A stretch of DNA of 64,000 bases from an uncultured delta proteobacterium (GTDB lineage: Bacteria; Desulfobacterota; Binatia; UBA9968), in assembly GCA_963745035.1 (NCBI GenBank), contig CAVUVW010000021.1, positions 96,001 through 160,000 of the forward strand, in the 5' to 3' direction. Made by a program: the position numbers and the translations under genes. Of the stretch, positions 1-64,000 are shown piece after piece (the stretch's first letter is position 1; each line of letters starts with the position of its first letter). A model generated the notes under the pieces. The model was not told the DNA's origin, ran no database searches, and was given only the letters and a program-made list of their open reading frames with translations.

Positions 1-1251
1 GGAAAATTCCAAGCCGTACGAGTCGCAGATGCGCTGGAAGATTTCCTTGAACTCGTCGGCGGTCGGCGGATTGATCTTCATCTTGTAGTGGATGCGCCGC
101 AGCTGCGCCGGGTCCATGAGCTCTTCGGGCGGAAAGTTCGTCGCGAATATTACCAGTTGATCGAACAATAACGCAAACTTCTTTCCGGTGTGCAGGGTGA
201 GATAGTCGACCTTGCGTTCGAGGGGGAAAATCCAGCGGTTCAACAGCTCGTGCGGGCGCACCCGCTGGCGGCCGAAATCGTCGATCACGAACACGCCGCC
301 GATGGCTTTCATCTGCAGCGGTGCTTCGTAGTATTTCGAATGCGGATCGAAATCCAAATCGAGCATCTCCAGCGTGAGCTCACCGCCCGAGATCAAGTAG
401 GGCCGTTTGCAGCGCACCCAACGCGGATCGTGCTGGAGATGCGGCAGAAGGATCGGATTGGTATTGCCGTTGGCGCCGTTGTTCATGGGGAACGCGACAT
501 GGACGGACGGATCGTAGATCTTGATGATCTGACCGTCGGCTTCGATGGCGTAGGGCACGTAGACAGGCTGCTCAAAGGCGTTGGCCAGAGCCTCGGCGAT
601 CGAAGTCTTACCGTTGCCGGCCGCGCCGTAGATCAAAATGGCCCGGCCGGAGTTGGACGCCGGACCGAGCCGGCGGACCACCTCCTCGGACAAAACCAAG
701 TGCGACGTGGCTTTCTTGAGTTGTTCGATGCCGATAACTTCGTTGGTGATGGTCTGTTTTTGGACCTGGGTCTGATAGGTTTCCAGCGGAATCGGCACCG
801 GCCCTATGTATTCGCAGCGGCGCAGCGCTTCACTCGCCCGTTCCTTGCCCGCGTTGGTGAGCGCATAGCGCATGATGTTGTAGCTCTTCTCCGATGGACC
901 GCGGATTTCGACGAGCGCATCCTTCTTCGCGAAGTTCAGCAGATCCTCGACCACCGGGCGGGTGAGCTTGATCTCTTCGGAGAGATCAGGGATCGTCTGC
1001 AGTTGCGAAACGTACATCGTTCGCAGCAGACAGTTGAGCAGAAAGTTCATGTCGAGACCGGTCTCGGCGGGGCTCTTGGCGACCGGCGGAGGCTCTTGAA
1101 GGATGGCTTCGAGATGCTCGCGACTGATATAGCCAAGCGCCACCAAGTTGTCGCCAAGCCGACCACCGGCGATCTTCTGTTGGTGCACAACCCTGTCGAG
1201 TTGCTCCTGACTGATGATCCCCTTTGTTAGGAGAAGTTCGCCGATGGCCAT
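1..1251 (-). CDS. AAA+ ATPase with N-terminal MshEN-like motif (3' end runs off window)
   Basis: Not in the ORF track because it is open at the window edge. Manual translation from ATG 1251: MAIGELLLTKGIISQEQL...RLGDNLVALGYI; Walker A GAAGNGKT; Walker B VFVIDDFGRQ; IFATNF sensor motif. Confidence 0.8.
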   Translation of the reverse strand, partial: MAIGELLLTKGIISQEQLDRVVHQQKIAGGRLGDNLVALGYISREHLEAILQEPPPVAKSPAETGLDMNFLLNCLLRTMYVSQLQTIPDLSEEIKLTRPVVEDLLNFAKKDALVEIRGPSEKSYNIMRYALTNAGKERASEALRRCEYIGPVPIPLETYQTQVQKQTITNEVIGIEQLKKATSHLVLSEEVVRRLGPASNSGRAILIYGAAGNGKTSIAEALANAFEQPVYVPYAIEADGQIIKIYDPSVHVAFPMNNGANGNTNPILLPHLQHDPRWVRCKRPYLISGGELTLEMLDLDFDPHSKYYEAPLQMKAIGGVFVIDDFGRQRVRPHELLNRWIFPLERKVDYLTLHTGKKFALLFDQLVIFATNFPPEELMDPAQLRRIHYKMKINPPTADEFKEIFQRICDSYGLEFS

Positions 1252-1407
1252 GAAGTTGCGCGGGTGATTAAGAAAAAAATGTTGTGTTTACGGGCGGCAG
1301 CATTTATATTCCCGATATAGTCCGCAAAAAACCGTTTCATTATAGGTGATCGCTACGACCTGTCAAGAAAACTTCCAGGGCAGGCTCTGGCAGAGAGAGA
1401 CTGCGCC

Positions 1408-3978
1408 ATGAACATGTGGAAAATCAAGTCGTATTGGTTGCTCGTAGCCTGGCTGGCGAGCGGCTGCGCTTTCATGAGCGACAGCGCAACAAAAAAGCCG
1501 GCGCCGACGGGTCTGATCGCCACTCCCGAGTCGTACTACAGCACCGCTAAGGCGCGTTATCTGGGTAGCAAGTACAAGGATAACCTGGACCGTCTGACCG
1601 AGAGGATCGTGCGCAACTCGACCACGTCGCCACTGCAGTTCGCCAACAATATCTCGTCGGTCGGCGGCATCGGCTTTTTTACCCATTCCGCAACCAAGAC
1701 TCCCGACGAGCGTTATCTCGAGGTCGTGCTCGCCATGCCCGAGACCTTTGAAACCAAGGGCGAATATAGCGACAAGGTGAATCAACTGTTTTCCCGTTAT
1801 GGCTATGATCTGCTTTCGATTTTGGCGGGCGACAGCGAGATTTATGAGGACAAGGAGTTAGCGGGCTACGGTCTCAATCTCACTTGGCGCAACGTGATCT
1901 CGGATTCGCCCGCGAATCGCGTTGCCCTGGCCCGGGCAATTATTTATTTTCACAAGGAGCGGGTCGCAAATTTCCTGCGGCGCAAAGTCAGCGGGAACGA
2001 ATTACTGGGCGATGCGGTGATTTTCGCCGTGGAAGACGACGGTCCGCTCAATTTGGTCTCTTATCAACCGCGCGAAATCAAGCCCGATTTTCGTCCGGCG
2101 ATCCGCGAGGACAATTTAGTCGCAGGAACGCCGGCGGCGGAGGCGGCAAAGACCTCCGGACAAAAGCTCGAAGCAAAAGCCGACGCGACGAAAAAGGACA
2201 TGCCGGCGGCCGAGGCGGCAAGTCCGCGGACCACGGGCACACAATCCGCGGACGAAAATCCGCAGGTAGATCCGTCTGCATCCCCTGCGGCGGATTCGCT
2301 GTTGGTTTCACAACCAGTTAAAAACGCCGAGATCGCCGAACAACCGGCTTCGGCAAAGCTGGATGCGGAACCGGAAAAGATCGCACGCGCCAATCAGCCG
2401 GTCGAGGCACGCTCGATCAAGCCCATACCTGAAATGGTGTTGCCGAAACCGGCGCCGCCGAATCTGTCCGAGCCGGCACTCAAGTTGGAACGACCCAAGG
2501 ATACCGGCAAGGCGCCCGTTGCCGCCGCTGCCCCCGTCGCCAAAGCTGAGCCGGCGAAACTCCCGAGCGAGAAGAAGCCGCCGGAGCCGCAGCGCGCGGA
2601 GAACGCGGCGCCAAAGCCGCTCGCGGATTCGGCAAAGCAGACGCCATCCCCGCGCGCTGAAATCGCGCTGCCGCAAGAGCCTGCGGAGGCGCCGGCGGCG
2701 GAAGTGAAAAATATTGAATCTCAGTCGAAGCGGGCTGAAAACAGGGAAAAGCCCGCCGTCGCCAATCTTACGCCAAAACCCGCCAGCGTGCCGGCGGTCG
2801 CCAAGCTGCAAGAAGCCAAGAGCGCGGAAATCGCCGTAACCTCATCGCCCCTTGCGGAAACGCCTGCGCCGCGGTCAGTCGAGAGAAAAGTTCCTGCTAT
2901 CGCGCCACCGACGGCCAAACCGGAGACGCGCGAGCCCGCCATCGAGCCTGCGCCGTCGGAAGTCGCATCAACCTCGAAGGAAGCTTCAAAAGCGCCGCAA
3001 AAGCCCGCGGCAGCACCGGTGATCGATGCAGCCAAGCAGGCGCTGCGCCCTGAGATCGCTCTGGCGCCCATTGCGAAATCTCCGGCGCCAGTGGAGGTCA
3101 AACCGGTGGAGACCGCCAAAGCGCCGGTCGAAGAGAAAAAGATCGAGACCAAAAGTCGCACGCTCGGCGCGCCGCCGGCTGCGAAAACTGACGCACCTGC
3201 CGCCGTAGCTGTGGCCCCCGAGCCGGTTAGAGCGGCCGAGGTCAAACGAGAGATAGCGGCGGCTCGTCCACCCGCGGAAAAGCCGGTTGAAACCCCGGTG
3301 GCACGCAAAGCTGAACCGGCTGCACCCTCACCGGTTGCGAAAACCGAAGTCCGGGAAACGATCAAGCCAGCGCCGGTGCCGGTTGTCGCACCCAATCAGG
3401 ATCGAGTCGTCCCGGCTGCCGAGACGATTAAAGTGACCGAGGTCAAACGACCGGAGATAGCGGCGGCTCGTCCACCCGCGGAAAAGCCGGCTGAAATCCC
3501 GGCGGCGCATAAAACTGAGCCGGCTCCACCACCGACGCTCATAGCAAAAACCGAAGTCCGCGAAATGAATAAACCGGCGGTGCCTGCGCCAGCGGTTATC
3601 GCGCCCCAGCAGGACAGAATCGTCAAGGCGCCCGCGCCGGAACAGCTCGCGTTGGCAAGAACGCCGATCGCGCCGTCGGTCGAGAGCGCGCCGCTCGCGC
3701 GCCCCGTGCCCAAGCCGCTCCAGGGGTTTATTATTCAAGTGGCGTTCGCCGACAAGCAGAAGGCGCAGAGCTGGGCGGAGAAAATGACCCAGCGCGGCTA
3801 CGCTGTGTCGGTTACCGAAGCCGGAGCCGAGGGGGCGCTGCGCGTGCGCTTGGGAAATTTTTCGCTCCGCGACGAAGCGGAACGCCAGCTCCAAAGCTTC
3901 AAGCAAGAAGGCATGAACGGCATCATCATCAATTTGCCGCAAGCCTTCCGGCCCGAAGCGCGCTCGTCGGTGCCTTAG
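1408..3978 (+). CDS. SPOR-domain lipoprotein with long Pro/Ala/Lys/Glu-rich linker
   Basis: Lipobox-like LASGC; globular N-terminal ~230 aa; low-complexity middle; C-terminal SPOR-like FIIQVAF...LRVRLGNFSLRDEAER. Confidence 0.75.
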   Translation: MNMWKIKSYWLLVAWLASGCAFMSDSATKKPAPTGLIATPESYYSTAKARYLGSKYKDNLDRLTERIVRNSTTSPLQFANNISSVGGIGFFTHSATKTPDERYLEVVLAMPETFETKGEYSDKVNQLFSRYGYDLLSILAGDSEIYEDKELAGYGLNLTWRNVISDSPANRVALARAIIYFHKERVANFLRRKVSGNELLGDAVIFAVEDDGPLNLVSYQPREIKPDFRPAIREDNLVAGTPAAEAAKTSGQKLEAKADATKKDMPAAEAASPRTTGTQSADENPQVDPSASPAADSLLVSQPVKNAEIAEQPASAKLDAEPEKIARANQPVEARSIKPIPEMVLPKPAPPNLSEPALKLERPKDTGKAPVAAAAPVAKAEPAKLPSEKKPPEPQRAENAAPKPLADSAKQTPSPRAEIALPQEPAEAPAAEVKNIESQSKRAENREKPAVANLTPKPASVPAVAKLQEAKSAEIAVTSSPLAETPAPRSVERKVPAIAPPTAKPETREPAIEPAPSEVASTSKEASKAPQKPAAAPVIDAAKQALRPEIALAPIAKSPAPVEVKPVETAKAPVEEKKIETKSRTLGAPPAAKTDAPAAVAVAPEPVRAAEVKREIAAARPPAEKPVETPVARKAEPAAPSPVAKTEVRETIKPAPVPVVAPNQDRVVPAAETIKVTEVKRPEIAAARPPAEKPAEIPAAHKTEPAPPPTLIAKTEVREMNKPAVPAPAVIAPQQDRIVKAPAPEQLALARTPIAPSVESAPLARPVPKPLQGFIIQVAFADKQKAQSWAEKMTQRGYAVSVTEAGAEGALRVRLGNFSLRDEAERQLQSFKQEGMNGIIINLPQAFRPEARSSVP
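3236..3625 (+). repeat. Internal ~200-bp tandem duplication in SPOR gene linker
   Basis: GAGGTCAAACGA..GAGATAGCGGCGGCTCGTCCACCCGCGGAAAAGCCGG occurs near 3238 and near 3439; peptide EVKR(P)EIAAARPPAEKP...AKTEVRE...QDR(V/I)V appears twice. Confidence 0.8.
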
Positions 3979-4017
3979 ACCGGGCTAAACGATTTACGAT
4001 CCCGGCGCTGCGCCTGT

Positions 4018-5466
4018 TCAGGCTCCGGGTTTGAGCTTCTCACGGAGAACTTCGTTGACCTTCTGCGGGTTGGCCTTGCCCGCGGTCGCCTTCATAATTT
4101 GACCGACGAAAAAGCCAAAAACTTTTTCGTTGCCGGAAAGATACTGCGCCAGTTGTTTGGGGTTGGCCGCCAAAACTTGATCGACGGCCGCCTCGATGCT
4201 GCTCGGGTCGGAGATCTGCTCCAAGCCTTTTTCACTGACGATCTGCCGCGGTGTTCGGTCCGACTCCAGCATCTCGTCGAAAACGCTCTTGGCGATCCTG
4301 CCGCTGATTTTGCCTTCGTCGATCAGGCTTACGAGTTCCGCCAGCTGCGCCGCCGTTACCGGCCAGCGCGCGATGTACAACTGCTCGTCGAGCCGGCGCT
4401 CTTTCAGCACGCGAAACAGCTCGCCGGCGATCCAGTTGCCGAGCGCTTTCGCATTGGGGTGAATCTTTACGGCTTGCTCGAAATAATCAGCGATGTCTTT
4501 GCGGCCGGTGAGCAGGTCCGCGTCGTACGCGGAGAGTGCGTAGTCGGATAAAAAGCGCGCCCTGCGCGCCGCGGGAAGCTCGGGCAAAGCGGCGCGGAGC
4601 TCGGCGATCCACCTCTCCTCGATGATCAGCGGCGGCAAGTCGGGGTCGGGAAAATAGCGGTAATCGTGCGCCGATTCCTTCGAGCGCATGGAGCGCGTCT
4701 GCTCGCGCTGCTCGTCCCACAGCCGGGTTTCCTGAATCAGCTTGCCGCCGCCGGAGAGAGTATCGGTCTGCCTTTCGATCTCGAACGCGAGCGCGCTTTC
4801 GACGGCGCGAAACGAGTTCAGGTTCTTGATCTCGATTTTTGTCCCCAAAGCTTCGCTGCCCTCGGGGCGAACCGAAACGTTGGCGTCGCAGCGAAAGCTG
4901 CCTTGTTCCATGTTGCCGTCGCAGACGCCGAGATACTGGAGGATAACTCGGAGAGTGCGCAGGTAGGCGCCGGCTTCCGCGCTCGAGCGCAGATCGGGCT
5001 CGCTGACGATTTCCAAAAGCGGCACTCCGGCGCGATTGAGATCGACGAGACTCGAGTCGCCGTGGGCGTCGTGGATATTTTTTCCGGCGTCTTCCTCGAT
5101 GTGGATACGGGTAAGGCGCACGCGCTTCGGCGACCCGTCGACGTCGATGTCGATATAACCGTTCCTGCAAAGCGGCAGCTCATACTGGCTGATTTGATAA
5201 CCCTTGGGCAGATCCGGATAAAAATAGTTTTTGCGCGCGAGCACGCTCGACCGCGCGATGTCGCAATGGGCAGCCAGCCCGGCCTTGATCGCCAGCTCGA
5301 CCACGCGCTTGTTCAATACCGGCAGCACGCCGGGCAGGCCGGCGCAGACCGGACAGGCGTTTTCGTTGGGCGCGCGGCCGAACGCCGTCGAGCAGCCGCA
5401 GAAAATCTTCGACTCGGTGAGGAGCTGGGCGTGGACTTCCAGTCCGATGACGGGCTCGTAGCTCAT
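4018..5466 (-). CDS. gatB: Asp-tRNA(Asn)/Glu-tRNA(Gln) amidotransferase subunit B
   Basis: [52 protein letters not shown]. Confidence 0.98.
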
Positions 5467-5517
5467 GGCGTCAAAATTGAGAAGAGAGGATAGAGGATCG
5501 AGGATCACGATGATCCA

Positions 5518-6981
5518 TTATCGATCCTCGATACTCGGCTTTTTTTTGTGCCATTCGGTCGCCTGCTCGTAGTGATGGGCTAGGCGCAGGATCGTCGGCT
5601 CGTCAAAATATTTGCCGATGATTTGCATGCCAATCGGCATTCCGTCATCGTCGAAGCCGCAGGGCAGGGACAGCGCCGGCAGGCCCGCCAGATTGACCGA
5701 GATCGTGCAGATATCCGACAGATACATCTGCAGCGGATCCGCGATCTTCTCGCCCATTTTAAAGGCGGTCGTGGGCGCGGTCGGCGTAACGATCGCATCG
5801 CATTTTTGAAACGCCTGGTCGAAGTCGCGCTTGATCAGCGCGCGCGCGCGCTGGGCCTTCAAATAATACGCGTCGTAATAGCCCGCGGATAGCGCGTAGG
5901 TGCCGAGCATGATGCGCCGCTTCACCTCGGCGCCGAAACCTTGGTCGCGGCTGATCCGATAGGTTTCGGTCAAGTCGCCGGCGTCGGCGCGATAGCCGTA
6001 GCGCATGCCGTCATAGCGCGCCAGGTTCGAGCTCGCCTCGGCGGTGGCGACGATGTAATAAATCGCGACGGCGTATTCGGTGTGCGGCAACGAGATCTCC
6101 TCGATGACGGCGCCGCTTTTTTCGAGCCGGCCGACGGCCACGTGGACCGCTTGCTCCACGGCGCCGGACATGCCGTCGACGAAGTATTCCTTCGGGATGC
6201 CCACGCGCAGGCCCTTGATGTCAGCGCCGAGGGTTTCCGCGTAGCGCGGCACGGCGCGCCGTGCCGAAGTCGCGTCGACGGGGTCGTGGCCGGCGATCGC
6301 CTCGAGCAAAAGTGCCGTATCGCGCACGTCCTTGGTCATCGGTCCGACCTGATCCATCGAGGAGGCGAAGGCGACGATGCCGTAGCGGCTCACCCGGCCG
6401 TAGGTCGGCTTGAGGCCGACGATGCCGCAAAAAGCCGCGGGCTGGCGAATCGAGCCGCCGGTATCGGTGCCGAGGGCGGCGATGCATTGGTCTGCCGCCA
6501 CCGCGGCCGCCGAGCCGCCCGAGGAGCCGCCGGGAATGCGTTCCAGGTTCCACGGATTGCGCGTCGGAAAGAAAGCGGAGTTTTCCACTGAAGAGCCCAT
6601 GGCGAATTCATCGAGATTGGTCTTGCCGATGATCACCGCGCCGGCCGTTCGGAGCTTTTTGACCGCGGTGGCGTCGAACGGCGGAACAAACTCGCCAAGG
6701 ATTTTCGAAGCGCAGGTGGTGCGCATTCCTTGCGTGAGAAAATTGTCCTTGAGGGCGATGGGAATGCCAAGCAGAGGCGAGGCGCCGTCGCGCGCGCGCA
6801 GGCGCTCGTCGGCGCGGCGCGCGCCATCGAGCGCCGCTTCGCTATCGAGGGTCAAGTAGGCGCGGATGCGATCGTCGTCGGCGATGCGCTCGAAAACGGC
6901 TTCGGTGAGCTCCAATGACGTGATCTCGCCGGCGCGCAGTTTTTGCGCGGCGTCGTGAAGGGTCAGCGCGGCAAGGCTCAT
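5518..6981 (-). CDS. gatA: Asp-tRNA(Asn)/Glu-tRNA(Gln) amidotransferase subunit A
   Basis: Amidase signature [36 protein letters not shown]; lies between gatC and gatB. Confidence 0.98.
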
Positions 6982-7265
6982 TCGAGGATTTTGGGAACCT
7001 TGAAGAATGTGCCGTCCCGATCCGGCGCGTTCGCCAGCAGCGCTTCGGGGTCGGGCCGGTTGATCACCGCGTCCTCGCGCAGCGCAGTGTCCGCCTCGAG
7101 GGCGTGGACGAAGGGCTCGACTCCGGTGGTGTCGAGCCGGTTGAGCTGGTCCATATATTCGAGAATATTGTCCAGTTGCCGGGTGAGCTGCGAGACCTCC
7201 TCGGCGCTAAGACGAAGCCGGGCCAGAGCGGCGACCCGTTCGACTTCTTCGACGGTGATCTTCAC
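6978..7265 (-). CDS. gatC: Asp-tRNA(Asn)/Glu-tRNA(Gln) amidotransferase subunit C
   Basis: [15 protein letters not shown]...LREDAV...[17 protein letters not shown]; overlaps gatA start; GTG start inferred. Confidence 0.95.
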
Positions 7266-7384
7266 GGAGATTTTTCTAACACAAGCCTCGCGCGATGCCA
7301 ATCTGCGCCGGCGCAGCGCCTTTCGGCGGGTCCGCAGTCAATTTATTTGCAGTTGCGCCGGCTTTTCGCTAACAATGACGAGCC

Positions 7385-8097
7385 ATGAGCGGCGCGCAGC
7401 TTTCGCTGGGGGGAGAAGACATCGGGCGGGTGGAGTTTCGCTCGTACGAGGAGGAAAGCTACGCGCGCGGCTATCATTCCATCGCCGGTATCGACGAAGT
7501 CGGACGCGGGCCGCTCGCGGGCCCTGTGGTGGCGGCGGCGGTGATCTTGCCGCGCGGCTACGCCCATCCCGATATCAAAGACTCGAAATTGCTGACGGCG
7601 AAGCAGCGGGAAAGAGCGGCGGGAATGATTCAGGAAAGCGCCGTCCGCTGGGCGGTGGGAGTTGCCGGGGTGAAAGAAATCGACCGTTTGAATATTCTTC
7701 AGGCGAGCCTGCTGGCGATGGTCAAGGCGTTGGCGGCACTGAAATCGACCGTCGATTGCGTGCTCATCGACGGCAACCAAACGATACCGTTAGGGTTGTT
7801 CCGCACCGGCAAGTTTGCCGCCGGCAGATCGCTCTACCAAAAATCGATCATCAGAGGCGACCAGCTTTGTCTTTCCATCGCCGCCGCATCGATCGTCGCG
7901 AAAGTGGCGCGCGATCGGATCATGGCGGAGCTGGACCGGCGGTATCCCGACTACGGTTTCGCCGCGCACAAAGGCTATAGCTGCGCGGCCCACTTCGACG
8001 CGCTCCGGCGGTTCGGTCCCTCGCCGGCGCACCGGCGCAGTTTTCGTCCGGTGCGCGCGTTGTGCGAAGACCCAAAAAGCATCGGCCCTCTGTTTGA

Positions 8098-8101
<4 letters not shown>
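7385..8101 (+). CDS. rnhB: Ribonuclease HII
   Basis: AGIDEVGRGPLAGPVVAAAV, DSK, SIAAASIVAKVARD, HKGY. Confidence 0.97.
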
Positions 8102-9752
<1,651 letters not shown>

Positions 9753-9780
9753 TAAATTTCTTAAATCGTCTTCATCACGG

Positions 9781-10275
9781 CTACGCCCGGCCAATGCTCC
9801 ACAGTTGTCTGGCAACCCAGATACCGAGAAGCACGATGGCCGCAAGCAGCGCGACAAGAAGGATGACGAGGCCGATCACCAGCAGCCAGTCGGCGAGGAC
9901 CGCCCGTTTCGCCGGCCTGCCGAGATACTGCTGCAGCAAATCCACGTTCCTGACATTGCTGCGAAACCAAATGGAAAGAATGTCGCCGAAGATCGGAATG
10001 GCGCCCAGGACCGTGTTGACCGCGATGTTGGCCCCCATGCGGGCGAGCACAACCTTGGGCACGCCCAATTGCGCCGCGACGATGAGAATGAGCGAGCCGG
10101 TGAGATTTGCCAAGAGATCGCCGATGCCGGGAATCACGCTGATGATCGGATCGAGACCGATGCGAATCGACGTGCCGGGGATGGTGAAGCGTTGATCCAG
10201 GAGGTCGGCGAGAAATCTCGCGAACCGCAGGCGGTCGGAGTCGTCGGGGCTACGTTTGTTTGGCAAATATTCCAT
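9781..10275 (-). CDS. DUF4112-family membrane protein
   Basis: LLDQRFTIPGTSIRIGLDPII..IPGIGD; GAIPIFGD...FRSNVRNV. Confidence 0.85.
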   Translation of the reverse strand: MEYLPNKRSPDDSDRLRFARFLADLLDQRFTIPGTSIRIGLDPIISVIPGIGDLLANLTGSLILIVAAQLGVPKVVLARMGANIAVNTVLGAIPIFGDILSIWFRSNVRNVDLLQQYLGRPAKRAVLADWLLVIGLVILLVALLAAIVLLGIWVARQLWSIGRA

Positions 10276-10454
10276 GCGCGCTCTATCCTCAGATGCGATT
10301 TGACCGTCGACGGCCCGGCTGCTTTATAGGCGTAAAGGTGACGCCGGGCCAAAGCCGCGCAGGAAAAATTCGATCGCCTGCTTTTACGTGTTCGAAAGAG
10401 CAGGCTTTGGGAGTTTTGTTCGACCGCCGGCGCAGCAGGTGCGCGTAGGGCGGG

Positions 10455-11459
10455 TTAATCGGCGGCGCCATAAAATGCTTCCAGCCTGGCGCGTCCATTT
10501 TGTGCGAGCATGGGCGACCACAGATCCCCGACCTTCTTTAGTCTTTGGCGCGCGTTGTCCATGCGGAAGTCTTCGATCCGAATGCCCTCGCCGAGCTCGG
10601 TCCAGGTGATCGGCACGGACACCGTGGCTTCGGGCTGCGGCCGCACCGAGTAGACCGACGCCAGGGTGCGGCCCCAGGCGTTTTGATTGTAATCCACCAG
10701 AATCCGGCGGCGCGGCCGCTTGGCGATGCGATATTCCGCCGTGATCAAATCGGGGCGGAGCGCCGCCAGACTGGTGGCAAACTGCTTGGCGAAAGTCCAG
10801 ACTTGCTTTTGCGTTGGACCGCGCACGATCGGCACGTAAACGTGAAAACCGCGCGAGCCAGTCGTCTTGATATAGGCCGGCAGCTTGAGCGTGGTCAAAG
10901 ATTCATGGACGAGATCGGCGGCTTCGACCATCTGCGTCCAGCTCGCGCCGTTGACCGGATCGAGGTCGAAATGCAGGTAGTCGGGCCTGTCGACGTCGTC
11001 GCAGCGGGCATACCACGGATTGAGATCGATGCAGCCGAGATTGATCACCCAAAGCAGCGCGGCGAGATCGCCGATGACGGGGAAGTCGATGACGCTGCCC
11101 GACGAGTGCTCGATCGCGCAGGTCTCGATCCAGGCGGGCCGCGGTGTCGGCGCGCGCTTCATGAAAAAGAAATCGCCGGCGATGCCGTTCGGATAGCGCT
11201 TCATCACCATCGCGCGGCCGGCCAAATGGGGCAGAAGAATCGGCGCGATGTCACTATAAAATTGCAGCAAGTCGCGTTTGGCGATCTTGCGCTCCGGCCA
11301 AAAAAGCTTGCGCAGATTGGTGAGACGCACAATCTTGCCGCCGGCGTCAAAGTCGACGGCATTTTGAGAGGGCGAAAGAGGCGCGGCGCCGCGCTTCGAT
11401 TTGCCGCGCTTGTGAAGGTGCGTTCTCTTTGCGCGCTGGGTTTTTGCTTGGCTGGCCAT
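10455..11459 (-). CDS. ligD: LigD-type primase-polymerase (stand-alone polymerase domain, NHEJ)
   Basis: RYPNGI..FFMK, FDLDP, KTTGSRGFHVYVP, LVDYNQNAWGRTLASVYSVR; no ligase domain; in an operon with Ku. Confidence 0.9.
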   Translation of the reverse strand: MASQAKTQRAKRTHLHKRGKSKRGAAPLSPSQNAVDFDAGGKIVRLTNLRKLFWPERKIAKRDLLQFYSDIAPILLPHLAGRAMVMKRYPNGIAGDFFFMKRAPTPRPAWIETCAIEHSSGSVIDFPVIGDLAALLWVINLGCIDLNPWYARCDDVDRPDYLHFDLDPVNGASWTQMVEAADLVHESLTTLKLPAYIKTTGSRGFHVYVPIVRGPTQKQVWTFAKQFATSLAALRPDLITAEYRIAKRPRRRILVDYNQNAWGRTLASVYSVRPQPEATVSVPITWTELGEGIRIEDFRMDNARQRLKKVGDLWSPMLAQNGRARLEAFYGAAD

Positions 11460-11545
11460 GGCTCCGAGTCCGCGCGGCGATCTGCCGCCTGCCGCTTCAT
11501 TTCAGACTAACGGCTCTGGAGGCCGTTTCAAGGCGGAAACAGAGG

Positions 11546-12361
11546 CTATTTGCCGAAATACAGTTTGCGCGCAGTGCGGAGGTGGGTGAAGGCGTCTTTC
11601 TTTTTGCCCAAAGCTTCGAGCAACAACCCGAGATTGTAATGGGCGTCGGCGAACTGCGGATCGCGGTTGAGAGCCTGCTGGTAAAGCAGAGCGGCTTTGC
11701 GCGGCTGCTGCAAATCTTCGAGCAGCACCCCCAGATTGAAGTAAGGCTCCGCGCTGTCTGGCGCGTGCTCGATGGCCGCCCGATAATGCGGCTCGGATTC
11801 CTTGAACATGCCGGCGTCATGATAGAGCTTGCCGAGATTAAGGTGCGCATCGCTCATGGTGGGATCGAGCTCGATTGCGCGCACGTAGGCTTGCCGCGCT
11901 TCCTCCGTCGAGGTCTTCTCCACTTCCATGCCGAGTTGAAACCAGTAGCGTGCATTGCGATTGCTCGTCGCGGGCGCGGTTTCGGGCATCTTCAACGTGC
12001 GCATGACGTTGCGCACGTCGAAATTAAACAGAAACTGGCCGGAGTCGGGCTGCCATTGCGCCTTGCCGTCCCACACGACGACGCGGCGCCCGTCGGCGTA
12101 GATCTTCACGCTCGAAAAATGGCGCTCGTCGGGAAGTTGTCGCTTCAAGGAACTTAGAATCCGGAGAATTCGTTTTGCCGGAACCCGGGAGTCGAGCAGA
12201 CCTTTGGCGGTCTTCAAGAAAAGCAGATCGCGGAAAGTAAACTGAAAAGCGCCGGCTTGGTCGCGCGCCGGCGCGAGAAATCCGGCGCGCACGAAGGAAA
12301 GGATGCGGCTGTGCGGCAGATTTACGATCTTCACCACCTCGGGAGTGGAGAAGAGTTTCAT
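11546..12361 (-). CDS. MerR-like HTH + TPR-repeat protein
   Basis: N-terminal FSTPEVVKIV...FTFRDLLFLKTAKGL (MerR-like); C-terminal TPRs AHLNLG/PYFNLG/AHYNLG; start overlaps the Ku stop (ATGA). Confidence 0.8.
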   Translation of the reverse strand: MKLFSTPEVVKIVNLPHSRILSFVRAGFLAPARDQAGAFQFTFRDLLFLKTAKGLLDSRVPAKRILRILSSLKRQLPDERHFSSVKIYADGRRVVVWDGKAQWQPDSGQFLFNFDVRNVMRTLKMPETAPATSNRNARYWFQLGMEVEKTSTEEARQAYVRAIELDPTMSDAHLNLGKLYHDAGMFKESEPHYRAAIEHAPDSAEPYFNLGVLLEDLQQPRKAALLYQQALNRDPQFADAHYNLGLLLEALGKKKDAFTHLRTARKLYFGK

Positions 12362-13216
12362 TTTTTGGACGACGAAGCTCTTTTTCGCGGCTTCTCGGTC
12401 TCGACCTCCTTGGCACGAACCGCGGGCTTTTTCTCGCGCTGCGCTTGCCGGTCCAGACTTCCTTTGAGCGCCGCCATAAGATCGATCACCTGTCCGCGCT
12501 GCGGCTGCGGCTGGGTCAGCGTGATCTCCTGCCCTTCGGCCTTTTGGTGGACCAGGTTCAGCACGCGCTGAGCATATTCGTCCTCATATTTCTGCGGCTC
12601 GAAATCATCGTTGGAGAGCTCGTCGATCAGGCGAATCGCGAGCTGCGTTTCCGCGCCGCTGATTTTCGCAGATTCTCCTTTGGGAATCTCGCTGAAATCT
12701 GCGCACCTCGTCGGCGAAATACATGGTGTGCATCATCAGGCCGTTCTGCGCCGACCGGACGATCACCAGATTTTCTTTGCCGCGCATGACGAACTTGGCG
12801 AGGGCGACTTTGCCGACTTGGCTCATGGTGTCCGCAAGCAAGCGATACGCCTTCTCGCCGCCTTTGTCGGGGCCGAGATAATAGCTTCTTTCAAAGTAGA
12901 GCGGGTCCACCTTGGCGAGCGGCACGAATTCGGAGATCTCGATGGCCTCGGAAGCTTCGCCTTCGAGCGCTTTGAGCTCGTCGTCGGTGACTCTCACGTA
13001 TTGGTCCTTGACCACTTCGTATCCCCTGATCAAATCCTCGCGCTCCACCACTTTGTCGCACACGGGGCAAAAGCGCTGCTGGCGGATGCGGTTGCCGCAT
13101 TGCGCATGAAGCAGATTGAAGCTCGGAGCCTCAGACGAAGCCGCGAGATACAGCTTTACCGGGATGGAAACCAAGCCAAATGAAATCGCACCGGAACCGA
13201 TCGAACGTGGGGGCAT
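12358..13216 (-). CDS. ku: Ku protein (NHEJ); one frameshift near 12700
   Basis: RSIGSGAISFGLVSIPVKLY, IRGYEV, YFERSYYLGPD; after removing one base it continues DFSEIPKG..FEPQKYEDEY..VIDLMAALKGSL. Confidence 0.92.
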
Positions 13217-13472
13217 GGAAGCATCCTCCTCGGGCGTAAGCCTAGCAAATGGCCTTTTGCCAGTCTACAGGTTTTCTCGTCGCGAAACTTAGGCCCTGAC
13301 GACCAGTTCGGTGGACGGGACGGCCGAGCGCATGCTATAGCAGTACGAATCCGCCGCTTTTCAGCAACCGTGACGCGGCGCCGCCTTCGCCCACTCGGAG
13401 TTTTCTCTGTCACCGCCTGAGGCACAAAAAGAACCGGCCGAAGCGCCGTCCGACGACGGCGTCTCGGGAAAA

Positions 13473-14735
13473 TTGCCGCTTTCGAGAAAATCACTCCTGC
13501 ACGGTTTGCTACGTGGGCGCGCGCTTGAAGCGCTGCGCTACCGCGAGTTCCGTTTGCTGTGGTACGGCCAGGTGTTCACTTCGATGGCGACCTGGATGGA
13601 TTCCATCGCGCGCGGCTGGCTCATCTACGAGCTGACCAATTCCTCTTTTCAGCTCGGGCTCGTGCGCGGCGTGCAGGCGATTCCGACGTTGCTGTTATCG
13701 CCCATCGCCGGCAGCGCCGCCGATCTCTACTCGCGCAAAACGCAGGTGCTGATCGCGCAGATCGTCGACGGCTTGCTCTACGCCTGGGTGGCCGTGATGA
13801 TCATCACCGGCGACATTCAACCGTGGCACGTCTATGCCACGTCGCTCGGGCTCGCGACGGTGCAAGCGTTTCAGCTGCCTTCAAGATCTTCCATGGTTTC
13901 CGACTCGGTGCCGGCAAATTGCCTGACCAACGCCATGGGACTGAATGCCGTCGTGTTCAACTCGGCGCGCAGCGCAGGACCGGCGCTTGCCGGCGTGCTG
14001 ATTGCGCTTTACGGCACCGCGGGATCGTACTCCGTCCAGGCGCTGTTCTATCTGCTGGCGACGGTTTGGACGATCATGCTGCGCCCTGAGCAGCGCGCGG
14101 CGCGGACGGGAAAGAGCGGCTCCGGACACGGTGAATCATTTGGCCAGAGCATTCTCGAAGGTTGGAAGTTCAGCTGGCGCAACTACGAGGTGCGCGTCGG
14201 CCTTCTCGTCGTATCCGCCGCGATGTTTCTGCTGATTCCTTTTACAACGCTGCTGCCGGTGTTCGCGCGCGATATTCTTCAGGTCGGCGCCCGCGGCCAG
14301 GGGATCTTGCTCACCTGCATGGGGGTCGGGGCCTTGTTCAGCTCGGTGCTGGTCGCGTTCCTCGGCGATCGCATGCCGCGCGGCCTGGTGATGATCGGCG
14401 GCGTTGCGCTCTACGGCGTGTTGTTGGTGATCTTCTCGGTTTCTTCTTCGTTCGTCCTGTCGATGGCGCTGATGTTCCTGATCGGGCTTTGCCATGTGAC
14501 CTCCCACGCGTTGATTCAGATCGTTGTCCAATCCTATTCTCCGTCGGAGTTTCGCGGTCGGACCATGGCAATTTTTCACATGACGCAAGTCATTCTCGTC
14601 GTCGGCGCGATGTTCATCGGCGGACTGGCGGCACTGATTGGGGCGCGCTGGGCGACCAGCGTCATGAGCGTCGTCGGCACGCTCGCGATGGTGCTCATCT
14701 TCACTCTCATGCCGCGGGCGCGGCGGATACAGTAG
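13473..14735 (+). CDS. MFS transporter (paralog 1 of 3)
   Basis: ALRYREFRLLW, GWLIYELT, FNSARSAGPALAG, LLPVFARDIL, EFRGR. Confidence 0.9.
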   Translation: MPLSRKSLLHGLLRGRALEALRYREFRLLWYGQVFTSMATWMDSIARGWLIYELTNSSFQLGLVRGVQAIPTLLLSPIAGSAADLYSRKTQVLIAQIVDGLLYAWVAVMIITGDIQPWHVYATSLGLATVQAFQLPSRSSMVSDSVPANCLTNAMGLNAVVFNSARSAGPALAGVLIALYGTAGSYSVQALFYLLATVWTIMLRPEQRAARTGKSGSGHGESFGQSILEGWKFSWRNYEVRVGLLVVSAAMFLLIPFTTLLPVFARDILQVGARGQGILLTCMGVGALFSSVLVAFLGDRMPRGLVMIGGVALYGVLLVIFSVSSSFVLSMALMFLIGLCHVTSHALIQIVVQSYSPSEFRGRTMAIFHMTQVILVVGAMFIGGLAALIGARWATSVMSVVGTLAMVLIFTLMPRARRIQ

Positions 14736-14860
14736 AGAATGGGTCGAGGATGGAGGATCGAAGATCGAGGGTAGACGGAGTCGAGGATAGAGGATGGCGA
14801 AACGAGTTAGAACAGTCCATCGTCTCGCCATCCTCCATCCTCCATCCTCGACCATTCTCT
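14735..14860. repeat. Inverted array of heptamer repeats (GAGGAT(G/C/A)) / (CATCCTC)
   Basis: GAGAATGGGTCGAGGATGGAGGATCG... mirrored by CGCCATCCTCCATCCTCCATCCTCGACCATTCTC; a smaller copy lies at 5485-5532. Confidence 0.7.
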
Positions 14861-15089
14861 CGCCGCGCACGACGCCGCCCGCTGGAAGATTTGCCGCTCG
14901 CATGATATAGCTTGAGTACACCTTTAACGCCCCGGGCTTTGGGTCAGCGAGCAGACTCGGATCCTTCGGCCGGAATCGGAGTCTGTTCTGTCGCCGTCCT
15001 CTATAGAGCAAGAGAAAACCGCCGCGCCAAAAATCGAAACTGTCGAGAGAAAGCCGGACGAGCATTTTTGGTTTCCGCTTGCGCTGATC

Positions 15090-16317
15090 GTGCGCCTGCG
15101 CGCTTTCGAATCGCTGCGCTTCCGCGACTATCGGCTGCTCTGGTACAGCCAGGTTTTCGCCTCGCTCGGCGTCTGGATGGATCAGGTGACGCGCGGCTGG
15201 CTGATCTACGAGCTGACCGATTCGGCGCTGCAACTGGGCCTGGTGCGCGGCATTCAGGCGGTACCGTTTCTGCTTTTGTCGCCAATCGCCGGCAGTGTCG
15301 CCGACCGCTACCCGCGCAAGTTTCTCGTCGTCACGGCGCAGTTCGCCAACGGCTTCATTTTCACGGCCACCGCGGCGTTGATTCTCTTTGGTCTCATTCA
15401 GCCGTGGCATGTCTATCTGACGGCTGTGCTCATGGCCTGTGTGCAGGTATTTCTCCAGCCCGCCCGGGCCGCCATGATCTCGGATACCGTGCCGCCGGAT
15501 AGATCTAACCAACGCCATTGGTCTCAACGCGGTGGTTTTCAACATGGCGCGCAGCACCGGACCGGCATTGGCGGGCGCGTTGATCTCGTTATTCAATACC
15601 GGGGTTGCATACGGCGTCCAAGGCTTGTTTTTTTTGCTGGCCACTCTCTGGACCATGCGAATGCGATCCGGACGGCGCGCCGCGGCGGCGAGATTGGGCC
15701 ACGGCGGCGCGGGCGAGTCTTTCGCTCGGAGCATCGTGACGGGATGGCAATTTTCGTGGCGCAAGGAGGAGGTGCGCAGCAGCCTCTTGATCGTCATCGT
15801 CGCGTCCCTGTTCATGGTGCCGTTCTCGACTTTATTGCCGATCTTTGCGCGCGACATTCTTCAAGTCGGCGCGCAAGGACAGGGCCTGCTTTTGACTTCG
15901 ATGGGCGTCGGCGCGTTCGGCAGCGCGATGATCATCGCCACCTTCGGCGACCGCATGCCGCGCGGGATCATGATGTTCGTGGGCGTGGTGCTTTACGGCG
16001 TCCTCGTGGCGCTGTTCGCGGCATCGCCATGGTTCGCGCTGTCGATGGTGCTGATGGCGGCGATCGGCCTCTGTCACGTCAGCTCTCACGCGCTGGTGCA
16101 AACCGTCATCCAGAGCTACTCGCCGCCGGAGTTTCGCGGCCGTGCGATCGCGATTTTTCATATGAATCAGGTCTTGCTGCTGCTCGGCGGCATGGTGATC
16201 GGAGCGTTGTCGGCGGCAATCGGCGCGCCGTGGGCGGCGGCCGCGCTGAGCATCGTGGGTACGCTCTGCATGGTTGCGCTCTACGTCTTCGATCCGGGCG
16301 CGCGGACCATACGTTGA
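15090..16317 (+). CDS. MFS transporter (paralog 2), frameshift near 15505
   Basis: ORFs 15090.. and 15532..16317 join into a full paralog of 13473..14735. Confidence 0.85.
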
Positions 16318-16323
16318 GGGAGC

Positions 16324-16357
16324 GGAGTGCTGGAGTAATGGAGTGTTGGAGTGGTGG
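16324..16357 (+). repeat. Octamer tandem repeat (TGGAGTNN)x4
   Basis: GGAGTGC TGGAGTAA TGGAGTGT TGGAGTGG TGG directly after the MFS stop. Confidence 0.65.
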
Positions 16358-16461
16358 TGACCGACGGGTTGAATCTCCGAGGGAAGATTCGTTTGACACA
16401 TCTTGAAGGTTGGGCCGAGAATGCGGGAGATTATGCGAACGATTAGGACTCGCAGGGGAGG

Positions 16462-17478
16462 ATGCCCGTTATGATCGGTTGTCGATCCAGCCTGCGCTGG
16501 TGCGGCGCTACGTTTCTCGGCTGTCTGCTGTTCTCCGCCGGATCGGGCGAAGCCGCGCAGCCGCTGCAGAAAGTCGTCTTCGTCTTCGCCGGCTTCAACG
16601 AGCGCACAGGATTTATCTTTGTGGCCAAAGACCGAAAGTTTTTCGAAGAGCAAGGTCTGGATGCGCAGATCGTGCAGGTGCGCACCGGACAAGTCGCGGT
16701 TTCGGCCCTGGCGGCCAACGAGGCGCAGTTCTATTCGGTCTCGGCGACCGGCGCAAGCCTCGGCGCCATGGCGGCGGGACTCGATCTCGCCTTCATCGCC
16801 GGCATCGTGAACAAACTGGACGGTGATTTTGTCGTGGCGCCGAAAATCGCTTCCCCCGCGGACCTAAAAGGGAAGTCCCTCGGCATTCAAAGCATCGGCG
16901 GCGGCGTGTGGACCTTCACCATGCTTGCCCTCGACTACTGGGGCTTGGTGCCGGAGCGCGACAAGATTCAAATGCGCATCGTCGGCGATCAAGCGGTGCT
17001 TACCCAAGGATTGATCAGCGGCGTCGTCGATGCCGCTTACCTCGGCTATACGTTCAGCAAAGTGGCGCAGCGCAGCGGATTTCGCGTCCTGCAAGATCTT
17101 GCCAAAGTCGATATTCCGTTTCAGGGCGTCGGCATCGTCGCGCGCAAGAGCTTTCTCGACCAGTCGCCGGATGTCGCGGAGCGCTCGCTCAGAGCCATCG
17201 CCAAAGCGATCGCCTACATTCAAGATCCGGCCAACCAGCAGAGCACGGTCAATATTCTGATGAAATGGCTGCGGCTGCCGCAGGTCGAGGATGCGGTTGC
17301 CGGCCACGAAGCGATACGGTCGCTCTATAGTCGCCGCATATTTCCCACCGTCGAGGGAGTGCGCAACACGGTGAGAATCTTGAGCCGCATCGATCCCAAG
17401 TTCGGCAGGCTCAAGGCCGAAGATCTGGTCGATGAACGGATCGTACGAAAGCTGGAGAAGGAAGGCGTGTTCAAATAG
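16462..17478 (+). CDS. ABC transporter substrate-binding protein (SsuA/THI5-like)
   Basis: Signal peptide; AKDRKFFEEQGLD, DLKGKSLG, LISGVVDAA. Confidence 0.85.
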   Translation: MPVMIGCRSSLRWCGATFLGCLLFSAGSGEAAQPLQKVVFVFAGFNERTGFIFVAKDRKFFEEQGLDAQIVQVRTGQVAVSALAANEAQFYSVSATGASLGAMAAGLDLAFIAGIVNKLDGDFVVAPKIASPADLKGKSLGIQSIGGGVWTFTMLALDYWGLVPERDKIQMRIVGDQAVLTQGLISGVVDAAYLGYTFSKVAQRSGFRVLQDLAKVDIPFQGVGIVARKSFLDQSPDVAERSLRAIAKAIAYIQDPANQQSTVNILMKWLRLPQVEDAVAGHEAIRSLYSRRIFPTVEGVRNTVRILSRIDPKFGRLKAEDLVDERIVRKLEKEGVFK

Positions 17479-17668
17479 GCGTTTTCACGAGCCCATCTTT
17501 TCTCCATCTGAGCCGATCTCGAAACACGCCGTTCCAGGCGTGGCAAGGCGTTGAAAGTTCATTCATGCCTCGGAGTTACTGCTGAAATCGTCTAAAGACA
17601 GCGGCGGAGACGAAGCGCTGGACGGTGATCGACCCTCCTCGTCGAGTGCTTGGCAGCCGTTTGCCGCT

Positions 17669-18890
17669 TTGCTGCGCCTGCGCGCGCTGGCGTCACTCAA
17701 ATATCGTGACTATCGGCTGCTCTGGTTCGGCCATATCTTTACGTCGATGGCATTCTGGATGGACCAGGTGTCGCGCGGTTGGCTGATCTACGAGCTGACG
17801 GATTCCACGGTGCAGCTTGGGCTGGTGCGCGGCGTTCAGGCTATTCCGATTCTCTTGCTCTCGCCGATCGCCGGCAGCGCCGCCGACCGCTACTCGCGCA
17901 AGACGCAGATCCTGATCGCCCAGGTCATCGACGGCGCGATGTTCGGCGATCCTCGCGATCCTCATTTTCCTCGGCGAAATTCAGCCCTGGCACGTGTACG
18001 TGACGGCGTTCGCAATGGCTTGTGTGCAGACCTTTCAGCAACCGGCGCGGGCCGCGATCATCGGCGATGTGGTGCCGACCGAGGGGCTCACCAATGCCAT
18101 CGGGCTCAACTCGATCATCTTCAATGTCGCCAGAAGCACCGGGCCGGCGCTCGCCGGCGTGCTGATCGTCGCGGTGGGCACCGGCGGCGCCTTCGCCACC
18201 CAGGCGGCTTTTTATTTTCTTGCGACCTACTGGACGTTGCGCTTACGCGCGGCGACTTCGGGAGCCGGCGGCCGCCACGGCCACAACGATTCCTTTGCCA
18301 AGAGCATCGTCGAAGGTTGGAAGTTCAGCTGGCGCAACCTCGAGGTGCGCACGGCGCTCCTCGTGGTGATGTTCGCGTCGCTGTTGATCGTGCCGTTCAC
18401 GACGCTTCTGCCGGTGTTCGCCCGCGATATTCTCGGCGTCGGCGCCTCCGGCCAGGGATTCCTGCTCACCGCCATGGGCATCGGCGCTCTCGGCAGCGCG
18501 ATGATGATCGCCGCCTCCGGCGACCGCATGCCGCGAGGGCTGTTCATGCTCGGCGGGGTCGGGCTGTACGGCGCCGGCGTCGTCGCCTTCGCCGCGTCGC
18601 CCTGGTTTCATTTGTCCATCGCGCTGATGGTCATCGTCGGCTTCGCCAACGTCTGCTCGCACGCGCTGGTGCAGACCGTGATCCAGTCTTATGCGCCGGC
18701 GGAGTTTCGCGGCCGCGCCATCGCGCTGTTCCACATGAGCCAGGTGGTGATGACATTGGGCAGCATGGCGATCGGATCGCTCGCGGCGGTGACCGGCACC
18801 CAGTGGGCGGTGGTGTTGATGTCGACGGCAGGCATGCTGGCGATGCTCGCGATTCATATCGCGCTCCCGCAAGCATGGCGCATTCGGTAG
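17669..18890 (+). CDS. MFS transporter (paralog 3), frameshift near 17945
   Basis: ORFs 17669.. and 17994..18890 join into a full paralog. Confidence 0.85.
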
Positions 18891-18915
18891 GGACGGGTTT
18901 GAAACCCGTTCCTAC
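18887..18915. repeat. GTAG-family REP palindrome (type B)
   Basis: GTAGGGACGGGTTTGAAACCCGTTCCTAC. Confidence 0.85.
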
Positions 18916-18975
18916 ATTGGGATCGTTACGATGTCCCGAAAACAACCACGTTATTCTCGGTGGCATCGATGATGT

Positions 18976-19003
18976 GTAGAGGCGACCGGCCGGTCGCCCC
19001 TAC
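18976..19003. repeat. GTAG-family REP palindrome (type A)
   Basis: GTAGAGGCGACCGGCCGGTCGCCCCTAC. Confidence 0.85.
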
Positions 19004-19052
19004 GGATTCGTCCCCGTCTGTAGCGCGGATGACTGTTTGAAAATTTGCGGTC

Positions 19053-19646
19053 ATGCGCCTATACAGCGGGGCGATGAACCCTGATGTGGAAAGGCACCGG
19101 CGCCGCTCGATCAGACTGCGTGAATACGATTACAGGCAGGCGGGAGCGTATTTCATTACGGTGGTGACACATGGGCGGGCTGCCTTGTTCGGCGAGATAG
19201 CAAACGGTGAAACGCGGTTGAATGAATTCGGACAAGTCATAGAGGACGAATGGCAGAAATCCTCCATCATACGGCAGGAGATTGAAATGGATGTGTTCGT
19301 GGTCATGCCCAATCACATTCACGGCATTATGAACATTATCAACATGGATGTAGGGGCGACCGGCCGGTCGCCCCTACGCGGCGGACCGCCCGCGCGTTCA
19401 CTGGGTGCCTTTGTTGCTGGTTTCAAATCCGCTGTGACCAAACGGATTAATGAAATGCGCCACACACCCGGCAGCCCGGTTTGGCAGCGCAATTATTATG
19501 AACATGTGGTTCGCGACGATGAAGAATTGCTGCGCGTCCGTGAATATATTCTCCACAATCCTCTAGATTGGGAAAACGACCGGGAAAATCCGTCGCGCCC
19601 TGCGGATTTGAAATCCGCCCGAACGCCCGAACCCTGGCATGTGTAG
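19053..19646 (+). CDS. REP-associated tyrosine transposase (RAYT, Y1 HUH)
   Basis: HRRRSIRLREYDY..GAYFITVVT, HUH motif VVMPNHIHGI, WQRNYYEHVVRD, YILHNP; flanked by GTAG REPs. Confidence 0.93.
   Translation: MRLYSGAMNPDVERHRRRSIRLREYDYRQAGAYFITVVTHGRAALFGEIANGETRLNEFGQVIEDEWQKSSIIRQEIEMDVFVVMPNHIHGIMNIINMDVGATGRSPLRGGPPARSLGAFVAGFKSAVTKRINEMRHTPGSPVWQRNYYEHVVRDDEELLRVREYILHNPLDWENDRENPSRPADLKSARTPEPWHV
19350..19377. repeat. GTAG REP (type A) inside the RAYT coding sequence
   Basis: Perfect 28-bp palindrome GTAGGGGCGACCGGCCGGTCGCCCCTAC, translated VGATGRSPL. Confidence 0.9.
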
Positions 19647-19671
19647 GGACAGGTTTGAGACCTGCCCCTAC
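19643..19671. repeat. GTAG REP (type B)
   Basis: GTAGGGACAGGTTTGAGACCTGCCCCTAC. Confidence 0.85.
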
Positions 19672-19687
19672 ATTTTGAGATCTGCAA

Positions 19688-20692
19688 ATGGCAATGGAAA
19701 CCGTTGAAACCGCGTTGCAACCTGACCTCCCGATCTGCGACGCGCACCATCATCTGTGGGAGCGGCCGCCTAACCGTTATCTGCTCGATGATTTTGTCAT
19801 AGACCTCGGCGCCGGACATAACATCGGGTCGACCGTCGCCGTCGAATGCGGCTACGGTTATCGCCCCGATGGCCCGGATCATTTGAAGCCGGTAGGGGAA
19901 ACGGAATTTCTCGAGCGCGCTGCTACCGAGGCCGCTACGGATTCGAAACTGACCACGCGCATCGCAGCGGCCATCGTCGGATTCGCCGATCTGTGCTTGG
20001 GCGACGGCGTTGCTCCGGTGCTGGAAGCGCACCTAGCCACAAGCCCGAGCCGCTTCCGCGGCATTCGCCACTCGACGACCTGGGACGGAAGCGGCGCCTT
20101 GCGCAACGAAGCGCCGCCCGGCCTGCTGGGAGATGAGAAATTCCGCTCTGGGTTCGACTGGCTCGGCAAATTCGGACTCAGCTTCGACGCCTGGGTGTAT
20201 CATCCGCAGCTCGATGAAGTCGCCGCGCTGGCGCGCGCCTTTCCCGACGTGACCATCGTGCTCAATCATCTCGGCGCGCCGTTAGGCGTGGGACCATACG
20301 CGGGCAAGAGCGATGAGGTGTTTCAAGCATGGCGCCGGGGCATCGCGGCCGTTGCCGCCTGTTCGAACGTGGTGGTCAAGCTCGGCGGCGGCGGCTCCGC
20401 GCGCTCAGGCTACGATTGGCATCAGCGCTCCGTGAAACCTTCGTCGGAAGAAATCGCGCAGATCTTGCGACCTTATGTCGCATGGTGCATCGAGAAATTC
20501 GGCGCCGAGCGCTGCATGTTCGAGAGCAACTTTCCGGTGGAAAAGGCGGCCAATTCCTATGTCGTGATCTGGAACGCGTTCAAGAGGATGACGAAACACT
20601 TTTCGTCAGCCGAGCGCGCCGCGTTGTTCCATGACACTGCATGCCGCGTGTATCGGATCCCTATGCGCTCAGTGCAGGCGAACGGATCGTAG
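19688..20692 (+). CDS. Amidohydrolase family 2 protein
   Basis: DAHHHLW, FRGIRH, LNHLG, CMFESNFPV. Confidence 0.9.
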   Translation: MAMETVETALQPDLPICDAHHHLWERPPNRYLLDDFVIDLGAGHNIGSTVAVECGYGYRPDGPDHLKPVGETEFLERAATEAATDSKLTTRIAAAIVGFADLCLGDGVAPVLEAHLATSPSRFRGIRHSTTWDGSGALRNEAPPGLLGDEKFRSGFDWLGKFGLSFDAWVYHPQLDEVAALARAFPDVTIVLNHLGAPLGVGPYAGKSDEVFQAWRRGIAAVAACSNVVVKLGGGGSARSGYDWHQRSVKPSSEEIAQILRPYVAWCIEKFGAERCMFESNFPVEKAANSYVVIWNAFKRMTKHFSSAERAALFHDTACRVYRIPMRSVQANGS

Positions 20693-20775
20693 GGGCGACC
20701 GGCCGGTCGCCCCTACGTCGGAATCACCGCCACGTCGCGGATGGGTTTGTAGGGCCGGGTTTCAAACCCGCCTAG
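20689..20775. repeat. Pair of GTAG REPs (type A 20689-20716, type B 20749-20775)
   Basis: GTAGGGGCGACCGGCCGGTCGCCCCTAC (identical to 19350) and GTAGGGCCGGGTTTCAAACCCGCCTAG. Confidence 0.85.
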
Positions 20776-20847
20776 ACGAAGCACCGTGCGGACGTGCTGA
20801 TCGAAGAATCTGTTTCTGCGGAAAAGATTAGACCGAGCGGATTTCGC

Positions 20848-21162
20848 TCAGACGCACAAGGCCCAAAGAAAGTGGTAGATCGACACCACGAAAACGCCGC
20901 TGTACACAGTCGACGTCAACGTGAGGGCTTTTAAAGTCAGGCCTTGCCGGAAATGCCGCAGCGCGAAGATCAATCCGATCAAACCACAGGCGAGAACTTT
21001 CCAATAGACGAGACCCCAGATCTCACCCCAGGCGGAAATTGTATCGCGGACCAAGGGGTTGGCTTCCGGAACGCCCAGGCTGAGCACGTGGTAGGTAAAC
21101 AAGCCGTCAAAGATTTGCAGCAGCAGATTGAATTTGAATTGTGACCAGATGTTGAGAAACAT
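20848..21162 (-). CDS. Small membrane protein (DUF5658-like)
   Basis: LQIFDGLFTY..L..GVPEANPLV motif, three hydrophobic segments. Confidence 0.7.
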   Translation of the reverse strand: MFLNIWSQFKFNLLLQIFDGLFTYHVLSLGVPEANPLVRDTISAWGEIWGLVYWKVLACGLIGLIFALRHFRQGLTLKALTLTSTVYSGVFVVSIYHFLWALCV

Positions 21163-21210
21163 AAACGCTGCCGTCGAGCGCGCAAATGCGCGGAATTTTC
21201 TATCAAAAAC

Positions 21211-21225
21211 GCAATTGAAATGCCA
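21211..21225 (-). promoter_or_regulatory. Putative sigma54 promoter
   Basis: TGGCAT-N5-TTGC on the minus strand, ~50 bp upstream of ATG 21162. Confidence 0.55.
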
Positions 21226-21460
21226 AGCACAGCGTCGCAAATCTCCAATGAAAACATCGCGGTGGTGGGACGAATGCGTAATCTATTTTTACAGAAATTT
21301 TAGCTCGCGAATGGAGCGCACCAAGCGGTTGGATTTACGCCAACTTTTGGCGGAGCGCTGTTAAAGATTCTTACACTCCGGTAGGTGAACCGGCATCGGA
21401 TTTACACAAGCAGTTCCCGAAAGCGGGACGATAAGAGCACGCTCTCGCCCGAGGAGTAAG

Positions 21461-22561
21461 TTAGCGGCGAAGGAGACTGTCCGAATTCTGAAGCGCCGGA
21501 AAGATCTCGCTGCCCCACAAATCGATAGCTTCGGGAACGTCGGGTCCGAGGGGAACGCCGATGGTGATTTCGCTGAAACCGTGGCGCGCGGCGAGTTGAA
21601 AGAGGCTCCGCAGCCGGCCGATGCATTGTTCGGGGGTGCCCGAGATGATCAGTTTATCGACGGCGTCATCCGGCGTGAGTGAAGACGCGTGGTCGACGCC
21701 GCGATTCTCGGCGTAGGCTTGACGCACTGTTTGAATCGCTTTCGGATCGATACCCTTCGCGGTGAGCACGTCATCGGGCCAGCCCGAGGCGATATGCGAA
21801 ACGAACCGCTTGGCGTGTTGCTTTGCGGCAGCGCCGTCGCGCGATACCGATGCGTTGACCAGCATGGTTTTGCGCAGCGGCTGCGCCGCGCCGGACTGGG
21901 AGCGCGCGGAGTCGAGACGGGCGAGCGATCTTTCCATATCGTCGATACCGTATAAAGTTTGCAGCACCACGCCGTCGAAGTGGCGCGCGATTAGATCGAG
22001 TACCGCGGGCTTTAGCAGGCTCGGACCGTAGTAGAGGTGGATCGGCGACTGCGTTTTGAAGCGCAACGCGTAATGCTCCGCATTCAAGTGAAAGTATTCC
22101 GCCAGCACCGGAATATCGCTCGTTTTCAAAGTCTCGCCGGCGAATAAGGTTCGCAGCGCGACAGCCAACTCGGCCATGATCGCCATGGGTTTCGTCCTGA
22201 CCACATGCCGGGTGAGAATCGATCTGGAGCCGGGGCCCAAGCCGAGCGAAATGTCGCGTCCGCTCGCGAGCTCGGACATGGTGGCAAACGCCATCGCAAC
22301 GTCGATGGGATTGCGAAAGTAGGGGACGGCGACCGCCGTGCCAAGCTTCACGGGTAAACGCGCCAGGATCGCCGCCGAGCTTGCCAGGACGCTCCGATAT
22401 TCGAGATTGTCGTTGGTCCAGACGCGGGTGAAGTTGAACGGCGCAAGCGTCTTCGCCGCACGCTCGGCGAGATCGATGAGCTCCGGGAGCGAGTAGCGGT
22501 TGAGAACGTGCAGCGGGTAGTGAATGCCCACCTCGCCGGTGAACTGTAGGTTGTTTGCCAT
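21461..22561 (-). CDS. LLM-class flavin/F420-dependent oxidoreductase (Mer-like)
   Basis: VKLGTAVAVPYFRNP...ATMSELASGR..LGLGPG; ISGTPEQC; GVPLGPD. Confidence 0.85.
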   Translation of the reverse strand: MANNLQFTGEVGIHYPLHVLNRYSLPELIDLAERAAKTLAPFNFTRVWTNDNLEYRSVLASSAAILARLPVKLGTAVAVPYFRNPIDVAMAFATMSELASGRDISLGLGPGSRSILTRHVVRTKPMAIMAELAVALRTLFAGETLKTSDIPVLAEYFHLNAEHYALRFKTQSPIHLYYGPSLLKPAVLDLIARHFDGVVLQTLYGIDDMERSLARLDSARSQSGAAQPLRKTMLVNASVSRDGAAAKQHAKRFVSHIASGWPDDVLTAKGIDPKAIQTVRQAYAENRGVDHASSLTPDDAVDKLIISGTPEQCIGRLRSLFQLAARHGFSEITIGVPLGPDVPEAIDLWGSEIFPALQNSDSLLRR

Positions 22562-22687
22562 GCATTCCGGCTATCACACTAGATCGAACCGAGTCAAAGA
22601 TTCGCGCTCCTGCGGCGGAATTTTGGAGATATTTCGATAGTGAACCGCTGAGCTGTGCAGGACACGAAAAAATACAAATGACCTGAA

Positions 22688-22794
22688 TGTCATGCTGAGC
22701 TTGAGCGGAGGCATCTGCTTTTTCCGATGGCTTACGAAAGCAGATTCTTTCGGCGGAGTTTATCCTGAGTGTGACGAAGCGCCTCAGAATGACA
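22688..22794. repeat. TGTCA-bounded palindromic repeat
   Basis: TGTCATGCTGAG...GCATCTG / CAGATTC...CTCAGAATGACA inverted termini. Confidence 0.65.
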
Positions 22795-22885
22795 TTCTGA
22801 CGCAGCTCACGAATGGGGGATCCGCTTTTCCTCAGGACGACGCTTGCAAGAAATCTCAATTTCTACTAGGCGTCGCTTGGGAGTT

Positions 22886-22950
22886 CGTCACCCCGGTGAA
22901 AACCGGGGTCCATCCCAAAACCTGGATACCGCTTTTTCAACGGTATGACG
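22886..22950. repeat. CGTC-family REP doublet
   Basis: CGTCACCCCGGTGAAAACCGGGGTCCA...TGGATACCGCTTTTTCAACGGTATGACG. Confidence 0.7.
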
Positions 22951-22999
22951 GACCGGATATCGGCGCCGGAAGGACGGAATAAGAGGAGGTAGCTTTGCC

Positions 23000-23979
23000 A
23001 TGAGTACAACGGCCTCACAGCAAGCCATCGTCAACTGCCTCGGTGCGCCGTGGCCGGAAGATCTTTCGCCGGAGTTCATCGACCAACTGCGCGCGCAAGG
23101 TGTCGGCGTCGTCGGCTGCACGGCCAATCTCACCTGGGACGATGCTCTGGAAAGCATCGAGAATTTCGAGATGGTCAAGGCGATCGTGCGCGATCATCCG
23201 CAGGCTTACATTCTTCGTAGCGCGGCGGATTTGGACCGAGAAGAAAATCGCGACAAAGTCGGCGTGTTGCTCGGGTTGCAGAATCCCAAGCCGCTGGGCG
23301 ACAGCCTGAGATTGCTCGACGCATTCTTCGATCTCGGCCTGCGCTGTCTCGCGCTCGCTTTCAACGAGAACAGCTATTACGGGTGCGGCTATGCGTCCGA
23401 AGTGGACACGGGCCTGACTTCGCTCGGCAAGAAAGCCATAAAGCGCATGAACCAGCTCGGCATCGTCATCGATCTGTCCCACTCAGGCGACCGCACGGCG
23501 ATGGAAGCGCTGGAATTCTCCGAGCAGCCGGTGATTTTCAGCCATTCTACTAGCCGGGCATTGTTCAACCGGCCGCGCAGCGCGCCCGATCCGCTGATCG
23601 TTGCCGCGGCTAAGAAGGGCGGGGTGATCTGCCAGGACGTGCGCGCCAACACCAGCGTGGCGGAATATGCCGATTGGATCGACTACTGCGTGAAACTCGC
23701 CGGCATCGATCACGTCGGCGTCTCGGCCCAGGACGATTGGCACCGCTCGTACAAGGACACCAAAGCGCATCGCGCCATACCTGCCGTCCTTTGCCGCTGA
23801 ATTTGCAAAACGCGACTGGAGTGAGGATCGAATTTACCGCCGCGACGGCATCGGCGCCAGGCTGCTCGACCGAGAAAACCTGGCAGCCGAGCTCAAGTGG
23901 GCGAAACTATTCGGACGAAAGCATCGGTAAAATACTCGGCGGCAACATGATGCGGGTGCTGAGGAAGGTACTTCGTTAG
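23000..23979 (+). CDS. Membrane/renal dipeptidase family (M19) protein; frameshifts near 23764 and 23900
   Basis: GLTSLGK.AIKRMNQLGIVIDLSH, PVIFSHS, AGIDHVG; C-terminus IGKILGGNMMRVL is in another frame. Confidence 0.85.
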
Positions 23980-23981
23980 AC

Positions 23982-24773
23982 ATGAACGGGGTGATTACGC
24001 GCCAGTACATAGCCGAGCTCCGTCTCAGAAGAGAGGATGTCCCTTCATTCGACCGCTATCCGTTTGCCTTGCCAGCGGTATATCACTTGGATGTGCTCGA
24101 ACTTCACCCCCAAGTCACATTCTTCGTTGGGGAAAACGGCTCTGGCAAGTCGACGCTGCTGGAGGCAATCGCGGTTGCATCGGGATTTAATCCGGAAGGA
24201 GGCACGAAAAATTTTCGTTTTGGCACGAGGGTTTCACACTCCGAGCTGGAGCGGTACTTGCGCCTCTCTAAAGGTATCGCTAGGGCGAGGGATGGGTTCT
24301 TCCTACGCGCGGAGAGCTTTTTCAACGTTGCCACGGAAATCGAGCGACTCGACGCCGAGCCCGGCCCGTCGCCGCCACTAATCGACGCGTACGGCGGGAA
24401 ATCTTTGCACGAGCAATCTCACGGCGAGTCTTTCATGGCCCTGCTGCTTAACCGCTTCCGCGGGAAAGGTCTTTATATTCTCGATGAGCCGGAGGCCGCC
24501 CTTTCGCCCCAACGCCAGCTTGCCGTGCTATCGCGGATTCACGAACTCGTGATGGATGACTCGCAGTTCATTATCGCGACCCATTCGCCGATTCTGATGG
24601 CGTACCCGAATGCCGCGATCTACAGTTTTTCCACTGAGGGCATAAAAAAAGTAGACTACTATGAAACCGAGCACTACCAAGTGACGCGGGATTTTCTAGC
24701 TAATCCTAAGCGCATGCTCGACGTTCTTCTGGAGCCTTCGTCTAACACGCCATTGCAGCGGACGCGCCGCTGA
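23982..24773 (+). CDS. Stand-alone ABC/AAA ATPase (COG3910-like), integron gene cassette
   Basis: GENGSGKST, FFLRAES, LHEQSHGESF, YILDEPEAALSP, IATHSP; preceded by GTTAGAC and reads into an attC. Confidence 0.88.
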   Translation: MNGVITRQYIAELRLRREDVPSFDRYPFALPAVYHLDVLELHPQVTFFVGENGSGKSTLLEAIAVASGFNPEGGTKNFRFGTRVSHSELERYLRLSKGIARARDGFFLRAESFFNVATEIERLDAEPGPSPPLIDAYGGKSLHEQSHGESFMALLLNRFRGKGLYILDEPEAALSPQRQLAVLSRIHELVMDDSQFIIATHSPILMAYPNAAIYSFSTEGIKKVDYYETEHYQVTRDFLANPKRMLDVLLEPSSNTPLQRTRR

Positions 24774-24789
24774 ACGGCGAATCTTGGGC
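24740..24789 (+). mobile_element. attC site (R' degenerate)
   Basis: GTCTAAC-ACGCC-ATTGCAGC...GCTGAAC-GGCGAAT-CTTGGGC; R'' is the exact complement of GTTAGAC at 23975. Confidence 0.75.
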
Positions 24790-24808
24790 GGCAAATTCGG
24801 GAGCATTT

Positions 24809-25171
24809 ATGGACTCGACAGAGCTATACGAAATTGAAAGATCGCTGTGGACCAATGACCCAGAGGTCTATCGCGACTCGTTGCGTCACGACGCGCTTCT
24901 CATGTTCCAAGAGACCGGGATGATAACCCGAGATGCTGCGATCGCTGCCATCCGCGAAGAAAGCCGTGAGAATCGGCACTGGGCCGAGGTGAGGTTTGTG
25001 GACGAAAGAGTACTCTCCCCAACAAACGACACGCGCGTGTTGATCTACAAAGCCGCCGCGCGCTGGAACTATGAGTCGAATCCAATTAGCGTTCTATGTA
25101 GCAGCATCTACGCCTTGGACTCGAGCGAATGGAGGCTTGTTTTCCATCAGCAAACTCCCCTTGCCGTGTAA
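24809..25171 (+). CDS. NTF2-like / DUF4440 protein (cassette)
   Basis: C-terminal SSIY....EWRLVFHQQTP. Confidence 0.75.
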   Translation: MDSTELYEIERSLWTNDPEVYRDSLRHDALLMFQETGMITRDAAIAAIREESRENRHWAEVRFVDERVLSPTNDTRVLIYKAAARWNYESNPISVLCSSIYALDSSEWRLVFHQQTPLAV

Positions 25172-25228
25172 ACACCGGTTGCAGCGGAGAGACTGCCGGC
25201 GCGGTGCGCCGCTGCTGGAGAGTTCGGC
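25166..25228 (+). mobile_element. Degenerate attC site
   Basis: TGTAAAC-ACCG-GTTGCAGCGG...CCGCTG...GTTCGGC at the gene end. Confidence 0.5.
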
Positions 25229-25259
25229 AAATTGGTAAGAACGATATAAGGATCAAACA

Positions 25260-25988
25260 ATGGCCCAGATCACGGAAATTGCTCCCGATATCTACCGCAT
25301 CTCCACGTTTATTCCGGAAGCAAATCTACAATTCAATCAATTTCTCGTGCGCGACGAGCAGCCTCTGCTGTTTCACACCGGCATGAAGGTGCTGTTTCCG
25401 GCCGTGCGGGACGCCGTGGCCACGTTACTGGCGCCTACCAGCATCCGGTGGATCAGTTTCAGCCATTTCGAGGCCGATGAATGCGGTGCGCTGACGGAAT
25501 GGCAAACGCTGGCGCCTGAGGCAACGGCGGTGTGCAGTTTCGTCGCCAAAGTGGTGAGCGTCGATGATGTGGTCGCCCGCCGTCCAGCGCAGGCCCTGGC
25601 AGATGACGAACTGCTTTGTACCGGGAAATATCGGTTTCGCTTTCTTCAGACGCCGCACGTGCCGCACTGCTGGGAGGCGAGCCTGCTGTTCGAGGAAACT
25701 CAGGGCACGCTGTTGTGTTCCGACCTATTTCACCAGAACGGAGACGTCGAGCCCAGCACCAGCGCGGATGTGGTCGGCCGGTTCAAACAAACGTTAGTCG
25801 AATATCAGCAGGGGCCTTTAGCGAACTATATGGCGTATACGCCCCACACGGACTCGACGCTGCAGCGGCTGGCCGCGCTCAAGCCCCGGACATTGGCGAC
25901 CATGCACGGGTCGACATTCGTCGGCGATGGCGCGCAAGCTCTTACCGATCTCGCGCAGGTCATCAAAGAGGTCCTAGGAGAACGGTAA
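25260..25988 (+). CDS. Metallo-beta-lactamase-fold protein (flavodiiron/ODP-like di-iron domain)
   Basis: [28 protein letters not shown]. Confidence 0.8.
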
Positions 25989-26125
25989 GCATGCAGAGGG
26001 TCACGCACCTGGAGTTCTCCAGGTCAAACGTACATCCGTCTAACCACCCGCTTCGCTCTATGAGTTCCATCCACTGCTGCTTTCATCTGGTCTCATCCGG
26101 TCAGCCTTGATACTTTAGGGCGACG

Positions 26126-26674
26126 ATGATCCAAGCCGGCTACATGGCCAAGCGCGTCGTTAAACGGCCGGAGTGGCTTGATGCTAACCAAGTCGTTGAC
26201 GTCTACTCAGTCAGCAACTGTAACTCAAAAGACTTTGCCGACTACATCAATTACTGGAAGCATAACGGGTTTTGGTTTTTTGACTCGCCAGAAATCATCT
26301 ATGCACTGGCCGAAGAAAACTCGATCGATATTGCGGACACTCAACTGTTTTTTTACGAGGTTTATGACTTTGAGTATGACGACGATCGGAAGACTTGGGA
26401 AAGGTTTGAACCGGAGGAATCGTTTACTACAAACGTTGTTGCCCCCGCTAAAAAGTCGTTGGCGGGCTACGACATCGTTACATTTTCAACCGGGAATTCC
26501 GCCGAATGCTCGCCGCTCTCCTGTAACTCCATTGCGGGCGAAGTAAACACCAACAAACACTGTCTGCTGAAAAGCTTGGAAGAAGCGAAAAGATTGTTGA
26601 AAGACGGGAAATTCAATAATTCAGAACCAGGGCCATTCCGAATATTTGCTGTGTATTCAGTGCCGTGGCCCTAG
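26126..26674 (+). CDS. Hypothetical protein (low GC, cassette-like)
   Basis: 182-aa ORF with natural composition, ECSPLSCN motif. Confidence 0.7.
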   Translation: MIQAGYMAKRVVKRPEWLDANQVVDVYSVSNCNSKDFADYINYWKHNGFWFFDSPEIIYALAEENSIDIADTQLFFYEVYDFEYDDDRKTWERFEPEESFTTNVVAPAKKSLAGYDIVTFSTGNSAECSPLSCNSIAGEVNTNKHCLLKSLEEAKRLLKDGKFNNSEPGPFRIFAVYSVPWP

Positions 26675-26822
26675 TATTCCGTCCGTTCTATACCCCGCGC
26701 CATCAGTGATAGCATCGCTCGTACAAGGACACCAAACGCGCGCCATATACATGATGCTGGATTCAAGGGCATCGTTCACTGTCAAAGTTTTTACGCACCG
26801 GGTCAGTTACGTGGCGTAAGAA

Positions 26823-27284
26823 ATGAAAAACTTCCTTTTCTTACTGTGGATTCTTGTAGGCGTGTCGTTATTTGCAAGCGCTGCGAAACGTTTTGTGGAA
26901 AACTATCGGTTCAAGGCGCATGCCGTTGTTCTTGCAGGCGAAGTTATCGCGTCGAAAACCGGGCGGTTTCAAAGAACCGGTATGCCCGTAGTGCGGTACG
27001 TCACACCCTCGGGAGAGCAGCGTGAGCATACATACGATGCTCCTCTAGCGGGGAGTGAGTTCCAGGTTGGAGAAAAGGTGAAAGTTCTTTACGATCCTGG
27101 AACCGGCACGACCAAACTCGATGACTGGAGTGAGCTCTATCTCTCTTCTTCGCTGATTGGTTTCATCGCTTTCCTTGTTTTATTACCGCCCTTAGCGGCT
27201 GGTGTCATCTATCTGTACTGCGGCGGCCTGAACCTCAAGCCAAATCCAAGGCTCTCACCGAACTTGACTAAAAAGATTCTTTAG
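26823..27284 (+). CDS. DUF3592-like membrane protein
   Basis: TM - PVVRY...GEKVKVLYDP - TM architecture; tail PNPRL resembles attC read-through. Confidence 0.7.
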   Translation: MKNFLFLLWILVGVSLFASAAKRFVENYRFKAHAVVLAGEVIASKTGRFQRTGMPVVRYVTPSGEQREHTYDAPLAGSEFQVGEKVKVLYDPGTGTTKLDDWSELYLSSSLIGFIAFLVLLPPLAAGVIYLYCGGLNLKPNPRLSPNLTKKIL

Positions 27285-27461
27285 CCTTCCAGGCGCGAGC
27301 GCGTATTTTCTTCGCTTTAATTGACACTCTTTCGGGCTCATAGTACGTAGTGGGCTTCGACGCTAGCAGTTCTGTCCGTCAAATCTATTTCGCCACCACG
27401 TAAGGAAGAAACCTATGCGAATGGCTCTTCTACACTGCGCCTGGCTTGTCCTGTTGTTTTC

Positions 27462-27626
27462 ATGACTCCGGTGAGCCGGGCCGTCCGCGTGGTGCCGCGC
27501 TGGTACAAAGACTCGATCATGGGGCCAAGCCAGAAATGGATTCACGAACGCTCCTTCGCCGAGGACTTGGTCTCGCGCTGGGCAAAATCGATCGTCGATT
27601 CGGAAAAGGAATTTTTCTCGAAGTGA
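27462..27626 (+). pseudogene. Probable 3' remnant of a gene immediately upstream of the amidohydrolase
   Basis: Host-like codons ..VPRWYKDSIMGPSQKWIHERSFAEDLVSRWAKSIVDSEKEFFSK* ending 3 nt before ATG 27630. Confidence 0.4.
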
Positions 27627-27629
27627 AAC

Positions 27630-29063
27630 ATGGCTAAAAACACCGCGGATATCGTTTTCAAGAATGGTTTGGTCGTCACGCCGTCCGGCGTCATCGAAGG
27701 CGGGCTCGCCGTCGTTGACGGCAAGATCGGCGCCGTCGGCGGCGACGACTTTTTGCCGGATGCGGAGCGGGTCATCGATTTAGCCGGCAAACATCTTCTC
27801 CCCGGCGCCATCGATCCCGAATGCCACCTGGGCGGCCACCGCGACCTGGCCGCCGATTTTAAAAGCGAGACGCGCGCGGCCGCGGCAACCGGCGTGACGA
27901 CGTGGGGCTTGCAGCTTGTCAGCCTCGCGATCACCGGCGGCGCGGAAAAAGTAAAGGGACCGGCGGATATCCCAAATTTCACCACGGCGATGCCGATTTT
28001 CTACGAGGCGTCGAAAACCGCGGCCATCGATTTTTTTCTCACGCCGATCGTCAGCACCGACGAGCAAGTCACGGAAATTCCTTACCTGGCAAGAGAGCAC
28101 GGCATCAGTTCCTTCAAGCTCCACTTGCAGATGCAGGGTCCGTGGAAGGCTTCGTGGCCGGCTTACTTTTTCGACGACGGCAGTATTTACTCGGTCTTCC
28201 AGGCAGTCGCCAAGCTGGGCGCGCCCGCCATCGCGCTGCTTCACTGCGAGAACTGGGAGATCGCCCAAGTGCTGCAGAAACAGCTCATGGACGCGGGCCG
28301 AACCGATATGGGCGCGTGGGACGATCGCTCGCCGGCCTTCACCGAGGTCGGCCACGCCCGGACATACCTTTACTACGCCCGAATCGCCGGCTGTCCGATT
28401 TACATCGTGCACTGCACGACGACGGACACCGTCAAGGAAATCGAAAGAGCCAAAGCCGAAGGTTTGACGGTCTACAGCGAGATCGGCACCCACTATCTCG
28501 TCCTGCACAAAGATGCTTGGAAGATCAACGTGCCGCTGCGCGACCGCTCCACGCACGAAGCTCTATGGCACGCGCTTTCGTCGGGCGCGATCGATTGCAT
28601 CGGCAGCGATCACGTGGCGCACACAAGAACCCGCGAGTCCATGGAAACGGGGAACGTCTTTACCACGATCAGCGGTTTTCCATCGCGCGTCGAAGGCATG
28701 CTGCCGATGATGTTGAGCGAGGGTGTAAACAAAGGACGCATATCGATCGAGCGGTTGGCCCAAGTCGCAAGCGAGAACCCCGCGCGCATCTTCGGCCTCT
28801 ATCCAAAGAAAGGCGCGATTCTCCCCGGCGCCGACGCCGATTTGATCGTCGTCGATCTAAAACGGCGCGCGACGATCACCAAAGAGCTTCTCCACACCGT
28901 AACTCCCTGGTCGGTTTACGAGGGCTGGGACGTCACCGGTTGGCCGGTCATGACGGTCGTCCGCGGCCAGATCGTCATGGAATGGCCCGAGGGCGCTCCT
29001 CGCGCCAACGTTACGGATGTCTCGGCGGGGCAATATCTCCGGCGAAGAGTCGGCACGGCATAA
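27630..29063 (+). CDS. Cyclic amidohydrolase (dihydroorotase/allantoinase/hydantoinase family)
   Basis: LLPGAIDPECH, SSFK, LHCEN, YIVH, KINVPLR, IGSDH, SENPARIFGLYPKKG...GADAD. Confidence 0.9.
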   Translation: MAKNTADIVFKNGLVVTPSGVIEGGLAVVDGKIGAVGGDDFLPDAERVIDLAGKHLLPGAIDPECHLGGHRDLAADFKSETRAAAATGVTTWGLQLVSLAITGGAEKVKGPADIPNFTTAMPIFYEASKTAAIDFFLTPIVSTDEQVTEIPYLAREHGISSFKLHLQMQGPWKASWPAYFFDDGSIYSVFQAVAKLGAPAIALLHCENWEIAQVLQKQLMDAGRTDMGAWDDRSPAFTEVGHARTYLYYARIAGCPIYIVHCTTTDTVKEIERAKAEGLTVYSEIGTHYLVLHKDAWKINVPLRDRSTHEALWHALSSGAIDCIGSDHVAHTRTRESMETGNVFTTISGFPSRVEGMLPMMLSEGVNKGRISIERLAQVASENPARIFGLYPKKGAILPGADADLIVVDLKRRATITKELLHTVTPWSVYEGWDVTGWPVMTVVRGQIVMEWPEGAPRANVTDVSAGQYLRRRVGTA

Positions 29064-29464
29064 GAATTTTCGTTTCACTACACTTATCTCAGTTCTGAGA
29101 GGGTAGGGCAGCGATCGAGGCGGCATCCTCTCGGGATGTTGCTTCGCAAGGCTGTCCGGCAAGGTGGTAGTTGCCCGGACCGATTCATCCCCTAAGCGGT
29201 TTTGAAGCAAGGCTATCTTGCCTTTCGGCTGTTCTAGTTTCTTGCCGGCTAGCCATCCGACGGAAGCCGGTGCGTTACAAGAGTTAATAGAGTTAGGGCA
29301 GTGTGACATCGCGGGGATGCGGGCTGCGCTTACGCATCGAAACGAATCGGACAAAAGCATCGAAAAGTTCTCGGTGGCAACATAATGCCGGGTGGTCAAG
29401 AGCGTACTGCGCCGGATCGACTTACCAAACAGACGGCTCTTTTCCGCTAAAGCGGCGATTGCGC

Positions 29465-29493
29465 TTGACGGGCCGTATCTTATAAAATACACT
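29465..29493 (+). promoter_or_regulatory. sigma70 promoter with overlapping palindromic operator of the TA operon
   Basis: TTGACG-17 nt-TACACT; imperfect palindrome GTATCTTATAAAATAC (29475-29490). Confidence 0.6.
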
Positions 29494-29496
29494 CCA

Positions 29497-29787
29497 GTGA
29501 TCGAAATTCGGCAAACTGAAACGTACGCCAAGTGGTTCGCCAGTTTGCGGGACCGGAGAGCGCGTGCTCGAATCGATGTGAGGATCCGCCGATTGTCGCT
29601 TGGCAATCCGGGAGATGTAAGACCAATCGGCAGCGGAGTATCGGAATTACGGCTCGACTATGGTCCCGGCTATCGCGTGTACTTTTCGCAACGCGGTCCG
29701 ATGCTGATTATCCTGCTTGCCGGGGGTGACAAGGGAACGCAGGATCGGGACATAAAGAAAGCCCTGGAACTAGCACGAACACTGTAG
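29497..29787 (+). CDS. Type II toxin, RelE/ParE superfamily (addiction module killer, COG3657-like)
   Basis: WFASLRD.RARARI..RIRRL.LGNPGDV.PIG.GVSELRLDYGPGYRVYF...LLAGGDK.TQ. Confidence 0.92.
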   Translation: MIEIRQTETYAKWFASLRDRRARARIDVRIRRLSLGNPGDVRPIGSGVSELRLDYGPGYRVYFSQRGPMLIILLAGGDKGTQDRDIKKALELARTL

Positions 29788-29795
29788 AGGTTTTT

Positions 29796-30098
29796 ATGAG
29801 AAAGAAGACTGCAAAGATAAAGACTCGACCGTGGGACGCAGCCGAGCATCTGACGACCGAAGAGGACATGGCGGCATATTTGGAAGCCGCGCTGGAAGAC
29901 GGCGATCCGGCACTCATCGCCGCGGCATTGGGCGATATTGCGCGTGCGAAGGGTATGAGCCAGATTGCCCGCGAAACGGGCCTGGGACGTGAGAGTCTTT
30001 ACAAAGCGCTATCACCGGAAGGCAATCCAGAGCTCTCCACGGTGCTCAAAGTCGTTCGTGCGCTCGGTCTTCGCTTGCACGCAGCGGCGGACGTTTGA
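29796..30098 (+). CDS. Type II antitoxin, HTH (addiction module antidote, COG3636-like)
   Basis: WDAAEHL..EEDMAAYL, ALGDIARAKGMSQIARETGLGRESLYKALS..GNP. Confidence 0.92.
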   Translation: MRKKTAKIKTRPWDAAEHLTTEEDMAAYLEAALEDGDPALIAAALGDIARAKGMSQIARETGLGRESLYKALSPEGNPELSTVLKVVRALGLRLHAAADV

Positions 30099-30268
30099 CG
30101 CGACTGGAGTGATGTCGGTTGCACATGACTTTCCATTGCGGAAACTCATCATTCAAATCGAGGATGTAAAAAACGCGCGCCGGCGTCAGCATGAAAGATA
30201 AGATAATGAGAGGAACGACACATGCGAGTTTTTGCTAGAACGTTGAGATCTCAAGTTGCGGAGTTTTT

Positions 30269-30718
30269 ATGCGTCTGATTATGTCGGCGCTCTTCTGGAT
30301 GCTCCTCGGGAGTTGGCTGCTTCCCCCTTTCGCTCAGCCCGCCGAGCAAGCCCAGAAAAATGTGCAAGGGAGCTGGACTGCGACAAAGGCGGAACGCGAC
30401 GGCAAAGCTGCCGATGACGTTGTCGGAAATCGGCTTGTCTTCACCGGCAACCGCTTTCAGATCCAGTCCAAGAACGGAAAACAGCTTTACGCGGGTATGT
30501 TCCGTATAAACCCGACCGCGAAGCCGGCGACGATTGATTTCGAGCATACGGAAGGGAACGTCAAAGGGAAGACGTGGAAGGGAATCTACGCTTTGAGCGG
30601 CGACACGCTGAGGATATGCGACAACGCACCGGACCTCGAAAAGGACCGGCCCGCCGCGTTCGAGGCAAAGAGCAAGTCCGGATATGTGCTCATCACATTT
30701 AAGCGCGCCAATCCTTGA
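30269..30718 (+). CDS. Secreted TIGR03067-like domain protein
   Basis: Signal peptide; QGSW....ERDG, INPTAKPATIDF, KGIYALSGDTLRIC, RPAAF. Confidence 0.8.
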   Translation: MRLIMSALFWMLLGSWLLPPFAQPAEQAQKNVQGSWTATKAERDGKAADDVVGNRLVFTGNRFQIQSKNGKQLYAGMFRINPTAKPATIDFEHTEGNVKGKTWKGIYALSGDTLRICDNAPDLEKDRPAAFEAKSKSGYVLITFKRANP

Positions 30719-31231
30719 GTCGGATGCTGCTGGCTTCAGTCACGCGAACGGGATCATGTTATGTCTGTTCATACGACCTCCGAAGAGCTCGTTGTGGTAG
30801 AAAAAACAGGGAGCAACGCAGGTTTACACTGGCCACTACGGTGGATACCTCATCGACGTCGATAGGTTCGCTTGGTCGAGCGTACGTTCAGGAGCGATGC
30901 ACCAGGCGCGCGCCGTACTTGCACTCGTTCGTCGCTGCGCCGGCTTTTGCAGGTCAAGATAATCCTCAATCGATGCATTTCGAATTTTTCAGTGCTAGGA
31001 TCGTAGCGGGTGTCGCCCGATAGGTTGGATACGCCGATTGTGATGGCGGGATCCGTTTGCAAAACCTATCGTTGTTAGGGAGCAGGGCGAGAACAGCTCA
31101 TGTTAAAAATATTTCGCGAAAGTGCGCGGCGAACATGGTCCCATGACGCGCTGCGCGATCGTAATTGATGATCGATCGCGCTATCAAGCATCGTCGCTCG
31201 GGCAATCGCGAAACTGAAAGGTAAGCAGAAA

Positions 31232-31774
31232 ATGGAATCGAACGAACAGCAAGGATCGCCTTCACCCATGCTCAGCAAGGAATTCGCCGGGCAAGCTTCC
31301 GAGTATGTGCAGGAGATGCTGAAAGCGGGAGCGCAGCCGCGCGAAATACTCAACCATCTGGCGTCGGCGGCGGAAGTGTTGGCCGGTCCCGGTACCGCCA
31401 CCTCGATCCTCGTGCTCGATCGGGACGGCTTCTTGCGGAACGGCGCTTCGGCCAATCTGCCGCCGGATTATCTAGCCGCCATCGATGGACTCAAACCGGA
31501 CCCCAACGTAGGAACGTGCGCCGCTGCCGCGGCAACGGGTTCGGTGGTAATCACCCCGGATTTCCTCGCCGACGATAAATGGGCGGAGCTGCGCCACCTG
31601 CCTCTCGCACTGGGTTTTATCGGGGCCTGGAGCGTGCCGATCAAGTCTCCGGCAGGGAGAGTGCTGGGCACCTTCGGCACCTACTTCCGCGAGCGGCGTT
31701 ATCCGACGCCGGAGGAGCGCAGAGGAGTGGAGCTTCTCGCCAGCGCGGCCGCACTGATACTTGCCAGCTTCTGA
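31232..31774 (+). CDS. Stand-alone GAF domain protein
   Basis: LPPDYLAAIDGL....VGTCAAAA..G..VITPD, WSVPIKS..GRVLGTF. Confidence 0.85.
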   Translation: MESNEQQGSPSPMLSKEFAGQASEYVQEMLKAGAQPREILNHLASAAEVLAGPGTATSILVLDRDGFLRNGASANLPPDYLAAIDGLKPDPNVGTCAAAAATGSVVITPDFLADDKWAELRHLPLALGFIGAWSVPIKSPAGRVLGTFGTYFRERRYPTPEERRGVELLASAAALILASF

Positions 31775-31930
31775 ACGCAGTCGCGATTGCTCTCATGCGC
31801 TTTCGCCATAGGCATCTTCTGAGCCCGAATTTCCTCCGAGGGAACATATTTCCCCGAGTTAGGCTCCCGGTTTGACATGCCGAAAGCACTTCTGCGAAGA
31901 TCGGCGAAAGTTTTAAAGGAGGGCCGGACA

Positions 31931-32326
31931 ATGGAAAATACGAAAAGCGATCCGATTGTCATCGAGCAACCGGGAATGCGCCTGACCATCGCGCATCGCA
32001 GCGGTCTCGGCGGCAACGACGAAGGCTTGACGTTCGATGTCACCACCGCCGATGCAGAAGACGCGGGCAAAAGAATCCTGCGCTTCGATTGCTTCTACAA
32101 GAACCCTCATTATCACGTCGGCGCCTCCGGCGGCGAGAGCGCTGCCTACAAAATGAAAGACGAAGGCATCGAAGACCCGGTCCGCTGGACACTGGAGCAG
32201 CTCAAGACCAGGTTTCCCGCCATGGTCAAACAAGCCGGCTACGACGAAATCGCCGAAAAAATCGATCAGAGCGCCGTCGCCGATCAGCTCACGCGGCTAG
32301 AACGGGAAATAATCGCTAAATATTAA
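31931..32326 (+). CDS. Hypothetical protein
   Basis: AAGGAGG RBS; ILRFDCF.KNPHYH, DPV.WTL..L motifs. Confidence 0.75.
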   Translation: MENTKSDPIVIEQPGMRLTIAHRSGLGGNDEGLTFDVTTADAEDAGKRILRFDCFYKNPHYHVGASGGESAAYKMKDEGIEDPVRWTLEQLKTRFPAMVKQAGYDEIAEKIDQSAVADQLTRLEREIIAKY

Positions 32327-32379
32327 TGTCCCTTTAGGGGGATGGCTGAAATCCGTCACCTTCTGGCGAAGTGCGAGTT

Positions 32380-32463
32380 TGTCATGCCGGCGAACGCCGG
32401 CATCCAGGTTCATTGGCGGCGCATAATCAAAGAGACTGGATTCCGGTTTGCACCGGAATGACG
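32380..32463. repeat. CGTC/TGTC-family REP doublet
   Basis: TGTCATGCCGGCGAACGCCGGCATCCA...TGGATTCCGGTTTGCACCGGAATGACG. Confidence 0.75.
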
Positions 32464-32569
32464 GGAAACCGGAGTCGACTTCCAGTTGACAAATTCAGAA
32501 CCCCACGGCTTAGAGCCGAGGTTGTTCGGTTTTTGCTGAGCGCGCGAATACGGGCAAGATACAAAAACA

Positions 32570-32890
32570 ATGTTAACCGGTGAGTGTAATCAATGCGGCG
32601 CCTGCTGTTTCACGAAATCCGGCGCAGTCTGTGAGAATCTCGAAATTTTAATTCGGCCAGGCTTGCCCAACGCGACTCGGTGCAGGGTCTACTCTGAGCG
32701 ATACGACGGCTTGCCGATACGAATGATCGCCAAAGACGGAAGGATTTTAAGGGGCTATTACTGCGCGAAAAATTCCCCGGCCGAAGTGTCAGTGATTATC
32801 GAGATGGGGATCAAGAAAGGCGTGTGTTCGCTGACGCGTGTTGACCATGCAGATTCTAAAGGCAATCGAGTGTCAAGATGTAAGACTTGA
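32570..32890 (+). CDS. Cys-rich CxxCxxCC (YkgJ-like metal-binding) protein
   Basis: CNQCGACC...CENL...RCRVYSER. Confidence 0.6.
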   Translation: MLTGECNQCGACCFTKSGAVCENLEILIRPGLPNATRCRVYSERYDGLPIRMIAKDGRILRGYYCAKNSPAEVSVIIEMGIKKGVCSLTRVDHADSKGNRVSRCKT

Positions 32891-32932
32891 CTCTACTGCT
32901 CTCTGCGAACGGCGATTCGAACAGGTGGTAAC

Positions 32933-33992
32933 TTGTTGCTGTTGACCAACGACGACGTGGAACAGGTCTTAACGATGGCCGACTGCGTCGATGTGTTGCG
33001 CCGTTTCTTTGAAGAGGAAGGCAAAGGCCAGGTGTTGACGCGGCAGCGCACGGAAAGCTGGCTGCCCCACCTCACGACCGATACTTTTTATCAGTGCAAG
33101 ACGATGGAAGGGGGAGTTCCTTACATCGGCAAGTACGTCATTCGAATCGATTCCAACGTAACCAGGAAAAAGCAGCAGGGTCAGTCGAGCCGCGTCGAGC
33201 ATGTTCCCTTCGGCAACGGGAGCTGGATGGGCATGTTGCTTGTTTTCTCTACCGAGACGGGCGAGCTGCTTGGCTGGATGCCCGACGGCTATCTACAGCG
33301 CACCCGCGTGGGTGCGTTGTATGCGCTCGCCGCCGATTACCTGGCGCGCCCGGATGCCGAAGAAGTCGGGCTGATCGGCTCAGGCTGGCAGGCCGGCGGG
33401 CAAATTCTCGGATTGCGCTGCGTGCGGAACATCAAGAAGGTTCGGGTTTTTAGTTCCAATGCCGATCGCCGCAATCGATTCGCCGACGAGTTGCAGGCGA
33501 GCTTGGGCATCGAAGTGCGTCCTGTCGTTGCCGCGCGGGATGCGTTCGCCAAAGCGGACATCGTCGCACTGGCGACCAACGCCAACGAGAAGGTCATGGA
33601 GTCGCTTTGGGTCGAGCCCGGGCAGCACCTGAGCTCCGTGCGCTTTCTCGAGCTCGACCCTCGCTCGTACGCAAGACTGCGACCGCGTGGTGGTCAACCG
33701 CGCCGAGCCGTGGATTCAAAATTATCATCTCGGCGAACTCTGTCCGCAGGATATCCGGGATGCCAAGGTCCCGCCCGCGCCGCCGGGCGCGATCGAGGCC
33801 CGCGAATTTTTCCGCCAGCGGATCAAAAGGACCGGAGCGCGCGAGAAGACCTTGTTTCCCAACGAAGCGAGCAATTACCAACTCGGCGGGCAGTTCGCCG
33901 CGGTGGCCGGCTTCGTCCTCGATCGGGCACGCGAAAAAGGATTGGGCCGCGACTTACCTTCGGAATGGTTTGCTCAAACACTGCTGCCGTGA
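32933..33992 (+). CDS. Ornithine cyclodeaminase/mu-crystallin family protein; frameshift near 33670
   Basis: LLLTNDDVEQVL, RTRVGA, GLIGSGWQA, ADIVALATN; C-terminus ARE.GLGRDLPSEWF is in a second frame. Confidence 0.85.
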
Positions 33993-34196
33993 CGCGGAAG
34001 CGGCGATTAAGAAGGACGATTGAATTGTTCGACTTCAAGATCGATAGCCCTGAAAGTGTCGCCTTGTCAGTTCTGTGAGGTTGTCGGGAAGTGAAACTCT
34101 GACTCGGATTTCTTCCCCAAAGGCGGGTCAACATGCGTTGCTGCGAGCATACGGCCGCGATACTCTGCATTGGCAGAAGGAGATCAGAAGTGCCCT

Positions 34197-35039
34197 ATGG
34201 CTTCACTGGTGATAGATTTCGATAAACTTGCTGATATCGGGGTAAAAGGTGTGCGCCGGGCGGCGGTTTTCATGGGCCTTGGATTAAACGCAGCACATGA
34301 TCCCGCCTTCAAAAAATACGAGCTGAGCAGCATTCAAAATATTGAACCGAGCACGATCCACATGGAATTGATTCCTGCTAATGTAAACGAGGAAACCTTG
34401 AGCCATTTCAAACGTGAATTCGGGACATGGATAATAACAAACGGATTGAGGGAGATAATCGAGCGATTTGCAGTTTACCTAGATGGTGTTAACCATGCAT
34501 GCCAGTGGATTGCTATAAATAAGCAAAACCTTCAATCGGACGACGCGGAAAGGCTGGATAAAAGTTTTCGCTTTAAGGGCATCGTCGATAAGCTACGTGA
34601 TCTTGAAGTGCGATTTGGCATCAAACCAAATCATCCAGAATATCTCGCGAGCATAAATCAAATGCGTAACTGTTTAACGCATCGGCTAGGCAGGGTAGGC
34701 GTGGAGGACTGTAATGGATATCAGCAGTTTGAACTAAAGTGGCTCGCGATGGAGTTTCAGATCCAATTGGAATCTGGAAAGATCATTACAGCAACCGACG
34801 TCCTTGGGAAGGTGTTACCTGAGGCGGGGACACTTCAACTAAAATTTGTGGAGCGCTGCAAGCCCTTTCCTTTAGGGAGTTTTGCACGCCTTGAGATGAA
34901 CGAATTGGCGGAAATCTGTAACTTTATTCTCAACTCAATACGCGCTGTAACCACTTCGGCGATTGAGTACGCAAAGGGCCAAGGAGTTCAATTAGTGACT
35001 CAGTCGCAAGATATCCCTAGCGCTGGCCGAAAATCCTAG
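34197..35039 (+). CDS. Hypothetical protein with HEPN-like RxxxxH motif
   Basis: Low GC; INQMRNCLTHRLG after helical segments. Confidence 0.6.
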   Translation: MASLVIDFDKLADIGVKGVRRAAVFMGLGLNAAHDPAFKKYELSSIQNIEPSTIHMELIPANVNEETLSHFKREFGTWIITNGLREIIERFAVYLDGVNHACQWIAINKQNLQSDDAERLDKSFRFKGIVDKLRDLEVRFGIKPNHPEYLASINQMRNCLTHRLGRVGVEDCNGYQQFELKWLAMEFQIQLESGKIITATDVLGKVLPEAGTLQLKFVERCKPFPLGSFARLEMNELAEICNFILNSIRAVTTSAIEYAKGQGVQLVTQSQDIPSAGRKS

Positions 35040-36374
35040 CAGGCTGCTGAAAAACTGTTGTTTTGTAAATTTCTTCTACTTTGGAAAACTGCACATATGT
35101 TAGGATGGCGCCGAATATAACTTCGGAGGCGTGGATGCGGGGATTGCAAGACGGACAAACGGGCATGTGGGCTTTTGTTTCCATCGAGGAACGAATTCCG
35201 AGCGACCATCCGTTGCGGCGGATTAAGCAGATGGCCGATCAAGAGCTTAAGAAGCTCTCGGGGGTGTTTAACCGGATGTATTCCCAAGTCGGACGACCGT
35301 CGGTGGCGCCCGAGAGGATACTGAAGTCGCTGTTGTTGATCGCACTGTACTCGGTGAGGAGCGAGCGGCAATTCAGCGAGCAGTTGGGTTACAATTTGTT
35401 GTTTCGCTGGTTTTTGGACATGGAGCTTGAGGAACAGAGTTTTGACGCCACGGTGTTCAGCAAGAACCGCGATCGGTTGCTGGAGCATGAGGTGGGCCGA
35501 TTGTTTTTCGACGCGGTGGTGAGACAAGCCCGAGCGGGCGGGCTGATGAGCGATGATCATTTCACCGTGGACGGGACTTTGATTGAGGCCTGGGCGAGCC
35601 TTAAGAGTTTTCGGCCCAAGGGAGAAGATCGGTCGGGAGATAACGATCAAGGCGATGGAGGCAACCGCTGGGTGGACTTTCATGGCGAGAAGCGAAGTAA
35701 CGAGACCCATGAGTCCAAGACTGATCCCGAGAGTCTGCTGATACGCAAGGGGCCGGGAAAAGAAGCGAAGCTTTGTTACGGGGCGCATGCCTTGATGGAG
35801 AACCGAAACGGCTTGTTGATCGATCTGATGGTCAGTCAGGCCACGGGCAGCGCTGAGCGGGAAGCCGCCAAGGACATGATCGAGCGTCAGCGGCGCAAAG
35901 GGGTGAAGGTAAAAAGTCTGGGAGCCGACAAGGGGTATGACACCGAGGACTTTGTCGGGTTTTTGCGCGGGCGAAAGATCCTCCCGCATGTGGCGGCCAA
36001 AAAGCGCGGTTCTGCCATCGATGGCAGAACGACTCGGCATCGGAGCTATAGCATCAGTCAACGGATACGAAAGAGAATCGAAGAGATCTTCGGTTGGGTG
36101 AAGACGGTGGGAGGGTTTAGGAAAACGCGTTTTCGGGGAACCGAAAAAACGCAATTGGCGGCGTGGTGGGTGGGAGCGGCGTATAACCTGGTGCGTATGG
36201 CGAAGTTGGCGGCCTAGGCGGTCTGCCAAAGGGGCAAAATAGATGCAGCGAGAGCTGAAAATCGCCTCTGTAGAGCAATCGACACTCATGTTTTCACTCT
36301 CTGCACTACTACACCGAAAAATTCTCTCTCTACGACGAAATCTATTCTTTTAAAGTGCCTTTTTCAGCAACCTG
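35040..36374 (+). mobile_element. IS5-family insertion sequence (1335 bp) with CTAG target duplication
   Basis: TIRs CAGGCTGCTGAAAAA / TTTTTCAGCAACCTG; CTAG at 35036-35039 and 36375-36378. Confidence 0.93.
35135..36217 (+). CDS. IS5-family DDE transposase
   Basis: IPSDHPLR, GRPSVAPE, YSVRSER, FTVDGTLIEAWAS, LGADKGYD, RKRIEEIFGW. Confidence 0.95.
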   Translation: MRGLQDGQTGMWAFVSIEERIPSDHPLRRIKQMADQELKKLSGVFNRMYSQVGRPSVAPERILKSLLLIALYSVRSERQFSEQLGYNLLFRWFLDMELEEQSFDATVFSKNRDRLLEHEVGRLFFDAVVRQARAGGLMSDDHFTVDGTLIEAWASLKSFRPKGEDRSGDNDQGDGGNRWVDFHGEKRSNETHESKTDPESLLIRKGPGKEAKLCYGAHALMENRNGLLIDLMVSQATGSAEREAAKDMIERQRRKGVKVKSLGADKGYDTEDFVGFLRGRKILPHVAAKKRGSAIDGRTTRHRSYSISQRIRKRIEEIFGWVKTVGGFRKTRFRGTEKTQLAAWWVGAAYNLVRMAKLAA

Positions 36375-36490
36375 CTAGGGAACTCGACGGATTCGATGGC
36401 AAGCAAGAAATCTTCTTCCAGGAGACTCCGCCTGCAAGCGGTGCTCGGAATTGAAGTACTGACCGACTTTTGCCGAGGCTACAAAAAATA

Positions 36491-36607
36491 AATGATATTG
36501 GTTGGCTCTGGTGACTCGCGAAGTAAGCGGCAGGCGAAAATTTACGGTGCCCGTCAAGGAATTGTCAATTGCGCTAGTGCTCGCATATCCAATATCACTG
36601 GTCTTGT
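36491..36607 (-). promoter_or_regulatory. Truncated copy of attI/promoter module (copy 3; no core site)
   Basis: Minus-strand TTGACA-18-TAAATT; inverted boxes ATGATATTGG / CCAATATCAC; similar to 43652-43724. Confidence 0.6.
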
Positions 36608-36817
36608 GAGGACAAATCCAACATCCACTGGATTCAGGACTACGTTATCCAGGTGGGACAAAGCTCAATCGATGAACGGCAAGAATGCCTCGGCGATACC
36701 GACGAGATCATCATCCTGCAGCGCAAGATCTGGGAGCGGGAGATCAAAGCGCTCACGGATGGCAAAACGCTAAAGCACTGGGAACGGTCGCCGAGGCTCG
36801 CGGAAATGAGCTCTTAG
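36608..36817 (+). pseudogene. 3' fragment of a Rieske oxygenase large subunit
   Basis: Translates EDKSNIHWIQDYVIQVGQSSIDERQECLGDTDEIIILQRKIWEREIKALTDGKTLKHW...*. Confidence 0.6.
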
Positions 36818-36825
36818 GCTAGTTC

Positions 36826-36957
36826 GGTGCCGCGCCGCTGCCGACTGCTGTTCAGTTCCTTCAACCGATCCCTCTTCTGGCTCTACTCACTGCGGAGATC
36901 ACTGCGTAAAGAGCTCAAAGAAAAGAAAGTCGGCGTGTCGAGCATCGGCTCGGGACG
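36826..36957 (+). pseudogene. Degraded internal fragment of the SBP gene at 43861
   Basis: LLFSSFNRSLFWLYS...KELK.KKVGVSSIGSG matches ~44125-44255, with indels. Confidence 0.85.
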
Positions 36958-37036
36958 GAGCCGTACCTCAGTATCAGTAGTGTCACTGAACGGGCCAGTC
37001 TGGGTAGTTGCCAGTCACATTCCAGTGGCATCCGCG

Positions 37037-38024
37037 TTAGTCTCGTGCTGAATACCAGTCCAACACTCGTAAGGCGCGCAGGGTGTTCCACCGGCTCGGT
37101 CGGCCCTCGCCCTCGTCTATCTCGACCGGCATCTTGCCCGGGTAACGGGTCTCGAGCTGCCACCTGCCATCGTCGTCGCGCTTCGACGCGACCAGGCCGA
37201 TCGCCTCGGCTACGCGGTCGTCGGGCGCAACGCCGGCGCGGCGCAGGTACTCGAGCCCCCGCAGCACGTCGTAATGCCACCACGTCGGGAAGGCGAAGCG
37301 CGTCCACGCGGCGTTGCTCTTGCGATCTCGCTCGATCACCTCGCCGGTCGATCTTCCGGCGGAAGAGGCGGCGCTCGATGAGGTACTCCTGCCCGCGGAG
37401 ACGGGCCCCGGTCACCGCTGGGCTGCCGCCGACGGCCCGTTCGTATTCGAGCAGGGCTTCGAGCACGCAGATCGTGGTGTTGAACGACGACCGCGTCGAG
37501 CCGTTGGCGGCCTCGCAGTTCCAGCCGCCGTCGGGCAGCTGCTCGATGAGCAGCCGGTCGACGATGCTCCGGACGTCCTGACCGAAGTAGGCGCCGACCG
37601 CTGCGACCTGCCCGTTGATGCAGGGCTCGACCTCGCCTTCAAAGAAGGCATTGCCGTCACATTCCTGCGGGCCACACCCTCGCCACGTCACTCGCTCGCG
37701 GACGAGGCCCACCGCGCGCCGTGCCGCGTCGCTCGCGGGATCGAGACCCATGTCCCGCAGCAGCATCAGCGCGTGCATCGTGGAGTTCCACCCGTGGTTC
37801 CACGCCGCGCCGCCCCATCGCCCGTCGGGCGCCTGGAGGGCGAGCAACCGCGCACCCGCACCCTCGGTGGCGACCCGCGTGCGCTCGGCCGCGACCTCGT
37901 CCGCGGGCGCACCTATCAGGTCCCGCATCACCTGCCAGCGGATCGAAGAGTCAGAATCAAGCAGCCAGCGTATGACCGATCTCTTTGACGTCGAGACTTG
38001 CCGTTTGGCTGGATTAGTCGGCAT
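37037..38024 (-). CDS. Prenyltransferase/squalene-cyclase-like alpha-barrel protein (cassette); frameshift near 37350
   Basis: WLLDSD.SIRWQVMRDL, Q.PDG.W repeats, EPCING, FPTWWHYDVLRGL, PSRWNTLRALRVL. Confidence 0.8.
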
Positions 38025-38039
38025 ATTACGCTGTTGGTG

Positions 38040-38092
38040 GCCTAACGCGAGCGCTCAGCCGCGCGGCGTCCGGCTGCAGCGCGTTGTTAGGC
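38040..38092 (-). mobile_element. attC site (53 bp, intact)
   Basis: Minus strand GCCTAAC-AACGC-GCTGCAGC...GCTGAGC-GCTCGC-GTTAGGC. Confidence 0.9.
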
Positions 38093-38217
38093 GCCCAGCC
38101 ATCGCCAGTCCACAACATTGCAACGACCTGCCGAGTGTCCACCGTGCATCGAGCCAAATCCTGAGGCTCGAGTAGTCCGTCACCAACGATAATCGTGAGT
38201 TGATTCATCGCCCGTGA

Positions 38218-38967
38218 TCAGCGTGAGTTCCCTCCGCGCCACAGTGCGAGCAGCAAATCGTTTAGAGGTCGTCCGGTGAACTGGACCTCGTGGCCCGCGC
38301 CGCCGGCCACCGCCCGCGACGCGCCGATGCGTTCAGCAAGGTCGTCGCATATCGCGTCGAACCCGGCGCTGTGTCCACCTGATACGACAAGTTTTGGGAA
38401 AGTAGCCGCCGCCAGCTCGGCCAGCGGGAGGTCGCCCTGCCAGATCGGTCGCCCATGGCGCAACACGGGCACCAGAGGCACGGCGGCTGTGATCAGCTCG
38501 GGGGGAAGCGCGTCGGGATCACTCCCCACCGCCTTCAAAAAGCGGATGACCCAATCTTCATCGGGGAGGTTCTGACCCCAGAGGCCGCGCACTTCGTCCA
38601 CAAGAGCCCGCGCGGCCGGATGGGCTTGGCCTAACGCGAATGCCCCTGGTTCCAGCAACGCTACGGATAGCGTCGCGTCCGGACGGCGGGCCGCGGCGAA
38701 GAGCACGCCGAGGCCCCCGTAAGAATGACCCACGAGGTGCGCACTATCGTCCATGAGCTCGGCGATGTCGTCGGCATCGCGTAAGAAATCCTCACCTTCC
38801 GCGACGGGGCTTTTCCCATAGCCACGCCGGTCTGGCACCAAGAGGCGAAAGCCCTCATCGGCGAGCGGTCGCTGCGCCTGCCACTCCTCGCCTCCCGTCG
38901 CGAGCGAGCCGTGCACGAGCACCACGCGCGTGCCGGTGCCCCAGGAATCTACGAAGAGGTCGCTCAT
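38218..38967 (-). CDS. Alpha/beta hydrolase (cassette)
   Basis: VVLVHGS, DRRGYGKS, GHSYGG nucleophile elbow, GAGH. Confidence 0.9.
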   Translation of the reverse strand: MSDLFVDSWGTGTRVVLVHGSLATGGEEWQAQRPLADEGFRLLVPDRRGYGKSPVAEGEDFLRDADDIAELMDDSAHLVGHSYGGLGVLFAAARRPDATLSVALLEPGAFALGQAHPAARALVDEVRGLWGQNLPDEDWVIRFLKAVGSDPDALPPELITAAVPLVPVLRHGRPIWQGDLPLAELAAATFPKLVVSGGHSAGFDAICDDLAERIGASRAVAGGAGHEVQFTGRPLNDLLLALWRGGNSR

Positions 38968-39096
38968 TTGCGCGTGCCTGGCGTAGACGACCACAAGATA
39001 GGCAGAACGCTCGCCGGATGCATGGCGAGATTCATGCCGCCCCATTCACGCGTCATGCACATGAGTTGCTCCACCAATCTAACTTTCTGTTTCGTT

Positions 39097-39189
39097 GACT
39101 AACGCCCTGCGGTTGAGCGGCCGGCCCCACGTCCTGCTCGGCCGTGACGAGCCGTTCGGCGGCCGGTTCGCTCCAATCGCGCGTTAGGC
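39097..39189 (-). mobile_element. attC site
   Basis: Minus strand GCCTAAC-GCGC-GATTGGAGC...GCTCAAC-CGCAGGGC-GTTAGTC. Confidence 0.8.
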
Positions 39190-39665
39190 CGCCAGCGAGT
39201 GTGCTCGCCGAGCGCCTGATCGAGGGCCTTCGTGAGGACACCGACATCGAACCTTCGCAGCGCGCGGCGAGAACGCTGCTGTGCTGCTCTGGATGGCCAC
39301 TTGGGCCCGAACAGCCGGACTGCGGTGTACATCAAAAATGCGCGCTCTTCAGATACGCCGTCGCAGAGCATCGCGTCGTAGAACATGCGATGGACTTCCT
39401 CGTGCGGCTTGGCTTTGTCCTGGCAGGCAACGTCATGCACGACGGTCGCGCGCCGATAATCACCAATATATGGCGTACCGACGATCTTGGACCACAGGAC
39501 CTCCGGAATACTTGCCCCGTTTATAATTCGGCCTGCAGGTGCATCCCACCGGACTCCTCGGGAGTCGATGAAAGCGAAATCGCTCAACAGCTGCATATCG
39601 CGATCCTCGTCTTCGTGGCGACGCCACTGTGTATCCACCTGCCCTTCGAATTGGGGAACGTTCAT
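39099..39665 (-). CDS. DUF1353-family protein (cassette; reads into attC)
   Basis: APAG..INGASIP, Y.RATVVHD, MFYDAM, MY.AVRLFG. Confidence 0.8.
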   Translation of the reverse strand: MNVPQFEGQVDTQWRRHEDEDRDMQLLSDFAFIDSRGVRWDAPAGRIINGASIPEVLWSKIVGTPYIGDYRRATVVHDVACQDKAKPHEEVHRMFYDAMLCDGVSEERAFLMYTAVRLFGPKWPSRAAQQRSRRALRRFDVGVLTKALDQALGEHTRWRPNARLERTGRRTARHGRAGRGAGRSTAGR

Positions 39666-39703
39666 ATTCGTCTCCTTTGGACCTGGGTGGTTGCCCTGTA
39701 GCG

Positions 39704-39804
39704 GACTATCGCCATGCCGCTCAGCCGCGAGCGGCGATCACTAAGACCCATGAGTCAGCCTGATACCAGCCGCGCCGCTCGTCGGCTGCAGCGGCGTGTT
39801 AGAC
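39704..39804 (-). mobile_element. attC site with mutated R' (GATAGTC)
   Basis: Minus strand GTCTAAC-ACGCC-GCTGCAGCCGACGAGCGGCG...CGCCGCTCGCGGCTGAGC-GGCATGGC-GATAGTC. Confidence 0.8.
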
Positions 39805-40198
39805 CGCATGCGCAGCTGGTGCGGTAACCCACCTGCCACAGCGAGACAAACGTGCAGGCCAAGAATATCCCGTCAGCGGTCAGGTTGACCGCGCCTGAGA
39901 AATCAGAAAGGGCCAAGAGATAGATCATGGCGTAGACGATTCCACCACCCGCCACAAAGGCCAGGACGCTCCCGAGCCAGTGACGCCGAAACAGCAGAGT
40001 GGCCGCCAACAAGTAGAGAGGAATGAAGAACATATCTGGATAGATCAGCGACTCGTATGCGCCGGCCGGAAATGCGGCTGGTCGCTCCCAGGTTCCATTG
40101 AGCACCGAGAAGACTGCAAATCCCTGAAACAATCCCCAAGCGGCGAACCAACATATCGCGAACCATGCTCTTCCGATTTCAGTACGTTGATGTTGCAT
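39755..40198 (-). CDS. Small 4-TM membrane protein (first cassette after attI-like site)
   Basis: Four hydrophobic segments; bounded by GTTAGACCG / CGGTCTAAC. Confidence 0.7.
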   Translation of the reverse strand: MQHQRTEIGRAWFAICWFAAWGLFQGFAVFSVLNGTWERPAAFPAGAYESLIYPDMFFIPLYLLAATLLFRRHWLGSVLAFVAGGGIVYAMIYLLALSDFSGAVNLTADGIFLACTFVSLWQVGYRTSCACGLTRRCSRRAARLVSG

Positions 40199-40217
40199 CT
40201 TCCAAGTATCTCTGTCG

Positions 40218-40337
40218 GTCTAACTATTGAGTGAACTGATCACGTATATTGGATCTACAAAATTTACTATCGCGATGATTTACAACTTGTCAATGAAACA
40301 TTTCCGTTCGTATATCCAATATACGTGGTCAGTATAG
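40218..40337 (-). mobile_element. attI-like site with promoter (copy 1)
   Basis: Minus strand ...AATATACGTGATCAGTTCACTCAATAGTTAGAC; TTGACA at 40288-40293; 24-bp inverted arms. Confidence 0.65.
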
Positions 40338-40375
40338 TACCAATGTACCTGACATAACTTAGCGGCAGGCTTCCT

Positions 40376-41932
40376 TCACGCAAACAGGTGCGCCAGGACT
40401 TCACGATGCTTGCTCGGTTTGAAGTGCGAAGCCTCGATCCATGTGAAGCGCTCCTGCCGGCCGGAGGCGATCGCCTCTTGCGCGGCAGCGCGATCGGTCA
40501 GACTGTCCGTCAGCGCCACGACGCGTACCTCGCGCGAGGCCTGCGCGAGCGTGGTGAGCTCGTAACGACAGCCGGCGTTGTGCGCCTGAAAGCCGCGCAG
40601 ATCCATCAGCACCACGTCGCTCTGGCGCATGAGCGCCGCCAGCGCGTCCTGCCACGTCGTGTCGTGACAATAACATTCGTTGACCCGATAACGACCATCC
40701 ATGTCAGCCGCCATGTCGAACGCGGCGATGCGCCGCGCGACATCCGCGGGACTGACAACAAAGCGCTCGGCCAGTCGCCGGTCGAGAAACTGGAAGATGT
40801 CGTCGGCGTCCAGTGTGCGATCGGCGAGATCGGTTCCGGCGATCATCACCGTGTTCCCGCTCAGACGCCAGCGTTCGATGACGTGGTCGAACAGGGACTG
40901 CACCTGCTTGTCCCGCTGGAAAACTCGCAAGACCAGGAGCGTCGGCGCTCGCCCGGATCGCCGCCCGCGACGAGCAACCAACATGACTGCGGGAATCCAT
41001 AGCAGCGGCAGGTACATTGCGAACGCTGCCGCGCCTGCGGTAGTGAAAAGTGTCAGTGCGCGGTCGGTCAGCGCGAAAGCCCATACACCGGTGAATACCA
41101 CCAACAAATCGGAGAGCCACTTGCGCGAGTATGCGCGCCCGAGCGCACGCCCCAACATCCGCACCGGCCACCACGCAATGATCGAAGACAGCAACACGAA
41201 GAGCGCGAACACGATCAAGACGCCACTCCACCCCGGCAATTCTTCCAGCGGCGCGATCAAAGACTTCAGCAAAGGCGACTCGCGCTGGGCCATGTACGTC
41301 AGTGCATCGAGACCCGCGAGCCCAGACGACACCAACACCGCGGCCGGCATGAGCAACCACGGTGCGATGGCGCGGGTGGCATTGCCCAGATAGACCAGCA
41401 ACACCAGCGGCAGCGACAGCCCGCATTCGCTGGCCATCAGCGCCAGCACCCACAGCGGCCGAGGCTCGATCGAACGCCACAAGGCAACGACGAAGGACGC
41501 GCCGCCCCACAGCAACAACGTTCCGAACAAGCGCCCCCAAGACCAGCGCCAGATGAGCGCCAACGCGGGAATCATCGGCCATACGTGCAACAGCGCCATG
41601 ACAGCCACCCGTCTCGGCAGCAGAGGCTCGCCGGGAAATTGAAGCGCATACCAGATCGAGGCGCTCGTTATTGCCATCAGGCATGACAGCGCGATCAGCA
41701 GCAGGATCAGCTGCATTCCGGCGCGCCGATTGTCGGCCAGCGAAACCGGCAGCGGCAGCGGAACGTCGGGCGCCGTCTCCGCGACAGGCGCGGCCGATTC
41801 TTCGGCGTGCGGCGCACGCATCAATTGCTGCATCCGGCGTCGATATAAGCGGGCGATGAGCCAAGCCGCGACACAGGAGAGCAGCACCGACACGATCAGC
41901 ACGGCATACAGCTTACCGGCATTTGGTGTCAT
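40376..41932 (-). CDS. Multi-TM protein with C-terminal cytoplasmic alpha/beta (possibly TIR/NDT-like) domain
   Basis: About 9 hydrophobic segments, then PTLLVLRVF...DVVLMDLRGF...GCRYEL. Confidence 0.7.
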   Translation of the reverse strand: MTPNAGKLYAVLIVSVLLSCVAAWLIARLYRRRMQQLMRAPHAEESAAPVAETAPDVPLPLPVSLADNRRAGMQLILLLIALSCLMAITSASIWYALQFPGEPLLPRRVAVMALLHVWPMIPALALIWRWSWGRLFGTLLLWGGASFVVALWRSIEPRPLWVLALMASECGLSLPLVLLVYLGNATRAIAPWLLMPAAVLVSSGLAGLDALTYMAQRESPLLKSLIAPLEELPGWSGVLIVFALFVLLSSIIAWWPVRMLGRALGRAYSRKWLSDLLVVFTGVWAFALTDRALTLFTTAGAAAFAMYLPLLWIPAVMLVARRGRRSGRAPTLLVLRVFQRDKQVQSLFDHVIERWRLSGNTVMIAGTDLADRTLDADDIFQFLDRRLAERFVVSPADVARRIAAFDMAADMDGRYRVNECYCHDTTWQDALAALMRQSDVVLMDLRGFQAHNAGCRYELTTLAQASREVRVVALTDSLTDRAAAQEAIASGRQERFTWIEASHFKPSKHREVLAHLFA

Positions 41933-42027
41933 CGCGCTTTTAGTACAGGGAGTGGTTCTGGAGGCCGACTACGCCGATGCGCATCGATCCGGGGCACCAC
42001 GATATGGTCCCGGGCGCACTTCGCGGT

Positions 42028-42119
42028 GCTCAATGACCCAAGCTCAGCGACCCGCCCACGGGACGTGTGAATTGCAACCAGAGTGCGAGGGCCGGGTTCG
42101 CTGCCGCGCATGGTTGGGC
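42028..42119 (-). mobile_element. attC site with degenerate R'
   Basis: Minus strand GCCCAAC-CATGC-GCGGCAGCGAACC...GGTCGCTGAGC-TTGGGTC-ATTGAGC. Confidence 0.7.
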
Positions 42120-42159
42120 GGCTCGTAAATCAGACTCACCCGTGTGGGCCTTAACGTAG

Positions 42160-42810
42160 TCATACACCAGTTCCCATCTCGGAAAGCCGTCGGTTCGACT
42201 TAGAGTTCGTGGTGCTTGCGCGTCGAAACAGCAAAGCCGATCCGACAAACAGCATGGCGAAGAATGCATTGAGACCAAATACTCCCACTACGCCCGGTGG
42301 TTCCATGGTAATTTGAGGCTTCGCGGTAACGAGAGCAATCACAGGGACCAACATCTGAGCAATTGCCATCGTGAACAACGCGCGTGCCATTCCATGGGGT
42401 CGGAAGCGCGCGACGAGGGCACCAATGAATCCGACAGCGAGCACCCCGAAATACATCAAGTTGGGGCCTCCCGGTTTTCCGATGATGCCAACGGCAGCAT
42501 TCACCCAGACGAGGAGGAGACCTGACACAACTGCAATACCAACAGCGACTCGATACGTTGAGTTGTCCGACCTTCTCGCAACAAGCTCATACGTCAGACC
42601 AGCACCGAACAGGAGGACAAAGGCGAAAATAAAATCGTCCAGTTTCCAATTCCAACCTTGTCCATCTACTCCATCGCCTAATAGCGTCAATACCAAGGGT
42701 ATCAGCAGTAGGAGCCCTGTCCCAACCGCAATGCGCATAATGTTTTTTTGCATAAATGATGTAGGTTCGACCAAAGTGCGAAGCCGAATTATCACTGAAG
42801 GTTTGCTCAT
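42160..42810 (-). CDS. Membrane protein (cassette)
   Basis: LLLIPL...NW..DF..AFVLL..G, LVWVNAAVGIIG, six hydrophobic segments; start uncertain. Confidence 0.75.
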   Translation of the reverse strand: MSKPSVIIRLRTLVEPTSFMQKNIMRIAVGTGLLLLIPLVLTLLGDGVDGQGWNWKLDDFIFAFVLLFGAGLTYELVARRSDNSTYRVAVGIAVVSGLLLVWVNAAVGIIGKPGGPNLMYFGVLAVGFIGALVARFRPHGMARALFTMAIAQMLVPVIALVTAKPQITMEPPGVVGVFGLNAFFAMLFVGSALLFRRASTTNSKSNRRLSEMGTGV

Positions 42811-42961
42811 TCCCTCGCAACGACGACGCCGTGAAGGGGATGGCCAATAGGCAACCCCCGCTGAAGCTCGGCGCAAAAGCGCTCCGCCTGTGCTGAGTCG
42901 CGGTAATACAAACCCGTTGGCAAAGCTGGACGGTCTGCAAGCGCGGTGCTCGTACGGAGAC

Positions 42962-43042
42962 GCCTAACCGCGCGCCTTCACCGGGCTATACCAGCCAGCA
43001 AATCGCCGCTGGTCAAGCGTCCGGTGCAAGGCGTGGTTAGGC
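42962..43042 (-). mobile_element. attC site (intact)
   Basis: Minus strand GCCTAAC-CACGC-CTTGCACCGG...CCGGTGAAGGCGCGCG-GTTAGGC. Confidence 0.88.
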
Positions 43043-43050
43043 GGGCTGCC

Positions 43051-43521
43051 TCATTTCTTTCTCGGGTCGTCCGCGGGATTGACGTACGTAACAGCCCATG
43101 GACCGGTTCCATTAAGCTGCACCACGACTTCTTCCTTGGTCCAGGCAAAATGGTTTGTCTTTGGCTGGATGATCATCATGCTTCCCGGACTCAGGGCCAT
43201 CGGCTTCTTCATGTCCAGTTTGTCGCCCACGCCCATATAAAAGGTTCCGGAAATCACCGTCACTCGCTCCACGGCCGGATGCCAATGCGCGGGAATCTGA
43301 TAGTTTGCAGGGAACTTCAATCGGAACGTGAACGGAACGGCCTCGTTCAGCGGGCCTTCGATGACAGCGATCTTAGCGCCGGGCGGCAAAGACGGAATAT
43401 CGCTCCATTTCAGATCATTTGGCGAGATCATCTTGTGACCGCTCGACTGAGCCCAACCTGAAGGCATGCCAACAAGAAGGGACACAATCACTGCGAATGC
43501 GATGTAAAGCATGGATTTCAT
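43051..43521 (-). CDS. Secreted cupin-domain protein (first cassette after attI-like site)
   Basis: Signal peptide; LPPGAKIAVIEG, IPAHWHP..ERVTVISG, NHFAW; GGAGG RBS. Confidence 0.88.
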   Translation of the reverse strand: MKSMLYIAFAVIVSLLVGMPSGWAQSSGHKMISPNDLKWSDIPSLPPGAKIAVIEGPLNEAVPFTFRLKFPANYQIPAHWHPAVERVTVISGTFYMGVGDKLDMKKPMALSPGSMMIIQPKTNHFAWTKEEVVVQLNGTGPWAVTYVNPADDPRKK

Positions 43522-43595
43522 GGCGTCCTCCTTTTCAATTCAGTCAACAAGGGACCAATAGGATGATTGGGCGAGCATTGGTCCCGGTCATGCCC

Positions 43596-43724
43596 GCCTA
43601 ACTATTGATTGAACTGATCTCGTATATTGACTTGCAAAGAAGCACCAGCGGGAAATTTACGTTACCAAACAATGAGCTGTCAATTGCGTTCATGCTCGTA
43701 TATTCAATATCACTGGTCTCGTAT
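43596..43724 (-). mobile_element. attI-like site with promoter (copy 2)
   Basis: Minus strand TTGACA-18-TAAATT...AATATACGAGATCAGTTCAATCAATAGTTAGGC; core complementary over 11 bp to R'' at 43036. Confidence 0.7.
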
Positions 43725-43860
43725 GCGAGCACCGCCGGATACGTGCCGCAGAGAGAAGCCAAATGTGTTTGACACAAAAGCCCATTCCGGGAGAGGACTT
43801 TGTGAAGATCAAGCTGAGCTGGCTAGCTTGCGAGTCAACGCTCTGTAAAAGGAAAAGATC

Positions 43861-44826
43861 ATGAAAGTTGTTCGCTGCGGCTTTTTACTGCTTTGTCTGA
43901 TGCTGCCGTCCACCGGATTCGCGACGACGGTGAACGTGGCGGTGCCGAGTTTCAGCATGTCTCTGGTCGCTTTCATGGCGGCGAAGGAGAAAGGCTACTA
44001 CCGGCAGGAGGGGCTCGACGTCAATTTTGTGCTGATGCCGGCGGCAATTGCGAGCAGGGCTTTGATCGCGGGGAATGTGGATTTTGCGACGGTGGGCGGA
44101 TCGGCTTTGACTGCGGCCCTCGGCGGCGCGCCGCTGCGGCTGCTGTTCAGCTCGTTCAATCGGTCGCTCTTCTGGCTTTATTCGCGGCCGGAGATCACCG
44201 ACGTGAAAGAGCTCAAGGGAAAGAAAATCGGCGTGTCGAGCATCGGCTCCGGACCGGACTCGATGGTGCGCGATCTGCTGCGAAGCCACGGTTTGCAAGG
44301 CGGAAAGGACGTCGCCATCCTGGCCGTCGGTGTGGACTCGAGCCGGTATGCGTCGCTGCTCAACAATCTGACCGACGCGGTGGTCTTGTCGACGCCGTAC
44401 AATTTCACCGCCCAGGACGCCGGATTCAAAGAACTGGTTTCCTTCGTGAAGCACGACTGGATCGAGCTCCAGGGCTGCATCGTCACGCGTGAAGCGATGC
44501 TGAAGAGCAACCCTGCTCTGGTCGAGAAGTATACCTTGGCAACGCTCAAGGGCCTGCTGAGCGCGCGCGGCAATCGCGCGGCGACCCTGCCGGTCGTCGC
44601 CAAGATGATGAAAGTGAAGCCCGAACTGGCGGCCCGCATCTACGATCTTTCGCTGCCCGCGATGACGAGTCACGGCGAATTGACCGAGGATGTGCAATCG
44701 AAGGCGATCGAGCACGTCGTGAAGCAGATGAACCTCAAAGAACCGCCGAGCTTGCAGCGGATCTACGACTTCGCGCCGCTCGAAAAGGCGCGCCGGCAAC
44801 TGGAGTCGCAGGGCTGGAAGCCGTGA
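43861..44826 (+). CDS. ABC transporter substrate-binding protein (SsuA/THI5-like)
   Basis: Signal peptide; AKEKGYYRQEGLDV, ELKGKKIGVSSIGS. Confidence 0.88.
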   Translation: MKVVRCGFLLLCLMLPSTGFATTVNVAVPSFSMSLVAFMAAKEKGYYRQEGLDVNFVLMPAAIASRALIAGNVDFATVGGSALTAALGGAPLRLLFSSFNRSLFWLYSRPEITDVKELKGKKIGVSSIGSGPDSMVRDLLRSHGLQGGKDVAILAVGVDSSRYASLLNNLTDAVVLSTPYNFTAQDAGFKELVSFVKHDWIELQGCIVTREAMLKSNPALVEKYTLATLKGLLSARGNRAATLPVVAKMMKVKPELAARIYDLSLPAMTSHGELTEDVQSKAIEHVVKQMNLKEPPSLQRIYDFAPLEKARRQLESQGWKP

Positions 44827-44880
44827 GCAGAGGGAGAATCGACGGATGTGCTTCATTTCACCACGAAGGGCACGAAGAGC

Positions 44881-46554
44881 CCAGCGCGGCCGAGCCGCAA
44901 CCAAAATGACAGATTGGTTTCATTGGTGTAAACGGTGCTCATGTCTACGATATACAATGCACCGACGAAAGAGGCTGCGCATGCCTTTGTACAGCGTCAC
45001 AAAAGCGATGTCATCGGAGTTTTGCACGGTTGGGATCGATTGCGACTGCAAGGCACGCTTCGAAGTCTCTATTACCAGCCGGTGATGGAAGAGTACCTGA
45101 GGCAAGCAGGAGTTTTGTGGAAAGATTTCAAAATCTTCGCCACCACACTGACGGCTCGTGTGCGCCAAGCGGCAGTGGATCTGGCAGCGAAGCATCAGCG
45201 GCCGATGCTTTATCTTAACTCCAGCCGCACACGCAAGGAGGACGAGGCTCGCAAGATCCAGCAGCGTGACCAGATTGAGTTGGGGCTGATTGCTGTGTTT
45301 AGTTGCGTGGAGCCGTGCCGTACGTGGTTTTTGCGCGGCAATCGTATTACCCGAAAGCTTGAGCTTAGGCTTGAATGGGGCAAGTGCATCCACCTGTACT
45401 TTTACTGGATGCATGAACAATTGGGATTTTTGCATCTTCGGTTGCAGACTTGGTTTCCTTTTCTGATTCAAATTTGTCTCAACGGACGAGGATGGCTGGC
45501 CCGGCAGATGGATCAGAAAAAGCTGCGCTATCGGCGAGAGGATAACTGTTTTCCGTGGATTGACGATGTCTCGCGCGCCCAAGCACTGATGGATCAGCAA
45601 CACCGCACCAATTGGCCCGTGCTTTTGCACCCACTGCTCAAAAAGTGCCACCCTTTGCACGCCGAGATTAGCCGTCCCATTGAGCGTGACTACTACTGGA
45701 CGGCGGCCGAGACCGAGTACGCCACCGATGTTATGTTTCGTGACCGGGCCGCGCTCGGACGCATTTATCCCGCCTTGGTGCATCACGCGGTGATGACGTT
45801 TGGCAGTGAACAAGTGCTGCGGTTTATGCACCGCTCGGGACAGGTGGGTCTCCAAGAGGTGCAAAGCGATCGGCGTCGCTGGCCTGACGGCGTCCGAGTC
45901 AAGCACTGGGTCAATAAGAACTCGCTTAAATGCTATGATAAGGGCAGTGTCTTGCGCGTTGAGGCAACGATCAATGAACCGAGAGATTTTCGCAGCTTTC
46001 GCGCCGCGGAGAAAAGTCCTGGCGGCCCTAAGCGCTGGCGCGAACTGCGCCGCAGCGTATCTGACTTTCACCGACGCTCTGAAGTGAGTCGGAAAGCCAC
46101 CGAGCGATACCTTACCGCTCTGGCTTGTGTCCATGTGCAAACCCGGCTCGCCGAGCAAACCGCGCAAGTCTGCCGGCCCGTACGGCGGTACGGACGCCGT
46201 TACCGAGCGCTTAATCCTCTGGGAGAAGGCGATGCTCAACTCATGACCATCGTCAACCGTGGAGAATTTTCGCTCAACGGGTTTCGCAACCGTGACCTGC
46301 GTTCCCATCTCTACCCTGCGATCAAGGACAAACAAAAGCAACACACAGAAATGGCGGCAGTGGGACGTCGCTTGCGGCTGTTGCGGGCGCATGGCTTGAT
46401 TGCAAAAGTGCCCAAAACGCACCGTTACATCGTTACTGAAAAAGGTCGCAACATCATCACGGCGTTGTTGGCCGCGCGTAACGCAAGCACTGAGAAACTC
46501 ACAGCTTTGGCCGCGTGATTTGCGCAGATGGAGAAAATTTTCAAGCATAGTAGT
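44881..46554 (+). mobile_element. Putative rolling-circle-type insertion element inserted in a REP-like repeat; no TIR, no TSD
   Basis: Removing it rejoins CACGAAGAGC^ACGAAGG, the sequence seen uninterrupted at ~48296-48310; left-end hairpin GCGGC-CGA-GCCGC; right end GCATAGTAGT. Confidence 0.7.
44935..46518 (+). CDS. Putative transposase/replication-initiator-like protein (Rep_trans-like motifs) with C-terminal winged HTH
   Basis: EYATDVMF, KNSLKCYDKGSVLRVEATIN, GFRNRDLR...LRLLRAHGLIAKVPKTHRYIVTEKG; codon usage differs from neighbours. Confidence 0.65.
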   Translation: MLMSTIYNAPTKEAAHAFVQRHKSDVIGVLHGWDRLRLQGTLRSLYYQPVMEEYLRQAGVLWKDFKIFATTLTARVRQAAVDLAAKHQRPMLYLNSSRTRKEDEARKIQQRDQIELGLIAVFSCVEPCRTWFLRGNRITRKLELRLEWGKCIHLYFYWMHEQLGFLHLRLQTWFPFLIQICLNGRGWLARQMDQKKLRYRREDNCFPWIDDVSRAQALMDQQHRTNWPVLLHPLLKKCHPLHAEISRPIERDYYWTAAETEYATDVMFRDRAALGRIYPALVHHAVMTFGSEQVLRFMHRSGQVGLQEVQSDRRRWPDGVRVKHWVNKNSLKCYDKGSVLRVEATINEPRDFRSFRAAEKSPGGPKRWRELRRSVSDFHRRSEVSRKATERYLTALACVHVQTRLAEQTAQVCRPVRRYGRRYRALNPLGEGDAQLMTIVNRGEFSLNGFRNRDLRSHLYPAIKDKQKQHTEMAAVGRRLRLLRAHGLIAKVPKTHRYIVTEKGRNIITALLAARNASTEKLTALAA

Positions 46555-46570
46555 ACGAAGGTCGAAGGGG

Positions 46571-46653
46571 TTCACCGCGGAGGCGCGGAGTACGCGGAGA
46601 TTAGAGTTTTGATTAACCATTTCCAAGTCTGCGGACTCGGCGTCTCTGCGGTG
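46571..46653. repeat. TTCACCGC/GCGGTG nonamer-triplet REP-like doublet
   Basis: TTCACCGCGGAGGCGCGGAGTACGCGGAGA...TCTGCGGACTCGGCGTCTCTGCGGTG. Confidence 0.75.
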
Positions 46654-46735
46654 CAATGTTCTTTGCCGCTGTGTCCCGCAAGTCCCAAAGGCGCTAAGAG
46701 GATCTAAGATTCATTTCACCACGAAGGACGCAAAG

Positions 46736-48223
46736 ATGGCGGAATCGAAATTCAATATTCTGGAAACGACGATCGAAGACATCCACCGCGGTTATGCCGC
46801 AGGAGAATTGACCTGCCGTCAGCTTGTCCAGGCATACCTGGACCGCATCGCGGCTTACGACAAGCAGGGCCCGGCGCTCAACACGATCATCACGCTCAAC
46901 GCGCAGGCGATCGAAGAGGCCGAGCGGCTCGATGCGCAATACAAAGCTTCCGGTTCGACGGGGCCGCTCCACGGCATTCCCGTCATCGTCAAAGATCAGG
47001 CGGATGTAAAAGGGATGCCGACGACCCTCGGGTCGGTTTTGTTCAAAGACTATTTTCCCGACCGCGATTCGTTCGTCGTCGAGCGGCTGAGGAAAGCCGG
47101 CGCGGTGATCCTGGGCAAATCCGCGCTCGGCGAAATGGCGGGCGGCGACACGCACGGCTCACTCTTCGGCTCGACCCGAAACCCGTACGACTTGGAGCGC
47201 ACGGTCGGCGGTTCGTCGGGCGGCTCTGCCGCCGCCGTAGCTGCGAATTTTTGCGCCGTGGCGATCGGGCAGGAGGGCTTGGCATCGATCCGCCGGCCGG
47301 CGGCGTGGAATTCGGTCGCCGGCATGCGCACCAGCGCCGGGCTGGTGAGCCGGGGCGGCGTGTACGGCGGCTGGCCGTCGCTCGCGGGATCGCTGGGGCC
47401 GATGACTCGAACGATCGCCGACTCGGCCGCGCTCCTGGACGTGATCGTCGGCTACGATCCCGAAGATCCGCAGACCGCCTACGGGGTCGGGCACGCGCCG
47501 GCGAGCTTCAAGAAATTTCTCGACAAAGACGGTCTCAAAGGCGCGAGGCTCGGTATTCTGCGCGAGCCCATGGGCATCGACTCGGAACCGGAGTCGGACG
47601 ACTTCCGCAAAGTGGACGAAGTGTTCGGCAAGGCGGTCAACGACCTCAAGGCCGCGGGCGCGGAGGTTATCGATCCGATCGTGATCCCGAAGCTGAAAGA
47701 GCTGCTCGCGAAGCGAGCGGCAGGGCCGGGGGAGGGCGAGCAGTCGTTCAAAAACTATTTTGGTCGAAGCAAGAACCCGCCGTTTCAGTCGATCGCTGAA
47801 GCCGTCGCATCACCCGAATTCGCCAAAGTTTCGCGCAACGCCCAGGTCCGCATGAAAGCGTCGCAGGACGCAAACAAACACTATCAGGCTCTGCTGGCGC
47901 GCGAAGAGCTGATGACCCATTTGCTGAAGACGATGGCGGATCATCGGCTCGATGCGATCGTGCATAAAGCCGTGGAGCATCAGCCGACGTTGATCAGCGA
48001 AGGGCTAAAACCGCCCTACGTGAACTACAAAGGCGCGCCGCACCTGAACACTTTCCTGGTTTTTGTTCCGTCGGTGGTCGTGCCTGCCGGCTTTACGCGC
48101 GACGATCTTCCGGCCGGCATCGTCTTTCTCGGGCGGCCCTACGACGACGGCAACATGCTCAAGTTCGCCTACGCGTATGAGCAGGCGACGAAGCACCGCC
48201 GGCCGCCGAGTTTTGGAGGATAA
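46736..48223 (+). CDS. Amidase signature family protein
   Basis: [41 protein letters not shown]. Confidence 0.92.
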   Translation: MAESKFNILETTIEDIHRGYAAGELTCRQLVQAYLDRIAAYDKQGPALNTIITLNAQAIEEAERLDAQYKASGSTGPLHGIPVIVKDQADVKGMPTTLGSVLFKDYFPDRDSFVVERLRKAGAVILGKSALGEMAGGDTHGSLFGSTRNPYDLERTVGGSSGGSAAAVAANFCAVAIGQEGLASIRRPAAWNSVAGMRTSAGLVSRGGVYGGWPSLAGSLGPMTRTIADSAALLDVIVGYDPEDPQTAYGVGHAPASFKKFLDKDGLKGARLGILREPMGIDSEPESDDFRKVDEVFGKAVNDLKAAGAEVIDPIVIPKLKELLAKRAAGPGEGEQSFKNYFGRSKNPPFQSIAEAVASPEFAKVSRNAQVRMKASQDANKHYQALLAREELMTHLLKTMADHRLDAIVHKAVEHQPTLISEGLKPPYVNYKGAPHLNTFLVFVPSVVVPAGFTRDDLPAGIVFLGRPYDDGNMLKFAYAYEQATKHRRPPSFGG

Positions 48224-48242
48224 GAGAGGGGATGGGAGATTT

Positions 48243-48586
48243 CTCTCGCCAAGGCGCAAAGGCGCCAAGGGAATGAAAGATTCACCACGACGGCGCGAAG
48301 AGCACGAAGGTTTTAGAAACAAAGATCTCACCGCGGAGGCGCAGAGTACGCCGAGATGAACGTTTCATCATTTTTTCACTCTGCAAGCTCGGTGTCTCGG
48401 CGGTGCAATGTTCTTTCCCGACAAGGCGCAAACGCGCCAAGTGACAGTGAAGTTTCATCCCAACATGGGAGATCACCACGAACCCGCCAAGGGCACAAAG
48501 TTCAGTCAGAAAGAATTCACCGCGGAGGCGCAGAGTACGCCGAGGAAAAACTTTCTAACTCTGCGAGCTCAGCGTCTCTGTGGTGT
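48243..48586. repeat. Cluster of nonamer-triplet REP-like repeats (TCTCGCCAAG / CACCACGA / CACCGCGGAG types)
   Basis: Two tandem sets, e.g. TCTCGCCAAGGCGCAAAGGCGCCAAG, TTCACCACGACGGCGCGAAGAGCACGAAG, TCACCGCGGAGGCGCAGAGTACGCCGAG, with inverted partners. Confidence 0.8.
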
Positions 48587-48661
48587 AATGTTCTTTTCTC
48601 GCGCGCTTGGCGCCAATTCTGTTATACTGCGGCCGAATAATCCCCCATCGGTTCATCGCAA

Positions 48662-49852
48662 ATGAATCGCATTTTCATCAGTTACCGAAGCTCTGACGGT
48701 TTCAAGGATGCCAGCCGACTCGCCGTAGACTTGAATCGAGTGTTTGGCAGCGACCAGGTCTTTTTCGACAAACAAGATTTGCGCGGCGGGTCTTCCTGGC
48801 GGGATGAAATCATGGGCGCGCTAGGATCGAAACCGATCGTGCTGGCGCTGATCACGCCGGATTACTTCGGCGCCGTCGAGGGCGGGGGCCGCCGCATAGA
48901 TCGCGCCGATGACCCGGTCGGTGAAGAGTTGCTCGCCGGGTTCGATGCCAACGCGAAGATCATCCCGTTGCTCAGTGAGTCGGTCAAGATGCCGCCTGCC
49001 GGGTCATTGCCCGAGCGCTTACAGCCGATCACCTCCCGCCATGCGCTCAGACTCCGCAGCGAAGACTGGAATAACGATCTGTTACGTTTGATCGAAGATT
49101 TGGTCGCGAACAAGGTCAAGGTTCAAGATAAGGACTGGCGGTTGACCTTCGGCGGCGCGCCGCAAGTGCGTGCGGGGCGGTGGGTCGCAGTCGGCGTGAC
49201 GGCATTTCTTATCCTTGTGGTTATCCAACTCGCCCTCATGAGCGACAAAACTTCGGATGACGAAGCTTATTTCGGCGCCGCAGGAATCGGGTTGATGCCG
49301 CTTGCGGCGGCTTGGTACGCCCTGCGTACGCTCAAAGGCAGCGCCCGCAAGTTGAGATACACAGCGCTCGCCATGTTCCTTCTAAGCTGCTGGCAGGTCG
49401 TGAGCTTAGTCGCGGGCGGCGTGCAATTGCAATCCGGAATGTTCTCGACGACGACCAATGCTCCTGCCCAGATCGATCTCGCCGGCGTGTGGGATGTCGA
49501 AATGCTGGGGAAGGGCCCGTTGCCCCCGTTTAATCTCGTGCAAAACGGCGTGAACGTAAAGATGGAGACGGAGTCGGTTCAGGTCGACAAGCATCCCAAT
49601 ATCGCGGCGATGAACAAGATCGGGAAAGCGAAGGGCGGGCTGGTTTTGACTTCGACTCGGCTAAAAGGGGCGGGAACGCTCACTGGACGTGAATTGAATG
49701 TATTGGTGAATTACGTCACGGGACCCGAAGATATCGCTTTCGCCACCGGCACCTTGACGGCCAAGATCGACGACGGCGACCGCGTGATACAGGGAACTCT
49801 CTTGTTTATCGGCGATAAGGATGGCCAACCGCTGAAACTGACGCGTAGATAG
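48662..49852 (+). CDS. TIR-domain membrane protein
   Basis: RIFISYRSSD, VFFDKQDLRGGSSW, DDPVGEEL, IIPLL; three TM segments; C-terminal beta-rich domain DLAGVW. Confidence 0.85.
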   Translation: MNRIFISYRSSDGFKDASRLAVDLNRVFGSDQVFFDKQDLRGGSSWRDEIMGALGSKPIVLALITPDYFGAVEGGGRRIDRADDPVGEELLAGFDANAKIIPLLSESVKMPPAGSLPERLQPITSRHALRLRSEDWNNDLLRLIEDLVANKVKVQDKDWRLTFGGAPQVRAGRWVAVGVTAFLILVVIQLALMSDKTSDDEAYFGAAGIGLMPLAAAWYALRTLKGSARKLRYTALAMFLLSCWQVVSLVAGGVQLQSGMFSTTTNAPAQIDLAGVWDVEMLGKGPLPPFNLVQNGVNVKMETESVQVDKHPNIAAMNKIGKAKGGLVLTSTRLKGAGTLTGRELNVLVNYVTGPEDIAFATGTLTAKIDDGDRVIQGTLLFIGDKDGQPLKLTRR

Positions 49853-49885
49853 TTCCGGCTCCCTCAACTCATATCTCGGAATTGT

Positions 49886-49967
49886 TCTCGCAAAAGCCTG
49901 AAGGCACAACGCTAAAGATTGTTGATTGTACAACTCCGGACTTCGCGTCTTAGCGTCTTTGCGCGAG
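49886..49967. repeat. TCTCGC-type REP-like doublet
   Basis: TCTCGCAAAAG...CTTCGCGTCTTAGCGTCTTTGCGCGAG. Confidence 0.55.
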
Positions 49968-49979
49968 TTTTCCGAGCGG

Positions 49980-50132
49980 CTACTTTCGTGACTGCCTAAC
50001 TTTCGCGGCTTGCTTACCAAGCGCGGTGCGCGTCTTCTTCGGTAGTCGCTTCAGCGTTTGTTTGCGCTTTGCAGCTTTGGCGGCCTTCTTGATATTTCGT
50101 TGGGCTGCGCGCCTTTGTTTTTGACTGGCCAT
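49980..50132 (-). CDS. Small basic protein (50 aa)
   Basis: MASQKQRRAAQRNIKKAAKAAKRKQTL..LPKKTRTALGKQAAK; GGAGAAGGA upstream. Confidence 0.7.
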   Translation of the reverse strand: MASQKQRRAAQRNIKKAAKAAKRKQTLKRLPKKTRTALGKQAAKVRQSRK

Positions 50133-50268
50133 TACTATTCCTTCTCCTTCCAGCTTCTGAAGCCACGCTCCTCCCCGTCCACCGTAGAGAACGGTCGCGC
50201 GAAGAGAAAAGCCAAACAATTTTACGAAGGAACGATGGCGGCTGACGACCGCCATCCTCCTGGCTATT

Positions 50269-50430
50269 TCACTGACAATTTGGATGCCCACACTGGCACT
50301 TGCCTGAAGCAGACGATCCAGCAGCATTGGCGCAATGATCACTGCAGTACGTGTTCGAACCTCTGGATACGCCTTTCCCTTGTTCGACTTTGCAGGTACA
50401 CCCACCATGTGAACAATTCTGGTCGGCCAT
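50269..50430 (-). CDS. Prokaryotic metallothionein (SmtA/BmtA-like)
   Basis: CSHGGCTC..YCSDHCA..CQCGHPNC; GGAGGTG RBS. Confidence 0.8.
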   Translation of the reverse strand: MADQNCSHGGCTCKVEQGKGVSRGSNTYCSDHCANAAGSSASGKCQCGHPNCQ

Positions 50431-50642
50431 GCGAAACTCACCTCCCTTCGCTGCGATTGATTTCACCGCCGAGTTTGACTCGGCGGGATAGTCCGAAGTT
50501 ATCCGAGTAGCTATTCGCTGTTTTTCTTGCCTTCCGCCTCCGTTTTTTTAGGTCATCGTCCGACAGGATGCGAGTACCCGGGTCTGCCGCTTTTTCGTCT
50601 CAGTGCGCCGTGAATGCGACAGCGCGTTCATCTATTCAGGGC

Positions 50643-50657
50643 GCAAGCCATGTGCCA
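50643..50657 (-). promoter_or_regulatory. sigma54 -24/-12 promoter
   Basis: TGGCAC-ATGGC-TTGC, a consensus match pointing toward the metallothionein and small basic genes. Confidence 0.65.
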
Positions 50658-51114
50658 CCGCCAGTGGGAGACTTTGACTCACAGGGAACACGCCGAATGC
50701 GACGGGCATCGGAGAAGGCCCCCGCATAAAGGCGACAGCTCATCGTCGGCGATGACGCAGCAATGGGACTCCGCGCACGCCATTCTTGGCTTAGCTCGTG
50801 CGTCTGTCAGCGCCTGCTCACCGCGGTACCGCAAGCCACGGAATAAATGACCCCGTTGGCGTCATCCGACACGAGTAGTGCGCCGGCGATTCACGCGCTG
50901 ATGTGCCATTTCTAGGAAAGACTCACGTGCGTTCAATAACATGGTTTCGAGCGCGCGATGGGATTCGGAGGCTGCGCTACGACACGACGAAGCTCTTTCA
51001 GCCAAGCGAGGGCGCAATTGTGATATAGGCGTTTTTCCGGAGGCCGCTGGAGGAGCACAACTGCGGTGCTATAATTTTTGTAGAACCATCCACGGAAAAG
51101 GAGGCAACGAGACT

Positions 51115-52269
51115 ATGAACAATCGATTCAAAATTCTTGGGGGCCTCGGTGTGGGCGCGTTGTTGATGTATATCCTCGATCCGCAAGGCGGGCGGCGTCG
51201 GCGCGCGCTGGCGCGCGATAAGCTCGATCGCATCGCTCACAAGGCGAGCGATGCGGCCGGCGTAACCGCGCGTGATCTGCAAAATCGCGTGCGCGGCTTG
51301 GCGGCCGAGGCCAAAGCTCTGATCGCCGAAAGGGAGATCAGCGACGAAGCCTTGGCGCAGCGTGTACGTTCCAAGCTCAGCGGCTGGATCAGCCATCCAC
51401 GCTCCATCGAGGTGACCGTCGACGGCGGAAAAGTAACGTTGAGCGGTCCGATACTCGCGAGCGAAGTTGATCGGCTCGTGAATCAGATTTCTTCCATGCG
51501 ACATGTAAGGGGAGTATTGAACCAGCTCGAGGTGCACGAGAGCGCGGAGTCGGTTCCAGGTCTTCAAGGCCAAGCGGCCCAGCGTCACAGCGGCCAAGTC
51601 CCCGACTTACTGCAAGCCGACTGGTCGCCCACAAGCCGCTTCATCGCCGGCACATTGGGCGGAAGCTTGGCTCTTTACGGCGCGCGCAAGCTCAGCGTTT
51701 TCGGCACGGCGGTAGCGAGTTTGGGCACGGCTGTCCTCACCCGCGCTTTGACCAACATGGAACTCAAACGTTTGATCGGCGTCGGCGCGGGCCGGCGCGC
51801 TATCGATTTTCAGAAGATCATAAATGTTGCGGCGCCGGTCGAGGAGGTTTTCTCATTTTGGAGCAACTATCAAAACTTTCCGCGATTCATGTCCAACGTG
51901 TGGGAAGTGCAGCAGACCGGCAAGGATACTTCCCACTGGCTGGTGGCCGGTCCAGCCGGAGTACCCGTCGGATGGAGCGCAGTCGTTACGAACTATGTGC
52001 CTAATCGCTCGATCGGTTGGAAAACAACGTCCGGCTCACCCATTGCGCATGCAGGGCTTGTGCGATTCGACAGCAATCCGGATGGGACGACGCGAATCGA
52101 TATCCGCCTTACTTACAATCCGGTTGCAGGAGGGCTGGGGCATTTGGTCGCTTCGCTCTTCGGCGCCGACCCAAAGAGCGAGATCGATGCCGATTTAGCG
52201 CGCATGAAGACGATGATCGAGGACCGCGTGACGCCGCACGATGCGGCGCAAAAACAAGCTGAGGCGTAA
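51115..52269 (+). CDS. BON domain + SRPBCC (polyketide cyclase-like) protein
   Basis: MYILDPQGGRRRRALARDK, BON (IEVTVDGGKVTLSG...V.NQL), NFPRFMSNV..V, SHW.V.GPAG. Confidence 0.88.
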   Translation: MNNRFKILGGLGVGALLMYILDPQGGRRRRALARDKLDRIAHKASDAAGVTARDLQNRVRGLAAEAKALIAEREISDEALAQRVRSKLSGWISHPRSIEVTVDGGKVTLSGPILASEVDRLVNQISSMRHVRGVLNQLEVHESAESVPGLQGQAAQRHSGQVPDLLQADWSPTSRFIAGTLGGSLALYGARKLSVFGTAVASLGTAVLTRALTNMELKRLIGVGAGRRAIDFQKIINVAAPVEEVFSFWSNYQNFPRFMSNVWEVQQTGKDTSHWLVAGPAGVPVGWSAVVTNYVPNRSIGWKTTSGSPIAHAGLVRFDSNPDGTTRIDIRLTYNPVAGGLGHLVASLFGADPKSEIDADLARMKTMIEDRVTPHDAAQKQAEA

Positions 52270-52298
52270 CGCAGGTCCGGCCGTACCTGCGCTCGCTG

Positions 52299-53577
52299 CT
52301 ATGAACATCCGGCAGTCCTGCCAAGCTTCGTCCACGGCTTGATCAGCAGCGAGGTGAGGGCTGTTGAAATGAGCAAGGCGACGGTGATGCCGGTGAAGAC
52401 GATCGCGTAGCTTTCGGTGCGGTCGTAGACGACGCCGGCGGCGTAGGGGCCGAGGATGGCGCCCCAGGTGTAGAAGAGATTCATGTTGCCGCGGATGGTG
52501 CCGAAGGATTTGCGGCCGAAGAAATCGCCGACGGACGCCCAGAAGACCGGGATCGAGGCATCGAGCACGGTGTAGAAGCAGGCAAAAAACCACAGCGCCC
52601 AGATCGAGTCGGTCCAGAGCATCGGGAGCACGGCGACGACGCCCAGAAGCAAGCAGATCGTTACGAGCTTCGGTTTGTTGACGAAGTCGGCGATCCAGCC
52701 GAGCAGGAAGTGGATGGGCAGATTGAAGATCGCGAAAGCCGCCAGCAGCACGGATGCTTCGGTCTGGCTCAAGCCTTTCCAGACCATCATCGGAATGAAG
52801 TGAGTGGTCACAGTGGTGAACGCGACCGAGCGGCAGGTCATCGAGCAAGATGAGATTCCAGAAGATCGGCGAGCGAAAGGCTTCGCGCGCGCTGGTTTCG
52901 GTTTCTTGTTTGGTCGATCCCTGTGTCGTTCGAGCCCGCCGTTTGAAGAGGCTCGCCGTCGGGTTGCATGCCGACGCTTTCCGGCGACCGCTTTACGCCC
53001 AGGCAAAGCGGCAATCCCAACACGAGAAACAATACGCCGGCGAGAAACGCCGCCCAGCGCCAGCCGAAATATTGCACGGCGATGGCGAGCAGCGGCGTGA
53101 TCAGCGCGCCGCCGACCGGCACCGCGGCGCTTACGACGGTCATGGCGCGGGCGCGCAGACGAATGAACCAACTGTTGGCGACCACTGTCGGCGCGTGCAC
53201 GAAGCCGGCGGTGAAGGCGAGCGAGATCACGCCGAGATAGACGATCAGAAAAGTCGTGTAGCTGTTCACGAAAGAAAAGAGAATGTAGCCGATGCCGGCG
53301 AGGAGCGCGGCGGTGAACATCATCGGCCTGGGGCCGTAGCGGTCGATCAAGTAGCCGACGACGGGCGATGCGAGCGATCCTTCGGCGCGCGCCAGAGAAA
53401 AAGCCAGCGACGTTGATGCGCGGGTGAGGCCGAGGTCCTGGGTGACGGGCAGAAAGAAGACCGTGAAGCCGTATTGATGGAGCCCGCCGCCGAGATGCGC
53501 AGCGCGGACACGAGGCCGATCATGCGCCAGCCGTAGTAGAGACCGGCGATGTGTTTGCGAAGCTTTTCTAGGCTCAC
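52299..53577 (-). CDS. MFS transporter (OFA/MCT-like); frameshifts near 53495 and 52870
   Basis: YYGWR, YGFTVFFLP, GYLIDRYGPR, FFGRKSFGTIRG spread across three frames. Confidence 0.82.
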
Positions 53578-53627
53578 GTGATGTCGGAAGGATTTGCGTC
53601 GGCAGGTAAGCCGGATTAGAGATTAGA

Positions 53628-53831
53628 CTCTCGCCAAGGCGCAAAGACGCTAAGCGACACGCCCGGCGTGATCGTTACCGAACAGAGGCGAGGGGTACCG
53701 AGAAAGAGTTTCATCTCTTCGTTCGAAATGACAAACGGGTGTCCTTTGCGTCTCTGCGGTGAGATATTCCGAAATTAGTTGCGGCTCTGCATGCGATCAG
53801 CTTTGCGAGTTCGGAAATTTTTCTCGCCAAG
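53628..53831. repeat. REP-like repeat cluster including a solo copy of the left-end motif of the 44881 element
   Basis: CTCTCGCCAAGGCGCAAAGACGCTAAG; CTTTGCGTCTCTGCGGTGAG; minus-strand GCAGAGCCGCAACTAATTT. Confidence 0.6.
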
Positions 53832-53848
53832 ATTGAAAAACCCGGCTG

Positions 53849-53974
53849 CAGGCTGCTCAAAAAGATCTCAGAGGCGAGGCGCGCGAAAATCGGCGAGCGG
53901 AGGCGTACATCGGCAGTACGTTGACGCGAGACGATTGAGCGCAACGACGCATATGAGTCTTTTTCAGCAGCCTG
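53849..53974. mobile_element. 126-bp MITE with IS5-type TIRs
   Basis: CAGGCTGCTCAAAAA...TTTTTCAGCAGCCTG, near-identical to the TIRs of the IS at 35040-36374. Confidence 0.8.
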
Positions 53975-53979
53975 CGCGG

Positions 53980-54372
53980 TCACTTGGCGCCGACCCAGCC
54001 GGCGTTGGAGACGTCGATGACCTGATCTTCGGGGCCGATGCACTTCACTTCGAAGTACGATTGCGGCTTCGACGGATCTGCGGGCGTGACTTCGTGGCGA
54101 TCGTTGAGCGATTTGCCGCCCAGGTTCTTGATGCGCGCCACCGCCGCGTCGACGTCGTCGACCTGGAAGCCGATGTGATCGACACCGAGCTTCATGGTCT
54201 CGCCCTCAACCACACCTCGGAAACTCAGGATCGCGATATTGAGGTGACCGTCGGTGAGATAAATGCCGCTCTGGCCGACGCCGACCTGTTCCAGGCCGAA
54301 GGCTTCCTTGTAGAACGCGGCGGTTTTCTCCACGTCATGGGTGCGGATGGCGATGTGCTTGATCTGAGCCAT
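53980..54372 (-). CDS. VOC/glyoxalase family protein
   Basis: IKHIAI.T.D....AAFY..AFGL, YLTDG..N, DHIGFQVDD. Confidence 0.9.
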   Translation of the reverse strand: MAQIKHIAIRTHDVEKTAAFYKEAFGLEQVGVGQSGIYLTDGHLNIAILSFRGVVEGETMKLGVDHIGFQVDDVDAAVARIKNLGGKSLNDRHEVTPADPSKPQSYFEVKCIGPEDQVIDVSNAGWVGAK

Positions 54373-54402
54373 GACTGTTCTCCTTTCTTCGAATCGGAAT
54401 TA

Positions 54403-54488
54403 CTCCCGCCAAGGCGCAAAGGCGCCAAGCTTTAAAAAGGGTTTAACTTCTAAACTCCGAACTTTGCGTCTTTGCGCCTTTGCGAGAG
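54403..54488. repeat. TCTCGC-type REP-like doublet
   Basis: CTCCCGCCAAGGCGCAAAGGCGCCAAG...CTTTGCGTCTTTGCGCCTTTGCGAGAG. Confidence 0.8.
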
Positions 54489-54500
54489 ATACTCCTAGAT

Positions 54501-55571
54501 TTACTTCTGACCCAAGACTTCTTTCAGGAAGCGCCAGTCCATGATCTTGTCCTCGCTGATCTCTTCAGTGATTTTCATCTGCTCTCTAGCGAGACGAATT
54601 TCGGAATCCATGGTGGCCTTGGCGACGAGGCCGTCTACGTTCAGCGAGCGCATGGAAAAATCGTGGATCTTGAGCGCGCCTTCCGGGCTGACATGAAGAT
54701 AGTCGCGCATGATCGCCAGGGTCTCGGGCTTGTTGTCTCTGATGAAGCGCACGCCTTTCAGGCTGGCGCGGATGACGCGCACGATCTGGCTCGGGTTTTT
54801 GCGGATCTTGTCCATCGATACGCCGAAACCGCCGAGTCGGGTATGGACGACGTCGCCGAAATAGAGTAGGGGAACCAGCCCGAGCTTCTCCGCTTTTTCG
54901 ACGTAGGCGACGTCGAGCGGGGTGGCATCGACGGTTCCCGCCACGAGAGCGGCGAGGCGATCGCTCGAGCCGCCGACGGCGAGGGTGATGACGTCGCGGT
55001 CGGGATTCATGCCGGCCTGGCTCAATGCTTCGCGCAGGATGATGTGCGGCGCCGAGCCCAAACCGCTCACCCCCATTCTCCGACCCTTGAAATCGGTCAA
55101 CCGTTTAAAGCCCGGCCGCGCGATAAGAATGTGCAGCGGCCGGTCGAACCAGCCCATCACGCCTTTCACCGGCAAGCCCTGGATCGAGGCGCGCGCGATG
55201 TTGCCGCTGACGGTCGAGTAGTCGAGCTCGCCGGCCATGAGCGCCGCGACCTGGAGAGTCGTCCTGATCACGACTTTGCGAACGTCGAGGCCTTCCTCTT
55301 TGTAGAATCCTTTGCGCTGGGCGATCTCGGTAGGAATTTCGTAGAGGCCAGGGGTCGAGATGCCGATGTGGACGACTTCGCCGCGCGCCGGTGTGAAGGA
55401 TCCGAGCAGCGCAATGGCGAGAGTAGCGCATACGAAAATTTCACCGCGGAGGCGCAGAGCACGCAGAGGCAAGAATATTGCTTGTTTCCATTGCCGTCTC
55501 TCCGAACTCCGTGATCTCGGCGTCTCTGCGGTGCGCACTCTTCTCCGATCAGCCGCGATGAAGGCATCCAT
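54501..55571 (-). CDS. ABC transporter substrate-binding protein (SsuA/THI5-like), with a REP-like insert in its N-terminal coding region
   Basis: AQRKGFYKEEGLDV, FKGRRMGVS, ALVAGTVDA; ATG 55571 has a GGAG RBS. Confidence 0.8.
   Translation of the reverse strand: MDAFIAADRRRVRTAETPRSRSSERRQWKQAIFLPLRALRLRGEIFVCATLAIALLGSFTPARGEVVHIGISTPGLYEIPTEIAQRKGFYKEEGLDVRKVVIRTTLQVAALMAGELDYSTVSGNIARASIQGLPVKGVMGWFDRPLHILIARPGFKRLTDFKGRRMGVSGLGSAPHIILREALSQAGMNPDRDVITLAVGGSSDRLAALVAGTVDATPLDVAYVEKAEKLGLVPLLYFGDVVHTRLGGFGVSMDKIRKNPSQIVRVIRASLKGVRFIRDNKPETLAIMRDYLHVSPEGALKIHDFSMRSLNVDGLVAKATMDSEIRLAREQMKITEEISEDKIMDWRFLKEVLGQK
55440..55533. repeat. CACCGC-type REP-like doublet inside a CDS
   Basis: TTCACCGCGGAGGCGCAGAGCACGCAGAG...CTCCGTGATCTCGGCGTCTCTGCGGTG. 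Confidence 0.8.
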
Positions 55572-55582
55572 GAGAGTCTCCG

Positions 55583-56820
55583 TCAGGCCGGTTCTTCGAC
55601 CAGCGCCGGCGCGGCTTTGTTTTCCTCGCGGATCGCGAGAACGATCAAGTTCGCGATCAGCACCGTGCCGGCGAGGAAATAAAAGGCGGTGAGAATGCCC
55701 CAGCGGTCGGCGATGAATCCGCAGATGACCGGCGACAGCGAGCTCAAGAGCGACTGCGCGCCGGAGAAAAAACTCACCGTGCTGCCGCCCAGCTCTCTCG
55801 GGCTGAGATCGAGCACCCAGGCCCAGATCACCGGCCGGACGGCGTAGAGGAAAAAGCCGAGAAACGCGAGTCCGGTGATGAAAAACCAATTCAACTGAAA
55901 ATAGGCGAGCACGAACAGACCACGCTGGTGGAGAAAAGACCGGCGGTCAATACGCGCTTTCTGCCGCTGCGGTCGGAGATGCCGCCGGCGATCGGCGTGC
56001 CGATCATGCCCGCGGTCTGGGTCACCGAGAGATAGAGTCCGGCGATGGCGCTCGACAGGCCAAGCTCGTTGGTCAGATAGATCGGCAGAAAGACGTGCAG
56101 ACCCTGCTGGGTCATCGAGCGCATACCCGCCACCAGCACGAGCAGCAGAATGTTCGGGTTTTGCGCCAGTTGCTTCATGCCGGCCAAATACTCGCGGGGC
56201 GAAAGCCCCTTCTTTCTCTCGGCGGGGGAATCGAGCTTACCGAAAAGGTATTTCCAGAGAACCAAGGCGATGACGATGCCCGGAATCAGATTCAGGAACA
56301 GCACGGTGCGCCACGATAAAGACAGGAGCAGGATGCCGACCAGCAGCGGCGCGATGCTTTCGCCGATGTTGGGCCCCATGGCGTGGATAGCGATGGCGAA
56401 GCCGCGCTTGTCGGGATATTTTTCCGAGAGCGTCGATATCGCCGCGGGATGCCACAAATAGTTGCCGATGCCGACAAAGGCCATGAACAGCGCCACCCAG
56501 AAAAAGTTCTGGCTGATGCCGACGAGAAAGTAGGGAACACCCGTCGCGATCAAAGCCAAGGCCATGAGCAGCGCCTTGCGGCCGACGAGGTCGACCAGCA
56601 TGCCTGCCGGGATGTTGACGATCAGATTTGCCGCGGCGCGGACCGTTACCAGGAAACCGGCCTGGGCGTAGGTGAGCCCCATCTCTTTGACCAGAAAGGG
56701 CAGGAGCAGATAGAACGTCGCCGGACACCAGTGGGTAAAGGTGTGGCCCAGGGTGATGAGCCACATGAGCGAGTCGGTTTGGCGCAGTTGGCGAATTTGG
56801 CCGGTGAGTTTTTCAAGCAT
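55583..56820 (-). CDS. MFS transporter (Fsr-like); frameshift near 55910
   Basis: GHTFTH, GMLVDLVGRK, LWHPAA, GGISDRSGRK, GFIADRWG. Confidence 0.85.
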
Positions 56821-56975
56821 GGACGTTGAGGCTCCTTGGCGGTCGCTGCACAAACTTCCTTCTCATAGAACGGCGCTCGAGCATTTACAAACGCGCGCCC
56901 GCCGTTGGGTAGCGGCCCGCATGAGTCCGAGGGTGTTCGGTTCGGCCTGTCGATCGTGCGGCAGGTGGTGTGCGG

Positions 56976-58025
56976 CTATTTTTTCTTTTTTCCCGGCACG
57001 TCGCCGCCCCAGAGCTCTTTTAGAAAGCCGCTCTTTTCGAGGTGCTCGGCGAAGCTGTTGTCATAGGTCTCGGCAGGCTTGCGGCGCACGTTGGCGCCGG
57101 CTTGACGCGCGCTTTCGATCGCCTCGGCCACGCGGGACGCTGGGATCGAGAGGCGGCGATTGACCAGTTGGCGCGCGTAGGCATCGTAGGCCGACTGCGC
57201 CGATTCCTGATCTTTCAAGGCGAGCACTCGAGCCACCGATGCTTTGGCTTTCTCGGGATTTTTCTCGACGAAATGAACCGCTTCGGCCATGGCGGCGACA
57301 AACTTCTGGGCGATCGCGGGGCGCTCTTTCAGCACCCTGTCGTTGGTGAAGACGCTGCTGTAGATGGCCGGCAGATTGAGATCGTCGAGTTGGTAGATCA
57401 CGTTGAAGCCGTCGCGCCGGGCGCGGGCGTCGAGCGGCGGCGTGACCATGGTTGCATGGCCCAGTCCGTGCTGGAGAGCATTATAGACTTCCGTTTGTCC
57501 GGCCCCGCCGATGTGCCGGATCGCCAAGTCATCCAAGGTGAAATGAAGCTTTTTCATCAACGTGCGAATCAGCGTGTCGGGCGTGCCGCCGGGCCGGGTC
57601 GCGATAAAAATCTTTCCTTTGAGATCTTCCACACGGCTCAGCTCTTTGCGCGCGATGATCACCCACGGGAGACCGACCAGCGGCGAGGCGATCATCTTGT
57701 TCTCCGCGCCGGCTGCGAGGCTCGGAATGATCGCGTCGGCGGTGCAGTAAAGAAACTGAAGCTCGTTGGACGTGAGCGCCGCCGCCGATACGCCGGCGCC
57801 GCGCACGAGCAGAAACTCGGGCCGGATGCCGTATTTGTCGAACAGGCGATGATCGAGCGCGGTGTAGAGATGAATAAAGCCGCCGCTGATGGCGCAGGCG
57901 GCGACACGGATCGGCACGACCGGGTCGCCGGATTTGGCCAGATAGGGGTTGGCGCGAGCGGTGGCGGGAGGCAATCCCAAAACGACGATGATGAACCAAC
58001 CGATCATTTGGCGCGTCGAAATCAT
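56976..58025 (-). CDS. ABC transporter substrate-binding protein (SsuA/THI5-like)
   Basis: Signal peptide ARA; LFDKYGI, DLKGK..ATRPG. Confidence 0.85.
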   Translation of the reverse strand: MISTRQMIGWFIIVVLGLPPATARANPYLAKSGDPVVPIRVAACAISGGFIHLYTALDHRLFDKYGIRPEFLLVRGAGVSAAALTSNELQFLYCTADAIIPSLAAGAENKMIASPLVGLPWVIIARKELSRVEDLKGKIFIATRPGGTPDTLIRTLMKKLHFTLDDLAIRHIGGAGQTEVYNALQHGLGHATMVTPPLDARARRDGFNVIYQLDDLNLPAIYSSVFTNDRVLKERPAIAQKFVAAMAEAVHFVEKNPEKAKASVARVLALKDQESAQSAYDAYARQLVNRRLSIPASRVAEAIESARQAGANVRRKPAETYDNSFAEHLEKSGFLKELWGGDVPGKKKK

Positions 58026-58133
58026 AAAATCCTATCCGTCTTTGGAGAATACCACTGAAACGAAACTAGCCGGGAGCCGCTTTGGCGCGGCCGCTGATCT
58101 CTTGCCGCCGTGCCCGATGGAGCGCTGGCCGGT

Positions 58134-59117
58134 CTACTTGCCGAGCGTCGCCAATGCTTTTTTATAGAAACGGTCGTCGATGTATTTTTCCGGCTTGGGA
58201 ACCGGCGGCTTCATCAGCCCGGCGATTTCGCGGAGCTCGAGGACGGTGCGGATCCCCTCGGTGTCGATGCGGCTGCGCGGCGTGAGCCCCAAGGTCGGGC
58301 TCAGCGCTTGGCGGTACATCGCTTCGGCGCGCGCCTTGTTGTTCTTGGTCTCGCCGAGCAGGAGCTGGATCGCCTCTTCCTTGTTTTTTCCATCCTGCAG
58401 CCAATCGGTGGCGCGAATCATCGCGCGGCTGAAGCGCACGACCAACTCCTCGTTGGCGTTGGCCCAGTCCCGACGCGTCGCGCCGAGACCGCGCGCGTAG
58501 TGCTTCACGTAGTCCTGGGCCTGGGCGAGGACTTTGAAGCCGCGCTTTTGGATCTCGTCGTCCGGCAGGCTCATCATCGCGCCCGCCGCTTCGCCGCGGC
58601 TCATGGCGTTGGCGCGCGCGGTGGTGTTGCCGAAGGCCTTGAAGGTATAGTCGCGGTTCCACTCCAGTCCGTGCTTTTTCATGATGTAAACGCCGACGAT
58701 CGCATAGCCGGTGGTCGGCGCGTCGACGGCAAAAATTTTGCCTTTGAGATCGGCGTAGTCGTTGATGCCCGATGCGACCACGAGCTTTTGATCGACACCC
58801 TGGCTGCCGCCGAGAAAGATGATGAAGTCGTTTTTCTGCGGATCTTCGCCTTGGCCTTCGGCCCAGGCGATCACGTTATCGGCGTTATTCAGGATCAGAT
58901 CGTAGCGGCCGCTGATGAGATTGCGCAGCAAGGTCGGCGAGTCGGTCACGGTGTTGATCTCGAGCCGCAGGTTTTCTTGTTCGAGGAAGCCTTTCGCTTC
59001 GGCGACGATGATCGCCGCATCGCGATTGAAAAGACCGATCCGGATCGTGTCTTGAGCCATGACTTGAACGGGCAGCAAAGCCAGCGCTAGCGCCCATACC
59101 CCCTTTGTTGTTTTCAT
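58134..59117 (-). CDS. ABC transporter substrate-binding protein (SsuA/THI5-like)
   Basis: MKTTKG signal peptide with GGAGG RBS; AEAKGFLEQENL, DLKGKIFAVDAPTTGYA. Confidence 0.88.
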   Translation of the reverse strand: MKTTKGVWALALALLPVQVMAQDTIRIGLFNRDAAIIVAEAKGFLEQENLRLEINTVTDSPTLLRNLISGRYDLILNNADNVIAWAEGQGEDPQKNDFIIFLGGSQGVDQKLVVASGINDYADLKGKIFAVDAPTTGYAIVGVYIMKKHGLEWNRDYTFKAFGNTTARANAMSRGEAAGAMMSLPDDEIQKRGFKVLAQAQDYVKHYARGLGATRRDWANANEELVVRFSRAMIRATDWLQDGKNKEEAIQLLLGETKNNKARAEAMYRQALSPTLGLTPRSRIDTEGIRTVLELREIAGLMKPPVPKPEKYIDDRFYKKALATLGK

Positions 59118-59230
59118 CGCGCACCTCCGCGCTATCGTGTGGAACATGTCACAGGTGTGAAGGGGGGCGCAAGTGCGAGGAGAGAAAATCACCAGCGGCG
59201 CGCTCCGAGAGCAAATGCAAACCGAGGCGA

Positions 59231-59560
59231 TCAATTCGGTTGCGCCGACTCGTCGCTGCGGGCGGCGCGCTCGGGCGCTTTTTCCGGCGCTGGCGGCACC
59301 GGATCGACGGTCGCCAGCAGCGCCTTGCGCAGCGTGACCGCGGATTTTTGGAGCTCGCCCTTGATGTCTTCGGCGGTGCGGAACGCCGCGTCTAAAATCT
59401 CCTGATCGTGCTGCTCCTTGATATCTGTGAGAATGCGCGTGCGCGCCGCACCGGCGCGCTCCTGCTTGTTGGCGCGCAGGCAGGACACAATGATGGAAAC
59501 GAGAATCCCGCCGGTGACGCCGGCGGAAAAGATCAGCAGGTCGGAAATCCAATCGCCCAT
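59231..59560 (-). CDS. Small single-TM protein with helical/coiled-coil cytoplasmic tail
   Basis: MGDWISDLLIFSAGVTGGILVSIIV, then a charged helix and Pro-rich tail. Confidence 0.65.
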   Translation of the reverse strand: MGDWISDLLIFSAGVTGGILVSIIVSCLRANKQERAGAARTRILTDIKEQHDQEILDAAFRTAEDIKGELQKSAVTLRKALLATVDPVPPAPEKAPERAARSDESAQPN

Positions 59561-59633
59561 GTTCGATTCCGGTGCGCTGCGCTGCGGATCGAGATCGATT
59601 GTATTACCGCGCCGGGGGAGCGCTCTTCGATCA

Positions 59634-60665
59634 TCAAAGCGACAGCTTGTCCCAATCCGAAGTCGTGGCGTCGCGGGCGATGGAGAGGCTGCCGTCCGAG
59701 CCGGCAAACGCCGGATCGGAAACCACCGTTGCGCGCCCGCCGCCCAAATCGGCCAGCGCTTTGGTGATCGCCTCCGGCAATCCGGCTATGAGCGACGTGC
59801 CGCCGGCGAGGATCACATTGTTGCGCACCTTGTCCTGATACTCGGGGTCGACTTTCGCCAACAAGTTCGTCATGGTCTCGCACACCGGCGGCAAAATGCT
59901 TTCGCAGGCGGTGCGCATCTCCTCGGTGATGTCGATTTCCGTCGCCCTTCCCTTGACCGGCACCGTGACCCGCACGCGGTCTTTGGGCTCGCCGACGAAG
60001 CTCTGCTTTTCCTTCCATTCCCGCAGCATGTGTATGGAAAATTGTGCGTCGGGGTGGCGCTCCCGAACCAGTTTCATCAACTGCTCGTCGATCGAGTCGC
60101 CGGCGTTGGGCAGCGTCTTCTGGTCTTCCTCGGTCGGGTAGCGGCCCTGCATGACGCAAAAATCCGCGGTGCCGGCGCCGATGTCGATGACGAGAGCGTG
60201 CAACAGCGCTTCGACACCGTAGGCGACCGCAAAAGGCTCCGAGACCATCATCACGCTGTCGGCGATTCCGTCGATGGTGCTGCGTAAGTTTTGCCGGCTC
60301 ACGCGAAAAGCCTCCGCGGGCACGCCGACGACGGCGCGGACCTTGGCTTTGGCTTTTCCCTTCTGCTTGATGCCGGCGAGCGAGATCAAATGGCGGACGA
60401 GCTCCTGCACCGCCTCATGATCCTTCTCCGATCCTTCTTTCATGATTCCGCGTTCGAGCGGCCGGCGCAAATCCAACATCGGGCGGTTATCCAGCGCGTC
60501 GCGGCCGACGAGCACGGGCTTTTTGACCAGCTTGCGCGCAACCATATCGACCGGCCATCCGACATAGCTATCGATGATGTGGCGTTCGCCGTTGGAAGCC
60601 GAAATCGAGCTGCGCGAGGTGCCGAGGTCGATTCCCACGCAAAGTGTTTCGTTGGTTTCTTCCAT
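59634..60665 (-). CDS. mamK: MamK-like bacterial actin (MreB/MamK family)
   Basis: GIDLGTS, VGWPVD, RRPLERG, VVGVPAE, VSEPFAVAYG, IDIGAGTADFC, EEDQKTL..AG, KE..SFVG, PEYQ...NVILAGG; from memory these match MamK better than MreB. Confidence 0.8.
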   Translation of the reverse strand: MEETNETLCVGIDLGTSRSSISASNGERHIIDSYVGWPVDMVARKLVKKPVLVGRDALDNRPMLDLRRPLERGIMKEGSEKDHEAVQELVRHLISLAGIKQKGKAKAKVRAVVGVPAEAFRVSRQNLRSTIDGIADSVMMVSEPFAVAYGVEALLHALVIDIGAGTADFCVMQGRYPTEEDQKTLPNAGDSIDEQLMKLVRERHPDAQFSIHMLREWKEKQSFVGEPKDRVRVTVPVKGRATEIDITEEMRTACESILPPVCETMTNLLAKVDPEYQDKVRNNVILAGGTSLIAGLPEAITKALADLGGGRATVVSDPAFAGSDGSLSIARDATTSDWDKLSL

Positions 60666-60668
60666 GAA

Positions 60669-61667
60669 TCAACTGCCTTTCGTGCCGGCGGCTTGGAGGC
60701 CGTTCGCATAGCGGCGAATGCCTCTCTCCAGAGCCACCGCGATATTTTCCCGATAATTTTCCTTTGTCAACAACGCGGCCTCGCGCTCGTTGGAGAGGCA
60801 GGCGATCTCGACCAAGATCGCGGGCATCTGGGTGCCGATCAATACGGCAAACGGCGCGGTTTTCACGCCGCGGTTCTCCAGCTCGGGATTTTCCGCGCGC
60901 AGCGTGCGGAACAGTTGGCTTTGGATCGTATGGGCGAGGGCGCGAGATTCGTCGCGGCGCGCATCGACGTAGATCTTTTCCAGAATTTTTTTATAGTCGG
61001 AGAGCGCATAGCGCGAGTCCTTGTTTTCCCGCTTGGCCAATTGGAGGATGGCCGGATCGTCGGTGGGGCCGACGTAATAGGTCTCCAATGCGCGAATCGT
61101 ATGCGGCTCCATCCAGTTCACATGAATGGACACGAACAAGTCGGCCTTGTTCTCGTTGGCGAAGGCTACCCGCTGGTCGAGCCCCAGCGACCGGTCGGTG
61201 TCGCGGGTCAACAGCACTTGGAACGGCGCGTCTTTCAAAAGACGGCGCAAGCGCAGGGCGACGTCCAGGGTGATTTCTTTTTCGGTCATCCCGGCCTCGG
61301 CCGTAGCGCCTGGCTCGCCGCCGTGGCCGGCATCGATCACGATGGTTTGGACGGAAAGCGGCAGCGCCGACTGGTCGATGGGACGGGGCGGTGGAAGCGG
61401 CTCTGATCGCAGCGGCGGATCGATATTCGGCGCGGGATCCCGTTGAGCCGGCGCGGCGCTCAGCGCTGGCGTGCCGCTCTGCTGCGCTGCCGGCAGGGTC
61501 ATCATCACGGCGACGATCGCCGCGGCTGCCAAACCGCCCCATCGCCACACCCGGCGCTCGCCTGGCTGGCGTTTGCGCCGCGGGACTTTCACGTTGCGCA
61601 GCACAGCGACGTTGTCCTGCACGACGCCGCGGAGCAGCTCGGCCTTGGTTTCGTCGATATTGGCCAT
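60669..61667 (-). CDS. N-acetylmuramoyl-L-alanine amidase (Amidase_3) with N-terminal membrane anchor
   Basis: IVIDAGHGG, EKEITLD, LTRDTD, RVAFAN..KADLFVSIHVN, PAILVEIA.LSN. Confidence 0.93.
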   Translation of the reverse strand: MANIDETKAELLRGVVQDNVAVLRNVKVPRRKRQPGERRVWRWGGLAAAAIVAVMMTLPAAQQSGTPALSAAPAQRDPAPNIDPPLRSEPLPPPRPIDQSALPLSVQTIVIDAGHGGEPGATAEAGMTEKEITLDVALRLRRLLKDAPFQVLLTRDTDRSLGLDQRVAFANENKADLFVSIHVNWMEPHTIRALETYYVGPTDDPAILQLAKRENKDSRYALSDYKKILEKIYVDARRDESRALAHTIQSQLFRTLRAENPELENRGVKTAPFAVLIGTQMPAILVEIACLSNEREAALLTKENYRENIAVALERGIRRYANGLQAAGTKGS

Positions 61668-61832
61668 GGGAACGCTTTTCGGAACCGCTACAAATAACCT
61701 GCAAAACTGCCCGATTCAGCCTTGCGACAAAGAATAGCACGAGGCAAAAAGTAACGCGATGTTTTTTCGCGCCCCGCGGCCGGAGGCTCGGAACCGCGTC
61801 GCGGCCGGCGGGCTATCGCCGGGCATAAGCAA

Positions 61833-61847
61833 GAAATCGCCGTGCCA
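61833..61847 (-). promoter_or_regulatory. Possible sigma54 promoter upstream of the amidase-actin operon
   Basis: TGGCAC-GGCGA-TTTC (the -12 element deviates from consensus). Confidence 0.3.
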
Positions 61848-61978
61848 TTTTCGCCGCGTAAATGGGTGCAATTCCAAATTTTGTTGATAAGGTCGGAGAT
61901 CAGCGGCTCCCTCGCGCAAAAGCGCGGGTTTGGAGCCCCGCAGAATGCGGGGAAGATTGCTGTTGCGAGGCTGTGAAA

Positions 61979-63349
61979 CTACTTGGCAAACTTGGGCAGG
62001 AAATCTTCCAGGCGGATCTTCTTCATCACTTCTTCCGGGACTCTGAGCTCCGGTGCGAAGCCGGCGAGGGGCTTGGTCGCGTCCAGTCCCATTTTGGCGT
62101 TGACCCCGCCGGGGCCAGCGGAGGGATCGAGCTCGCTACCCTGCGCGTTGGCGATCACCACCAGGCCGCGATCGGCCTGGAAGCGGTTCGAGACCGCCCA
62201 AAGCACCTGCTCTTCATCGTACACGTCGATATCCTCGTCGACGACAACGACGTGCTTGAGCAGCATGTCGGAGGCGAAGGCGGCGCAGATGGCGTTCTTT
62301 GCCTGGCCCGGCGTGCGCTTCGCGATCGAAATATAGGCGTGGAAGCGGCAGTTGCCGGATACCGGCATGCAGACGCTTTTCACGGTCGGCACGCTGAGGC
62401 GCACCGCTTTGATCAACGCCGCCTCGCGCGGCACGGCGCCCATCAATTTATGCTCGGTGTAGCCGGCATGGACGTCCTGGAAGATATAGTTCTTGCGGTG
62501 GGTGATCGCGGTCACTTCGATGACTTGCCGTTCGTCTTTGGAAACCGCGTGGCCGGTGAATTCGCCGAACGGGCCTTCCTCGCGGCGCACGTTGGGAAGA
62601 ATCTTTCCCTCGATCACCATTTCGGCGTCGGCGGGAACCAGAATGGGCATTGTCTTGGCTTTCACCACGCGCAGCGCTTCGCCCATCATGCCGCCGATCA
62701 CCGCGTATTCGTCCTCCGTGGACGGCGTGAAGGCTTGCGCCCCGAGAGAAAAGAGCGGATGCACGCCGACGACGACGGCGATCGGCAACGGCTCGTTGCG
62801 CCGCTCCATCTTGTTGTGCAGGGTCCAGAGATGCCGTCCGACGGCCATGAAAATGCGCAACTCGCGCTTGCGCGCCATCATCAGCCGGTTGTAGCTCGTG
62901 TTTCTGACGCCGGTGTCCGGGTCGGCGGCGACTACGATGCCCGCGGTGATGTAGGGCGCGGCGTTGACATCGTAGTGGGTGAGGAGCGGCACTTTGCCGA
63001 GATCGACGTCGTCGGCGCTCTGGACGACTTCGTGCACCGGCGCATCGTTGACTTCGACCGGCGCGATCGGCTTGCCCTGACGATCGCTAAACGTCTTCGC
63101 GAGATTTTCGGGTTTGCACTCCAGCGCCAGCGCCATCAGCTTGCGGCTCGCCTGGGCGTTAATGACCACCGGTGCCTCGCTGCCTTCGACGTTTTCGCAA
63201 AACAGCAAGGGAAAACGTTTTGCCTTTTCCAATTGTGTGAGCAGCGCGGTGATTTCATAGCGCGGGCCGATCGGCTTTGTTACGCGCGCTACTTCGTCGG
63301 GATGTTTGGACTCCAGCTCGGCGATGAAACTGCGCAGGTCTTTGGGCAT
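61979..63349 (-). CDS. UbiD family (prFMN-dependent) decarboxylase
   Basis: DLRSFI..L, YITAG, RN.SYNR, EGPFGEFTG, VVVVDEDID, VLWAVSNR, LDPS, KMGLDATKP. Confidence 0.93.
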   Translation of the reverse strand: MPKDLRSFIAELESKHPDEVARVTKPIGPRYEITALLTQLEKAKRFPLLFCENVEGSEAPVVINAQASRKLMALALECKPENLAKTFSDRQGKPIAPVEVNDAPVHEVVQSADDVDLGKVPLLTHYDVNAAPYITAGIVVAADPDTGVRNTSYNRLMMARKRELRIFMAVGRHLWTLHNKMERRNEPLPIAVVVGVHPLFSLGAQAFTPSTEDEYAVIGGMMGEALRVVKAKTMPILVPADAEMVIEGKILPNVRREEGPFGEFTGHAVSKDERQVIEVTAITHRKNYIFQDVHAGYTEHKLMGAVPREAALIKAVRLSVPTVKSVCMPVSGNCRFHAYISIAKRTPGQAKNAICAAFASDMLLKHVVVVDEDIDVYDEEQVLWAVSNRFQADRGLVVIANAQGSELDPSAGPGGVNAKMGLDATKPLAGFAPELRVPEEVMKKIRLEDFLPKFAK

Positions 63350-63407
63350 GACAATCGTGATCGGTTCTAGCTCAGAGAGTGGCGCCGACCATGGAATAAC
63401 ACCGAAG

Positions 63408-63422
63408 GCATATCAAGTGCCA
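63408..63422 (-). promoter_or_regulatory. Possible sigma54 promoter for the UbiD gene
   Basis: TGGCAC-TTGAT-ATGC, ~60 bp upstream of ATG 63349. Confidence 0.4.
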
Positions 63423-63464
63423 CGACCATACAGTCGGTCTTCGATTGTCCGTGGCCTAGAAAAT

Positions 63465-64000
63465 TTATAGCCCATAGAGCCGGCGCGGGTTGTCGTCGAG
63501 GATTTTTTTCTTGATCGGGTCGGCGACCAGGTCCGTGGCGCGGAAGATGTCGATGGCGTCGACTTCGCTCGACGCGTCGGTGTGGCCATAGTCGGTGCCG
63601 ATCACCAGATTGTCTTCGCCGGCGTAGCGCAGCACGTACTCAAAATCGTCGTTGGTTTCCGTCGTGACGTAGATGTTGAATTCCTTGAACGGCAGCTTGG
63701 GAAAGCCTTTGGCACCGCTGCGGCGGATCGCTTCCTTGACGACCCAGGGCACCCACTGCGCCGAGGCTTCGACGAATGCCCAGCGCAACTGCGGAAACGT
63801 TTTCGGCACGTCGCTCATCATCAGCGATAGGCACGTGATGACCGTCGGAACGCGGAACTGGGCGAAGCCGCCCATGCGGTCGTAGCGCGGCTTGAATTGA
63901 TCGAGGAGCTGCGGGCTGCCGTTGGCGATGTGCACGGCTACGGCCAGATCGAGCCGCGTCGCTTCCTCGTAAATCGCATAAAAATACGGATCCACCAGAT
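63465..64000 (-). CDS. Amidohydrolase family 2 protein (5' end outside window)
   Basis: VAVH, FPQLRWAFVEA..WVP, IGTDYGH, KILDDNP.RLY. Confidence 0.88.
   Translation of the reverse strand, partial: LVDPYFYAIYEEATRLDLAVAVHIANGSPQLLDQFKPRYDRMGGFAQFRVPTVITCLSLMMSDVPKTFPQLRWAFVEASAQWVPWVVKEAIRRSGAKGFPKLPFKEFNIYVTTETNDDFEYVLRYAGEDNLVIGTDYGHTDASSEVDAIDIFRATDLVADPIKKKILDDNPRRLYGL

Follow-up and report, generated by a model that had tools for sequence, protein, structure and literature searches.

The MamK-like actin encoded in the window (the whole stretch of 64,000 nucleotides that was analysed) appears to hold a periplasmic peptidoglycan amidase by means of the amidase's own N-terminal tail. We put the probability of this reading, in which a non-magnetosome actin and an amidase form a two-part trans-envelope module, at roughly 0.55. 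The locus consists of three co-oriented genes on the minus strand, running from an Amidase_3 gene through the actin gene to the gene of a small single-TM protein (ORF list), with these features:

60669..61667, minus strand: amidase ORF, 332 aa (ORF list and Pfam Amidase_3)
61593..61667, minus strand: cytoplasmic helix, amidase residues 1-25, predicted actin-binding peptide (tail HMM, pattern and complex model)
61500..61559, minus strand: predicted TM helix, amidase residues 37-56 (model helix after a basic stretch)
60714..61343, minus strand: Amidase_3 catalytic domain, residues 109-318 (invariant H115, E129, H182 and E287)
60957..61052, minus strand: AmiA/B/C-type insert, residues 206-237, candidate autoinhibitory segment (invariant E214 and N215)
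59634..60665, minus strand: actin ORF, 343 aa (ORF list)
59231..59560, minus strand: small-protein gene, 109 aa, read from the internal ATG at 59560 of ORF 59231-59707; a bitopic protein with an N-terminal TM segment and a conserved cytoplasmic helix (alignment of homologues)

Between the amidase stop codon (60669-60671) and the actin ATG (60665) there are 3 nt, and between the actin stop (59634) and the ATG of the small gene (59560) there are 73 nt. Orientation and both spacings match what the sequence-only reading had reported. It had also described surroundings free of mreC/mreD and mam genes, and the ORF list and the Pfam search of the neighbourhood agree, as none was found around the trio. 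Metabolic and transport genes surround it instead: UbiD-like genes, genes for binding proteins of the NMT1/THI5 type and an ORF resembling a transporter. Misbinning of the contig (C21) was ruled out by a tetranucleotide correlation of 0.998 with the genome mean and a GC content of 0.591; the genome is 92.6% complete. A scan of the locus stayed at chance level and is uninformative: no site resembled a promoter, and 4 resembled terminators where 4.4 were expected. Both genes are partly covered by contigs from the RNA libraries of three studies, and each of the two junctions is spanned by single contigs. Contigs of this kind are no proof that the genes are transcribed, or that they share one transcript, and the support that they lend to the locus is weak.

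Judged by its profile scores, the actin is MamK-like and not an MreB. It scored 377.2 bits against the NCBIfam MamK model (NF040964), below the curated cut-off of 400, compared with 70.5 bits (PRK13927, cut-off 293) and 58.7 bits (TIGR00904, cut-off 366) against the MreB models. Among solved structures it gave 252 bits to the MamK chain 5ljw (residues 6-341) and 36 bits to MreB; no characterised family is closer to it in sequence than MamK. The motif resemblance to MamK rather than MreB, noted in the sequence-only reading, is thus borne out by profiles and structure chains alike. The BeeR profile (NF053558) gave 213.8 bits, below its cut-off of 530. Invariant residues in the alignment of 60 sequences are D13, G15, D161-G163-T166 and G288, with E143 and G289 conserved in at least 90%. 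We take these to be the phosphate-1, phosphate-2 and adenosine motifs and the catalytic acidic residue; on this alignment, the protein carries the nucleotide-binding signatures conserved in the actin-like ATPase superfamily. The search for relatives returned 5598 matches at E up to 0.001 among 8000 candidates scored.

A rod-shape paralogue of the MreB type would be in keeping with the public annotations of relatives ('rod shape-determining protein MreB') and with the best Pfam match of the actin, MreB_Mbl at 81 bits. That identity is refuted by the NCBIfam scores given above and by the tree, in which a separate MreB-like gene of the same genome (contig C14) falls outside every MamK-like row, on a branch of length 3.7, and we give this reading next to no weight. 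It could also be argued that the gene is a displaced or remnant mamK, derived from a magnetotactic organism or from a magnetosome-bearing ancestor. MamK is the best family match and its score falls just under the cut-off; the NCBIfam MamK scores of diverse representatives form a continuum from 209 to 508, and 18 of 67 reach 400. However, a profile search of the 92.6%-complete genome, which covered MamI, MamP, MamQ and MamO, gave no match to MamI and best scores under the cut-off for MamP (37 bits; cut-off 300), MamQ (83; 250) and MamO (89; 800), these being generic matches of a kind also found in control genomes. In addition, the actin belongs to a clade separate from PDB-type MamK, and its partner gene is kept across MAGs labelled with four phyla. 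A mamK remnant is therefore very improbable.

A quick tree search placed the amidase-linked actins in a clade of their own (28 rows, SH-aLRT 99, stem 0.40). P0146, which gives 463 bits to the PDB MamK 5jyg, fell in a different clade of 13 rows (support 99). Instead of grouping with canonical MreB, the actin sits in its own MamK-like clade, with MreB outside. BeeR-like rows form the next sister group to the amidase-linked clade and P0125 taken together, with weak support (81). The backbone is poorly resolved, with forks at 81-88 SH-aLRT and a root set by a single long MreB branch, and the representatives P0121-P0270 were labelled through NCBIfam scores and one PDB search. On this tree, weak backbone included, the amidase-linked actins stand apart from the clade holding MamK of the solved-structure type. 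The separate clade, together with the finding that no searched Mam family exceeded its cut-off, upholds the proposal of a MamK-family actin outside a magnetosome context.

The amidase gene lies directly upstream of the actin gene at 78 of 80 related loci (surveyed from a total of 192), and the remaining two (L021 and L069) have no upstream DNA. Both of the more distant members inspected (G294 and G026) carry the pair too. This linkage is far beyond chance, and the MAGs concerned are labelled Binatia, Methylomirabilota, Acidobacteriota and Entotheonellaceae. The small-protein gene is present at 18 of the 80 loci. Of the three-gene order expected in relatives, then, the amidase-actin part held but the small protein did not follow it, and the true unit is the pair and not the trio. 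The functional tie between actin and peptidoglycan amidase that had been claimed is backed by this conserved gene pair. Within the class, the module was found in 40 of 401 sampled genomes and in 2 of 20 families, and it is near-universal in its own genus (18 of 21). Such a patchy distribution suggests an accessory rather than a core wall machine.

Patchy spread across phyla, and a gene tree out of step with taxon labels, could point to a mobile element, a phage lysis cassette or a ParM/Alp-like partition system carrying the amidase as an endolysin-like passenger; membrane-anchored amidases do occur in phages. This origin is quite improbable in view of the synteny kept on the chromosome among relatives (UbiD at 24 loci, NMT1 at 19) and of the near-universal presence in the genus. 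The viral contig collection held only two distant relatives (36-42% identity), and the Pfam and ORF surveys, general scans rather than targeted queries for integrase or ParR families, revealed no phage or partition genes. Moreover, the amidase carries a candidate regulatory insert of the kind found in cell-division amidases and missing from enzymes of the CwlV and endolysin types.

The catalytic domain matched Amidase_3 (PF01520) over residues 109-318 with 166.3 bits (E 8.7e-49, threshold 27 bits), and its four invariant residues H115, E129, H182 and E287 are presumably zinc ligands or catalytic residues. The closest sequence match is Bartonella AmiB (3ne8, 98.6 bits), and the top Foldseek matches are AmiA (8c2o), AmiC (4bin) and 3ne8. 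All three match through the insert at residues 206-237; in the 3ne8 alignment 'ENK' stands opposite 'ENK', and CwlD (7rag) aligns in two stretches that leave the insert out. In autoinhibited amidases of this type an additional helix-bearing insert blocks the active site, and the insert glutamate, E214, may have the role described for it in the literature. The domain is probably of the AmiA/B/C type and autoinhibited; its equivalog scores fall far below the cut-offs. Pfam found no AMIN domain in this amidase; a second amidase of the genome, on contig C6, carries one. Seven M23 genes are located elsewhere in the genome, and the locus itself contains no LytM or FtsEX gene.

N-terminal to the catalytic domain, the AlphaFold2 model (mean pLDDT 83.5) has helices at residues 2-23 and 37-56, with the folded domain at 108-330 and a low-confidence linker of roughly 50 aa between the TM helix and the Amidase_3 domain. 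The model helix 37-56, lying behind a basic stretch, fits a membrane anchor, and the positive-inside rule suggests an N-in topology. Every complete amidase has the conserved N-terminal cytoplasmic helix. The tail HMM matched 73 of 78 amidase ORFs (the other five are broken or cut by contig ends), and the motif [KRQ]xx[LIMVF][LIMVF][RQKHE]xx[LIMVAT]xxN was found by pattern in 72 amidases. Among 60 sequences N19 is invariant and K8 is conserved in at least 90%. In its own genome the motif is unique to the amidase gene (tail HMM, E 6.3e-11; next match 0.87). Within the loci no other carrier was found among SPOR, PilZ and other neighbours, save for shifted frames of the broken locus L075. The idea of a filament with several clients that have this motif in common is therefore not supported.

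Modelling of the actin with the amidase tail, one of the combinations that the sequence-only reading had named, placed the tail in the actin cleft with a score of 0.86, a measure of model confidence, against 0.01 for the best control. Of 157 solved complexes 116 attain this mark, as do 2 of 215 mismatched pairs; own alignments were used for the present pair, so that these counts apply to it only roughly. The runs, with one actin subunit modelled, agreed in at least 83% of contacts and gave a partner pLDDT of at least 66. The predicted interface joins tail residues 4-25 to actin residues 139-155, 174-176 and 329-341, and the contact residues Y149, L154, G174, R121, R128 and V141 of the actin are invariant in the clade. 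From its position we assign this region to the cleft between subdomains IA and IIA. Direct binding of the tail in the actin cleft is thus predicted by the model. Solved complexes of actin and of ParM already show helices bound in this cleft, and the pass of the complex model may therefore partly reflect memorised structures.

One alternative is that the actin governs export or activity of the amidase: it would bind the long N-terminal region of the precursor and so chaperone or target a signal peptide that is cleaved afterwards, or it would turn the enzyme on and off by clustering, with filament geometry being secondary. In some clades, with tails of the Rokubacteria and Sulfomarinibacteraceae types, hydrophobic residues come after an RR in the basic stretch, and Ala and Gly abound in the hydrophobic segment; the N-terminus could therefore be a long cleavable export signal and not a retained anchor. 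AmiA and AmiC of E. coli are Tat substrates. The predicted tail site is, by position, the cleft that also serves contacts between actin subunits, which would suit binding to a monomer. On the other hand, the twin arginine is not family-wide (L003, L009 and L020 do not have it) and no consistent AxA site follows the helix. In addition, the conserved part of the tail is the helix at residues 4-25 and not the basic stretch, and residues 37-56 are modelled as a regular helix of 20 residues. We regard control of export or activity as possible but rather unlikely.

Under the preferred reading, in which the filament holds the amidase by its tail, an actin-like ATPase of the MamK/BeeR branch would polymerise in the cytoplasm, as expected from its family. 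The amidase, presumably co-translated with the actin, would be a single-pass protein of the inner membrane in which roughly the first 25 residues form an amphipathic helix predicted to dock in the hydrophobic IA/IIA cleft. Its catalytic domain would hang in the periplasm on the flexible linker of roughly 50 residues. In this manner the filament may set the place, or the clusters, where a probably autoinhibited amidase strips peptides off peptidoglycan, and we infer that the actin positions wall remodelling. A cytoskeletal address would take over from the AMIN domain, the usual periplasmic targeting domain.

The 109-aa protein, judged from its alignment, is the product of a real conserved gene. 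Its 48 homologues are 101-146 aa long and, where a taxon is named, bear only Binatia labels; D3, W4, F11, G14, G17 and G18 are invariant in the N-terminal TM segment. It had been likened to YhcB/ZapG. The layout, an N-terminal TM segment followed by a cytoplasmic helix, does resemble theirs, but no Pfam or NCBIfam profile matched at E up to 0.01, those of YhcB/ZapG included, and the best ESM Atlas match scored 0.83, below the useful range. The proposal that it serves as the membrane tether did not hold up, given its presence at 18 of 80 loci under Binatia-only labels and an amidase with its own TM segment and a predicted actin-binding helix. Its narrow occurrence indicates a lineage-specific accessory rather than a general tether, and it would act as a Binatia-restricted membrane accessory of the module.

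MamK, with its adaptors MamJ and MamY, positions the magnetosome chain. The logic would be common to both systems, a cytoplasmic actin filament holding membrane-embedded cargo via a cytoplasmic segment. However, the cargo proposed here would be an enzyme of the periplasm that brings its own binding helix, whereas that of MamK is an organelle with an acidic adaptor protein. In Bacillus subtilis, the actin homologue MreBH reportedly governs the localisation of the wall hydrolase LytE, so that a cytoplasmic actin-like filament sets the site of an extracytoplasmic peptidoglycan hydrolase, as we propose here; LytE is a secreted endopeptidase without a TM tether, unlike the present amidase with its own anchor and predicted direct contact. 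In E. coli the short cytoplasmic N-tail of the bitopic protein FtsN binds the actin-fold protein FtsA, and FtsEX-EnvC couples a cytoplasmic ATPase to autoinhibited amidases of the AmiA/B type. The partner in our case is a MamK-like actin and not FtsA, and the tethered protein is the amidase itself. The predicted binding mode, a short amphipathic helix in the IA/IIA cleft, is that of ParM-ParR and of actin, but no DNA-segregation parts accompany this module and the helix is the N-terminus of a membrane enzyme. LytH-ActH of S. aureus and CwlD-GerS are likewise membrane-held Amidase_3 enzymes with a controlling partner (structural matches 7tj4 and 7rag). LytH and CwlD do not have the 206-237 insert, and their partners act outside the cytoplasm, none of them being an actin.

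BeeR is likewise a MamK-related actin of non-magnetotactic bacteria. It is described as a three-stranded tubular actin of Verrucomicrobiota with a disordered N-terminal extension of 30-50 residues as its hallmark (PMC11929497). The fold match of the present actin starts at residue 8, which means that an extension of the BeeR type is absent. Neither that article nor a second paper from the literature on BeeR and MamK-like actins contains the word 'amidase'. Among the papers listed by searches of the MamK/BeeR literature and of that on related taxa, none named both MamK and an amidase, and no published account of an amidase-actin pair was found; MamK together with Rokubacteria, Binatia, Binatota, Methylomirabilota or Thermoanaerobaculia returned a nomenclature paper only.

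We tentatively suggest, at somewhat less than even odds, that this is an undescribed cytoskeletal system in which a dedicated actin filament would have a direct grip on a periplasmic autolysin, whose N-terminal helix of roughly 20 residues would sit in the target-binding cleft of the actin. The cell interior would then dictate wall cutting without a periplasmic targeting domain, in at least four labelled phyla and with an actin clade beside BeeR and apart from magnetosome MamK. That placement of the clade would suggest that this branch of actins tethered membrane proteins first, and that magnetosome positioning is one specialisation of that older role. How cytoplasmic filaments control wall enzymes outside the membrane is a long-standing question, and the examples known so far, MreB with hydrolases and FtsEX-EnvC-amidase, work indirectly or through several parts. 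In the present case the connection would need no more than two genes and one short peptide whose contact residues can be named, and would thus be directly testable. Many proteins now carrying the annotation 'MreB' would also gain a functional context, the MamK/BeeR group would gain a third branch that has a partner of its own, and there would be a way into the cell biology of uncultured lineages from soil that bear the labels Binatia, Rokubacteria and Thermoanaerobaculia.

SPOR-domain proteins read the product of amidases, and at four Acidobacteriota loci the gene of a bitopic SPOR-domain protein adjoins the pair.

The conserved unit of this locus is the amidase-actin pair. The sequence-only reading had described three co-oriented genes, and its description agrees with the ORF listing (three minus-strand ORFs) and the Pfam search:

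60669-61667, minus strand: amidase, 332 aa; Pfam Amidase_3 at residues 109-318 (E 8.7e-49)
59634-60665, minus strand: actin, 343 aa; Pfam MreB_Mbl/Actin; ATG 3 nt past the amidase stop
59231-59560, minus strand: small protein, 109 aa; ATG 73 nt past the actin stop

In a scan of species-representative genomes, 192 stretches were found to encode relatives of the actin, and 80 of them were analysed (57-88% identity to the window's actin). By record title these are MAGs of Binatia or 'delta proteobacterium', Methylomirabilota/Rokubacteria, Acidobacteriota (Thermoanaerobaculia, Sulfomarinibacteraceae) and Entotheonellaceae. The amidase lies directly 5' of the actin in 78 of the 80 loci by tblastn, and the remaining two (L021, L069) start at the actin. 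The gap between the genes mostly ranges from a few-base overlap to about 15 nt.

Genes near the actin in 80 related loci (all ORFs within 5 kb, clustered)
Actin: 80/80 loci
Amidase: 79/80 loci
UbiD-like: 24/80 loci
NMT1-like: 19/80 loci
Small protein: 18/80 loci

Of the three-gene linkage first proposed, the amidase-actin part is general among these loci and the small protein is present in a minority. The module's neighbours in the window, at 56976-59165 and 61979-63349, are two tandem NMT1/THI5-like binding proteins and a UbiD-family decarboxylase. UbiD and NMT1 genes also neighbour the pair in relatives, which makes the local synteny chromosomal. The window covers positions 96001-160000 of contig C21 (450 kb), whose composition correlates 0.998 with the rest of the genome. 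Two loci look irregular: L075 (9233-10946) has a stop inside the amidase frame and an actin match in two overlapping pieces and looks decayed, and the actin match of L079 (10001-10998) shifts frame at about 10835, by frameshift or assembly error.

No Pfam family was assigned to the small protein. Its 48 homologues (E <= 0.001) are all 101-146 aa long, those from named taxa belonging to Binatia, and share a nearly invariant N-terminal hydrophobic segment (D3, W4, L9, F11, A13, G14, G17, G18, L20) and a conserved helix at about 48-79, followed by a variable C-terminal tail. The small gene is a real one. It had been proposed as the membrane tether; its restricted occurrence, and the predicted anchor of the amidase itself, speak against a general role of this kind.

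The likeness of the actin to MamK, initially noted from motifs, is borne out by family and structure scores. NCBIfam gives 377.2 bits for MamK (cut-off 400), 213.8 for BeeR and 70.5 for MreB, and of the solved structures MamK 5ljw matches best (252 bits, residues 6-341), ahead of BeeR 8r2n (149 bits) and MreB (36). Public records name the amidase-linked actins MreB, which these family scores contradict. Of 1.84 billion cluster representatives searched, 1081 match at E <= 0.001 and 182 at E <= 1e-30. The MamK scores of 67 full-length representatives are continuous from 209 to 508; 18 reach the cut-off and five match BeeR best.

In a quick IQ-TREE (94 rows: the window's actin, 25 loci and the 67 representatives, with the MreB of this genome as outgroup), every amidase-linked row falls, together with representatives P0121 and P0169, in one clade (SH-aLRT 99, stem 0.40, short internal branches). 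This clade stands apart from a 13-row clade (support 99) that holds P0146 (463 bits to PDB MamK), P0206 and the FtsZ-fused P0188. The closest neighbour of the amidase-linked clade is P0125 (support 88), with BeeR-like rows next (81), both forks being weak. Two actins from a phylum sample (genomes G294 and G026) are 51-54% identical to the window's and 65-67% to P0125, and in both genomes an Amidase_3 gene lies directly upstream, with the N-terminal motif described below kept but Tyr at its ninth position. P0125 represents a further amidase-linked group. P0001, a 455-aa relative encoded on a 2.3-kb contig and 87% identical across 74% of the query, is perhaps a fused actin or one with a misassigned start.

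BeeR (PMC11929497) has already shown that MamK-related actins exist in bacteria that are not magnetotactic, so the present one is not new as a kind. In the literature searched (supplements outside its scope), we found no amidase-dedicated actin with the binding element inside the enzyme, and the word 'amidase' is absent from the text of the BeeR paper (PMC11929497) and of one further actin paper.

A stray mamK from a magnetosome cluster elsewhere in the genome was considered and is very unlikely, judged by four Mam families in a 92.6% complete assembly. The assembly (7.43 Mb, 28 contigs, 92.6% complete, 5.8% contaminated; closest named RecA relatives at 89-92% identity, labelled Candidatus Binatia or Deltaproteobacteria) carries a single MamK-like gene and, on contig C14, a single MreB-like gene. 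In a search limited to MamI, MamP, MamQ and MamO, MamI had no match (cut-off 80 bits), and the best scores for MamP (37 bits, cut-off 300), MamQ (83, cut-off 250) and MamO (89, cut-off 800) were generic matches that recur in non-magnetotactic control genomes. The earlier impression that the neighbourhood lacks magnetosome genes holds, for these four families, across the assembly.

The AlphaFold2 model of the amidase (60 sequences; mean pLDDT 83.5, pTM 0.70) has a helix at 2-23, a second helix at 37-56 preceded by basic residues, a low-confidence stretch from about 57 to 100 and a compact domain at 108-330. This would fit an N-in signal-anchor topology with a periplasmic enzyme part. The first of these helices contains the motif [KRQ]xx[LIMVF][LIMVF][RQKHE]xx[LIMVAT]xxN, in which N19 is invariant and K8 is kept in at least 90% of the 60 aligned sequences; the linker lacks conservation. 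By pattern, 72 amidases contain the motif, and an HMM of this tail matches 73 of 78 amidase ORFs, the misses being cut by contig ends (L014, L023, L030, L078) or broken (L075). Neither these loci nor the window's genome (next E 0.87) showed a second carrier by this HMM. The main live rival to a retained cytoplasmic tail is that it forms part of a cleaved export signal, in which case the actin would act on the amidase precursor.

In the catalytic domain H115, E129, H182 and E287 are invariant. By sequence the domain is closest to Bartonella AmiB 3ne8 (98.6 bits), and AmiA, AmiC and 3ne8 hold the top Foldseek ranks. The 3ne8 alignment runs continuously across residues 206-237, with ENK facing ENK and E214 and N215 invariant; the alignment of CwlD chain 7rag is split in two and leaves out 206-237. 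In AmiB and AmiC this insert is a helix that keeps the active site closed until it is displaced by an activator of the LytM type, and a Glu within it contacts the zinc; residues 206-237 would be the candidate counterpart here. The genome also encodes a conventional, AMIN-bearing amidase (contig C6, 454 aa) and seven M23/LytM genes, none near the locus.

Complex prediction, one of the checks proposed earlier, supports binding of the tail to the actin. With one actin subunit and amidase residues 1-40, each with its own alignment, three runs scored 0.86, 0.84 and 0.86 and three controls at most 0.01. Among 157 solved complexes 116 attain the pass mark, as do 2 of 215 mismatched pairs; these counts are only rough here because our own alignments were used, and the score may be inflated by likeness to solved cleft-binding complexes. 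Contact agreement between runs was at least 83%, with partner pLDDT of at least 66. The predicted interface joins tail residues 4-25 to actin residues 121-128, 139-141, 149-155, 174-176 and 329-341, among which R121, R128, V141, Y149, L154 and G174 are invariant in the clade. By position relative to the catalytic E143 and the DxGxGT motif, this would be the hydrophobic cleft that separates subdomains IA and IIA, the site where ParR and many partners of actin place a helix. The single-subunit model is silent on whether the cleft would be open within a filament.

We propose that the actin forms a cytoplasmic polymer on which the N-terminal helix of the amidase docks, so that filaments would gather or place the enzyme in the inner membrane. 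Its flexible linker would give the catalytic domain access to the sacculus, and the insert probably would hold the enzyme off until a periplasmic activator or substrate state frees it. The gene 3' of the actin varies by clade, as judged by Pfam on sampled downstream genes. In four Acidobacteriota loci it encodes a bitopic protein of 374-460 aa with a hydrophobic segment midway and a SPOR domain at the C-terminus (L020:2524-3723, from a genome flagged unpublished; L080:11037-12161; L070:3683-5062; L072:4134-5366). SPOR domains bind amidase-processed glycan, and these proteins would read the peptide-free glycan left by the amidase. A PilZ protein follows the pair in Sulfomarinibacteraceae-type loci (L055:11163-11873, L046:7439-8593), and in G294 the pair has a GGDEF cyclase and a hybrid histidine kinase as its neighbours (L093:2726-4066 and 6637-9477); the PilZ and GGDEF genes hint at a possible c-di-GMP input. 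The third gene is a phosphodiester glycosidase (NAGPA) in L018 and encodes unrelated enzymes in other sampled loci.

Six RNA-library runs contain small shares of the stretch. In four runs from three studies that were compared, contigs at 92-99% identity span parts of the amidase and actin; single contigs cross the amidase-actin junction (X18, record 23, 60556-60706) and the junction of actin and small gene (X16, record 9, 59490-59683). These contigs weakly hint at expression, strand, level and a single transcript lying beyond them, and the libraries may contain DNA.

Within the window's class, 40 of 401 sampled genomes carry the actin gene, counts that are samples subject to MAG incompleteness.

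Actin gene in sampled genomes of the class
Own genus: 18/21
Own family, without the window's genome: 34/63 (positives G637 and G647 flagged unpublished)
Family f4: 5/55
18 other families: 0/282

The module is thus accessory and patchy, yet stable inside the genus, and the gene tree does not track taxon labels, which fits transfer between lineages. In the phylum sample some MamK-like gene occurs in 14 of 301 genomes (E <= 1e-60), the only known amidase-linked ones being the window's genome, G294 and G026. Other contexts from this sample include a 332-aa actin after proteins of 117 and 663 aa without Pfam family (L095, G131:C3:56000-66500; one family, 6/8 genomes), two MamK-like genes about 600 nt apart (L096, G278) and an actin preceded by a FeoB gene (L098, G008).

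Among the representatives, fourteen proteins of 523-1232 aa (P0136, P0137, P0139, P0140, P0145, P0147-P0150, P0152, P0156, P0157, P0170, P0176) have a MamK-like actin as their C-terminal 330 residues (NCBIfam MamK 374-421 bits) and form their own 14-row clade (support 99); Pfam finds only actin-fold families in them. In P0188 (768 aa) a complete FtsZ (TIGR00065, 351 bits, residues 4-315) is followed by a fused MamK domain (446 bits, residues 434-765), and the protein sits among PDB-type MamK rows.
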